From positions 8,618,001-8,682,000 of the forward strand of contig NC_042997.1 in NCBI RefSeq assembly GCF_006345805.1: a stretch of DNA of 64,000 nucleotides, read 5' to 3'. Both the position numbers and the translations under genes were made by a program. How positions within the stretch are numbered: the stretch's first letter is position 1; each line of letters starts with the position of its first letter. A model generated the notes under the pieces. That model did no database searches and had not been told where the DNA came from. It saw nothing but the letters and a program-made list of their open reading frames with translations. Shown here piece after piece: positions 1-64,000 of this stretch. This DNA is from Octopus sinensis. Lineage: Eukaryota.

Positions 1-212
1 GTGTGTGTGTGTGCTTGTGTGCCTGTCTTTGTACCCCCACTATCGCTTGACAACCGATGCTGGTGTGTTTACTTGCCAGTAACTTAGCAGTTCAGAAAGA
101 TATCGATAGAATAAATACTAGGCTTGCAAAGAATGAGTCCTGTGGGCAGTTTGTTCAACTAAAGGCAGGGCTCCAGCATGGCCACAGTCAAATGACTGAA
201 ACAAGTAAAAGA
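1..212 (+). mobile_element. SINE family A, 3' half (cut by window edge)
   Basis: Matches the 3' half of complete copies (cgcttgacaaccgatgctggtgtgttta...ctccagcatggccacagtcaaatgactgaaacaagtaaaaga). Confidence 0.85.
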
Positions 213-799
213 CTAAGTAAGCTATAGTGAAATACTGTTTGTACACAGAGCAACCATTGTCTGGTAAGTACAACTATTAGGCTTAATATGAGGTTTGAAA
301 GAGCTAAGTTAGTTATAGAAAGGAAATCACAAGTAAATGTAAATGGTCTCCAGATGAATTTCAAATAGGAACATAAAATCAAATAGGAATATAAGATAGC
401 TTTGGAGTGTTAAATGATGAACTGGAAGACAAAGATAGATCCATTGAATGGAAAGGAGGCTCACATTAGCTGACATTGTCTCAGGATATCAGGGAGAAAT
501 ATACTCACAAAGACACCTCAGAAAACACTCAAGTGAATGAAGAGAGGAGGAAAGGGAAAAACGATAGTGATATCCAGGAGGTGAAATATCCAGAAAACCA
601 GGATGAAAGAGGAAATATGAAAATTTGATGAACTGTTTTTAATGAATTTTAATGAACACAAAATTTAATGAATTTTAAATGATACAGACAAATAAAAGTT
701 AAAGAAATTATGTATTAGGGAAGCTGCAAAGTAATACTCCAAGCTCTGGTGGTGAGCAAATCGAAAATGATAAGAAGGGATTATGCATAGCATAGAAGA

Positions 800-1620
800 A
801 ATGTATCAGGTGTTATGCTGAAGCAAGAAACAATGAAGGGCCTTAGAAATTAATGCAGTTCATAAAGATGAAATAGCAATAAAGATGAAATATCAAGTAA
901 TGAAATTAAGATGAAATTAAGATATGAAAATTAGAAAGGCACAAGGTGAAGATTAAGTGTTCAATAATTTTGTCGAAGAAGGAGGGGACTTTGTTTGTTG
1001 GCAACTAGCAGATTTCTTCACAGAATGCATCAAATCAATTGAAATTCCAAGTGTGCTGGAACAATGCCAACATCATACTTTTATGCAAGTAAGGTGACAT
1101 TACAGATCTTTGAAACTAGAAACCTATCAGCTCCTAACTTATATAAATTATATGCCAAAGTGCTCACAAATCACATCAATATTGCCTTTGGCATCCATCA
1201 ACCAAGGGAACAAGTAGGGTTCAGAAATGGGTTTACAACAAATGACCACATACAGGTCATGAACCAAGTTATTCGGAAATATAGAGAACATAAACAACTA
1301 TTGTGTGTAGGCTTTATTGATTATGAGAAAGCTTTCAATAAACTTGAAAGTCAGCTGCGCTTGTAGCTTTTATTGATCAGGAAATGCATCAAACATACTT
1401 GCAGATTATTAAGAAAACCTGTAGCCTAGAAATATCATCTAAGACTTCACACTGAAATCAAGAAGATCAGTATTAAAAAGGGAGTAAGACAAGTGGATAT
1501 AACAGCACCCAAACACTTTAAGACTGTGCTGAAAAGCATTTTTAAAATGTTTAATTGGAATGGAAAGATTAATTGGAACATAAATAGTGAATCTTTAAGA
1601 TGTCATGCTTTGCATGCACT
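800..1620 (+). mobile_element. Degenerate RTE-clade LINE, reverse transcriptase region
   Basis: ORF 1064-1366 reads LYKLYAKVLTN..QPREQVGFRNGFTTNDHI..FIDYEKAFN; a KKGVRQVDITAPK-like motif follows near 1475-1515; multiple stops and frameshifts. Confidence 0.85.
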
Positions 1621-2347
1621 TTGCATAATCCTTGTATAAGTCAGACATTTCTTCAGGAAAATAGGATAAGCTGTGGCTGTGTCTAGTCAACTTGTGATAC
1701 TTGTAATACTTCAATTGTAAAGGCCAAATGTAGGAGTTCAATTTAACACCATAATAAAAAGCACTAACAAAATTACAAACATATTTTTTTAACTGGCAAA
1801 AAATAAAAGAATATACCAGAAATAAGGTGGAATGAGTGATATGACATTCTGCCCAATGAGAAACTAAAAAGGAATCTATACTTGGGAGTGCAAATTATAT
1901 TCAAAAGGATTTATTGTAACTTGTGTTACAACCCAAGCATCAAAGTTTTCTGTAGATTCTAAATTCAATAACACAGGATAGCTTTGTCTGAGGAGACATA
2001 ATGAAGTTGAAACACTGGTGTCTCAGAGTCTTCTTACACAGGTGAATCATGTGTTATGAATACAGTGTCTAAAGGAAGGAGGTGTTCTCTGATAATGAAA
2101 ATCACAAGCATATAATGACTTTTGAAATAGCCAGAGTGATTTGGTTGGTTATTATGCTTTTGGACCTGAAATTGGTGATGGTGTATTGACAAGAGTTTTG
2201 GGCAATCATACTGAGAATGAAAATTTTCTAGGTCCTTGCTGTGCATTAAAAACATATTTAAATATTCTATGTTATATATATGTGTAATGTAGTTGGTGAT
2301 AGTTTGTATCAAATTTTATCTATTTTGCAATCACATTGTGGTTTTCA

Positions 2348-2349
<2 letters not shown>

Positions 2350-2391
<42 letters not shown>

Positions 2392-2449
2392 TATGTGTGT
2401 ATGTGCGTGTGCACGTGCATGCCTGTGTGTGTATGTAGAGAGAGAGAGA
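2350..2449. repeat. (TG)n/(AG)n compound microsatellite
   Basis: Direct reading. Confidence 0.95.
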
Positions 2450-2478
2450 CAATTATGCAGATAAGCAAATTAGATATA

Positions 2479-2694
2479 TTCCTTTCTGCTCTAGGCACAA
2501 GGCTTGAAATTTTGGTGGGAGGGGGCTAGTCAATTAGATTGACCCCAGTACACAACTAGTACTTAATTTATCAACCCCGAAACGATGAAAGGCAAAGTCA
2601 ACCTCAGCGGAATTTGGACTCAGAATGTAGACAGACGAAATACTGCTACGCATTTCACCCAGTGTGCTAACATTTCTGCCAGCTCTGCCACCTT
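2479..2694 (-). mobile_element. SINE family B
   Basis: Reverse complement of ggcagagctggcagaa...ctgagtccaaattccgctgaggttgactttgcctttcatc...gggttgataaattaagtac; imperfect TSD aa(g/a)caaatta(g/t)atat on both sides. Confidence 0.85.
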
Positions 2695-2857
2695 AAACAA
2701 ATTATATATGATTTGCTTATCTGAATAATTGCCTCTGTATCTGCTCAATTTGATCCCTCTTATAGCCATTCTTTACCCCATGGAAGTGATCCCTTGTAAA
2801 GACATCAGAGCATAAGTTTGAATCATTTGACCTCTACTAAGTGTCCTTTATGTGTGT

Positions 2858-3170
2858 CATCACCATCATCATCATCATTGTTTAACGTCCATTTTCCATG
2901 CTAGCATGGGTTGGACGGTTCAACTGGGGTCTGGGAAGCCAGTAGGCTGCGCCAGGCCCAGTCTGATTTGGCAGTGTTTCTACAGCTGGATGCCCTTCCT
3001 AATGCCAACCACTCCGTGAGTGTAGTGGGTGCTTTTTACGTGCCACCTGCACAGGTGCCAGATGAGGCTGGTAAACGGCCACGCTCGGATGGTGCTTTTT
3101 ACGTGCCACCGGCATGGGAGCCAGACGAGGCTGGCAACGGCCACAATCGGATGGTGCTTTTTACGTGCCC
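2858..3170 (-). mobile_element. RTE LINE 3'UTR fragment with (GAT)n tail
   Basis: (CAT)n + gtttaacgtcc..ttccatgctagcatgggttggacg...ggatgcccttcctaatgccaacc; matches the 3' end of the RTE at 13286-14618. Confidence 0.85.
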
Positions 3171-3185
3171 CCAAAAAAGGAAGTA

Positions 3186-3913
3186 GAGTGCAACTGACAA
3201 CAATAAAAAGATGGACAGTAAAAACAAGGATGGGTCATTTTCAGCCTCTTCTCGTCAGTCAAGTTACCAAATTAGCCTTACAGTTTTGGATAGTTACACT
3301 TGAGACTGTTCAAATCTGGCCACCCCAAAAATCTAAACTAAGAGCATTAAATTTTGGAGGAGAAAACAAGCAAGTGTGTACAACAACAAAGAAAAAAAAT
3401 GGAGAATATATTACACAATTACAAATACAAACAACAAGAAAATAACAACAGATGTCTCTTGATTAATAAGGACGAATCAAGTTGAGTTGGCATGTGTAGA
3501 TTGAAAACTTTGAGGCAGGCTCATAGGAGATGAACATGAGAGATGAAAGTCAAGAGACAGGAATATGAGATGCTTCATAGCCGACAGTTAAGCTGAGAAA
3601 GATCATGCCTACCTGAAAACTGGTCATGTGGAATGAAAAGAGAGAGGTAGGGCAGAGGGATTGAAGGATTAGGAGAAGAATGAGAAAGCGAGGAAATCAA
3701 AGTGATATAGAGTGAGGTACAAGGAAGATAAAAGAAGAGGAAAGGTAGGAATTAAAGAAAGAGACGGCTAAGAAATGTGAGAGAGGGGGAGCTAGAGAAA
3801 GAAAAGAGGAAAAAAGAAGAAAGTATGAGGGAACTAAAAGAAAGAGTAAAAGCATCATACAGACCCATCCTTGTTTTTTCCTGTCTGTCATTTTATTGTC
3901 ATCTGTTGCATTC
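3186..3913. repeat. Unclassified element bounded by ~50-bp inverted repeats
   Basis: 3186-3236 (..aaaaacaaggatgggtc) is the reverse complement of 3862-3913 (gacccatccttgtttttt..). Confidence 0.55.
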
Positions 3914-3985
3914 TTGTCCCATTGTTTGGATTTATATATATACATATAGTGGCATACATACACTTTTGCTCCCCTTGTAAGTAAC

Positions 3986-3999
3986 TATATATATATACA

Positions 4000-4093
<94 letters not shown>

Positions 4094-4136
4094 GTATATA
4101 TGTGTGTGTGTATATATATGTATATATATATATATA
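3986..4136. repeat. (TA)n/(TATG)n microsatellite
   Basis: Direct reading. Confidence 0.95.
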
Positions 4137-4530
4137 TTCTTTTATTCTTTTATTTGTTACAGTTATTTGATTGCAGCCATGCAGAAATATCGCCCTTAGT
4201 TTAAGAAATCGACCCTGGGACTTATTCTTTGTAAGCCTAGTACTTATTTTATCAGTTTCTTTTGCTGGACCACTAAGTTATGGGGACGTAAACACACCAA
4301 AATCGGTTGTCAAGTGATGGTGAGGGGGCAAACACAGACACGCAAACATATATATATATATATGAAGGATGGGCTTCTTTCAGTTTCCATCAACCTAATC
4401 TACTCACTGGGCTTTGGTCAGCCTGAGGCTATGGTAGAAGACACTTGCCCAAGGTGCCATGCAGTGAGACTGAACTCAGAACCATGTGGTTGGTAAGCAA
4501 GCTTCTTACCACACAGCCACTCCTGCACCT
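4137..4530 (-). mobile_element. SINE family A (tRNA-like head, internal microsatellite)
   Basis: Reverse complement of ggtgcaggagtggctgtgtggtaagaagcttgcttaccaaccacatggttctgagttcagtc; A/B-box-like head. Confidence 0.9.
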
Positions 4531-5479
4531 ATAACCATACTTGCCTATGTATATATGTTTGCATGTGTTTATAGATATACATGCATACATATATATGTAT
4601 GTGTATATACATATATATATATATATATATATGCACACATGTACACACACACACACACAAACATGTAATGCATGGAGAATTATAATTAGTGAGTAAACAA
4701 GAAAAGGTAATAACATTATAAGAATATATTTCATCTTTGCCCTGAATAGCTAGCATTCCATTAAATATTTTGTACTTAACTTCGTTGCATACTAGCATAC
4801 TTTAATCATTCATTTACTTCACAAATATCGAAATACAAGGATAACATTTTAATCTGTTGGTAAGTACAGCTGAATCCCTTATTTACGAGCAGGAACACAT
4901 AATATTGTTACTATACATTATTACTGCACTACACAGAAGTAGAGCAGATAACTGCAAAGTGATGCATTATATTATAGATATATAACTTAATAAATTTCTG
5001 AACATGTTTTATAACATCAGAAAATGTATTTTATATAATTCAAATAAGCAAGAGATGGTGTGTACAAGCTAGGGTAGCAAGAGAGTGTTATTTATTTTAT
5101 CACTGCTTGTGATGAAATTTAATAAAATGTGTTTTACATGTAATTAAATCAATAAGCTAGAAATTATTAAATATAGAGAATTAGGAGTTCATTAACATGG
5201 ATTTAATTTGTTAAGAGTTACCAAAAGATTTGTTTACATGTAGTTTATTAGTTTTATTTCAGTGAAAAATATGATGATTAATTTTGGATATTTGGGCAGA
5301 AATATCGTTCATGCATATTTAAGCATCATGTCACAGACAGTAATAAGCATAGCCTGAAATTTTTATGTCAGGCAGGAACTGAACCAAGCATATTGCATGT
5401 AAAATGGGATGAAAGATGTCTACGAGTGCAGTTTTTACAGGATTTATGTGGTAGTTTCTCTTCTTGAATTATGCGTATG

Positions 5480-5635
5480 TGCCTAAACAAATGTTAAATG
5501 AACTGAACAGTGCAAGCAACAAGACAGGATTAAAAATAAGTATGAAGGAAACACAGTTCATGTTTCATAGCCATTCAACAGATGAAGTCATCATGATACT
5601 ATAATACGAACTGACAAATAGATTCATCTTGAACA
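5480..5635 (+). mobile_element. RTE relic, end of RT domain
   Basis: Translates KQMLNELNSASNKTGLKISMKETQFMF, typical of the post-YADD segment of LINE RTs. Confidence 0.65.
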
Positions 5636-5638
5636 GTT

Positions 5639-6025
5639 AGGCATAGTAGTGGCTGTGTGGTAAGTAGCTTGTTTAGGAACCACATGGTTCCGGGTTCAGT
5701 CCCACTGCGTGGTACCTTGGACAAGTGTCTTCTACTTTAGCCTCAGGTCGACCAAAGCCTTGTGAGTGGATTTGGTAGGCAGAAACTGAATATATGTATA
5801 TGTGTGTGTGTGTGTGTCTGTATGTTTGTGTGTCTGTGTTTGTATCCCCAACATCGCTTGACAACCAATGCTGGTGTATTCATGTCACCGTAACTTAGTG
5901 GTTCGGCAAAAGCGACTGATAGAATAAGTACTAGGCTTAGAAAGAATAAGTCCTGTGGTCGATTTGCTCGACTAAAGGTGGTGCTCCAACATAGCCACAG
6001 TCAAATGTCTGAAACAAGTAAAAGA
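5639..6025 (+). mobile_element. SINE family A
   Basis: gtggctgtgtggtaagtagcttg...ggttccgggttcagtcccactgcgtgg...gaaacaagtaaaaga. Confidence 0.9.
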
Positions 6026-6029
6026 CTTA

Positions 6030-6580
6030 GTTAATGCAGAATTCAGCCATTTACACTTAGTAAAAGGACAAATCCCAGCTGGAAGGTGTGCTTTTGATAA
6101 ATTGACATTATGAAATGTAAGATGACATGGCTTGAAACATTGTGTATTTAGTAAATCATACTAGACAATGGCTTATGCTGTAGAAACATAACCAGTGACA
6201 TGAAACATGCAACAGAAACTTGGAACAACACAAAGATGGATGGAAAGATGCATGTTAGGAATGTCTAAAAAGGGCATTAAAACTTATCGATGAATAAGAG
6301 ATCAAAGAGACGTACAAGATATCACAAGACATATTAAGAAGATGAAATAGAGGTGAGCAAATGGAACAGGGTGAACAAAGCTGTGTACAGATTGGAGACA
6401 AATGGCAAGATTCACACAAAGAAGGAAGATGGTAAACAAGATAAAGAAATGAGGCAAGATGATTGGTATTACAGGAATAGCATAGGATAGAGCCAATATT
6501 AGCATCAGCTAGGAGTGGCCTTTTGCCTTTCAGTGAGCATACGATGACTAAGAATGATGATAAGGATAATGAAGTTGATA
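6030..6580 (+). mobile_element. RTE relic, ORF2 C-terminus and decayed (GAT)n tail
   Basis: MAYAVET..MQQKLGTTQRWMERCMLG..IRDQRDVQDITRHIKKMK resembles the RTE C-terminal YGAETW..QRAMERCMLG segment. Confidence 0.75.
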
Positions 6581-6589
6581 ATTTATATA

Positions 6590-7930
6590 TCAGGTTGAGT
6601 TCAAAGTATTTTTTGTATTTCATACTTTAATCAATAGTTCAAACAAATTACATACAAAATATGCTAATTCTTCAAAATATATTCCATCATATTTTATTAC
6701 CTGTTGCCATCATTGTGCCAGAAGCTTGGTTCCACATTTGTACCATTTCATTGGTTTAAACATGAAAAGACTCTGGATCTTTTTCATACACATCCATATT
6801 CCTGAACCTTCATCCATGCAGAAAATTAGCCATGGCTTGGAAAATATGATGATATAAAATGTCTGGACTGTAAGCAAGGTAAAAAGCACTTCCAGCTCCC
6901 TTGGTCACATTGGCAGTGTGTGCTCTAGCACTGTCATGCTGTAAGAGCACACATCTTTAATTGAGAAATGCTGGGTAGCAGGTTTTCAGAGCATCATATT
7001 CTAGCTGAAGTTGTTGAGCATAAATATTAGCATTCACTGCACGACCATCTGGGACAAGCTCAAAGTTCAACTCATCCTCAAAATTCTACCAAATGCACAT
7101 GACCTTCTGTTCAAACTGCCTTTGTGTGATAGTAGGTTCTGAAGGCTGGACAGAATGGAGCTACTGAATTTTCTTTATAAAAGTAGATCCATTTTTCTTC
7201 CCCAGTTACAAGTTGACACTAAAAATTGACATCTCAAATATTTGCCAATAGTTGTTTACAAATGTTCACACACCACTGAGCCTGGTCATTGGTCAGTTCA
7301 TGTTAAGTTTCTTGACAGCATCTATTTAAAGGACAAAGCTTATGGAAATGTTGATTGACGGCGCTATGTGAAGGGCCAGGTTATGCTGACAATGTAAGAG
7401 TGCCTGTGCTTGGCTGTTATTTGACTATTTAACCCTTTCGATAGCAACCCAGCTGAAACCGGCTCTGGCTCTGTAATTGTTTTCACAAGTTTTGAATTAA
7501 AATCTTCCACCAAACCTTCCACCACAATTTATGTTCCTAGCACTAGCTTAATGTTAACTAAGTTGTTTTACTAAATGCTTTGTTATATTTAAAATTAATT
7601 GAAAGAAACACAGAGCATCTCAAAATAAATATGGTAACAAAAGAGTTAAAGCAAAGTCTCATCTTTCATAACAGAAGGTCTTTTGACCTCAGTTTGTCTT
7701 CATGGCTGGTGACAACTTCCTTGAAACTTCAGAAGCAGTTTTATGCCACATGTTCATTGACAGGTAGTTGGCCTTTCACATCACTAATTTCTTTTACCAC
7801 CTCCAATCAGTCCTTACTTTCACAAATGGTATGCAGTGGCTCCAAGTGCAATTCTTTCATCACCCATTATTAAAGCTGTAAAATTCAGCAATGATTGGAT
7901 AACAAGTTGTATCAAATTAATGAGGTAATA
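6590..7930 (-). mobile_element. Decayed mariner transposon
   Basis: Minus strand 6820-6950 reads VLLQHDSARAHTANVTK..ELEVL..AYSPD..HIFQAMANFLHG (cf. mariner HDNARPH / YSPDLAPSDYHLF); TIR-like tcaggttgagttcaaag at 6590; right boundary approximate. Confidence 0.8.
7433..7645. mobile_element. TTAA-flanked MITE (piggyBac-like) nested in the mariner
   Basis: TTAA-ccctttcgatagc...ggtaacaaaagag-TTAA, with imperfect TIRs. Confidence 0.7.
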
Positions 7931-8033
7931 CCGAGATACATGTTGCCAAAAATTATCATTGTGTGTATGTCTACATATGTAATACATACATATACAGCAC
8001 CAGTCTAAGGAATGGAACAAGACAAGATATTTA

Positions 8034-8039
8034 TATATA

Positions 8040-8075
<36 letters not shown>

Positions 8076-8141
8076 TGTATGTATGTATGTATGTATGTAT
8101 GTATTTATGTATGTATGTATGTATGTATGTATGTATATATA
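8034..8141. repeat. (TA)n(TATG)n microsatellite
   Basis: Direct reading. Confidence 0.95.
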
Positions 8142-8147
8142 TTTTTT

Positions 8148-8527
8148 TATTCTTTTACTTGTTTCAGTCGTTTGACTGTGGCCATGTTGGAGCACCGCCT
8201 TTAGTCGAACAAATCATCCCCAGTACTTACTCTTTGTAAGCCTATTACTTATTCTATCGGTTTCTTTTGCCGAACCGCAAAGTTATAGGGACATAAGTAC
8301 ACCAGCATCGGTTGTCAAGCAATGGGGGGGGAGCAAACACAGACACACAAACATACACACACACACACACGATGGGCTTCTTTCAGTTTCCATCTATCAA
8401 ATCCGCTGACAAGGCTTTGGTCGGCCCGAGGCTATAGTAGAAGACACTTGCCCAAAGTGCCATGCAGTAGGACTGAACCCAGAACCTTGTAGCTGGGAAG
8501 CAAGCTACTTACAAACAGCCACTCCTT
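8148..8527 (-). mobile_element. SINE family A
   Basis: Full reverse-complement match to the family. Confidence 0.9.
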
Positions 8528-8796
8528 ATATATATATATATTCATGTATTGGTGCTATTATGTTAAACTGTCATTTGTCCAAATTTGGCCGAACGCATTT
8601 TTTCAGTATTTATTTTTGCCTGCAACAGCCGGTTCTTTTAGTCAAACTATTGTATCTCCAGGTGCTTCAGATGTCAAGATATCAAAAATTGGCAAAGTGT
8701 AGTACAACGGTTTTGCTATGAAATGGTGAAACTATTATTTCGTTTTGTGAAAAAGCAACATTTCAGACTTACAACACTTTTGCACACTAGTAACGG

Positions 8797-8810
8797 TATA
8801 TATATGTGTG

Positions 8811-8842
<32 letters not shown>

Positions 8843-9141
8843 TGTATCTATGTATGTATGTATGTATGTATGTATGTATGTATTTATATATTTATGTATC
8901 TATGTATGTATGTATGTATGTATATGTGTGTGTGTGTGTATGTGTGTGTATGTAAGTATACATATATATATATATTTGTCAATCTATCTACCTATCTATT
9001 TATATTTGCTTGTATTACTTTATATGCATAGAATAATTTACTATATGTTATTATGGTTGTCGTTTTGATAAATAAATAAGTTAATATTTTAATGTCCTAA
9101 AGTTGATGAACGAACTATTGTGCTTCTCCATTTTCTTATTT

Positions 9142-9185
<44 letters not shown>

Positions 9186-9260
9186 CATACATACATACAC
9201 ATGCACTCACATTCATGCATATGCAGAGTCTATGTGTGTAAATATGCATATATGTATGTG
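8797..9260. repeat. Compound TA/TATG/TG microsatellite cluster
   Basis: Direct reading. Confidence 0.9.
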
Positions 9261-10412
9261 TGTCTGTGGAGTGTGCATGCCTCTGCTTTGGCATTGCAAG
9301 ATGGTTGTAAATAAACATTATTCATTTCCAAGCTTCATTCAGAAACATATCTGGTCATGGAAATGTATTATTTTACTCTCCATAAAACGATGATGATGAT
9401 GATAATTATGTGTATGTGCGTGTGTGTGTGTGCATGTGAGTTTGTGTATGTGTGTGTGTGAGAGAGAGAGAGAAGAAATAGAGAGAGAGAGCACACTCAC
9501 GTGCGTATTAGTGCCTTTATTAAAAGACCAATTCTGAAAATATTTTTGGTCCAAACACTTAGTATCTAAATCTTCCCCACCTCCTAGCTTTATGACATCA
9601 ATACGTTTCCTCAACCCTCACTCCCTTTCTCTTTCATATTTACTATTCCACATTTAATTACGTTCTATCTAACTTCCATTTTCCTAATTTTTATTCTTCT
9701 ATGAATATATTTACTTTAATAAAATCCATTAAAATTGGAACTTACGGATGGGAAAAAATGCAATAAAGACTTCACCTACTCCTACCCACCCTCTATGTGT
9801 TCAATATTGTTTTTTAATTTTCCAGAGATGTATTTCATTATTATATTTTCTAAAATGGGATCTTAATCCATATTCATTTGGTAAGATCAATAAGACTGAA
9901 ATGTCCTGCTATTTGCTGCAAATCGTTAAATTAGCATATATCATCATCGTTTTAACAACCACTTTGTCATGCTTTGCATGGGCCAGACATTCAGGCAGAG
10001 TTTCTACCATTGGATGCCTTTCCCATCACCAACTCACCTATATTTATATATATTCATATATATATATATATATATTTATATATATGTATGTATATATATA
10101 TATAGAGAGAGAGAGGGAGTAGAGTCCACAGTGATCCATAGGTAAGAGAGGTGTAGCCGGAGGGTAAATGTCCAAAAGAGAATCCGTAAAGGGTAGATAG
10201 GTAGAAAGTCCAGTGGGGAAGTTCGTGTGTGATAAGAGATGACAGAATCAACTGGTGCGACCACGTGAGCGTGTGATATATGAGGAGAGTTCACGGAAAA
10301 AACAAAAGACAAAGATAGGTGGTGTACAAAACAAACAGATATATTAGTATAACGATCAAGAATTGAAAAAGTCTATATATATATACATATATATATATAC
10401 ACACACACACAC

Positions 10413-10450
<38 letters not shown>

Positions 10451-10620
10451 GGCGCAGGAGTGGCTGTGTGGTAAGTAGCTTGCTAACCAACCTCATGGTT
10501 CCGGGTTCAGTCCCACTGCGTGGCATTTTGGGCAAGTGTCTCTGCTCTAGCCCCGGGCCGACCAATGCCTTGTGAGTGGATTTGGTAGACGGAAACTGAA
10601 AGAAGCCTGTCGTATATATG

Positions 10621-10651
<31 letters not shown>

Positions 10652-10846
10652 GTTTGTGAGTCTGTGTTTGTCCCCCTAGCATTGCTTGACAACCGATGCC
10701 AGTGTGTTTACGTCCCCACCACTTAGCAGTTCGGCATAAGAGACCGATAGAATAAGTACTGGACTTACAAAGAATAAGTCCCGGGTGCTCCAGCATGGCC
10801 ACAGTCAAATGACTGAAACAAGTAAAAGAGTAAAAGAGTAAAGAGT
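10451..10846 (+). mobile_element. SINE family A, young copy
   Basis: CpG-retaining head ggcgcaggagtggctgtgtggtaag; (taaaagag)n tail. Confidence 0.92.
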
Positions 10847-10850
10847 ATAT

Positions 10851-11513
10851 AATTTATAAGTAAGGGCAAAATAAAAAAATTTTCTAATGCCAAAATATGC
10901 CGAAAATAGACAACATCAATAACCATGTAATTTATCACTCGGCATATTTTGGCATTAGAAAATGTTTTTTCTTTTGCCCTTACTTATAAATTGTTTATAA
11001 ATTTAACCTTTAAAGGTATTTTTTAATATGCTGGCCATTGTTAGAATTTTTTTCGAAAAATTTTATCCTACATTTGATGTTAATTTAATAGTATCCGAAT
11101 CGCACGTGTCTCGATATGGGCTGGAGAGTTTCTATTTTGGATATATTTGGGGTACTTAATTGTGCTCATGACTTAGTGCTCGCTTCTTCCATGGGTATAA
11201 GTATTTCACTTATTCCTTTTGCCGCATTTATCACTGATGAAGGGAAGGTTCTTATGAACTAACTCTGAAATCGGGTCCGATATGGTAATAACAGGATTTT
11301 GTAGGAATTTCTATCAGCTTTCTTCGAAATACGTGCTTGTTAGAGATAAATTACATGGTTATTGACGTTGTCTATTTTAGGCATATTTTGGCATTAGAAA
11401 ATTTTTTTCTTTTGCCCTTACTTAATAATTGTTTATAAATTTAACCTTTAAAGGTATTTTTTAATATGCTGGCCATTGATAGAATCTTTTTCGAAAAATT
11501 TAATCCTACATTA
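10851..11513 (+). mobile_element. Non-autonomous Penelope/retrozyme-like element (partial tandem plus inverted arm)
   Basis: 10941-11074 repeats at 11380-11513 (period 439); 10851-10938 is the reverse complement of ~11343-11431; hammerhead motif inside. Confidence 0.7.
11229..11282 (+). ncRNA. Minimal type I hammerhead ribozyme motif (possibly mutated)
   Basis: tatca-CTGATGA(11234-11240)-stem II aggg/ggttc-ttat-gaact/ctct-GAAA(11267-11270)-tcgg-GTC(11275-11277)-cgata; stem I tatc/gata. Confidence 0.65.
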
Positions 11514-11528
11514 GATATATATATATAA

Positions 11529-11829
11529 TCTTTATATATAAAACTGAAGTTGTGTGTGTGTCTGTCTACTCCAATTTAGATTCCTAACTACTCCCACATT
11601 TTGCGGTGCAGTTTAACCAAAAGCGGGTATCTTATAGTCGTGATTCATATCGAGCCCTTCTGGGTATTAGCGCGTGTCTACGATGAGTCTACGATTAAAA
11701 AAAAATTACCATCATCTTTCCGCATTTTTTATGATTTTTGCTCCGTTTATATAAGGGAAGTAACTCTCTAAAAATGCTTATATAGTTATTTCCCTTACAA
11801 ACCCGAGAAACGCCGGGCGTTACTGCTAG
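11529..11829 (+). mobile_element. Non-autonomous Helitron (family H1)
   Basis: Starts A|TCtttatatataaaa; ends with hairpin cccgagaaacgccggg plus CTAG|T; no TSD; second copy at 33287. Confidence 0.85.
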
Positions 11830-11834
11830 TATAT

Positions 11835-11881
<47 letters not shown>

Positions 11882-11894
11882 GAATTTGTATGCA

Positions 11895-12190
11895 TATTGT
11901 GACTGTGAGACAAGTTGTTTGCTTCCCAAACAAATGGTTTCAAGTTCAGTCTCACTGCATGGCACCTGGTCCACGTGTCTTCTACTAATAAGCCTGGGTC
12001 AACAAAAGTCTTGTAAGTTGATGTGTATGTTACCGTTTCTGAAAACATGTCTGGTTATGAGGAAATATTACATTATTTGGAAAGAGATGAGGGTTGGTGA
12101 CACAAAGGGCATCAAGCTGTAAGAAAATCTACCTCAGAGTTCCATTCATGGCATGTGGGCATGGAAAAGTGTATGTTAAAATAGTGATGA
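11895..12190 (+). mobile_element. Degenerate SINE with A-type head and RTE-type tail
   Basis: ttgcttccca..ggtttcaagttcagtc head; gggcatcaagctgtaagaaaatct..catggaaaagtg..gttaaa..gatgatg tail. Confidence 0.65.
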
Positions 12191-12341
12191 TGAGGAGGAG
12201 GAGGAGAAAGAGGAGGAGGAAGATGACAACAAGGACAATGACAACGATGATGACAATGATGATGACAATGGTGATGATGATAGTTATGATAATGATGAGG
12301 ACGAAGACGATGATGTCTGTAATGATGATGATAATGATGTG

Positions 12342-12378
<37 letters not shown>
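12185..12378. repeat. (GAG)/(GAT)n low-complexity tract plus (TG)n
   Basis: Direct reading. Confidence 0.9.
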
Positions 12379-12917
12379 ACGTATATATATGTATGTAAGC
12401 ATGCACATATATCTGGTCATTGCTTTATTTTTGACGCCTGCAATCCTGCATAAGGGCCACACATCTATATTGGTTGGTGAGAATATTTAAACCCGCTTTT
12501 ATTGTGAGACCAGCACCAAGGTATTTGTCCTTAGGGTGTTTTATTCACAGAATGAATTGAACTTTGCATTATTGAAATCTAAAGAACAACATATAGGTTT
12601 TAAAGAGCTGCTGCTTAGAATAATAATTTGCTCCTACCCTGAGAAATCGATTTCCAACTATGTGAACTTGGTGCTTTGTCAATAAGTTTGTTTGCTTACG
12701 GATACACCATCGTAACAGTGACAGATTGCAAAATAGGATTTCTCTGCAGGTTTTTGCATTTCTATGTCCTTTCAGCGAAAGGTATTCACAAATCGATTAT
12801 ATTTTAAGTTATTTAACATATCAGTAAGGAAAATTTCTTGGAAAGAAATGTACATTTCTTGTTTCCAAATGTGCATTAAAAATATATCTAATACAAACAT
12901 TGGCTCACATATGGCAT

Positions 12918-13092
12918 AGGTACAGGCATTGCTCTGTGTTTATGAAGTCTGCTTCCCTGCTACATGGGTTTTGGTTCAATCTCAATGTGTGTCATCTTGG
13001 GCAAATATTTTCCATTCTAGTCAATTACATTCAGGACAATTACAGCCTTTTAGGTGGATTTGATTGGTAGAAACTGAAATAAGCCTATCATG
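12918..13092 (+). mobile_element. Degenerate SINE A 5' half
   Basis: ggtacaggcattgctctgtg..ttgggcaaat..ggatttgattggtagaaactgaaa. Confidence 0.6.
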
Positions 13093-13181
13093 TATGTGTG
13101 TGTGTGCACCTATATATATATATATACATATATACACACACTATATGTAAATATATATCTGTATGCATGTGTGTGTGTTTG

Positions 13182-13217
<36 letters not shown>

Positions 13218-13250
13218 CAGAGAGAGAGAGAGAGAGAGAGAGAGTTTCTA

Positions 13251-13285
<35 letters not shown>

Positions 13286-13287
<2 letters not shown>

Positions 13288-14618
13288 CTCTATAAGATGT
13301 ACCTAGTGTAAGCTATGGGCACATAAGAGGTGCAGCAATATCAAAGAAAGGCTAACTGAGAAGATAGTTTTTGTATGTGGCAGATGCCCAGAAGCAATAA
13401 ACACTGAAAATGTGCTGAGAACAACTTACGCCACATTCCAGGGAGCAAAACTAGAAGTAGTTGATAGCTTCCATTACCTAGGTGACGAAGTCAGTAGTCG
13501 GGGAGGATGCACTGAAAGTGTAGCTGCTAGAATAAGAATAGCCTGGACAAAGTTCAGAGAGCTCTTACCTCTGCTGGTGACAAAGAGCCTCTCGCTCGGA
13601 ATAAAAGGTAGATTCTATAACCCATGTGTACGAACAGCCATGCTCATGTCAGTGAAACATGAGTCGTGACTGCTGAGGACATGTGTAAGCTCGCAAGAAA
13701 TGAAGCCAGTATGATCTGTTGGATGTGCAATGTCAGTGTGCTTACTCAACAGAGTGTTAGTACCTTGAGAGAAAAGTTGGACCTAAGAAGCATCAGATAT
13801 GGTGTGCAAGAGAGACGACTGCACTGGTATGGCCATGTGGCAAGAATGGATGAGGATAGCTATATGAAAAAGTGAGGGAACCTGTGGAAAAGGTAAACCG
13901 AGGAAGACCTGGGATGAGGTGGTGAAGCATGACCTTTGAATATTAGGCCATGCTGAGGCAATGACTAGTGACTGAGACCTTTGGAAATATGCAGTGTGTG
14001 AGAAGACCCGGCAAGCCAAGTGAGACCATAACCTGTAGCCTATGCCAGGGGTGTAACCAGCCCACTTATGCATACCTTTCCTTCAGTGGACACTAAACTC
14101 TGCTTGTGAAGACCTGTTGAGGCAAGTGAAATCGAAATTGAAATCAAATTCGATGACTGGCATCCGTGCTTGTGGAGTGCTAAGAGCACCATCCAAGCAT
14201 GATTGTTGCCAGGAGCAGCTGACTGACTTCCGTGCCAGTGGCACATAAAAAGCATCATTCGAGCATGATTGTAATCAGCGTTGCCTTACTGGCACTTGTG
14301 CTATTGGCACACGAAAAATCATTTGAGCAAGGTCGTTGCCAGTGCCGCTGGACTGGCTCCTGTGCAGGTGGCACATAAAACGCACCATTTGAGCATGGCT
14401 GTTGCCAGTACCACCTGACTGGCCCTCATGCTGGTGGCACATAAAAGCACCCACTACACTCTCGGAGTGGTTGGCATTAGGAAGGGCATCCAGCTGTAGA
14501 AACTCTGCCAGATCAGATTGGAGTCTGCTGCAGCCATCTGATTCACCAGACTTCAGTCAAATTGTCCAACCCATGCTAGCATAGAAAGCGGACGTTAAAC
14601 GATGATGATGATGATGAT
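13286..14618 (+). mobile_element. 5'-truncated RTE LINE (ORF2 C-terminus, 3'UTR, (GAT)n tail)
   Basis: LEVVDSFHYLGD..AARIRIAWTKFRELLPLL and RRLHWYGHVARM motifs; 3'UTR with ~65-bp subrepeats; tail gttaaacgatgatgatg. Confidence 0.92.
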
Positions 14619-14865
14619 CAGTTTACTCGATCAAGACTGACCTGGGCAAAGCAACAACAACTATGATTGCATAACTAATTTTTAAACAAATTTCTAGTTT
14701 TATTTACAATAAAAGGAAATCTATTTGAATTTCATTTCAGTTGAATATATTCCATAGTCTATGTTTTATATGTGCAACATTACCAGGCCTGAAACACATC
14801 TGTTCACCTATCAGTGGCCCCGCTTACACACACACGCACACACATCATATTCACACACTCTTTCT

Positions 14866-14902
<37 letters not shown>

Positions 14903-15010
14903 TACACATGTGTGCATGCATATAAACATATGTATGAAAATATGCATACAGTTGTGCATTTTCCTAGTTGATGAAACTGATAACTATAAGGAAAATAATA
15001 GATTTTAATT

Positions 15011-15011
<1 letters not shown>

Positions 15012-15042
<31 letters not shown>

Positions 15043-15095
15043 CATACCATCAAGGAAAAATACATATATAAATATATATGTATATAAATATATAC

Positions 15096-15162
<67 letters not shown>

Positions 15163-15250
15163 TATTTGCGTGTGTGTGTATGTACATATGTATGCATGTA
15201 TATGCACACACATTCATGCATATGCCAATACTTATACATACACATGCGTA
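15012..15250. repeat. (TA)n-rich compound microsatellite
   Basis: Direct reading. Confidence 0.9.
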
Positions 15251-17511
15251 TATTATATGTATGTCATTCCCACACACACAGGTATGTACATAATGTTGAC
15301 ATAAAGCAATATAGATATGCATGCATTTGTGCTTGTATTCTTTTGCATATTATCTAAAATGTGGAAACAACTAGGAAAATAACGTTCAATTTATTTCATG
15401 TTTTAAAATCACTGTACTTCCATTGACAGGAATACATTATTCTTACTACTACTACTACTACGACTACTACTACTACTACTACTACTACTACTGCTGCTGT
15501 TTTAATTTGTGTTGTTATGGTTATATCTCATGAGACTTTTTTTCCCCTTTCTTACATCAATAATGTTACAGAAACTATCTATTCATAGATTTTTATATAT
15601 TATATTTCTAGATTTGAAAAAGGGTATAATATTCAGGAACTTTTAAATTTGTAAAAATATTACTACAGGCAGAAACAGAAAATTCTTTTTCTATTTATTT
15701 ATAAATTATTCATTTATCTATTTACTATTTGTATCATTGTATTTTTTTTATTATTTAAATTGTCAAAGGAATAAAATTATTTAAAGTTAAATTTGCAACT
15801 GGATTTTGATAGTAGGATCTTAGCAATTTTAGGCTTTCTTATTTAGGTACCTACAGACACTTTAAGAGCTAGAGTGATATATGTGAACTTAATGTGATCT
15901 TAATGGTTCTCTGTTGGTTTTAGAAAATATGGAGAGCCACTGGATTTATATTTATGAACATAGTAGCTGTCTATAAATAAAGACATTATGAGATATGTAG
16001 CTGTTCCTAAAAAATCATATATTCAAGAAAGAAAATATGAATGCCTTTAAAATATATTTAGTCTTGGTGAGAGTATTTTGGAGTTGTATTACCCAGTTAC
16101 TAATTTTGAGGGTATATGAGGCCAATATTAGCAAAGACATGGTTGAGACAAAACTAACTGTTTCTCATTAGATGTTTGTGCAGTCAGTCAGTTTAAACTA
16201 ATGGTATAAAACCAGTTATTTATTTCCCAACCTGTCTTTAATGACAACTTGGGGGTCATTCTACAAGACAGTTATTTAATCCATCACAGAACTGTTCCAG
16301 CCATTTTACAACTCTAATGTGACACATAATTTATACATTAACTACAAGAATGTTCAAAGAAGAAGAACAAAACAGTGATAAAGTAAATATAGTATGACTG
16401 ATAATGATGGTGATAAATTTATCCACAAATCGTATGTGTCTTTTTAAGCTCTTGTTTAGTTCTAGATTCAGTTGATTTAATCTTTCCAGGTAACATTCCC
16501 AGAAGATCTGATTATGTCACTCCTCCCATGCTTAGAGTTAAGTAGAGGAAGAAAAGGAAATATTCTACTTAATCTTCTTAATACTAACAGGCCTGAGATC
16601 ACCTGTACTAAAGTGTTCATATTCAACTTGCAATATTGATCAAAATCTCATAACACAAATGATAACATATACTTCGAGTAAATCAACAACAGCATAATAT
16701 ATACCAATATATAGTGTTACAAATATTTTCATTAATCTCCCTCCGATATTTTAGTTATATTGAAAATTAATTGAAAAACGTAGGCAGTAAATTTATTAGA
16801 TATAAAGTGATGGAAGTGTTAACACTACATTATGATAAAATATAATTTTCTATCTATAAAACTGTGGGAGGTGAAGTTCTTGTGTGCTATTCTATTTTCA
16901 TAACTAAAGTCTGTCTCTGGATAGGATGCTAAAGATCTGGTATTTATTCCCTATAGCTAGATAAACTGCAAACTTTCTCCTAAATGTCTCAGAAACCTCA
17001 ATGGGCCGATGAATGATGCATAGTTCTAAATTAATGACATATGAATTATAAATACATTTTCCCCTGTAAGAGAACTGTTACCTATTATTCACAACTTGTA
17101 AGTCTTCAAACTTTCGAGCAATAGCAGCTATTTATGACTCTAATTTATAAGATTATGTGAGTTAATGATAAATATTCTCTTGGACAATATGTTAATCAAT
17201 AACTGAAACAATTTCTGGGAGGTAAGTACACACTTGGTATATTTTGGTACTCCCGAGGTTAAGAAAGAGATAAGTCTCACTTCAGTAAACTATCTGAACA
17301 TGGTGAAATTGAACAGGTGTTTTTATTAACTGGGAGTGTGATTTCAAATTTGTCAATAGATTTGTACTGAGATAGGTTTTCTGTCATGATGTTCTTACCT
17401 TAGTTATTTCTGCTGCCTCTTTATTAGTTTGCTTTCACTAATTTGGCAAAGTCCATCCTGGGAAGTACCTATAGTGCACTGTTACAGCAAATAAAAGTAA
17501 AAGTGTTATTC

Positions 17512-17705
17512 ATTATCATCATCATCATCATCATCGTTTAACGTCTGCTTTCCATGCTAGCATGGATTGGACGATTTTGACTGAGGGCTGGCAAACCAGA
17601 TGGCTGCACCAGGCTCCAATCTTGATCTGGCAGAGTTTCTACAGCTGGATGCCCTTCCTAATGCCAACCACTCCGAGAGTGTAGTGGGTGCTTTTTACGT
17701 GCCAT
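17512..17705 (-). mobile_element. RTE 3'UTR fragment
   Basis: (CAT)n-cgtttaacgtc..ggatgcccttcctaatgccaacc..tttttacgtgcc. Confidence 0.85.
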
Positions 17706-19084
17706 TTGGTAAAATAATCCCCATTGAAGATGTCATGTGTGACTTTATTCCTATTTTGAAATGTAATACATATTTGATTTGATTTGGAGAATTCACTTTA
17801 TTACCCCACCCCAACTACCCTCCTGAGGCGTAAAAATCTCTGCTGTGGATTTGAAATGAAAATCTGTTAGCTGTTAGTCCAGCATCACGGCTATCTAGAT
17901 ATTCAACTGCTTCATTTCTAACCACTTCTATGAAAAGACAAGCAAGAATTCAAAATTTAGTATGGGTAAATTATAAAATTAAAAGAGTTATGGAATGACT
18001 AATAAATTCAATTGATTCTTCATCATAGTTGTAACAAAATAAAAATAATTTTATTTACACAATGACTTCTTAATTAAAATTTATATTTAGAAATTTCATT
18101 TCATAATCAACAGTTAGAAAAAGGCAGAAATATTATCAGGAGAAAAACAAAAACAACAAGAAAAAGCTTTAAACATAAAATATAACCTTTTGACCTTTAT
18201 GCAAATGATTTAGTGAGAAGTTTTGTCATGTTTTAAATAATATTTCAATATGTTGCTTTTAACCATTTAAACATCTCAAAAATATAAAAGTTCATGAGAA
18301 ACTTACTACTATATATTATTATCCTCATCATCATGTTCAACATAATCATAATTATAATCAGTTTTTGTCATCTTTGTTGTCCACTTCATCGTCATCATCA
18401 TAATCAGCTTCATCATCATTTTTATCATATACCATTTCACTGGAAATTGACGTATTATCAAAATCATTTAAAGTGTTATTTGTTAAGATATAGGAAAGTG
18501 GGAGTCACTAACAACTGAATGAAATACTGGAATTCTGAGGAATTTTGTGGAGATTGAAAGATCTCTGAGGAATTCTGGGGGATTGGATTCTGCGTCCTGT
18601 TTAATATTTACTAGAATACATAAATCTTATACAAAATTAGACCTTCATTAGTTCCACTACATTTTTCTTTTTAATTATATAATATGATATGTTTTATAAT
18701 CATTAAGATATGACATGATTGTGCTAAAATGTTAAATGATGATGAAAAATACAAATATCTCAGCTAAAATATAAAAGATCATTGTAAATTAGTATATAAA
18801 ATTGGCCTTAGTAGCTTTCTGAATTTTATTTTATTTGGGACGCATGACATAAGAGGATTAGTGCTGTTTCTAAATTATTTATTTAATATTTTCTAATAGG
18901 AAAAGCTCAGTCCTAAATGCAGAAGACAAAAAAGGTACTGAAGCCAACTGGTTAATGTCTTTACTGAGACACAGAACACAATAGTGTAATGAAGTGCTAT
19001 AAAAGCTCAGCATCATTGAAGGAACATCATTAAATATTTTCTTAGATTTACACTCATTTTTTTCAAGAGATTAGATCTCATAAG

Positions 19085-19345
19085 TAGGGATAATACCCTC
19101 TCTGTGCTATGAGGCACATAAGGCTGCAACATGATCTTTCCAGCCAGCTCTGTTCTTGTCTCATTCCAGCTTCTCCATTCTTCTCACCTCCTTTCGTAGT
19201 CAATGGTCTTTCACCATATGGTTTTTGGGCACCCTGCTGCTCTTTTCCCCTCAGTTTTTCACTTTAGTGCCACCATACAACCACTTTGTTGATCTTGTTT
19301 GAGGACGTGTCTGATCCAATTTCAGCACCTTTGTCTTATTAACAA
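19085..19345 (-). mobile_element. Old RTE-type LINE C-terminal fragment
   Basis: Minus strand reads NWIRHVLKQ..CMVALK*KTEGKR..GCPKTIW (cf. WIGHVLR..W.PEGKR.RGRPKTTW). Confidence 0.7.
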
Positions 19346-20111
19346 ATACATAAGGATAAATTAGTACAACAGAGATTTTCCTTACTCTTTGGCAAAACTA
19401 CTAATGATTTTGGGCTTCTGATATTACAGCACCTTTATGTGAAAACTAAAAAATTTCTTCCGAAATTGTAAAGACAAGAATATTAAGAAATGTATCTCTC
19501 CACTTCATTTTCACTTGTTGTTTAAATCAGTGTTAACTTCCTTAAATGTTTTCTATTTATTCTATTTGAACTGTCTCTCAGTTTTAATCATTTAGTATGA
19601 TTGAATGCAGGCAGAGGTCCTAATACCAAAACTAATTGCTGTAAGAACATACAAAGTGTTGTGCCGTAATATTAAATATTAAAGCCATTTTCATGTTATA
19701 AAATATTCATGTGATACAATTCATATAATGGGTTAGTTTAATGGATTCATTTAGACGCTTGATTACATATACAAAATGACTGCTCATTTAAGGTCCACAG
19801 GAGCTATCCAACACAAACAACAAAGACATCAGGGAGCCAAATATTGTTATGAGTAAATGAAGGAGGCTCTACATGTTTACTTAACCTGCTTGAAACAGCA
19901 GGGAGAATTTCTCAAATCACAACCCTATTATCAGAGAGAATATATTGGTCAGTGTAATCCTAGTTATGCAAAAACGATATGATGGTCATGGCTGGAATAA
20001 TGTTGATCATGGATCTTACTCAATTAGAGCTGACCTGAAGATGAAAAGCCAACAAATAAAACATAAATAGTTTCTCTCCTACAGCAGATCATGCATGGCT
20101 AATACATCATA

Positions 20112-21084
20112 TACTGCTATGCTGTACTTGAGAAGACTCGGCAAGTGCAAGTGAGACCATAACCTTTAGGCCTATACCAGGGGTGTAACCAGTCCACTTA
20201 TGCGTGCCTTTCCTTCATTGGACGCTAAACTCTGCTTGCAAAGACTTGTTGAGGCAAGTGAATCGGAATCAAAATCGAAATCAAATTCGATGACTGGCAC
20301 CCATGCTAGTGGAGTGCTAAGAGTACCATAAGATTGTTGCCAGAGCAACAAGCTGGCCTCTGTGCTGATGGCACGTTAAAAAACACCATTCAAGCGTGAT
20401 CGTTACCTGCGCTGCCTTACTAGCACCTGGGCTGGTGGCACGTAAAAGACATTTGAAGCAAGGTCGTTGCCAGTGCCACTGGACTGGCTCCTGAGCAGGT
20501 GACACATACAATGACCTCGCTTCAAATGTTTTTTACGTGCCACCAGCACAGGTGCTAGTAAGGCAACGCAGGTAACGATCACACTCGAATGGTGTTTTTT
20601 AACGTGCCATCAGGTTATGGTCTCACTTGCACTTGCTGAGTCTTCTCAAGCACAGCATAGCAGTATATGATGTATTAGCCATGCATGATCTGCTGTAGGA
20701 GAGAAACTATTTATGTTTTATTTGTTGGCTTTTCATCTTCAGGACAGCTCTAATTGAGTAAGATCTATGATCAACATTATTCCAGCCATGACCATCATGT
20801 CTGGACTGGCTCCTGAGCAGGTGACACATAAAAAGCACCATCTGAGCATGGCCGTTGCCAGTACTGCCTGACCGGCCCCCATGCCGGTAGCACGTAAAAG
20901 CACCCACTACACTCTCAGAGTGGTTGACGTTAGGAACGGCATCCAGCAGTAGAAACTCTGCCGGATCAGATTGGAGCCTGGTGCAGCCATCTGGTTCGCC
21001 AGTCCTCAGTCAAAATCGTCCAACCCATGCTAGCATGGAAAGCGGACGTTAAACGATGATGATGATGATGATGATGATGATGAT
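20112..21084 (+). mobile_element. RTE 3' fragment with internal inverted templated insertion
   Basis: Homologous to 13985-14618; interrupted at 20509-20800. Confidence 0.88.
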
Positions 21085-21735
21085 ACTGGTCAGATCCCAT
21101 AACCTACCAAAATTTCTGACTGATGAAATAAAATAAGCCAGCAAAAGCAAAAAAAACTGTGCTGTCCTTTAGAATGTGTATTTTTGGATGTAACTGTTTT
21201 AACTATTTAATGTTCTATTCATTTACATTAGCAGTAATTTGACAGAAAGGATACATGCTTCAATAAATGGCTGCCTGTCATTTCTATCTTTCAGTATTCC
21301 AAATTAAAATCTTGTTGAAATCAACTTTATCAGTCAACCTTTTTTTTATCTTTAATCTTTTAGTTAGTTGGATTTTTTTGCGAGAGTAGTTGGAAGGAGG
21401 GAGGAAGATATCTTCAAACCAGCAACCTGACCGAAACACTTGCAACAGAGTGGAATCTACTAAACTCACATAAGATGCCAGGCAGTGGGGTTAAGTCAAA
21501 GACACTCAACAAGACCAAGATTAGTAGTATTTATTTTTAAAAACAAAAGCATTATTACATTGTATCAAAATATAGAGACTGAATAATATGTACCAGACTT
21601 ATATACATTATGTCATATTACATTATTATATCGTTATATTATATCATAGTTATACATACACACACACATGCACACATATATATGTATGTATATATATATG
21701 CCTGTTTGTGTGTACCACATTTATTAGCATAATTT

Positions 21736-21773
<38 letters not shown>

Positions 21774-22151
21774 GTATGTATGCAGATGTGTGTGTATGTA
21801 TGTATGTATATTTGTGTGTGCATGTGTGTAAAGAGAGATAATGACACACACATACACATTAAGAAAAATTGAAAACTTTAGTAAAAATTTCTAGCTTCAT
21901 GAAAACACATTTCTTTTAGGTATTTCTGAATTTAGGTGTGTATGTGTTAAAGCAGACATATTGATAAAATAATGGAAAAAAAAAAAAAATTAAATATTCC
22001 TATATTTCATAAAAGGAAATAATTTGCTTCTTGCATATCAATAACCTGAGTGTAATGGAGCAATTTCAATTTCTTAGACATTCTGATAATATCTCATTGC
22101 TGATGTATGCTGTTCACATGAATTTGGCATTCAAAAGAAAATTCACTTTAC

Positions 22152-22205
22152 CTTAGAAGTGACCTCTGGTGCATGTAAGGTTTATGAAGCGTTTCTTGAA
22201 GATGG
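22152..22205 (-). CDS. Candidate 54-nt internal exon (unknown gene)
   Basis: ccatttgttttactgcAG|54 nt|GTaaag; one open frame, HLQETLHKPYMHQRSLL; no homology recognised. Confidence 0.25.
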
Positions 22206-22728
22206 CTGCAGTAAAACAAATGGTTTCTTGCCAAAAAAAATTTTAAAGTTGTGGTGAGAAAAGTAAATTTTGCTGTAGTTTTATATTTTACTTTTTTTTT
22301 CTTATGGAATGACCACAAAGACTTACAAGAATAAGAATTAATCAGAAATTATTTATAAATAACAAAAGAAAAAAATTACAGATTTTCTTCATAATTAAAG
22401 TTTGAAAATAAACTGTAATTTACCATTTGTTTTTTGGTTTGTTTGTTTCTAAGGTCAGTTTAAATTGATTGCTATATATGTGTTGTAAACAATTAAAGTA
22501 AATTAAACTGACCATTTTACTGATGTTATAATTTTAATCTGAATATTTGAAAGAAAATATTAGCGTCACTTTCTGACCTTACCAGTAGAACATTATACTA
22601 TGAGAAAAGAGGTCCATAGTTTGTACATCATTTTCAAGAGTGTTCTAAAACCTCAAAACACAAAACACATTGACTTAATTCACACATTTGAAGTTAAGTA
22701 CAATGAATGAATACAGCTTTAACAAAAA

Positions 22729-23130
22729 CTAGCAGTATAGCCTGACGTTGCTTAGGTTTGTTTTCTTTTCAACCCTTTAGAATTGGAATTTTTGAAAAGT
22801 AAAACGTTTTCATTATGTAGCTTGTTATTCTCTTTAAGTGAACATTTTTCTGGTTGAAATACACTGAAAAATGGCAACACAGTAGTCAAAAAATCGTAAA
22901 AAATAGGGATTTTTTCATAGAAAAAAAACACCTTTTTGATGTAAATAATTTTTGGTCTTAATATGGTCATATTTGAATTTTTTCTTCTACGGAACAAAGA
23001 GCAAGCCTTCTTCTATCATACTCTCAATTTTGGTCAACTTGCGCCACAAGGTCTCAGAAGAGATAGTGTTAGTTGAAGGCTACCAAACCTGCCACACGCA
23101 CACAAACAACTTCAGCTTTATATATAAAGA
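22729..23130 (-). mobile_element. Non-autonomous Helitron (family H2)
   Basis: Minus strand starts TCtttatatataaagctgaagttgt; ends aaacctaagcaacgtcagg..atactgCTAG; second copy at 31749. Confidence 0.82.
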
Positions 23131-23711
23131 CTATATTTGTTTAATGCAAGCTGTGCATAAGACTTTATCTGGATTATGGGAAAGTGCCCCACAAATTCAT
23201 CAATATGAAATTTTCTTAGTGCTTTGGTTGGTCTTGCCTTCTGCTCATAGTTTAATTCTGATTGCAAGCTATAAATGAGAACTTGTATGTACCTCTCGTA
23301 GACTTATAATGCAAATACATTTTCTACCAAGCAGAAATCTTGCACATCCATGAGAGATTCCTTATTAGAGATACGTGTTAAGTACTCTAATATCTTTTTA
23401 ATTAAGCATGCATACAAGTATGGTTCCATGCTTAAGAAGCTCACTTCACATTTACCAGGTTTGGGATTCAGGCTCATTGTGTAGCATCATGAGTAAGTTT
23501 CTTCCATCATGGCTATAAATTGGCCTAAGCCTTGGGAGTGAAGTTTGATAAACAGAGACTGAGTTGAAGCCTATGACAAGAAAAATGCCAGTTTTTTTTT
23601 GCATTAAGATCCTTCAAAGTTGCATAAACGTTCTACTGGCAGGAATTGCCCAGGCATTTATGAATAAAAAAAATCATATTTATTTACTTATATTATTACT
23701 CAAAATGATTT

Positions 23712-23930
23712 AAGGCAGTGAACTGGAAAAATAGTTAGCATGCAGGACAAAATGATGCTGAAGTGCATTTCATCTTTATATTCTGAGTTCAAATTCTGCT
23801 GAGGTTGATTTTGCCTTTCGTCACTTTTGGGGTCAATAAAATGAGTACCAGTCAAGTACCAGGGTCGATGTAATCAACTTACTCCTTCTCTAAAATATTG
23901 CTGGACATGTGCCAAAATTTGAAACCATTA
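23712..23930 (+). mobile_element. SINE family B (diverged)
   Basis: aaggcagtgaactgg..ttctgagttcaaattc..ggggtcaataaaatgagtacc. Confidence 0.8.
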
Positions 23931-24147
23931 TTATTTAAGATGATTGCGGTGATAGTGACCCTACTGTCCATCGTATGGAGTGCTACTGAATATTGGTTGG
24001 GAAAAAAGAATATCTTAACTTCATTACCAGCTTTTATCTATTTTAAGAACTCATGGAAAATTTTTCTTTTCCATCGTCTTTTCTTTGTTCTCCATAGTCT
24101 TACTCTTCTCATACAACATACTCATCATACTGGCATGTGAAAGTATA

Positions 24148-24407
24148 ATAAATAAAATAAATGCGCCCTTTTAAAGCCTAGCCAAGCTCATGGGCTCAGT
24201 TTCCTGGTTTCTATGGCGTATGTGTTCCCCAGCTGGACAGGACAACAGTACATCGCAGTGTTACTCATTTTTACCAGCTGAGTGGACTAGAGCAACGTGA
24301 AATAAGTGTTTTGCTCAAGAACACAATGCGTCGCCTGGTCCAGGAATCGAAACCACAATCTTACGATCATGGTGCTGACACCCTAACCACTAAGCCACAT
24401 ACCTCCA
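24148..24407 (-). mobile_element. SINE family E
   Basis: tRNA-like head gtggaggtatgtggcttagtggttagggtg..ggtttcgattcc; 14-bp TSD catgtgaaagtata at 24134 and 24408. Confidence 0.88.
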
Positions 24408-24752
24408 CATGTGAAAGTATAGGCAGCTTTAACTGAGAGTAGAGGTTTTTATTGCAGTTACACTGGAGGAAGAATGATTTACCACATCAAACTTCTTCCC
24501 TTGTCTTTTTAATCCTCTCCCACAATTTTCACCCTGGAATTCATTGTATATTCCCAGGATAAATAGGTGGAAATTACTTGCATTATAGAGATACTTTGGA
24601 TAATGTCACTTTTTTGATATTCTATGTCCAAGTAAAGAACAGGATACTTAAGGCTAGAACACTTTTGATAAGTCTCTCAATGTCTGCTCAAAATCATAGT
24701 ATCAAAGAAATTTTTGATGTTTGATTTTATAAACCTTTGAGAAAAAGTGAAG

Positions 24753-24925
24753 TAATTCTTTTTTGGAATAGTGGATCTTGAAGCATGCAATATTGGGCTG
24801 GAAACCTCTTTTGGACAGCCTTTGTAATTTTCTACCTAAAAAAATTTTTCAGTCCAGTATCTACAGGCTGCTATTTTTTATAGCTTTATGTAGGCTTCAA
24901 GATCCACTATTTCGAAAACGAATTA
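24753..24925. mobile_element. ~170-bp MITE-like element
   Basis: 32-bp inverted repeats taattc..aatagtggatcttgaagc (24753-24784) and gcttcaagatccactatt..gaatta (24894-24925), about 3 mismatches. Confidence 0.65.
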
Positions 24926-25254
24926 TTAACATAGATAATTATCAATGACTCAAATAAAAGCAAATCTAAGACCTTATTTTGATGTTGACTGTAACTGAGA
25001 GAGAATTACAAAACTTCCTAAAGGGATATTTTTTCTTCATCCTTTCTAGCAAGAGATGAGGTTTAGCTTGTGTCTTTATACCATGAAATTCCCTGAAATA
25101 TACAATATTTTGTTACTTTTGTTTTCTTTTTGTAATTAGAACAACAAGTAAAGGTGTGCAAGACATCTGTGATTGAATAAACATACTTTTATATATGTAT
25201 GTATATGTATACATACATATGTATGCATCTGTGTGAGTGAGTGTATGTGTGTAG

Positions 25255-25301
<47 letters not shown>

Positions 25302-25503
25302 ATACATATAAATCATTTGCTTTAAATAAACTCAATGACCTGCAAACAATTTCATTCCTTTTACTCCTCTGATGATTTCACTTCTACATTTTTATGCTCA
25401 TCATAATGTGAGCTGATAATTTTTATTAATTTCTTTTACTTTTCTTTGTGTGTGATTTCTTAAATATATATTACCTATACTCACACCTGTCTTTGTTTCC
25501 TCT

Positions 25504-25555
<52 letters not shown>

Positions 25556-26499
25556 CCTCTCCCCCCCTCTCTCTCTCTCTCTTTCTCACACTTTCTTTAA
25601 TGTTTATTTGGTAGCTACTAATCACTTCATAACTTAAGTGAGTTAGAAAATAATCAAAAGCCAAGTAAGTTTTATCTTGGAGGAGCAGAAAGAAATAGAA
25701 ATGTGATTAGAAGTCAAATGCAGGACCAGTTCCTCCATTGAACCATTATTATTTGCATGATATAACCAATTTATCTTCAAAACTTCTATTGAAATAGAAA
25801 TTTAATTATGAGAATATTCACAAATATTTCCCTGGTTTACTTCTTTGTTGATATACTCGTTTATTTATCAATTTTCGTAAGTTTTTCTTCTTTTTTTTTT
25901 CCTTTTCTATAGTTTCTACATCATTTAAAAAAAATTTTGTAACTTATTCTAATCTATTTTATTTACTTATTTCCATTATTACTTTTTTATTTTGTTTGTG
26001 AGTGGATTATAACATCTGCTGTAAATACAGATCACGGAACATAGAAGATTGATTGATGCTATGTTGGTTTTTTAGCTCAAATCTTTTCTCAAGTTTTGCC
26101 TTCAAAATTATTTTTTAGATGCTTCTGTTGAAGGCTTCCTATATATAACTGGTTTTTTTTTTTATTTCTCTCTATATATATATTTTGTAAATATTTAGAA
26201 AGTTAAATTTTTGTATTTTCATTTCTTCTGTGGAAAGTTTTGAGAAAACAAATAAGCTCAGATGCCTAAGGCAAGTTAGATATCTGTAAAATTTTCTAAC
26301 TAAAAGTACATCATGAAGTGTCAAATAGATAGCAGTTAGGGAATGATAATGTTCTTGACAACAATGTGGGGGGGGGCGATAAGTTTGTGTATATATACGC
26401 ATGTATATCATCGTCATTACCTTCATCGTTATCAGCATCACCATCATCATCAGCATCCTCATCATCATTATAATCACCAACATCATCATCTTCAACTTC

Positions 26500-26920
26500 A
26501 TCTTCATCATTATTTTATGTCCACTCTTCCATGCTTGCACAGGTTAGGCAGAATAATGTTGAGGCAGATTTTCTGTATCTGGATGCTATTCTTGTGGCCA
26601 AGCCCCACCTTGTTTCCAGGCAAGGTAATATTTCCTTGTGACTAGACATGTTTTCACAGAATATGGAAATTACTGCTTGTATCACGGTTATATTCATTTG
26701 CAACTGTCATGACATCGAGACTAGGACACAGTAACACACGAACATGCAAACACATATATATGTATATATACATACATATACAATGAGCTTCTTTCAGTTT
26801 CTGTCTTTGGTTAGCTCAAGACTACAGTAGGAGATATTTGCCCAAGATACCATACAGTGGGAATGAACCTAGAACCCTATAGTTGGAAAGCAAGCATTTT
26901 TACCACATAGCCACTTCTGC
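26500..26920 (-). mobile_element. SINE with A-type head and RTE-type tail, plus (CAT)n low complexity
   Basis: Head gcagaagtggctatgtggtaaaa..; tail gcatggaagagtggacataaaataatgatg on the minus strand. Confidence 0.7.
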
Positions 26921-27060
26921 AAATATATATAGATATAAAGGAAAAAGAGGTAGTCAGAATTTTTGATAATTATTTATTTAGCACTTTCATCTCATTTCAA
27001 ATATTCATCATGAATAATCTTTTTTCAGAAAGTTTATGCCCATAATATATGTGTGTGGGT

Positions 27061-27295
27061 AAGGCAGTGAGCTGGCAGAAACAGCATGCCATGTGAAATG
27101 TTTAATGGTCTTTCATCTACCATTACATTCTGTGTTCATATTCCACCGAGGTAAACTTTGCATTTCATCCTTTCAGGGTCGATTAAATAAGTACCAGTTA
27201 CACACCAGGGTTGATGTAATTGTCTGTCCTTGTCTGTCCTTTGTCTGTCCTTGTTTGTCCCCTCTATGTTCAGCTCCCTGTGGGCAATAAAGAAA
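27061..27295 (+). mobile_element. SINE family B
   Basis: aaggcagtgagctggcagaa..gattaaataagtacc..gggcaataaagaaat. Confidence 0.85.
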
Positions 27296-27886
27296 TATGT
27301 GTGTGGGTAGTCTAAAGGACTGGAAGTGAAAGGGACAAAAGAGAAACTAAAACGTGACCCATGGTCATCATCACCTCTCATTTCCATTTCCTTTCGATGC
27401 CGATTGCCAAAGCAACCAATCAGGTTTCCCTTGTCTCCCACTTTCAACAGGGTTTGTTGTCTCTCCATTGTTCCTTTCACATCCAATTCTTTAGGATACC
27501 CTTCCTGGCATTACCCATTTTTCATATGATGTCTGAACCATAAGGCCTTATTCTGTTTATTTAATTCATTTTGTTAATATGTCCACATTCTGTAATGTTT
27601 GTAGTCATCTTTGTCCCTTGTCTATTCGCCTTTTGTCTCATCTTAAAAGTACAATTAATTTTTTTTGTTCCTATGTTCAGTTTTTGTCATGTTTCGTCCC
27701 TCCTTGTTTCTTTGCTTGCTTTTCCCTAGTGGGATCTCATCGCTGATGCCACCAAAGTGGGATAATGTTATTGTTAAAGGCATGAAATTGCTGCAATCTT
27801 ATGGACAATAACTGAAGTGGAGTTGGTGACATACTATGTGCGTATTTTCCATTTGTTTTATTTGTTCTTCTATATATTTTTTAAGC

Positions 27887-27925
<39 letters not shown>

Positions 27926-28003
27926 ACTAAAATCAACAACTATTGCAAATGTTACAAGATGCAATGAAAATTTTGGAAAAAATAACTAAATGAGTGGAAA
28001 TTT

Positions 28004-29045
28004 AACCAGTGTGTGTTAAATAATAAGGCACTAAAAGAGAATGACTATTCCCAGACACAATGAAATATGCTTCAACACACGAATTCACAAAAAGAATCTT
28101 GCAAACTAAATATAGCATCGAAATAGAAATTATAAGAACTTCATAGAAGATAGATAAAAAAACTCAGTAAGTGACCTCTATGTGTCTTCCTCTTCATATT
28201 TCTCTCTTTTACTTGTTTTAGACATTTGACTGTGGCTATGCTGGAGCACCACCTTTAGTTGAGCAAATCGACCCCAGGACTTATTCTTTGTAAGCCTAGT
28301 ACTTATTCTATCAGTCTCTTTTGCCAAACTGCTAAGTTACAGGGACGTAAACACACCAGCATCGGTTGTCAAGCGATGTTGGAGGGACAAACACAGACAC
28401 TCAAACATGCAAACACAAACACATATACATATATACATGTATACAAATATGACGGGCTTCTTTCAGTTTCTATCTACCAAATCCACTCACGAGGCTTTGG
28501 TCAGCCCAAGGTTATAGTAGAAGACACTTACCCAAGGTGCCATGCAGTGGGACTGAACCCAGAACCATGTGGTTGGTAAGCAAGCTACTTACCACACAGC
28601 CACACCTATATAGATAACTCATTATAAATGGCCGAAGGTGAATAACCTGTCTGCAACCAGTCTGTGTGTTAAATAATAAGGTACTAAAGGAGAATGAATC
28701 TCCCCAGACTCAATGAAATGTGCTTCAACACACAAATTAACATAAAGAATCTTGCAAACAAAATACAAAAATGAAATAGAAATTATAAGAACTTTATAGA
28801 AGATTGATAAAAAAATTCAGCAAGTGACCTCCATGTGTCTTCCTCTTCATATTTCTTAATTTCAAATTAAAATTACTGATCTCACCTCACATTATGAGTG
28901 AATAGTATAAAAGGTGGATAAAGTTCAGGAAGCTCTTTAATATGTTGGCAATAAAAATTTTATTATTCTTCCACAAAAGCAGACAATATGTAGCATTTAT
29001 AGGGAGTGCAATATTGGCATTGCTTAAGGGCATGAAAACAATTAT
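28004..29045. repeat. Partial tandem of an unclassified ~425-bp unit, interrupted by a SINE
   Basis: 28004-28204 matches 28655-28856; 28877-29045 and 28621-28657 match 31153-31357. Confidence 0.75.
28201..28608 (-). mobile_element. SINE family A
   Basis: Full reverse-complement match. Confidence 0.9.
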
Positions 29046-29479
29046 AGAGGATTTGGAAACTGAGATAGAATTAAGTCAAATATGATGTTCCATACTAGAT
29101 GTTAAATAGCATGGGAAACTAAAGCACAAATGAGTTAGAATGTGACATGATGTATGCAAAAAAACAAAAAAAAGAAACCCACTGCACTTCTATGGACATT
29201 TGATATACTGAGTAAAAAATCTACATTGGACTAACGGAAAAATATACCCAAGGCTGAAGTAGATCAAGAACTGTACATAAAGAAATGGTGTGATCAGATC
29301 ATACTATGACAATTTCCACAGTTGAGGTGACATAAGATTCAGGTAAGTTATAAATTGGCATGTTGCAATTTGTTTAATTAATATCATAGAACAATCAAAT
29401 ATTGAAGTAATGATTACCATGATGAGGATGGGGAGGATGTTTATACACATACATGTGAATATATATTCATATATGTCTC

Positions 29480-29652
29480 TCTCATGGTTGGCATTAGGAA
29501 GGGCATTCAGCTGTAGAAACACTGCTAGATCAGACTGGAGCCTGGTGCAGCCTCCTGGCTTCCCAGACACCAGTCGAACTGTCCAACCCATGCTAGCATG
29601 GAAAACGGACGTTAAATGATGATAATGATGATGATGATGATGATGAAGATGA
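29480..29652 (+). mobile_element. RTE 3' tail fragment
   Basis: ggttggcattaggaagggcat..ccaacccatgctagcatggaaaacggacgttaaatgatgat. Confidence 0.85.
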
Positions 29653-30652
29653 TTATGAAGCATAAATATGTATGTATACACACACACATCTTGAGCCTAT
29701 AAACTCATTAAGCTGAACTAAGATACTCTCCAATGCAAAAATCAAAGCTATGACCTAATGATTCTGAGTCTAATACGCAAACCACTGTCAATTGCCTTCA
29801 AACACACAACCACACAAACACACACGCACACACACAAACACACACATACACACACACACACACACGTGCATATACTCATTATTGTCACTTTATAACTTAG
29901 CCAGATGTTTCAACTCATTTCTATGGAGAAGATTGATTTTACTTCAGACAATGTTCATACATTCCGTTATAAAGAGGAAGTAAAAAGAGCAGTCTGGAGG
30001 AAAGTAATGAGAGGAAAAGGAAGAGGAAGTGAAGGAGAATGAGAAAACAGAGAAGAGGAAAGAAAATGAATGAGGGTATTGGAAGGAGAGGAGGAAGTGA
30101 AAGGATAAAAAGAAAAAAACTATGAGAAACAGGGGATGTAGAATGGTAGGAAAGAGCTAAGAATTACATAATAATTGAATGGAACCAGAAACTAAGCAGG
30201 GGAGAGGGGGGTAGCTAATTTAAGCATTGTGGTAAGTTGTGGTAATTAACATGCTGGAAAATAATTAATAACGATAAAGATAATTAGAGTAATAATGATA
30301 ATTGTGATACTAATACTAATGGTACAATGAAAATAAGATTAAAATAACATGAAAAGATAATAATAGTACTAGCAATAATTATCATTATGCTGAGAATTAT
30401 TGTCAGTACTACTATTATTAAATTTCATATTTTCTGTTATTTCGTTATTTTATTTTTATTTTTAGGCCAACTATTATGAGGAATACTATTACAATTATCA
30501 TTATATCATTATTTATATTTTAGGTCAACTTTACCATTCATCCCTCCAAAGTTGATAAAAAAAGTACCATTCACTTCCAAGGGTATCAACTAACCTCCAT
30601 CCTTCAAAATTGCTGCCATTGTATCTAAATTAGAAATGCTTATTATTACTAT

Positions 30653-30860
30653 TGGCGGCAAGCTGGCAAAATCATTAACCTGTTGAGCAAAATGCTAAAT
30701 GGTATTTCGTCTGCTCTTTACATACTGAGTTCAAATTGAACCAAGGTAAACTTTACCTTTCATCCCTTTAGAGTCAATAAAAAAAGTACCAATTGTGTAC
30801 TGGAATTGATGTAATCAGCAATCCCGCTCCTCCAAATTCCAGGCCTATAGTAGATAGGAT
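30653..30860 (+). mobile_element. SINE family B (diverged)
   Basis: ggcggcaagctggca..ctgagttcaaatt..tttcatccc..aagtacc. Confidence 0.75.
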
Positions 30861-30884
30861 TATCATTATTATTATTATTACATA

Positions 30885-31151
30885 GGGAAATCTAAATCAA
30901 AATCAAATTCAATGACTGGCATCCATGCTAGCAGGGTGCAAAGAGCACCATACGAGTGTGATCATTGACAGAGCAGCTAACTGGCTTCCATGCCAGTGGC
31001 ACATAAAAGGTACCATTCGAGTGTGATCATTACCAGCGTCACCTTACAGGCACTTGAGCCCCATGCTAGTCGGGTGCTAAGAGCACCATCTGAGTGTGAT
31101 GATGCAGGTGGCACATAAAAAGAAACCATTTGAGCGTGGCCATTGCCAGTA
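30885..31151 (+). mobile_element. RTE 3'UTR internal fragment
   Basis: aaatcaaattcaatgactggcatcc..gtggcacataaaa subrepeats, as at 14130-14410. Confidence 0.8.
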
Positions 31152-31152
31152 T

Positions 31153-31357
31153 TGATCTCACCTCACATTATGAGTGAATAGTATAAAAGATGGATAAAGT
31201 TCAGGAAGCTCTTTAATATGTTGGCAATAAAAAGTTTATTATTCTTCCACAAAAGCAGACAATATGTAGCGTTTTTGAGGAGCGCAATATTAGCATTGCT
31301 GAAGGGCATGAAAGCAATTATTAGAAATAGCTGAAGGTGAATAACCTCTCTACAACT
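31153..31357. repeat. Further copy of the ~425-bp unit
   Basis: Matches 28877-29045 and then 28621-28657. Confidence 0.75.
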
Positions 31358-31594
31358 GGAGGAAGGAACATATGCACCTCACATACAAGTACAACCATAC
31401 TTCTCTAAAGAAACAAGAGTAGAAACATTTGACCAATAATAAAAACAAAAACTGAATATCCCTACTCAAGCTGTAAGATTGCGATTTTCATTACTGCGGG
31501 TCACTGTAACCAACTGGTTAGACATTAAAGGAGATTCTCTAATGTTTCCACCAAGAATGCAATAGCATAACTTTTGTAAGAGTTATTTACGATA

Positions 31595-31634
<40 letters not shown>

Positions 31635-31748
31635 GTGTGTGTGTGTGAACGAATGCACATGCATGGATATATATATGTATATGTAAATACATAGAAATAC
31701 ACATGCACACGCATACACATGTATATGTATGTATGCTATATATATATA

Positions 31749-32855
31749 CTAGCAGTATCACCCGGTGTTGCTTGGGTTTGTTTCCACCCTTTAGAATTGG
31801 AATTTTTGAATTATGTAGCATTATGTAGCTTGTTATTCTCTTCAAGTGAACATTTTTCCAGTTGAAATACACCGAAAAATGGTGACACAGCAGTCAAAAA
31901 TCGTAAAAAATAGGGATTTTCATAGAAAAAAAAGCACTTTTTTGATGTAAATAATTTTTGGTGTTAACGTGGTCCTATTTGAATTTTATCTTCTTCAGAA
32001 TGAAGAGCAAGCCTTCTTCTATCATACTCTCAATTTTGGTCAACTTGTGCTGCAGGGTCTCGAAGGAGATAGTGTTAGTTAAAGGCTACCAAACCTGCCA
32101 CACACACAGACAACTTCAGCTTTATATATATAGATTTGCTACACACTACTTTCCATCCTTAATAATGAAACTTGGTAGATCCAAAAGTTAAACACACAGA
32201 CACACACACAGATACACACACAGACACACAAGTTGAGTTTTATATATATAGATTTCTCAATGGGGATTTCAGGGGAGAGTTTCAGGGAGTCACTGGCGAT
32301 GTATTGTGATGATTAAAAATCCAGCCTGCTAAAATTCGGTTAAAGTGATTCAAACTGCAGACTCAACGCAAAATGGTCACATTTAATTCAAAGCATTAAA
32401 AATGTTATGAAAACAATTGGTATGTGTTCACGAAGTCCAAACGATTAATACGAAAAAACCCTCCAGGCTACATCCTGAAAATTCATTTCTTTGCCAAATT
32501 TCTACTATGTTTACGGCAATTCGTTTTTATATCTTGATTTTTTACTTTTTATGCAATTTACGCATGCTTGCACGCGTGGTGAACACAGTTCACGTTAAAC
32601 AGCTGACTGAGTAAAGTTCACTATTCAATGCATGGGATAAGGCCTAAACAAGCACATTATCGAACTTTGCACTTATGAGATGAATTTCGGAACAGAAATA
32701 GCACAGTTCAATTTTCATTCGTCTAAACTTTAAGTGACCCAATATTGGTGGTTCTATGATTTGTTGGCTAGGAGGAGATGTGCCGGGAAGTTAAACACAC
32801 AGACACACACACAGATACACACACAGACACACAAGTTGAGTTTTATATATATAGA
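31749..32855 (-). mobile_element. Composite Helitron (H2 body plus two extra 5' termini)
   Basis: CTAG end at 31749 with hairpin; TCtatatatataaa-type 5' ends at 32134, 32252 and 32855. Confidence 0.75.
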
Positions 32856-33286
32856 TATATATATTATGTATATACACATATACATGTAAAAAACACATAT
32901 ACATTGATTTTATCATATTACTTACACAACACAAGTTCAGGAGAAATATTATTAGCATGACATTGCTTCTATGAAGTTTAAGACATTTGGAGTATTCCCA
33001 CAGGAGTCAAAAATGAAATTAAAAACAAGAGATTTAAATAATCATTTTTGCACATGTTGCTTAAAAAAAGCATAAAGATAAGCATTTCCTTCTTAATCTT
33101 CATATAACATTTCAAAAACATTCAGACAACAGATATTTCAAGAGAAGATAGGATTGGATTACCAGCTGAATGATCTGAAACATGTAACTTGGAGTACTGG
33201 AATTAAGGGCCTATTACATTTAATGTATTAAAGAGTATTCTCTACTTCCATATTAAGTTTTGTAAATTATCACTTCTCAGGATATA

Positions 33287-33680
33287 TCTATATATATAAA
33301 ACTGTAGTTGTGTGAGTGTCTGTCCCCTTCGATTTAGATTCGTAACTACTCCCACATTTTGCAGTGCAGTTTAACCAAAAGCGGGTATCTTATAGTCGTG
33401 ATTCATATCGAGCCCTTCTGGGTATTAGCACACGTCTACGATGAGTCTACGATTTTAAAAATAATTTACCATCATTTTTTTCCATTTTCATGCATATTCT
33501 TTTAAAGGGAAGTACCTCTCTAAAAATGTCTACGATGAGTCAACGATTTAAAAAAAAATTTACCATCATATTTTTTCCATTTTTAATGCAATTTTTTGCT
33601 AATTTTTGGCTATAACTCTCTAAAAATGCTGTATAGTTATTTCCCTTACAAACCCGAGCAACGCCGGGTGATACTGTTAG
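33287..33680 (+). mobile_element. Non-autonomous Helitron (family H1)
   Basis: A|TCtatatatataaaactg..cccgagcaacgccggg..TTAG|T; internal duplication of gtctacgatgagtc..tttaccatcat. Confidence 0.85.
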
Positions 33681-33696
33681 TATACATATATAAATA

Positions 33697-33995
33697 AGAA
33701 ACCCCTTCAGTCATGCATGACCATAGGATTGTACCTAGATAGTTACTCTCCAAGGTACAAGTCCAGGTAAGATTGTTTATGGGAGACCATCAGTTACCCT
33801 TACAAGTCTGCCCTCTCCATTTCACCAATGGTATCCAGGGGGAAAGGCAAAGGTTGATACAGCTTGGCACCAGTGATGTCGCAACTCATTTCTACAGCTG
33901 AGTGAACTGAAGCAAAGTGAAATAAAGTGTCTTGCTCAAGAACACAACACACAACACAGTCTTTGAATTGAGCTCATTACCTCATGATTGGGCAT
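33697..33995 (-). mobile_element. SINE family F
   Basis: Reverse complement of the 58748-59097 element body (cttgagcaagacactttatttc..ctcagctgtagaaatgag). Confidence 0.8.
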
Positions 33996-34025
33996 ATTTG
34001 TTTGCTAATATTAGCATATGGTAAA

Positions 34026-34240
34026 AGGCAGCAACCTGGAAGAATTGCTAACCTGCCAGGCAAAAAAGTTTGTGGCATTTCATCCATCTTTACATTCTGA
34101 GTTCAAATTCCACCAAGGATGATTTTGTCTTTCAGTCTTTCGGGGTTGATAAAATAAGTATCATTTGAACACTAGGGTGAATATAATTGACTTGATCCCT
34201 CCCTCTAAATTGCTGGCCTTGTGCCAAAATTTGAAACCAA
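34026..34240 (+). mobile_element. SINE family B (diverged)
   Basis: ttctgagttcaaattccacc..ttcggggttgataaaataagta. Confidence 0.8.
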
Positions 34241-34244
34241 TATT

Positions 34245-34648
34245 TATTCTTTTACATGTTTCAGTCATTTGACTGCAGACGTGCTGGAACACCACCTTTA
34301 GGGGTTTTAGTCGAAGAAATCAACCCCAGAGCTTATTCTTTGTAACCTGAGTACTTATTCCATTAGTTTCCTCTACTGAACCACTAAGTCACAGGTATGT
34401 ACACACACCGACATCAGTTGTCAAGCGATGGTGGAGGAGACAAACACAGACACTAAGTCATGCACACATAAATATATACATACAATGGGCTTCTTTCAGT
34501 TTCTGTCCACCAAATTCACTCACGAGACTTCAATCAGTCCAAAGGCTATAGTAAAAGATGCTTGCCCAAGATGCCACAATGTGGGATTGAACACAGAATC
34601 ATGTGGTTGGGAAGCAAGATTCTTATCAAACAGTCATGCCTGCACCTA
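34245..34648 (-). mobile_element. SINE family A (diverged)
   Basis: Reverse-complement match. Confidence 0.85.
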
Positions 34649-34725
34649 TTGAGTATAGTAACAAAACAATGAGTTTTCTAGGTGACTGTGATAGCATAAC
34701 CTTTTCTATTAGTAAATTTAATTTT

Positions 34726-35147
34726 CTAGATGGCATTAAGACGACATCAAAATTATATAATACCTTTTTAAAGAAAGATTTCTGACTCTGGTTCAAAAAG
34801 CAAAAACTTTCATTCAAGAGAAAGTTGGTCTTCATGCAAGATAATGCCCTGTCTCATGCAACGAAGAATTCTAAAGAATACCTGCAGTAAATAGGCTTCT
34901 CTGGAGGTCACTTGGTGAGTGGCCACCTTGCACTCCTGACTTAAACCCAATGAAGAACTTATGGGGTATTCTGAAGAGCCGTGTTTAACAAGATGGATGA
35001 CAGTGTTGAAGAAAAGTTGCCCTCTGGGAGGCTATTGTAGATGCTGCTCAAAGCATGACGCAAGAGGATATCATCATCTTGACAAATTCAATGGATGAGT
35101 GCATAGGGAAGGTTACTGCATGTGGAGAATCATACATTAAACATTAG
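34726..35147 (+). mobile_element. Tc1-superfamily transposase relic, DD37E (TRT)-like
   Basis: WFKKQKLSFKRKLVFMQDNALSHA..EWPPCTPDLNPMKNLWGILK; 37 residues between the second D and the E position after one frameshift correction. Confidence 0.8.
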
Positions 35148-35519
35148 GGGCTTTATGACATCATAATCCCATGGTTATTTTCATATGAACTTATCATTAT
35201 GTTTACCATGAAAATTATGAATAATTTTTTTGTTAAACCTTTACTATTGAATTAAATAAACGTTTGTTCTGACACAATTACCATTTCCATTATACTTGCC
35301 TATTAATTTGTGATGGTGAAAATGCTATCAACTATTTCTAGTTTCTTCCCCTGGCATCTGATGGAATCTGTTTTCTGTGCATCTTCAGTATTTTGCTCAC
35401 ACAAAAGCTATCATCCTGGTTAGCCTTCCTTTGATGTTACTGCACTACTTATGTGTCTATAGTTTACACTGGGTACATCTTATGGAGTTTCTACCTACAC
35501 TTTTTCACAGATCAAGCAG

Positions 35520-36790
35520 GGCCATCTGCCTGAAGGAGTCTGTGATGTGTTCACCTTCCTACTTACTAGGACTTTGGTTTTTTGCAACATTGACTCTAAG
35601 GCCCTTCGATTCTAAACCTTGCTTCCACACCTCAAATTTCTTCTCTAGTTCTGGTAGTGATTCCACTATGAGAGCAAGGTCATCAGCAGAGAGGAGCTCT
35701 CAGGGGCAGCCTGTCTTGAATTCCTCTGTTATTGCTTCGAGGAGTATGATGAATAAGAGGGGGCTGAGGACAACACCTACTTCTACCTGGGATTCTTCAC
35801 TATACTCATTGCCAACCCTTACCTTACTGACTGCATCCCTGTACAGCTCTTATTAACCACTCGTCTATTCCAAGTTTCTGCATCACCCACCAGATAAAGG
35901 ATCAGGGGACCCTGTCAAAGGCTTTCTCCAAGTCAACAAAAGCTAAGTATAGAGATTCATCTTTGGCTAGGTATTTCTCCTGCAATAGCTTTGCCAGAAG
36001 TATAGCATCAATAGTGCTTCTACCTGGCACAAAACTGAACTGCATCTCATCTAAGCAGTCTCTCTCCCTTATTAGGTGACCTTCATCACCTGATTCAGCA
36101 GTTTGATATCCCTGTAGTTATTTCTACCTAAAGCATCACCTTTACCTTCATAGCATTTGACTATGGTGCTGCTACATCAATCATTTGGCGTGACTCCTTC
36201 TTGAACTACCTGATTTACAATACAGGTGGCTAGACCATAACCCACACCACCAGATATTTTAAGTATCTCAGCAGTGATTCCTGATGGGCTGGGGGCTTTC
36301 CTGACTTCATATTCCTAATTGCCTTATCTACCAGGGTGCTAGAGATTCAGGTAGCTTGTCCCTCAAGTGAGTCAAAATTTGGCAGGCCCTCCTGCTCTTA
36401 TTCATTCTCCACATTCAGCAGCCTTTCATAATGGCATCTCCAAGCCTCTTTCTTTACAGAATCATTAAGATCATTAAAAGGCAGTGAGCTGGCAGAGACA
36501 TTAGCACACCGGACGAAATGCTTAGCGGTATTTCATCTGCCGCTAACGTTCTGAGTCCAAATTCCGCCGAGGTCGACTTTGCTTTTCATCCTTTCGGGGT
36601 CGATTAAATAAGTACCAGTTACACACTGGGGTCGATGTAATCGACTTAATCCCTTTGTCTGTCCTTGTTTGTCCCCTCTGTGTGTAGCCTCTTGTGGGCA
36701 ATAAAGAAATAAGAATCATTAAAAGCAAGTGCACCACCATCTATACAGACACATTTCTCTCCTGTAACATCACAATTTTCTCTTACACAC
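35520..36790 (-). mobile_element. RTE LINE reverse transcriptase fragment
   Basis: Minus strand FVDLEKAFDRVP (~35905-35940) and ELLSADDLALI (~35668-35700); interrupted by a SINE B. Confidence 0.88.
36479..36712 (+). mobile_element. SINE family B, young copy inserted in the RTE
   Basis: CpG-rich; flanked by the duplicated atcattaaaag. Confidence 0.9.
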
Positions 36791-36798
36791 GAATGTAT

Positions 36799-38207
36799 AT
36801 GTGTGTGTGTGTGTGTTTTACTGTTTGTGTGTGTGTGTGTGTGTTTTACTGTTTGTGTGTGTGTGCATATGTGTGCCTATATATTCATGTGTTTGGAAAT
36901 ATGTCTGTGTCTACACTGCATAATTTCGTTGTTTTGTATTACATGTATGCTTATATGTATGTATAAAGAATAAAGAAAGAGAGAGCAGGAGTGAAAAGAA
37001 GAGAGAATTAAAGAGACATACTGACAGACAAACAGAATACTATATTCTCCATGACAAACTATAAACAAATGCCAGAAAAATTATAATATTGGTTATTTCC
37101 ACCAAACAGATGCTCCAATATTTTATGGCCAGGAATGAAATGTTGCAATGTCCAAGGTTTCCCCAATTGGTATAATCTGCATTAGTAAAATACTTTTTGC
37201 TTCAGCTATGAACACAATCCAAGCTCAATGATCTTGCTAACTTAATTCAATTTCATGATACTAGCTTGGAGAATTGGTAATATTAATATCTTTTCACCGA
37301 GCAAGAGAACCTGTAAGAAAAAAAATGCTAATATGAATAGCGTATCACTTAAAAATTTATCCCATAATGCAAGAACATATGTGATCAGTGCCATTGAGTT
37401 GAAAGGAAAATGGTCTAATTTGAATGAGAAAGCAGAAATAAATGCATGTGTGTCTGTTGTGTGTGTGTGTGTATGTGTGTATGTGTGCATGTAGGTGTGT
37501 GTGTGTGTGTTTTACTGTTTGTGTGTGTGTGTGTGTGTTTTACTGTTTGTGTGTGTGTGCATATGTGTGCCTATATATTCATGTGTTTGGAAATATGTCT
37601 GTGTCTACACTGCATAATTTCGTTGTTTTGTATTACATGTATGCTTATATGTATGTATAAAGAATAAAGAAAGAGAGAGCAGGAGTGAAAAGAAGAGAGA
37701 ATTAAAGAGACATACTGACAGACAAACAGAATACTATATTCTCCATGACAAACTATAAACAAATGCCAGAAAAATTATAATATTGGTTATTTCCACCAAA
37801 CAGATGCTCCAATATTTTATGGCCAGGAATGAAATGTTGCAATGTCCAAGGTTTCCCCAATTGGTATAATCTGCATTAGTAAAATACTTTTTGCTTCAGC
37901 TATGAACACAATCCAAGCTCAATGATCTTGCTAACTTAATTCAATTTCATGATACTAGCTTGGAGAATTGGTAATATTAATATCTTTTCACCGAGCAAGA
38001 GAACCTGTAAGAAAAAAAATGCTAATATGAATAGCGTATCACTTAAAAATTTATCCCATAATGCAAGAACATATGTGATCAGTGCCATTGAGTTGAAAGG
38101 AAAATGGTCTAATTTGAATGAGAAAGCAGAAATAAATGCATGTGTGTCTGTTGTGTGTGTGTGTGTATGTGTGTATGTGTGCATGTAGGTGTGTGTGTGT
38201 GTGTGTG
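36799..38207. repeat. 694-bp direct tandem duplication
   Basis: Identical ORFs offset by 694 bp (36877/37571, 37255/37949); junctions lie in (TG)n. Confidence 0.95.
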
Positions 38208-38451
38208 TAAGTGTGTGTCTCTCTTGATCTCTCTCTATGCATACATGTGAGTATGTGTGTCTTTGGGATGAATAAACAAAAGTACTCACAAGGTGTAAAC
38301 AGCTTATTTATTTCTTTGAAACTGACACTGTACTTCTTTGTTATTCTGAGTTTAGTATTTATCAGTTTATCATGAGAATTGATGTAGTACTAAAATATAT
38401 TTAGACAGCTTTGAATGTGTGAGTGTGTTTGTGTGTGCAGAGGGGTGGCTC

Positions 38452-38850
38452 ATAGGTGCAGGCATGGCTGTGTGGTAAATAGCTTGCTTACCAACCACAT
38501 GGTTCCAGGTTCAGTCCCACTGTGTCACACCTTCGACAAGTGTCTTCTACTATATTTGTGGGCCAACCAAAGCCTTGTGAATGGATATGGCAGACGGAAA
38601 CTAAAAGAAGCCCATCATATGTGTGTGAGTGTGTGCGTGTGTATGTGTGTGTGTGTGTGTTTGTGTGCCTGTGTTTGTCCCCCCCCATCACTTGACAACC
38701 AATGTCGGGGTGCTCACATCCCCGTAACATAGCGATAGAATAAGTACTAGGCTCACAAAGTATAAGTCCTAGGTTAACTTGTTCAACTAAAGGCGGTGCT
38801 CCAGCATGACAGCAGTCAAATGACTGACACAAATAACAGAATAAAAGAAT
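38452..38850 (+). mobile_element. SINE family A
   Basis: ggtgcaggcatggctgtgtggtaa..aaggcggtgctccagcatg. Confidence 0.88.
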
Positions 38851-38864
38851 ATATATATATATTT

Positions 38865-39255
38865 ATCATCACCATCATCATCATCATCATCACTGTCATT
38901 TAGCATCCATTTTCCATGCCGACATGGCTTGGACAGTTTGACTGGGACTTGGACAGTTTGACAGAGATCAGCAGCAGACTTGTCTGTTTCAATTTCGTAT
39001 CTATGACTGGATGCCCTTCCTAATGCCAACTACTCCACAGAGTGTACCATGTGCCATTTACATGTCACCAGCACTGGCCACAACTTAGCTTGATGTGTCT
39101 TCTCAAGCACAACAAATTACCAAACATTTTGGTCACTTGTCATTGCTTCTGAGAGTCTGTGAGATTCAACATCTGAAGATCATATTTCACCACCCCATCC
39201 CATGTCTTCCTGGGTCTACTTCTTCCACAAGTTCCCCGCTGAGTTAGAGATCAAC
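38865..39255 (-). mobile_element. RTE 3' end (related subfamily)
   Basis: (CAT)n, ggatgcccttcctaatgccaac, and a GRSRPRKTWDGVVK-like C-terminus on the minus strand. Confidence 0.8.
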
Positions 39256-39395
39256 ATACACACACACGCGCAGACACACACACACACACACATACAGACA
39301 CACTCACACACATTCTTTAAATACTTTAAATTGCTTCAGTTTTAAAGATGTGATCATGCTGGGGTACCATTGTGTTTTTCACCACCTGAAATGCA

Positions 39396-39435
<40 letters not shown>

Positions 39436-39459
39436 GTATGTATGTATGTATGTATGTAT

Positions 39460-39993
39460 TATGTCGGGTCACTCTCGAGTGCTACTGGTAACATGTAACC
39501 CAGTACAACCTGTTGCATGGTTGGGTCGTCAACGACTAAACCTGCATCCCCACCAAGCTTGCTTGGTGAGGGGGGTGTTTATTGGACACCGTCAAAGGGC
39601 GGAGGAACTCTTGAGAGTCAATGGTCATCCAATAAATATCTTAAGGCTGTATCATGCGCGAGGACATAGAAATAATCGGACTGAATACCCGACCACATGG
39701 TTAAACCATTGGGAGTGAAGGACTCCCAGCCTTTGTTAGGGCATCCCTCTAGGAGAAGGTAACTCAGGTAACTGGGATAACTCTGACATAAAACCTGCGG
39801 CTCAGTGGTTACCGATGATGTTGACTTGTTTTTCTTTTCGAATTATGGCTGCTGTTGCTTAGTGAGTGGGATTGACTCAGTGCACAGCCTTTCCTCAATT
39901 AAAAAAAAAATCTTCTTGCACAGGCATTGCACGATAACAACATTGATTAGGCTTCGTGCAATGGCCATACTCGATAACGAGGGGGGAGCCACC
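39460..39993 (+). mobile_element. Hairpin-rich non-coding retroelement-like insertion in (TATG)n
   Basis: GC-richer block between TATG arrays; many local inverted repeats; gggcatccctctaggagaagg resembles RTE-family 5'UTR motifs; strand inferred. Confidence 0.55.
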
Positions 39994-40619
39994 ATGTATG
40001 TATGTATGTATGTATGTGTGTATTTTTCTTCAAATATGCCTCAGCACATTTTGCTACTACAACCATGTTGAGAACAATGAAACTAGTAGCAGACAAAGCT
40101 ATAATATAATAGCATATAAATGTTATGTTAGAAAAGCCTTTGAATAGAAAAAGGTGAAGGCTGCCCAAGGCATTCTCAAAGCAGCCTTGCACATTTTCTT
40201 TGCAAAGAATATCAATATTTACAAGCTATTAATCACAGCTTTCTCTGCATTAAGTTTCACTGTTCCAAGTAAAGAATTATTTTACATATCCTTGAGGTAT
40301 ACTGGCAAAAATCAGGGTTTTATTTAGAAGTATATGGTTAACCATACACTCAATATATATACATTTTTATGATATCAACAGTTTTAAAAATATATAGAGA
40401 AATACAAAGGGTTGCTTGATCCAATAGTAGAAAGCCTGTTAAGTTTATAGAAACTATGGGCTTGTCACATGGGCAGTCTTAAAATTCTTCTATCAAAAGG
40501 GAGTTTTAACCCAATTTTTACTCACAATCATTTATAGTTTTATCTGCTTTAAATTTCACTGTTCCAAATCAATTATTTCACATTCTCTTAAAATTTATTA
40601 ATTCATATGATGTGAACAA

Positions 40620-40623
40620 TGTG

Positions 40624-40654
<31 letters not shown>

Positions 40655-40679
40655 TGTGTGTGTGTGTGTGTGGATAGAT

Positions 40680-40736
<57 letters not shown>
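40620..40736. repeat. (TG)n(GATA)n microsatellite
   Basis: Direct reading. Confidence 0.95.
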
Positions 40737-41375
40737 TGTTTCTTTATTAGCCAAACAGGGCTGAACATAGAGGGGACAAATTACAAAGTAGAGCTTTCCT
40801 TTTTGGGGAGAAAAAAATAAGAAAAGAAAATGAAAAATAAAAAATAAAAATGGGGTAGGTTTTCGATCAAAAGGGATTGTAAAAAGAAATAGGTAGATAG
40901 ATAGATAGATACATGGAGGAATAGATATACATATTTATATTAAGTGTTACCAACAAAACAGTATTAGTATTGAAAGGTAATCTTTATATACAGCTTAACA
41001 AGAATGTCTAATTAGAACACCAGATACTTCATTATTGGCCTCAAGAGATCTTCTCATATAGACACTTCATGCATAAAGACACACACACACAGATCATAGT
41101 AAATGAGAATCATCTATCATGGGCGGCGGAATCCTCATATTAAATGATTTCAATCAACTGGAAATCATCAATGAGAAGTGCCCAGTCGCTGCATACCAGG
41201 CAAATTTTGCTGCTGTGACATATAGCAGATCAGCATCTTTTCAAACATTGATGTCCCAAATAGTCAGCAGGTTTATTAAAAATTGATTATTAGTGACGGA
41301 AGCAGTATTCATACAAAGAGGTAATATTTATATCTAACTTAACTTAGATGTCTTGTTAGATTCCATCACTGATAA

Positions 41376-41937
41376 TCTATTATATAAAATCCATTTGTCT
41401 GTCTGTGTGTATGTCGTCTCGGATCTCAGGCATCCTCCATCCGATTGTGCTCGAATTTGATATGATATGTAGATACCGACAGTATCAAGGTGTGTATAAT
41501 TCTTGAAAAAATTACAAAAATGGATTCCAGGTAAGAATGCGATCGATAAAGCCGTTTTTGTCCTGCTTTTTTTCCTTCAACCTGTACATAACTGCACCTT
41601 CCATTTTTTGTTGTTTTTGTACTGCTTAAGGGCACGTTTCTTTTCTGCCAAGCTTACTGTTTAAACTATGTTTGTGTTCTCCCAGTCAACAGCCTTATCA
41701 TTACTGGTACTTTAAACAATTCGTTTGCATATTTGTGTGACTAAAATCGTTTTTCTTTGAAATAGAAAAAAGTCTATCTTTATTTCTTCTTTTGCTGATG
41801 TCTCAAATTTATGTTAAATCAGAGTTTCTCAAAGGGGAGGCCTATGGGGCGGTCAGACAAGTTGTTTTGAGAAAATTTGGTTTAAATGTTTGACAACTCA
41901 GCACCATCCATTGGACGGCGGGTGGGCGTTTTGCTCA
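41376..41937 (+). mobile_element. Probable non-autonomous Helitron (family H3)
   Basis: A|TCtattatataaaa start followed by gtctgtctgtgtg; GC hairpin ccatcc-att-ggacgg near the end; terminal CTAG decayed. Confidence 0.5.
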
Positions 41938-41941
41938 TTAA

Positions 41942-42157
41942 TCTACTATTATAATACTCTTGTGTTTTTCTCCATCACAACATATGAATGAGAAAAGAAG
42001 GAGTGATAGATGAATAAAGAAGGAAGGGGTGATGGCAAACTGGTAGTGGGAGTGTCATCTCTGTGTAAGTATATGTGTGTGTATGTAAAAGGGAGGTATG
42101 TGTGTGTATGTAAAAGGTGTGTATGTAAAAGGGAGGCATTTGTTCGTGCATTGTGCA

Positions 42158-42199
<42 letters not shown>

Positions 42200-42917
42200 T
42201 GCAATGGAAGTGGGACACACTACGAGCTGGCAGAAACGTTAGCACACCGGGCGAAATGTTTAGCGGTATTTCGTCTACCTCTACGTTCTGAGTTCAAATT
42301 CCACCAAGGTCAACTTTGCCTTTCATCCTTTCGGGGTCGATTAAATAAGTACCAGTTATGCACTTGGATCGATATAATTGACTTAATCCGTTTGTTTGTC
42401 CTTGTTTGTCTCCTCTGTCTTTAGCCCCTTGTGGGCAATAAAGAAGTTGGAAGTGGGACATTCAACGCTGAAAAGAAAAATCAAAGCGTTTCAACTCTGT
42501 GTGAGTATATGTGTGTATTTATAAGAAAAGTATGTGAATGTTTGTATGTGTGAACTGGTGCTCTTTCAGTAACAAATGATGACCGATGTCACATCTCAAA
42601 AGACAACCACTAGGTAACATTGACAAGTGTATTAATTTGATTTACCATCCATATTTATATATAAACTACAACAATTAGCCGTCGTTTTTGATAGCACGTG
42701 ACCAACTTGTTATTAATAATCCCAATGGTAATTTGTGACAGTACAATAAACAAATATAGGCATAAGACAAGTTCTCAGACTGACTTAAACCAGACTTTGA
42801 AGAGTGAGCGCATGTCATTAATAAGGTTGCAAAAAGCAACGAAAAGACTCTAAGAGAGAAAACTAACAAACAATTGATAGTTCAATTAACACATTAAACA
42901 AACCATTGGGTAGTTAG
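41942..42917 (+). mobile_element. Possible second Helitron abutting H3
   Basis: A|TCtactattataata start; end uncertain (ttag at 42914-42917). Confidence 0.3.
42222..42446 (+). mobile_element. SINE family B
   Basis: Body match; ggaagtgggaca duplicated at 42206 and 42449. Confidence 0.9.
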
Positions 42918-43074
42918 TTGGCAAAATAGAGAAGAGTTGTTGAAGCAGTGTGTGTGTTTATTTTGATTATGATTGGTATAACGACCCTTCCTAGACACAA
43001 GATTTGTTTCAACATACAAATTTGAAACAAGAATGCTGCAAACCAATACACAAATGCATATATATATATATATA

Positions 43075-43385
43075 TCATTACCATCATCATCATCATCATC
43101 ATCGTTTAACGTCTGTTTTCCATGCTAGCATGGGTTGGACGGTTCGACCTGGGTCTGGGAAGTCAGGAGGTTGCACCAGGCTCCAGTCTGATCTGGCAGT
43201 GTTTCTACAGCTGGATGCCCTTCCTAATGCCAACCACTCCGTGAGTGTAGTGGGTGTTTTTTACGTGTCACCGGCACAGGGGCCAGAGGGGGCTGGCAAA
43301 CGGCCATGATCAGTTGGTTCTTTTATGTGTCACCAACAGGGACGCCAGTCAGGCGGCGCTGGCACCTGCCATCTTCGGCATGTTC
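43075..43385 (-). mobile_element. RTE 3'UTR fragment
   Basis: Closely similar to 2858-3170. Confidence 0.88.
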
Positions 43386-43424
43386 AACATTTATTTCCCC
43401 ATTTTATATGGATATCATTTATCT

Positions 43425-43695
43425 TTTACCTTTTACTTGTCACAGTCATTAAACTGTGGCCAGGCTGGGGCACTGCATTGAAGAATTTTTAGCCAAATGG
43501 ATCGACTCTGGTACTTATTTTTTTAAAGTCTACCCAACTGCTAAATTACGGGGTATGTAAACTAACCAACATCACCTTTCAAGCAGTGGTGATGGACAAA
43601 CGCAGACACAGACATGCACACACACATGCACACACACATACACACACACACGCACACACACACACACATGATGGGCTTCTTTCAGTTTCCATCTA
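43425..43695 (-). mobile_element. SINE A 3' half (diverged)
   Basis: ttttacttg..cagtcatt..actgtggcca..gatgggcttctttcagtttcc. Confidence 0.75.
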
Positions 43696-44084
43696 TTTTG
43701 AACCCTGTAGACTTCTTCATACGCATCACATATTCATTACAGCAGCAAGTACACTCTTATATGTAGAAGCTGAGTGAGAAATAAAAACAGGTAGAATGAG
43801 ATGTTTATAAAGCAAAAAAGAAAAAAGACTAAATTGAACAAACAAAATGTAAGGAACAAAATAAAAGTAAAATGAATAAAAATTAAAAACCAATTGTTCT
43901 CATGCTGCACCATAATTAAAGTATGAAGATTTAGCTAATAAACTATTGCACAATTTGGGGCTAATGGAATAATTAAGAAACAAAACTTGGTATTTGAAAC
44001 AGTTTTAGTAAAGGTCAAAACAGCTATCTCTTTCTCTCCCTCAAACTTAATTATCTACATATATATCATGTCTGCATATATATA

Positions 44085-44245
44085 TAAAAGATATATATAT
44101 ATATATGGATATATATGTATATGGGAGTGTAGGTGCATGTATGTATATTATATATATTATATATGTGTGTGTGTGTGTGTAGGTGTGGGTGTATATATAA
44201 ATGTATGACTTCATCTGACTGCATCTATATAAGTATATTATATGT

Positions 44246-44286
<41 letters not shown>

Positions 44287-44355
44287 TATATATATATATG
44301 CACATATGTATATGCATGTATATATATATTTATATGTATGTGTGTATATACATAT

Positions 44356-44388
<33 letters not shown>

Positions 44389-44596
44389 TGCATATAAATA
44401 TATATACAGACATATACATATGAGCATATATATATATGTATGCACAAATATGTGCATGTATATATATATATATGCATATATGTATGTATGTTTATATATA
44501 TATACATGTGTGTGTGTGCATGCTTGCATGTGTACGCACGTGTGTGTGTGTATGAGAGAGAGAGAGAGCATGTGTAGACATGCATATATGCACACA

Positions 44597-44625
<29 letters not shown>
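44085..44625. repeat. Long compound TA/CA/TG microsatellite
   Basis: Direct reading. Confidence 0.92.
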
Positions 44626-44627
<2 letters not shown>

Positions 44628-45502
44628 TCCACTTGGTAATACAGGTGCTGTTAGATGAAATGAATGATGATGATCATATTATATACAACTTATGTTATGT
44701 TTATCTGTTGTGGCTGACAGCTGGTTTAACGTAATTATTGCAGTAGGAGTGACTGAAAGTGAAGAGGTGTTGCCAAGAGTTTGTTGTATATATACATTCA
44801 TTAGTCTAGTGATCAACAAGATTATGAATGAATATGTATAGATAAAGTAAGAGCGTATGTATATTAATAACAAGAAAAGGTAAAGAAGACTAAATTATGG
44901 GAATCAAGTTAGATTGGAATCATTCCCAAGATAGGATTGCCTGAAATAGATTATTGAAGATAAATCCATCAGAAATATGGAAATAGAATGTCCAAATGAG
45001 TATTTTAGGTTTTGGTTCAATCTAAGTTTCCATTGAAAACTCTAGGGATTCTTCATAGCTTAATTTCCAAGATTTTCTATTGCTAAAGCAATTCTAAATA
45101 TCCAGACTATTCTGCTACCCATATGTCTGTAGCAGAGTAATTAAGAGAATTATATATTTATTCCACTAGAAATAATAATATTAAATTCTACCTATCAAAA
45201 GGATATGTGTATATGTAGAGAAATAATGAAGAGAACTGAAAAATAGACCTGTTGCAGTATAGTGCAGAACATAGAGCCTCACAAAATGAAGTAAAGCAGA
45301 GGAATCATTTTATATTGTAATTATTATATGGCTGTGAAGATACAGACTTTGCTCTATAGCTACTAGGTCCCATCCCACTGTCCAGCACCTTGGAAAACCA
45401 TCTACTTTAGACTTGGGCAGATTAATGGTTTGTCAGTAAAATTGGTGAACTCTTTGGAAGCCAACAGTGTCACCCTCGCTCTTTCTGTGAGTGTATATAT
45501 AC

Positions 45503-45549
<47 letters not shown>

Positions 45550-45687
45550 CATACAATATTAGATATGTACATATATACATATCTAATATTGTATGTATAT
45601 ATTTTATTAATTTGCCTGTATGACTGATAATTCGCTTACCACTTGTGATGGTATTTTAATAATACCATCCCTATATCTATATATATG

Positions 45688-45721
<34 letters not shown>

Positions 45722-45729
45722 CATACATA

Positions 45730-45905
45730 CAACAGAGTACTGAAAAGTTCCTAGCTTTGGGTAAAAGAAAATACAGGAGGATTGGTTAATTTTGATTGTA
45801 TTCAACATATTCCCCTCTCAGATTCACACATGTTGCAGTAGTTCTTCAGTTTTACTAAGCCTTTCTCGATACGCTTAAAGCCAGAAACTTTACAGCACCC
45901 CCTTG
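45730..45905. mobile_element. Mariner-type MITE
   Basis: Imperfect TIRs gagtactgaaaagttcctagcttt / aaagccagaaactttacagcaccc; TA flanks. Confidence 0.7.
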
Positions 45906-45989
45906 TATATATAATGGTTGAGAGCCCCAAAGGCAAACAAAGCCACTACTTTTCACCACATACTGTAGTCTCCACTCCTCTCAAAGTAT

Positions 45990-46295
45990 CTTTGTGTTGC
46001 AAGTTACTTGGTGACCCTGACAGTGCTGGTGCCACGTAAGAAGCAGTCAGTCCACACTGTAAAGTGGTTGGCATTTGGAAGAGTATCCAGCTGTAAAAAC
46101 CATGCCAAAACTGATCTCACCTGTGCCATGTAAAAGCACCCAGTTCACTTTACAGGGTGGCTGATGTTAGAAAGGGCATCCAGCCATATAAACCTTGCAA
46201 AAACAGACACTGCACCCTGGGGAAGTCTTCTGCCTGGCCAGCTTCTGTCATACCATAAAACCCATGTCTGTATGGAAGGTGGACGTCAAAGGATG
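45990..46295 (+). mobile_element. RTE-tailed repeat fragment with internal duplication
   Basis: Two copies of gtgcca(c/t)gtaa..gca..cagt..cac..gtgg(t/c)tg..ga(a)g(g/a)..atccagc; ends ggacgtcaaaggatgat. Confidence 0.65.
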
Positions 46296-47809
46296 ATATA
46301 TAATCACACACACACACACACACATATACACACGTACACATACACACATATTTTGGTTATTTTTTCAGGGCCAACTGAAAATCTCTGTGCATACAACATT
46401 GAGGACTGACCACTTGGAAAATGGGCAACAAGGACTGAAAAGGGAGGGCTCTGCTGGAGTGTGGAGCATGCAACTTCATCACCAGACTGCAGTAAGTGGC
46501 GAGGAGTGGTGGCTGTGTTTGCATTTGAGGCTGTCAATCCTCATCCGAGAGAATGGACATACTTATTCATTCATTAATGCATGTATATATGTTTGCATAT
46601 ATATGTATGTCCGTATGAATGGTTACGTTCCATGTCTTCACATGAAAATATTGAATGCAAATCAAAAAATAAACAACATTTTTGGCATTCCCTAACAGCA
46701 AACCATTCTCTAGCTTAATATTGCTGTTATGTATTGTGATATATTGCATCGCATAAAATGAAATTAATTACTTATTATGATGGCTATTTATTAATTTGAT
46801 TATTATATGAGTCATTACAGTCTAGAAATTAGTCTTCTTCAATAGTTTGTATGTATAGCTTGTTTGTTGTAATAAAAAAATTGTTTTTACTTTCATGTCA
46901 ATTGTGCATGGTAGCTGGCTTCATCTATGAGTTACTACTGAAGCAAGATAGAGTAATAAAGTCTAGGTATGTAGGAGGGGTAATAAATCTACTTTCACAC
47001 TTTGATCAGCATACTGAGAGTTGCTTTTTGACCAGAGACTGGTCAAGCAAAGGAGAAAGAAAGCTATTTGGCTTCACATATTTATGTTTTTGTAACTAAA
47101 TTAGGTCAAGCAAAAATAAAGGATATTTTCTCTTTAATCAGCTTTGACCAATGAATGCTTCAAGAAAGATCAAGAGGTCAGCTTATTCTTGTAAATTTCT
47201 TAGTGCAATAGACAAAAACAATAGGCTGATGGCATTTAGAAATATGTGGATTGGGTTTCAAATTCTAGCTTAAATGGTTGGCCACTGTGCACTACTCCCA
47301 GTACCTTTAAAGACAAGTGGAATAAAAAAATTTCTTAATTGAAAATCAGGCATGAGTTGATGAAAAAAATTAGTATCCAGCTGTAAATAATGCAATACCC
47401 TAATAATATTTATTCATCTAACCCATACTAAAGTTGTGCACTGTGGTGGAGATCACCTGCCCAGCAGATGTGAATATCTTCAGAAACTGAAAGAAAGAAG
47501 AATATCTATGAAGAACTAATAAAAAACCTACAGCTCTTATATTCAGGTTATAGATTTCGTTTGTTCTTATTGTCATAGGTGCAATAGGCTTACATAACAA
47601 CAAATCATTATAAAAATTTTGAATGGTTTGGTTCACCAAATGTGAACAGAGCAGACTGATTTGCATTTTTTAAATAAAATCAATAAGACAAAGAGTGAAA
47701 ATTTGTCTCAAACATTTCAGGGAATTTCCATTTGAGGTTCTTGGGTAAACATATTTGCTCAATCATATCTACATATCGAATATATATGTATGTATGTATG
47801 TATGACCTA

Positions 47810-47980
47810 GGCGCAGGAGTGGCTGTGTGGTAAGTAGCTTGCTAACCAACCACATGGTTGCGGGTTCAGTCCCACTGCGTGGCATCTTGGGCAAGTGTCT
47901 TCTGCTATAGCCCCGGGCCGACCAATGCCTTGTGAGTGGATTTGGTAGACGGAAACTGAAAGAAGCCTGTCGTATATATG

Positions 47981-48011
<31 letters not shown>

Positions 48012-48168
48012 TTGTCCCCCTAGCATTGCTTGACAACCGATGCTGGTGTGTTTACGTCCCCGTCACTTAGCGGTTCGGCAAAAAAGAGACCGATAGAATA
48101 AGTACTAAAGGCGGTGCTCCAGCATGGCCGCAGTCAAAATGACTGAAACAAGTAAAAGAGTAAAAGAG
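47810..48168 (+). mobile_element. SINE family A, young copy
   Basis: Closely matches the 10451 copy; internal deletion at acta microhomology. Confidence 0.92.
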
Positions 48169-48679
48169 TATGTATGTATGTATGTATGTATGTATGTATG
48201 TATATGTATATGTATGTATGTATGTATATGTGTGTGTGTGTGTGTATGCATGCACACTTGAAAATAATAATAAAACAAACATGCTTGTGTTTTATCATGA
48301 CAAACACAACCTCACCTCCAAGCTTATTCATATACAGATGCACATACACATTTATGGATACATCAGTCAATCCAGGTGATCACTAGCCTCCAAAGCTGTC
48401 TTGATTTAAACAAAAGGGCCTTGCAACTTTGTTAGGAACTGGCATGTATTCTGCTAATGAAAAACACTTAAAGTAAATCCCCCACAAAAATATACATACA
48501 AGCATACACTGGTAGACAAACTGATGGATGGTTGGATAGATGGACAACTTGATGGATAGATGAATGGAAAGAAGGATTGACAGATGGACGGACAGACAGA
48601 CTGACAGATAGATAGAAAGAAAAATAGATGTATATATTCATTTCTAAAATGGAAATTGTGGCTTTCTCAAGGACATTAA

Positions 48680-49301
48680 CCTTTTAGCGTGGAGGCGCAA
48701 TGGCCCAGGGGTTAGGGCAGCGGACTCGCGGTCGTAGGATCGCGGTTTCGATTCCCAGACCGAGCATTGTGAGTGTTTATTGAGCGAAAACACCTAAAAG
48801 CTCGACGAGGCTCTGGCAGGGATGATGGTGATCCCTGCTGTACTCTTTCACCACAACTTTCTCTCACTCTTACTTCCTGTTTCTGTTGTACCTGTATTTC
48901 AAAGGGCCGGCCTTGTCACTCTCTGTGTCACGCTGAATATCTCGGAGAACTACGTTAAGGGTACACGTGTCTGTGGGGTGCTCAGCCACTTACACGTTAA
49001 TTTCACGAGCAGGCTGTTCCGTTGATCGGATCAACCGGAAACCTCGTCGTTGTAACCGACGGAGTGCTTCCATCCAACCTTTTAGCATTTAAACCAACCA
49101 CATCCAGCTAAAATATTCTACCAGTTTTACGTTCAAACTGGTCAGGTCCGGATTCTCACATCTACCTTATAATGTCATTCTAAAAAAAAATCGATCACAT
49201 CATCAAAATCCTAAAGCTACAAAATATAACTCATGATTAATTCAAAACATTGTGAATAAACAAGCATTACATTTGATAGAGTTTATTTGAATGCTAAAGG
49301 G
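48680..49301. mobile_element. TTAA-flanked MITE (piggyBac-like) carrying a SINE
   Basis: TTAA-ccttttagc(att)...aatgctaaaggg-TTAA. Confidence 0.8.
48689..49075 (+). mobile_element. SINE family D (tRNA-like head, tail type 1)
   Basis: gtggaggcgcaatggcccag..ggttagggcagcggactcgcggtc..ggtttcgattcc; TSD aaccttttagc at 48678 and 49076. Confidence 0.9.
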
Positions 49302-49839
49302 TTAATGATATACTTTTTACCAATGTGTAATGAATATCTTCTTCCAAACAATGTTACTTAGATAGAACTAAACTAGAATCTAAAGTTTACAACAAATATT
49401 GTTGTTGTAGTTGTTTTTCTATACTTGGTATTATTGAAAGTATTAGAGTCAGGTATTTAACTTTTAGTAGTCTTGCCAAGTTATTGATCTCTTGAGTACA
49501 AAACACTGCAATAGTTTTACCATTACTTACACCTAACCAATAGAAGAACTCAAACACAATACTGCAAGCTATTATAACATTCATTAATTATAAAATGCTA
49601 AAGCGATAGGTGGTCTCCTTACACAGTAAGCTTTATGCAGCTAGTTGAGCTGAACCTGTGGGAATTAAAAATATTGGCCATGGACACAGAGCTACATTTG
49701 AGATACATACCGTTAACTCATTCAGCTTGTAATCTTGCATACTGATATCTGTCTAAAACTTCTTCAGCTTCCACAGCAAATACATCTTAAGATGTATAAA
49801 TCCTATAAATGAAGATTTCTTTTCCCAAATATATACGTT

Positions 49840-50004
49840 AGGTGCAGGCATGGCTGTGTGGTAAGAAGTTTGCTTTTCAACCACATGTTTCTGGGTTCAG
49901 TCCCACTGTGTGGTACCTTGTGCAAGTGTTTTCTACTATTACCTCAGGCTGATCAAAGTCTTGTGAGTGGATTTGGTAGACAGAAACTGAAAAGAAGCCT
50001 CTGA

Positions 50005-50035
<31 letters not shown>

Positions 50036-50310
50036 TGCATGTGTGTACGTGTGTGTGCGTGTGTGTATGTGTGTGTGTGTGTCTGTGTATGTGTGTGTCT
50101 GTGTTTGTCCCCCACCACTGTTTGATAACTGGTGTTAATGAGTTTACAGTTTACATCTCCATAACTTAGTGGTTCAGCAAAAAAGATTGATAGAATAAGT
50201 ACCAGGCCTTAAAAAAACATAAGTCCTGGGGTTGATTTGTTCAACTAAAACTCTTTAAGATGGTGCTCCAGCATGACCGCAGTCAACTGACTGAAATAGA
50301 TGGAAGAGTA
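49840..50310 (+). mobile_element. SINE family A with expanded internal (TG)n
   Basis: Head and tail match. Confidence 0.88.
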
Positions 50311-50744
50311 AGTGAATAAAATAATTAGATATATGAAGTGATCTTGTAATCACTATTTTTTTTTTCATATTATTGGTAGTTGTGTTTCTGTTTGTGACTG
50401 TATAAATGCCTTCCAAGTTCTGAAAGGTGCTGTTCTTGTTGTTTAGCCCAAGGTCAGGCTTCCTGATTAAAAAGGCCTGTGATAGTTGGCATTCCATTTA
50501 TAACCATTTCATCTTATTTATATAGAACTACAAATACAGGGTAGTAGATTTGGTCTGTTATTTAATGCTGCCATCCGATCCTTGGGTGTTTTTAGCAAAG
50601 TCCACTATGTTGTAAGCCTCAAGTCTGGTTACAGCTTCTTTGCTTCATCTCATCAATTTAGGGGTCCTGAAAAAATAAATCATCCGCTCTGTTCTTCCTC
50701 CCTGGACTACATTACATGCAACAAAGAAACAAAATCTGCCCTTT

Positions 50745-50915
50745 ACTTTCTTATTTCTTATTGCCCACAAGTAGCTAAACATAGAGGGGACAAATAAGGA
50801 CAGACAAAGGGATTAAGTTGATGACATCAACCCCAGTGCGTAACTGGTACTTTATTTATTGACCCCCGAAAGGATGAAAGGCAAAGTCGACCTCGGTGGA
50901 ATTTGAACTCAGAAT
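50745..50915 (-). mobile_element. SINE family B, 5'-truncated
   Basis: gacccccgaaaggatgaaaggcaaagtcgacctcgg..tttgaactcagaa. Confidence 0.85.
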
Positions 50916-51319
50916 TTTGCCCAGCGAGATTATGGTTTGAAGCCAATTTGGCTGTAGTTTCTAAATACAGCCAACCGTCACTCACAAGCAAGCACGTTCT
51001 GGTAACATATACCATGCTTTTGCTAATTGTTCTAGATGTCTCTGTAGTTGTGAACAGACATTGATACATTGCTGGTCCTTTAATTACTAACCAAATGGAA
51101 TATCCTGAATGCAACAGCTGGAAGGAAAAAGCAGTGTACAGGGAATTAACTGGTACTCATTATAGCTGAGTAGACTGGGGCAAAGTAAAATGAAGGACAC
51201 AATATGCTATCTAGTCTAGGAATAGAACCAATGACCTTGTGATCAAGAGCCAGACACTCTAATCACTAGGCCATATACTTCCTATTTCTTGCAGGTCAAA
51301 CACCCACATAAAGGCATCT

Positions 51320-51726
51320 CTTTTCTCTCTTTTACTTGTTTCAGTCATTTGACTGCGGCCATGTTGGAGCACCGCCTTTAGTCGAGCAGATCGACCCCGG
51401 GACTTATTCTTTGTAAGCCCAGTACTTATTCTATCGGTCTCTTTTGCCGAACCGCTAAGTGACGGGGACATAAACACACCAGCTTGCTAGGGGGACAAAC
51501 ACAGACACACAAATATATACACACACATACATATATATATATATACATATATATATACATATATACGTCAGGCTTCTTTCAGTTTCCGTCTACCAAATCC
51601 ACTCACAAGGCATTGGTCGGCCCGGGGCTATAGCAGAAGACACTTGCCCAAGATGCCACGCAGTGGGACTGAACCCGGAACCATGTGGTTGGTAAGCAAG
51701 CTACTTTCCACACAGCCACTCCTGCA
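51320..51726 (-). mobile_element. SINE family A, young copy
   Basis: Shares ccccgggccgaccaatgcc and ccccctagc with the 10451 and 47810 copies. Confidence 0.92.
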
Positions 51727-52271
51727 TCCGTAGTTCCTTCAAAGTCTTGAGAGAAATTAAAAGCAAAAGCAAATTCTCTTTACACAGCATTAAGCAAATA
51801 TAGGGTAACTATTTTCTTGGATAGGATGCTAGACCATATTTTCTTGTTATCTCCTTCTTACTTCCCAGCATTAGATAAATTGATGGAATTTAGTATAAAG
51901 TAATCAAGCCTGAAACACTATCCAGTTAGTTACTGCAGTATATAACAATTTTGATCTATGATTGGTCATCTAATACTGTATCCACTCAGCTACTTGGCCT
52001 CTCCAGTGTCACTGGATATAGTAATAGGGAATTGAAAGTAGTCATTGAATAGCTTTTTCTATTAATTAACCATCCTGTTAAGATCGATATCACAAAACCA
52101 GCCAATGGATGATTATACTGAAATGATCATGCTCTGATGCATGATGTAATGTGACTTCTTGAGAATTAAATCTTCAAGTTTCCAATATCTCATTGGACCT
52201 GCTTTCTATATCTTATTACTTATAATACAGTGTACTTTACTTTTCCATTTCTCATCTTTCTTGGTATTCAC

Positions 52272-52272
52272 C

Positions 52273-52303
<31 letters not shown>

Positions 52304-52304
52304 C

Positions 52305-52372
<68 letters not shown>

Positions 52373-52380
52373 TTATCTAC
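52272..52380. repeat. (CT)n(CTAT)n microsatellite
   Basis: Direct reading. Confidence 0.95.
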
Positions 52381-52683
52381 CATCCTTCCTTCCTTCTGAT
52401 TTTCTGATATTATGTTTGGTTCTAGTTTTACAAACTTGCTCATTACACCTGACATCAGTTTGATGTATTCATTGCACCAGGCATGGTAAAGATTTCTGCC
52501 ATCGAACCATCGAACCATTCATCCATCCACCCATCCATCCAGCCATCCTTTCATACTATGTTTATTTCCATCTGCGACTTGTTACCCTATTGAACTCCTT
52601 TCGTTTTCAACTATTTCTATTCTTACCAAAAGCAAACACCAAAATCTCAACATTCAAAGCACTGCATCAACCAAAGCAACTGG

Positions 52684-52797
<114 letters not shown>

Positions 52798-53215
52798 TAC
52801 TCACACATGCATGCACCGTTATTGTACATGTCCTTTACTTCTGATTAATTAAATGGGCATTCCGCAAGTTATGGTGTCACATTTAAATGCATAACCCCCA
52901 CTGAGTAAGAGAATGAATAATAGGACCTGAATTAATAATAGGACCCTAGAATCCCATTGTTAATGCTTTTATCATAAACTAACACAGCACAGTAATCAAA
53001 CACAAGATATTGAGCTAAAAGATGCACTCATCAAGTTTACAATAATATAACCACTTAGAGTAGCAAGCACCATGCTCCCCTGTGATACTTCTTAATATTT
53101 AGATCATCTGGGCTGTTGAGAGCTAACTGCTACACCATGAGATACAATTCAATACCAGTGACAAAAATACAAACTGCTACAAACTCAGCTATTCTTTTAT
53201 TCTTTAATTCTTTTA

Positions 53216-53352
53216 AAGGGAGTAAGCTGGCAGAAACATTAGCATGCTGAGCAAGATGCTTAGCAGTACTTCGTCTGTCTTTACATTTTGTGTTCAAATT
53301 CGATTGGTCCCCTCCCCCAAAATTTCGGGCCTTGTGCCTAGAGTAGAAAAAA
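53216..53352 (+). mobile_element. SINE B with internal deletion
   Basis: agctggcagaaacattagca..gttcaaatt joined to cccctcccccaaaatttcgggccttgtgcctagagtaga. Confidence 0.75.
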
Positions 53353-53371
53353 AAACTCTTTAATTTTTTAA

Positions 53372-53742
53372 AGTTGTTTCAGTCATTACACTGCGGCCAT
53401 GCTGGGGCACTGCTTTCAAGAATTTTTTAGTTGAATGAAATGACCCCAATACTCTTTATATTTTTAAGCCTGGTACTTATGCTATCAGTCCTTTTCTGCT
53501 GAGCTGCCAAGTTACACAGACATAAACACACCAGCAGTGGTTGTCAAGTGGCAGAACAAACACACACACACATATATGCAACGTGCTTCTTTCAGTTTCT
53601 GCCTACTAAATCCACTCACAAGGCTTTGGCTCATCCAAGGCTATAGTAGAAGACACTTGCCCAAGGTGTCACACAGTGAGACTGAACCTGAAAAATTTGG
53701 TTGTGTAGCAAGCTTCTTACCAATCACTTTTGTGCCTGCCTA
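53372..53742 (-). mobile_element. SINE family A (diverged)
   Basis: Reverse-complement match. Confidence 0.82.
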
Positions 53743-54554
53743 TATAAAGCGTTTTCTATGATTATCTAATGATAAATAAAATACCTCAAAATTATAAATG
53801 CATTTCACTGTAAAAGTTTTCTAAACTTATTTTATTCATTTTACAATAATTCTTTTTTTATGTTCACATTGAAATGATATATTTAGAATTTGGTTATTTG
53901 CATAGCAATTGATTTTCAAAGATTAAAAATTTTTTTCCATTCTGATTTCCAATTTTATTTTAGAATCTGATGTAAATCCTCATGTGAACCTTAAATGTGA
54001 TGACTGGGTCATTACCAAAGATTTTGTTTTAATTTTTACATTATGCTTTAGTAGTTTGTTAACCCATACCTCCCAGGTATTACTTGTCATTTAAAATCAC
54101 AGACACAAGCAAAATGAACTATTTCAGACATTTGGTCTTCTCATTTTGTCATAGACTTGACATCACACTACAGTGTTCACGCTTTCAGCTAGATATCTCA
54201 TTTTTGAAATTAAATGGAAGTAACATTTAATTTCTGCTTAGTTGGTTGACACAAGGAGGAGAGTGCAATGTTGTTAACAAATGTTCAACTTAGTACTGCA
54301 TTATACAAAGTTCAGCACATTCATTTCACTATAACAGTAATGATAATAGAAAATACAAAGATGTTTTATATACATATTCACAAATTCACACTATATACTG
54401 TATGTAAAAATATATATATATGTGTGGTGGGGGGGGGGGCATATGTATGTGTGTGTATATATGTGTGTGGGGGGGATTGTGAGTGTAGATATATAGATAT
54501 ATAAATTCATACATATCAATAAAGTGGCTAAGGGTGCTAGACAACACCTGTATT

Positions 54555-54789
54555 TATTTCTTTATTGCCCACAGGGGGGCTAAACATAGGGGAGACAAAC
54601 AAGGACAGATTAAGGATTAAGTCGATTACATCGACCCCAGTGTGTAATTGGTACTTATTTAATCGACCTCAAAATGATGAATGGCAAAGTCAACCTTGGC
54701 AGAATTTGAACTCAGAAAGTAACAGCAGACAAAATACTGCTAAGCATTTCATCCGGCATGCTAATGATTCTGCCAGCTCACCACCCTTA
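54555..54789 (-). mobile_element. SINE family B
   Basis: TSD caacacctgtatt at 54542 and 54792. Confidence 0.88.
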
Positions 54790-55111
54790 ATCAACACCTG
54801 TATTGCTAGAAATAAGAGTCAGTTTATAAGACTACCATAGAAATTGCATGCTAATTCCATAAATGGTAAAAGTAAAATTACAAATAAAGGTGGCTTATTC
54901 ACAAATTTACAACTGAAAGGCAGAAATATAGATGTCACCAAAGTGACCAAGGGCAATAGTCAGCACAGTATTGCTAGAAATAAGAGTCAAAGAACTCATA
55001 GCCACAGAAAGAACTTATCTTATGACTGCCAAGGGAGGTAAGCTCCCTACATCTGGGACTGACAAGGTAAGCCAGCTTAACCTTAGGCCAGGTAAGAGGC
55101 AGTGACAAGCA

Positions 55112-55810
55112 TTAATCAAATACAACTTCGAATTTGATAACTGCTAGTGGAGTGTTAAGAGTACCATACAAGCGTGATTGTTGCCAGGACAACAAACTGG
55201 CCTCTGTGCCGGTGGCACGTAAAAAGCACTATTCAAGTGTTATCGTTACCTGTGTCGCCTTACTGGGACTTTAGCTAGTGGCACGTGAAAAAACATTCAA
55301 GCAAGGTCGTTGCCAGTGCTGTTGGACTGGTTCCTGTGCAGGCAGGAATGTTAGCACACTGGGCAAAATGCTTAGTGGTATTTCATCTGCCCCTACATCC
55401 TGAGTTCAAATTCCGCCGAGGTCGACTTTGCCTTTCATCCTTTCGAGGTCGATTAAATAAGTACCAGTTATGCACTGGGGTCGATATAATCGACTTAATC
55501 CGTTTGTCTATTTATGTTTGTCCACTCTGCGTTTAGCCCCTTGTGGGTAGTAAAGAAATAGGTATATAAAAATCACCATTTGAGCTTGGTAGTCGCCAGT
55601 ACCACCTGACTGGCCAACGTGCCAGTGGCACGTAAAAGTGCCCACTACACTCTCGAAATGGTTGGCATGAGGAAGGGCACCCAGCTGTAAAAACTCTGTC
55701 AGATCAGATTGGAATCTGGTGCAGCCATCTGATTCACCAAACATCAGTCAAATCGTCCAACCCATGCTAGCATGGAAAGCAGTCGTTAAACGATGATGAT
55801 GATGATGACT
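55112..55810 (+). mobile_element. RTE 3'UTR with (GAT)n tail, nested
   Basis: gtggcacgtaaaaagcac subrepeats; ccaacccatgctagcatggaaagc..gttaaacgatgatg. Confidence 0.85.
55343..55562 (+). mobile_element. SINE B nested in the RTE 3'UTR
   Basis: ctgagttcaaattccgccgaggtcgactttgcctttcatcc. Confidence 0.88.
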
Positions 55811-56010
55811 AGTGATCTGACTATACCCCAGCTGTAGCAAGCTTACCTCCCTTGTCAGTCATAAGATAAGTACTTTCTGTAGCTATGAGTTCTTTTGACT
55901 CTTATTTCTAGCAATGCTGGTGCTGACTAATGCCCTTAGTCACTTTAGTGACGTCTGTATTTGTGTCTTTCGGTTGTAAATTATGAATAAGCCACCCTTA
56001 CCATTTATAC

Positions 56011-56071
<61 letters not shown>

Positions 56072-56231
56072 TATATATATTCACACATATGTACACACAC
56101 ACATACACACACACGTATATGTGTGTGTGTGTGTGTATGTGTATATATGTCTATATATATATATATATTTATATGCATGTATGTATGTATGTGTGTTTGT
56201 ATGTGTATGTGTGTACGTATGTATGTATGTA

Positions 56232-56433
56232 TTTTTGTGTCTGTGTTTGTTCTCCCCCATCATTTGACAACTGGTGTGTTTGGTGTGTTTGCATCCCCAT
56301 AACTTAGCAGTTCGGCAAAAGACACCAATTAAATAAGTACTAAGCTTACAACGAACAAGTCCTGGGTTGATTTGTTCAACTAAAGGTGGTGCTCCATTAT
56401 GGCCACAGTCAAATGACTGAAACATGTAAAAGA
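56232..56433 (+). mobile_element. SINE A 3' half after a long microsatellite
   Basis: ttgtgtctgtgtttgt..aaggtggtgctcca..aatgactgaaaca. Confidence 0.82.
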
Positions 56434-57448
56434 ATATATATATATGTGTGTGTGAATAAACATATATATACTCACACATATATATGCATACATATATATA
56501 CATATATACACATACACATATATATATGTATGTATAAACATATATATATACACACACACATATATATGCATACATATATATATATTTGGCAGACAATCTA
56601 ATAATTAATATTATTGTTAAATTAGCATGTCAAAGAGCGAGAAGTTTAAAACAGACTTTTCTTTTGTTTTTTGTTTTAGTTTTCTTTTTTCTCATCATTT
56701 CCAATGCGGCTCATCATTATATACAATTTTATTACATTTTCGTTAATTTTAGATGAATTTTATCTGTCTTCTACAACTCATTAGCTCTGAAGATAAATTA
56801 AAACAAATCATTAGAACTGAATCATTAAAAGTAATTTCTTAAACAAGCATAATAATGGTTGATACTTTCATCCAGTGATCAACAACTATCGCATACCAAT
56901 CAATACAGTTTGCAGTCTCACTTGACCTCAGAATGTATTACAAATAATATGACAAGTATTACGCATGCTGTCATAATATTACTATTTATGTAAAAATAGA
57001 TATTTAGATACTTGACAATATATTTCCATTTAATGTTTTATTCAAATTTATTTCTGAATTGATATTTAGATATGAGGTCAGATAAAGTGAAAACCATATA
57101 GTTTATGTATAAAATCCTAAATACAACCAGCCAAATCATTATGCAAATACTTTAAACCTCATATTGGGTTAATTTTCATAAAACAGCAAGAGGCACGAAG
57201 GGAGTCCATTATCTCAAACGACACTACACAGAATGGAAATAAAACTGGACACAAAGTTGATGGAAAGCCAAGTTGTTGATAGAAGTCTTTGAAGATAATA
57301 AGAATGTAATATTGATTGTTTTACATCTACACAGAATTATAGCATTATAAAAGGAAGAAATTGAGATTATGCTACATTCATGCCTATCTCAAGAGCATTA
57401 AGAATATTTGTCTTCGTTACTTTTGAGTTTCATCAGCTCTGCAACAAA

Positions 57449-57537
57449 TTAATTTACTATGACAGTTTCGTTTATGATTGAGTAGTTTCTCTTTGTATCA
57501 TCAGCACCTTCAATTTTCTTTTTAACTTTTATTTCTT
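57449..57537 (-). CDS. Candidate terminal exon (phase 1)
   Basis: ttctaaat..ttttcacAG|aa-EIKVKKKIEGADDTKRNYSIINETVIVN*; no homology recognised. Confidence 0.2.
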
Positions 57538-58129
57538 CTGTGAAAACTGATAGATATTTAGAACATTTGTGGCTAGATTGGGAAAAACAACTGAATTACT
57601 AAACAACTTTATATTCCTTGAAAGAAAAATAAGAAATTTTAGTAGAAACTTCATTCAGTCTAATATACAACTTTAGAAAGGAAGCAAGGTTGAAACATGG
57701 AAGAGATATCAATTATAACAATGATTCTATTGGGTTGTCACATATATTCATTTGGTTTTTTGGTTTTTTCAGTTAATATTAATCCTTTCCAGTGTTGTTT
57801 GAATTAACTAGAAAAATGTTTTATGGTAGAGTTTTATGGAGTTTTGTAGATGTATTCTTCCTCTACAGATTTTGTTTATGACTTTTGAAATTTGAATAAA
57901 TTTTACATCTTTTCAGAGATATGATGATGGAGTGGCAAGTAGACAAAGAATTAGGAAAAACAAAAGAATTTATTTGACAACCTAAAATGTCAAGCAAAAT
58001 AAGAGTGATAAAAGCCACAGTACTTCAGTATTTTGGTGCACAGTGCTTCAATTGGACAATTAAAAGTATCAAATAAGACAATTGACAAATCAGCATTAAT
58101 TTTTTAAGATGCTTTAGTTTAATAAAAGG

Positions 58130-58665
58130 ACAATTTAAATATGGGCTTAAAAAGTTAAAGGAGAGTAAATTTTACTGGACAGGATTTCAAAGCATGGAAT
58201 TTCATATCTTTGATATACAACAAAAAGAGCAGAATACTTAAGGGTGGTGTGAAGAGGCAAAATTGAGGCCAAAAGAAGATAAAAGCAATACATTTAATAT
58301 AAAGTATGACCCAACCAATTGTGTTCAAAACACTTTACTCTTTCTGATAGAAGGCCTCTGCTCTCATTTACTTCAGACAGTTGTACAGAAAGTCTTAAAA
58401 GCTTAGAAGGTATATATTGTCTAATTTCCAGTAGCAATGCATTCATGTTTCTCTTTGTAGAATCAATAAACAATTTCCAATCATCTGATCTGCATAAAAT
58501 TAAAACTTGTTCAATTAAGCCTCACATATTTCCACAGTAGCTTAGTGAGTTTCCCTTATTTAAAATTATATAAACTCTTTCTTTCTATGATAATACCATA
58601 CAAAAATTATTTCTCTTGCATACAATTTTTTCCTTCATTAATGATCCTAAAGATCTAAGCAAGAA
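58130..58665 (-). mobile_element. Decayed DDE transposase, Chapaev3 (CMC)-like
   Basis: Minus strand LGSLMKEK..WYYHRKKEF..SYCGNM*GLIEQ..DDWKLFIDSTKRNMNALLL..LPLH..CFEILSSK; resembles the EWRLFIDSSKRSLKAVLL / LPPLHIKLG motif set; family name recalled, not searched. Confidence 0.6.
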
Positions 58666-58747
58666 ATATTTGATAAAAATATAAAGTTCATATATTGTTA
58701 GGATAACGGCCACATTATATATGCTTTATATTAACTGTAATCTATGT

Positions 58748-59097
58748 GAAGTTGCATGGCTCAGTGGTTTGAGCGTCGAGCTTATGATTGTGAGCTTGTG
58801 AGTTTGATTCCAAGACCGAGCTGCGTGTGGTGTTCTTGAGCAAGACACTTTATTTCCCGTTGCTCCTGTTAACTCAGCTGTAGAAATGAGTGGCAACATC
58901 ACTGGTGTCAAGCTGTTTCGGCCTTTGCCTTTCCCTTGGATAACATCAGTGGTGTGGAGAAGGGAGGCTGGTATGCATGGGCGACTGTTGGCCTTCCATA
59001 AACAACCTTGCCTGGACTTGTACCTCGGAGGGTAACTTTTTAGGTGCAATCCTATGGTCATTCATGACTGAAGGGGGTCTCCCCTCATTCTCCCAAT
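58748..59097 (+). mobile_element. SINE family F
   Basis: tRNA-like head tggctcagtggtt..gagtttgattcc; 12-bp TSD tgtaatctatgt at 58736 and 59098. Confidence 0.88.
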
Positions 59098-60877
59098 TGT
59101 AATCTATGTAGATATCTTTCTATCTATTTAAATATTTTACTATAATTAATCATAAAACCAAAAAAGTATAAATCCACAAAAATAGTTTACTTATCAGTAT
59201 AAAACTTTAGATTGAAAAGAGAACTCAGATGTAGTTGTATGATTGATTGAATACAGCAGTTAAAGCTATTTCAAAAACGTTGCCATTCTTCAAATTGGAA
59301 TGTTTTAAGATTTTAAATCTCAAACAAAAGCTTTTACAACAGCTTTTTCTACATGTTATTCTACTCTGAAAGTTTTCTAGCAAAGGTTATTAGCAGAAAT
59401 ATTACAGCAGCAGTCTAAATGCTGTAAAGAATTTAGTTTGAAACTTATTGTTCAAATCTGAGTGGAGTCAATTTGTGCTCAATTCTTAGACTAAGATACT
59501 TCACTTCACATTGCTCAAGTCAACTTAATTGAAAAACGACTATCAGCCATAGCTCAGAAGGCTGTAAACTGGAGATGCTATTAGAATCAATGTTAGTATA
59601 CTGCTACCTTAAGATCAACCCTGACCTTGTGCCTATGTCAAACGAAATTAATATTTGTATTAGTCAGAAAATGTCTCAAATCCTATCTCTACTATTCTAT
59701 ATTTAAATTCAAAAGACTCATCCTCAAGAATCCTTTGTGCTATGATTCTAAAAGTTTGGCGTACTTTTCTCTAATATAGACTAATGGAAAGTTTGGATAT
59801 TTTTATAAGAATTCATGGAGCACATAATAATGGTTCTGCTTGATATCTTGTTTAGAAGAAACTAACCAGTCATCCGAGAAGTAAGAGCAGCACTTATTGT
59901 TCAGACAAATGCAATAATGTACTTTCCATACAGCCACAATATGATGGTTATAACTGCCATTGAATTTAGTATTCTAGCATCTTAACCTCAAAGCTACTTT
60001 TGCTTCTGTAGGCACTACAGTATAATCTTCTTTATGTCAATGTCTTGTTTTATATAGTTAGATCATACGTATAGAAAAACAATTCACTTCAGAAGAAGAA
60101 TTATTATTAGTTTCTTAATTTTATAGTGTAGATTCAATGGATAAACTAATTTAAGTTCAGCTATCAGATCTAAACAGACTTTAGATATCTCTCTCTTCAA
60201 AGGAAACTACATTAACAACATAAACAAACGTTTTCTTCAATGAGAGAGTTTCAAACAACCCTACCACATTGATATTAGTATTAATTACTTTACTACGAAA
60301 TGAACTTGCAGCTAGCCACTGTTAGGCGTCTTCATAGGCCAAGATTAAAATGTTATGTCCTCATTTCTAAATATACTTCAGATTCTTCAAACTTTAAATT
60401 TAACTATAATTTTATCTCTAACTCAAGCAAAAAAAAAAAAAAGAAATGTCTTCATATATCTGTGTGCATGTGTGTGTATCTGATTGTGTAGTAAATACAC
60501 ACACACATATGGAAAAGAAACAAAGAAATTTTACTGTGGCATGTTGAGAATATTTAATGATAAGAATAATCCTTTCTTTATTAACAAGGTTTATACATAC
60601 AATACAAAATGTGGATATATTTATAAGTACACATATTTGTGTGTGTGTGTGTAAACAAAACAAAACATGAGAGTTTGTTTATAAAATATTTAGTTTCACC
60701 ATCTTCCAAGCATTTCATTAACAAAGACTGATTATTAGTTATATAAAACAAATTATATAATCAAATTTCATTTCCAAATTTTCAGAGATACATAACTTTC
60801 ATTTGAAGTTTTAATGGATTAATAACAGTGTTCTAAAATTCCATTCAACTTGAACTTTGCAATGAATTTGACTCTTC

Positions 60878-60999
60878 TTAACACCAAATTATTCTGCGAA
60901 CGTCGTTTTGGAGTTTTCCAATTTCAGAATACTGTGTTTTCATGTCGCTCATCTTGTTACACACCCCTCTCATCATGCTTGTATCACTCACGTTTCTTA
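60878..60999 (-). CDS. Candidate terminal coding exon of an unidentified gene
   Basis: Long polypyrimidine acceptor (ctttctattttcttgt..tttacAG); phase-1 frame RNVSDTSMMRGVCNKMSDMKTQYSEIGKLQNDVRRIIWC*; CpG-retaining; AATAAA on the minus strand at 60577-60582. Confidence 0.4.
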
Positions 61000-61117
61000 C
61001 TGTAAAAAAAAAAACAAGAAAATAGAAAGATGTAGTCATGATGCCCCTTTGGGTTTTGTATAATTGTACCCCAGTGTCACTTTGATGGCATGCACTCCTC
61101 TCTCACTCAGTAATAAT

Positions 61118-61338
61118 TTATTTCTTTATTGCTCACAAGGGGCTAAACATAGAGGAGACAAACAAGGACAGACAAAGGGATTAAGTCGATTACATCGATC
61201 CCAGTGTGTAACTGGTACTTATTTAATCGACCCCGAAAGGATGAAAGGCAAAGTCGACCTTGCTGGAATTTGAACTCAGAACGTAGTGGCAGACGAAATA
61301 CTGCTAAGCATTTCGCCCGCATGCTAACGATTCTGCAA
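61118..61338 (-). mobile_element. SINE family B
   Basis: Reverse-complement match, CpG-rich. Confidence 0.9.
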
Positions 61339-62689
61339 TAGTAATATTAATTTGTTGTTGCTATTGTTTCTAAAATAGGTAAAAAAAAACAAATTTATGT
61401 CCTTCTGCCTATGTTAGAAGCATTTATGTTAGTCAATAGTTAGTCAGTTATATCAACCTTGATGCTTATTGGAACCTTATTTTATTGTTTCTGGAAGGAT
61501 GAAATGCAAAGTTGATCTCAACAGGATTTGAACTCAGAACTTGAAGAATATTTTGTTATGATGTTCTAGGAGTCCCACCAATCCACAACCTAACACTAAT
61601 GACAATTATAAGATACTAACAGTGAAGATTTTTAACTTCACTGCATGCTCAAAAATTTGTAGATGGTGAAGTTAATTTAATTGACTTCACTTCATATCTT
61701 GTACTAATTTCATAAGTAAGAATATAACAATAACAGCAACAATAATATTGATAATAATTATAATGTCAATGCTTTTTTCTTATTTATCACAAAGGCATTA
61801 AAGGTAGTAGATTATACAATCACAATAATGAAATAATATTTCCACACTGGGATAAAAGAATAACAACTGACACTGCTTCTTCACAGCTCTGAAAAATATC
61901 CATTAATATCCATTAAAATATTAGCAAAGGAAACCAAAATCATTTGATGAAATGTTTTATAGACATAAATGTAAGTAATGAAATAATTTAATTTTACATT
62001 GTCTAATATAAGTTATATATTTCTAGCATTGATACAAGTTACTCAACTAAGAACTAAATGTAAGGACACTGACAGTGCACAAATTTAATCAACCTCAGAC
62101 AAATTCAATGCAGAAATAAAACATAACATAGAAAACAAAATTTAGCCTTTGTAGCATTCAGCTTATAGTTAAAAAGGAAGTGAGTGTTTTAAATTTCATG
62201 CATATGAAGTATGCAAAAATTTAGTTTCTCGGAAAAAGTGAACCTATATCTGAAAGAAATACTGACGATTTAAATAAAGAGCCAGGTTACTTGCAAAGTA
62301 AAAAGAAGAAAAGTTTTAAACAGTCTTGAGACGAACACATGTTTTATAATGCTTTTCTACCAAAATAGAAGTACAAATATAATATAATATAATATAAATT
62401 TATGATATCTCATATTTAGAATTAATTTTGTCTCAGTGGAGTAATTCAAGAAATGTTGAGACAATATATTATCAAGTGAAATAGATATTGGATATATTTA
62501 TTACATAAATACATCAACAAGAGAAAAAGCTATAAAACACATTGATATATGAATATCTTTGGTTATTGAGGGTAGGTGGTTGACTTAATTTGTTATCTGG
62601 TTAATTGACACAATATGGTGCTTAGTTACCTAAAATGAAATGCTTCTAACTTAGAAGCATTCAGATCAGGTCTCTTATGATCTTGATAT

Positions 62690-63000
62690 CACCGTGATCA
62701 CCGTGACCGACCAGGCTATCAGATGTTGCTACACATCGCTGGTCACAATGCACTTCACATTGTTTTAGCCTTCAAATGATGCCACCCCACTGGCTAATCG
62801 AGCAGGCCAACAGAAGAAAGAGTGAGAGAAAGTTGTGGCTAAAGAGTACAACAGGGATCGCCACCACCCCTTGCCAGAGCCTCATGGAGCTTGAGGTGTT
62901 TTCGCTCAATAAACACTCACAATGCCCGGTCTGGGAATTGAAACCGTGATCCTACAACCACGAGTCCGCTGCCCTAACTACTGGGCCATTGTGCCTCCAC
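62690..63000 (-). mobile_element. SINE family D (tail type 2)
   Basis: Same head as 48689; 13-bp TSD atgatcttgatat at 62677 and 63001. Confidence 0.9.
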
Positions 63001-63740
63001 ATGATCTTGATATGATGCTTGTCATTGCAGAAAGTCATGACATCAGGTTTCTTCCTCATATTCTACCTCCAATATAGGTCTGGCAATAACACCATGAACA
63101 TTGCCCTTCCTCTTCTGACTAATCAATGAAAATCATATTGAAACAATTTTGGCAATAATAAATAAAAGAACTGATGTAAATACTACTAAATACAAAGTAT
63201 TTCAAAACTGCAAAGTCACAAACTTCAGGTGGTAACAAACAGTATTCACAATCATTCGACACAATATCCAAATGGCTCTTCAGGGAACAAAATAAAATTA
63301 TCTTAATACTCAATAGTGAAGAAATACTAACCCCCAGCACCTCAGTTTTAACAATGTACAAAACCCTATCAACAAAATATCCTCTGATGAAGAAAAACCT
63401 TCTGTTTTGCAAGGGTTCATTATATGAATCCATAAAATAGTTATTGATCAACGAGTCTATAACTGAAAACTGAAGGAGAAAGGGGAAAAATGTTGACACA
63501 GCATTTATTGATTGTGAGAAAGTTTCTGAGTGTTCTCCTTGTAGGTATCCTAAAAATATTAGCCATGTGTATTTTATCAACAATAACAGAACAGTTGAAA
63601 ATGTCAGAAAAAGCAGAAATTTTTTCAGACCTTAGGTAACTACTTGTGATTTTGAGGTTTTGGAATTTATTGTCTTTTAGTGTGTAAAACACAGATCAAA
63701 TGACGGAAAAAAACTCTGATCAAGCAATAAATGACTTTAC

Positions 63741-63798
63741 CTGGGAGATATGGAACATGCATTAATTGTTCCTGTCTTCTTTGTACGGTTTTTGGTAT
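63741..63798 (-). CDS. Candidate 58-nt internal exon
   Basis: acttttttcaaaactAG|58 nt|GTaaag with cag|gt consensus; IPKTVQRRQEQLMHVPYLP ends in phase 1; a second frame is also open. Confidence 0.3.
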
Positions 63799-64000
63799 CT
63801 AGTTTTGAAAAAAGTATTTGATAAACGATTTTTCTTGTAGATAGAATTATCTGGTGTTAATATTATGCAATTGTAGCAATGGTTGTTCAGTAGATGTGGT
63901 AGAAGGGCATATGCTCTGGCAGGTCCAACCAAACTACAGAGATACTGGATGACTAACCCTAGGGAAAGACTACCTTATAGAAGCTAGCATGTAATCTTTC

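What the first reader, a model, noticed from the sequence alone, without database searches (positions are those of the whole stretch)
10941..11513. 439-nt retrozyme-like unit carrying a minimal hammerhead ribozyme
Seen: an ORF-less 1.3-mer of a 439-bp unit with CTGATGA / 26-nt stem II / GAAA / tcgg / GTC and stem I tatc-gata. Two deviations (A at 11233 opposite C, T at 11271 in stem III) look like CpG-decay changes from tatcg..GAAACCGG. Established: minimal type I hammerheads with a very short palindromic stem III occur in Penelope pseudo-LTRs and metazoan non-LTR retrozymes, cleave as dimers, and can yield circular RNA monomers. Inference: a cephalopod family of ribozyme-processed, possibly circular ~439-nt RNAs; I cannot tell whether it has been described. 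This copy has only one motif and may be inactive.
Basis: partly seen in the sequence, partly recalled or inferred. Interest (0 to 1): 0.75.

Follow-up and report, generated by a model that had tools for sequence, protein, structure and literature searches.

The report
Penelope-pasted retrozyme with intact hammerhead
This is one copy of a roughly 480-base, protein-free jumping repeat with over a thousand copies in this animal genome; it carries an intact hammerhead ribozyme motif predicted to cut at a different site from the one first proposed, and its insertion ends look like those of Penelope-type retrotransposons, whose enzyme likely copies it, possibly from an RNA circle.

Summary
A11233 and T11271 are family consensus, not CpG decay (99 and 114 of 115 copies). 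Covariation supports helix I 11228-33/11283-88 and a palindromic 4-bp helix III 11270-73/11278-81. The predicted cut follows A11282 (AUA), not C11277. All 12 core bases are intact here and unchanged across five subfamily consensuses up to 14% apart.

The family unit is 466-479 bp; 439 reflects deletions in this copy. The insertion spans 10851-11516: inverted arm, partial unit, full unit, 73-bp tail. Family copies end at two fixed sites, land in (TA)n, are 5'-truncated and form back-to-back arms, usually one per end site: the Penelope-like (PLE) footprint. Repeats within one locus share 26-33% of variants against 7% between loci, as re-copying of one template predicts.

Direct dimers are rare (4 seen), with no longer arrays. 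No autonomous partner was found; cleavage and circles are untested. The scan reported other hammerhead repeats with this footprint on other DNA of this genome. Verdict: new member of a known kind.

The parts
10851..10939 (-). Inverted, 5'-truncated arm (unit positions u378-466), ending at the first fixed end site
   Evidence: carries the same 2-bp deletion as the main unit, a variant seen in 6 of 110 segments
10941..11005 (+). Partial upstream unit (3' end of unit, about u416-479; pseudo-LTR-like)
11006..11443 (+). Full unit, 438 nt here against a 479-nt subfamily consensus (39-, 4- and 2-nt deletions); about 5% diverged
11220..11296 (+). Type I hammerhead ribozyme motif, including distal helix I (11222-24 with 11292-94; one pair lost by G11293A)
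11228..11233 (+). Helix I 5' strand; pairs with 11283-11288
   Evidence: 97.1% of cells paired; 11233-11283 is A-U in 47 and G-C in 12 of 64
11234..11240 (+). Core C3-A9 (CUGAUGA); N7 at 11238 is the only core position that varies between subfamilies
11241..11266 (+). Helix II: 4 bp, 2x2 AA/AA internal loop, 5 bp, tetraloop
   Evidence: 4 of 9 pairs with changes on both sides
11267..11282 (+). GAAA, palindromic helix III (11270-73 with 11278-81, loop 11274-77) and A17; predicted cut after 11282 (triplet AUA)
   Evidence: 11272-11279 is C-G in 43 and U-A in 14 of 64; hairpin -1.3, intermolecular duplex -15.0 kcal/mol
11283..11289 (+). Helix I 3' strand and unpaired U1.7 (11289)
   Evidence: T in 113 of 115 copies
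11444..11516 (+). Tail (u1-73): sequence between the two fixed end sites, with a 4-bp and a 12-bp hairpin; followed by (AT)n
   Evidence: most conserved part of the unit

Best explanation
It is one insertion of a dispersed, non-coding family of about 480-nt units with an intact type I hammerhead motif, likely mobilised in trans by the reverse transcriptase-endonuclease of a Penelope-like element (PLE). Shown: the family, the ribozyme fold, two fixed 3' end sites about 75-80 nt apart, (TA)n targets, scattered 5' truncation, and back-to-back arms that mostly end one at each site. Inferred: the enzyme nicks both strands of a TA run and starts reverse transcription at two internal sites flanking the conserved tail, one per strand. 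Inferred: it reads through the cleavage site on an uncut or re-joined RNA, sometimes for more than one unit. Inferred: the hammerhead, kept under selection, cuts dimeric transcripts after the AUA triplet, probably through a two-copy helix III, to give unit-length RNA that may circularise and serve as template. I put PLE-type mobilisation at about 0.9, a cleavage-competent ribozyme at about 0.8 and a circular template at about 0.45.
For: Family size: 1,401 exact matches of the 21-nt unit junction and 270 of a core pattern (controls 0 and 6) in G000.

Ribozyme: 93.9% of cells paired and 10 of 22 pairs with double-sided change, 0 of 500 shuffles as high. All 18 helix pairs with letters in every consensus are kept in 5 of 5 subfamily consensuses (the 19th is gapped in one). 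Core changes are 0 of 12, while outside the ribozyme the consensuses differ by 3-14%. 53 of 65 copies not picked by a ribozyme pattern keep all 12 core bases.

Ends: 144 of 203 segments end in the two zones, and 121 of those 144 run into a TA repeat. Of 56 inverted pairs, 25 are end+tail, 2 tail+tail, 1 end+end and 28 have a further-truncated arm (25 of 28, p=2.7e-5). This matches PLE architecture (PMC8557442) and the two in vitro RT start sites that bound the tail in an anole PLE (PMC11167929).

Template: same-locus repeats share 33% (inverted) and 26% (direct) of non-CpG variants, against 7% between loci. The sense strand folds as a circle at z -4.2 to -6.8; sense -125.0 against antisense -73.1 kcal/mol. 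RT plus GIY-YIG PLEs and Hydra-type RT motifs are abundant in G000.
Against: No autonomous partner with shared ends was found among the PLE loci examined. Direct dimers with two full ribozymes are rare: 4 seen (L007, L054, L061, L237), 1 same-strand pair among 95 exact matches, and no array of three or more units. The tail (73-82 nt) is about twice the 30-40 bp described for PLEs. The active fold is not the predicted ground state (probability about 0.001 in a 64-nt fragment; -13.6 against -19.5 kcal/mol). 5' ends do not pile up at the cut site (2 of 203, 3.0 expected), so cleavage leaves no direct trace in the insertions. Outside the ribozyme the predicted rod has little covariation (1 of 125 pairs double-sided, 26 broken). 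Covariation cells count related sequences; most double-sided changes trace to a few subfamily splits. Shared variants could also come from local gene conversion. In the anole PLE, ribozyme mutants still inserted, and 8 of 9 Xenopus retrozyme dimers did not cleave in vitro.
Confidence: 0.75

Rival explanations
1. Same family and enzyme, but the template is always an uncut linear transcript of a genomic partial tandem or dimer. The ribozyme works at another step (release from read-through transcripts, limiting expression) and no circle is used.
For: No 5' pile-up at the cut site. Segments reach 738 nt and two units in L237, never three, as a dimer template would allow. Unprocessed RNA was the main substrate for the anole PLE in vitro.
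Against: Same-locus repeats share private variants 4-5 times more often than other loci, which needs one unit copied twice at some generation, or conversion. The sense-strand circle folds strongly.
Confidence: 0.4
2. The copies are truncated ends (pseudo-LTR plus tail) of an autonomous PLE whose coding part I did not sample, not an independent non-coding element.
For: Only a minority of the family's loci were examined.
Against: In the loci mapped, the sequence upstream of u1 is the unit's own 3' end and the sequence after the tail continues as the unit, so the 480-nt map closes on itself. tblastn of two PLE proteins against 156 loci gave fragments in 4 loci, two of them (L194, L199) not of this family; Hydra-type proteins were not used as queries. 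Longest ATG ORF 47-83 aa. At least four subfamilies keep a 466-479-nt unit.
Confidence: 0.1
3. The hammerhead is a dead relic or a chance motif in an ordinary repeat.
For: No Rfam match. The active fold is not the MFE. No cleavage data exist.
Against: Compensatory changes in all three helices and an invariant core across subfamilies, with variation only at N7. 0 hits in 100 simulated windows.
Confidence: 0.06

Closest known systems
Metazoan non-LTR retrozymes (coral, mussel, axolotl: PMC7229834; vertebrate survey: bioRxiv 10.64898/2026.07.22.740005)
   Same: Non-coding unit of a few hundred bases, low GC (32-34%), type I hammerhead in each unit, self-paired predicted circle, co-occurrence with PLEs, proposed PLE mobilisation.
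   Different: Mostly dispersed, truncated and back-to-back copies in (TA)n with two fixed ends, not long head-to-tail arrays. Unit slightly above the 150-450 bp range of PMC7229834. Circles and cleavage not shown. No sequence link to a PLE pseudo-LTR found.
EN+ Penelope-like elements, (TA)n-targeting Neptune and Hydra clades (PMC8557442); anole Poseidon PAc (PMC11167929)
   Same: Partial tandems, inverted 5'-truncated arm, optional tail at one end, two end sites, AT-rich targets, hammerhead. Hydra-1_oBim is listed with a palindromic 4-bp stem III.
   Different: No ORF. Tail 73-82 nt against 30-40 bp. The whole element is one 480-nt unit.
Minimal PLE hammerheads (PMC4209133)
   Same: Type I topology, palindromic helix III region, extended helix II.
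   Different: Helix I is 6 bp plus a distal stem, helix III is 4 bp, there is no unpaired base between 9 and 10.1, and 10.1-11.1 is A-U in this subfamily. It is closer to the canonical form.

Membership tests
Type I hammerhead ribozyme | Core CUGANGA, GAAA and NUH, conserved | tested here: met
   0 of 12 core changes between 5 consensuses; N7 = A/T/C; triplet AUA
Type I hammerhead ribozyme | Three helices around the core, helix I open-ended | tested here: met
   double-sided changes in helices I, II and III
Type I hammerhead ribozyme | Self-cleavage after N17 | not testable with these tools
   needs in vitro transcription
Minimal PLE hammerhead (PMC4209133) | Helix I of 4-5 bp and little or no helix III | tested here: not met
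   helix I 6 bp, helix III 4 bp
Minimal PLE hammerhead (PMC4209133) | Unpaired base between 9 and 10.1; G10.1-C11.1 | tested here: not met
   11241-11266 is A-U 45, G-C 7, G-U 7, unpaired 5 of 64; G-C only in the divergent subfamily
Minimal PLE hammerhead (PMC4209133) | Palindromic 15.2-16.2 and loop 3 | tested here: met
   12-nt self-complementary segment, duplex -15.0 kcal/mol
Canonical type I hammerhead | Helix I 6 bp, helix II 4 bp, loop 1-loop 2 contact (unpaired U1.7 with the last A of loop 2) | tested here: inconclusive
   Helix sizes met. U11289 and A11262 are each conserved in 113 of 115, matching the contact described in PMC11875169, but loop 2 is an internal loop here and the contact cannot be shown from sequence.
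Non-LTR retrozyme | No protein, GC under 50%, unit of a few hundred bases | tested here: met
Non-LTR retrozyme | [quoted passage not shown] | tested here: met
   Met for the family at 4 loci: L007, L054, L061, L237. Not met for the window copy, which has one motif.
Non-LTR retrozyme | Multimeric tandem arrays as the usual setting | tested here: not met
   no array of three or more units in the loci mapped
Non-LTR retrozyme | Highly self-paired monomer | tested here: met
   64-68% paired, z -4.2 to -6.8, sense over antisense; covariation outside the ribozyme is weak
Non-LTR retrozyme | Expressed as linear and circular monomer RNA | not testable with these tools
   only assembled contigs were served
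Non-LTR retrozyme | Target-site duplication longer than 4 bp, when present | not tested
   flanks are TA runs, which hide duplications
Penelope-like element | Partial tandem, inverted 5'-truncated arm, tail at one end | tested here: met
   the tail is longer than described
Penelope-like element | (TA)n insertion preference (Neptune, Hydra, Naiad) | tested here: met
   121 of 144 fixed ends abut a TA run, against 24 of 203 5' ends
Penelope-like element | RT plus GIY-YIG ORF | tested here: not met
   it can only be non-autonomous
Penelope-like element | Ends homologous to an autonomous PLE | tested here: inconclusive
   none found in 50 GIY-YIG loci and 50 Hydra-motif loci (overlapping sets), out of 5,029 candidates and 1,334 matches

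The most novel reading that the evidence does not exclude
The family is a viroid-like 480-nt RNA circle that a Penelope-type enzyme copies directly. The conserved 73-nt double-hairpin tail is the enzyme's landing pad, both nicked strands of a TA target are primed on the same circle at the two sides of that pad, and read-around gives the mirror-image and more-than-unit insertions. The palindromic helix III lets only dimeric transcripts cut, so the monomer circle is stable.
Probability: 0.3. Interest if true: 0.7.

Novelty: new member of a known kind. Interest (0 to 1): 0.42.

Why it matters
How animal retrozymes are copied into DNA is open. PLE mobilisation was proposed from co-occurrence and from similarity to pseudo-LTRs (PMC7229834; bioRxiv 10.64898/2026.07.22.740005). 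This family shows the PLE insertion footprint directly in a protein-free 480-nt unit. It gives two mapped RT start sites, a short conserved tail that may be the recognition element, and natural dimers for cleavage and circle tests. The corrected register changes the experiment: the cut to look for is after A11282 and the product is about 480 nt. The class itself is known, so the gain is a good test system rather than a new kind of element.

Tried and rejected

CpG decay at 11233 and 11271: rejected.

A conserved inhibitory helix over the cut site (11222-28 with 11279-85), suggested by the MFE: no covariation support, 408 of 500 shuffles as high.

RNAalifold on the 64-row alignment returned no pairs. 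A 5-consensus alifold recovered helices I and II but not III.

Rfam: no hammerhead match at E up to 10 around the finding, nor at gathering score in 10 loci.

Partner search: GIY-YIG loci, Hydra-type RT motif loci and model R1 on 44 held sources gave no PLE with shared ends. L114 and L240/L270 hold family copies beside PLE sequence, but beyond TA runs and other repeats, so I read them as neighbours. A whole-genome search with the RNA model could not be made, so divergent relatives of the ribozyme may be missed.

Expression: no RNA holder listed. Runs guessed to be RNA were contigs only and say nothing on cleavage or circles.

5' pile-up at the cut site: absent.

Literature: 8 searches found no description of this family. 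Lunse et al. (RNA Biol 14:1499) is not held. The supplements of PMC7229834 and of the 2026 preprint could not be read and may list cephalopod motifs. Repbase and Dfam were not available.

Full report
1. What is in the window. Against the family consensus (u1-479) the insertion reads: minus-strand u378-466, then plus-strand u416-479, u1-479 (11006-11443) and u1-73 (11444-11516), then (AT)n. It lies between a SINE-like repeat and another dispersed repeat. No ORF of 110 aa overlaps 10854-11694.

2. The family. The window lies in a 2.72-Gb genome, G000. A 21-nt junction word has 1,401 exact matches (control 0), a 23-nt core word 95 (control 0) and a looser core pattern 270 (control 6). The last includes a few motifs of other families. 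Clustering 115 long copies gave five groups with consensuses of 466-479 nt, 3-14% apart outside the ribozyme; two of the five are near-sisters. Copies lie 1.5-12% from their consensus, median 4.6%, so the family is not very young. This copy is 438 nt because of 39-, 4- and 2-nt deletions. Contigs of runs under three organism labels cover 30 of 30 bins of a family copy, so the family is likely shared by related species; one of these runs may be the source of the assembly. The octopus label comes from earlier notes, not from my calls.

3. The ribozyme register. In 115 non-redundant copies, 11233 is A in 99 and G in 15, and 11271 is T in 114, so neither is decay. The G variant goes with C at 11283, which puts helix I at 11228-33/11283-88. 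Helix III is then 11270-73/11278-81 and the triplet is A11280-U11281-A11282. On a 64-row alignment (64 of the 106 distinct motifs, with many near-identical rows of the window's subfamily and three gapped rows left out), this fold has 93.9% of cells paired. Helices I and III are at 97.1%, and 10 of 22 pairs change on both sides. An independent structure-aware scan picked the same AUA register as the only hit in 64 kb, with 0 hits in 100 simulations of a stricter version. Across consensuses the 12 core bases never change and N7 is A, T or C. 53 of 65 copies chosen without a ribozyme pattern keep all 12; the 115-copy set is biased towards intact cores because selected on them. Related rows inflate the cell counts, and the double-sided changes amount to a handful of events on the tree. 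The window copy departs from its consensus only at G11293A.

4. Monomer or dimer. Helix III is a weak hairpin (-1.3 kcal/mol) but a strong self-duplex (-15.0). PMC4209133 describes this arrangement as favouring dimeric cleavage (parts 1-2 of 4 read). The active fold is not the predicted ground state. U1.7 and the A before the 3' strand of helix II are conserved, as in the contact described in PMC11875169 (passages). This is suggestive only.

5. Insertion anatomy. Of 203 segments, 144 end in two zones (u465-479 and u60-90; BLAST overshoot into TA runs blurs the second) and 121 of those abut a TA run. 5' ends are scattered. Of 56 back-to-back pairs, 25 are end+tail, 2 tail+tail, 1 end+end and 28 have an arm cut short; a few pairs are segmental duplicates. 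The window copy is an end+tail pair. PMC8557442 (passages, section 11, supplement rows) describes partial tandems, inverted arms, a one-sided 30-40-bp tail and (TA)n targeting for PLEs. PMC11167929 (parts 1-2 of 4) shows that the tail lies between two internal RT start sites and that both target strands are extended. The tail here is the most conserved part of the unit: 7 of 73 columns vary, against 85 of 320 in the rest outside the ribozyme (p=0.0013) and 23 of 77 in the ribozyme. It folds into two hairpins in all four consensuses tested. I infer that it is the recognition element.

6. Template. Twenty segments exceed one unit plus tail, 8 span two cut sites, and 5' ends are not enriched at the cut. 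The RT therefore read intact or re-joined RNA. Repeats within a locus share 33% (inverted; 94 pairs) and 26% (direct; 77 pairs) of their non-CpG variants, against 7% for 806 between-locus pairs of the same group. This fits one unit copied more than once from varied source copies, as on a circle. Conversion, or inheritance from a dimer source, is not excluded. The unit folds well as a circle, much better on the sense strand, but covariation outside the ribozyme is thin. Direct dimers with two complete motifs were seen at 4 loci; no longer arrays were seen.

7. Partner. G000 holds PLEs with RT and GIY-YIG domains and 1,334 matches to a Hydra-type RT motif. None of the loci examined shares ends with the unit. 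The sample was small, so the partner is unidentified, not absent.

8. Comparison and novelty. It works like a PLE without its ORF, and it meets the working definition of a non-LTR retrozyme at family level (2026 preprint, parts 1-3 of 5 read; PMC7229834, passages, part 2 of 6 and sections 14 and 17). It lacks the long arrays, and the RNA criteria are untested. It is not a minimal PLE hammerhead. Eight literature searches found no description of it. A 2026 octopus repeat annotation has no mention of hammerheads (passages), and the giant squid genome paper counts 235 Rfam hammerheads (passages). PMC6765202 was seen as passages only. Earlier notes of this scan describe other hammerhead repeats with the same two-armed footprint in this and other genomes.

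9. Verdict. A real and probably functional hammerhead in a PLE-mobilised non-coding repeat; new member of a known kind; interest 0.42.

Noticed in passing
window 10451-10845: SINE-like dispersed repeat with 16 BLAST hits in the window; the element's inverted arm abuts its 3' simple-repeat end. No tRNA called. The SINE label is recalled, not tested.
   Followed up: partly
window 11527-11829: Dispersed repeat with a second copy at 33286-33680; its ends resemble Helentron/DINE-type non-autonomous elements (recalled).
   Followed up: partly
L111 7129 and 7629; L112 1351; L118 6021 and 6416; L084 2621; L089 977; L283; L286: Several other hammerhead families in G000, mostly with 6-nt palindromic helix III segments, some in two-armed non-coding insertions.
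   Followed up: no
L085, L099, L110: Short hammerhead family with a CCGAYGA core (C at position 4) and a 10-bp helix I.
   Followed up: no
L161/L204, L193, L194: Another two-armed family with covarying stem II whose best register gives a U at position 17.
   Followed up: partly
L111-L115, L119, L120: Young PLE family (about 98-99% identical copies) with a 781-aa RT plus GIY-YIG frame and an overlapping upstream frame of up to 479 aa without a Pfam match over cut-off.
   Followed up: partly
L114 1-1653 and 5934-7591: A 1.65-kb direct repeat (99.3%) flanking that PLE contains its 3' end plus downstream DNA, including a copy of this family; it looks like co-duplication of 3' flank.
   Followed up: partly
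L273 5728 and L278 5394 (as oriented): Hammerheads downstream of Hydra-type RT motifs, 37-38 nt before a TA run, cutting after UA like the family studied here.
   Followed up: partly
window 3028-3169 and 14185-14451: Tandem arrays of 63- and 66-bp units; similar words occur beside other loci, suggesting a satellite-like repeat.
   Followed up: no
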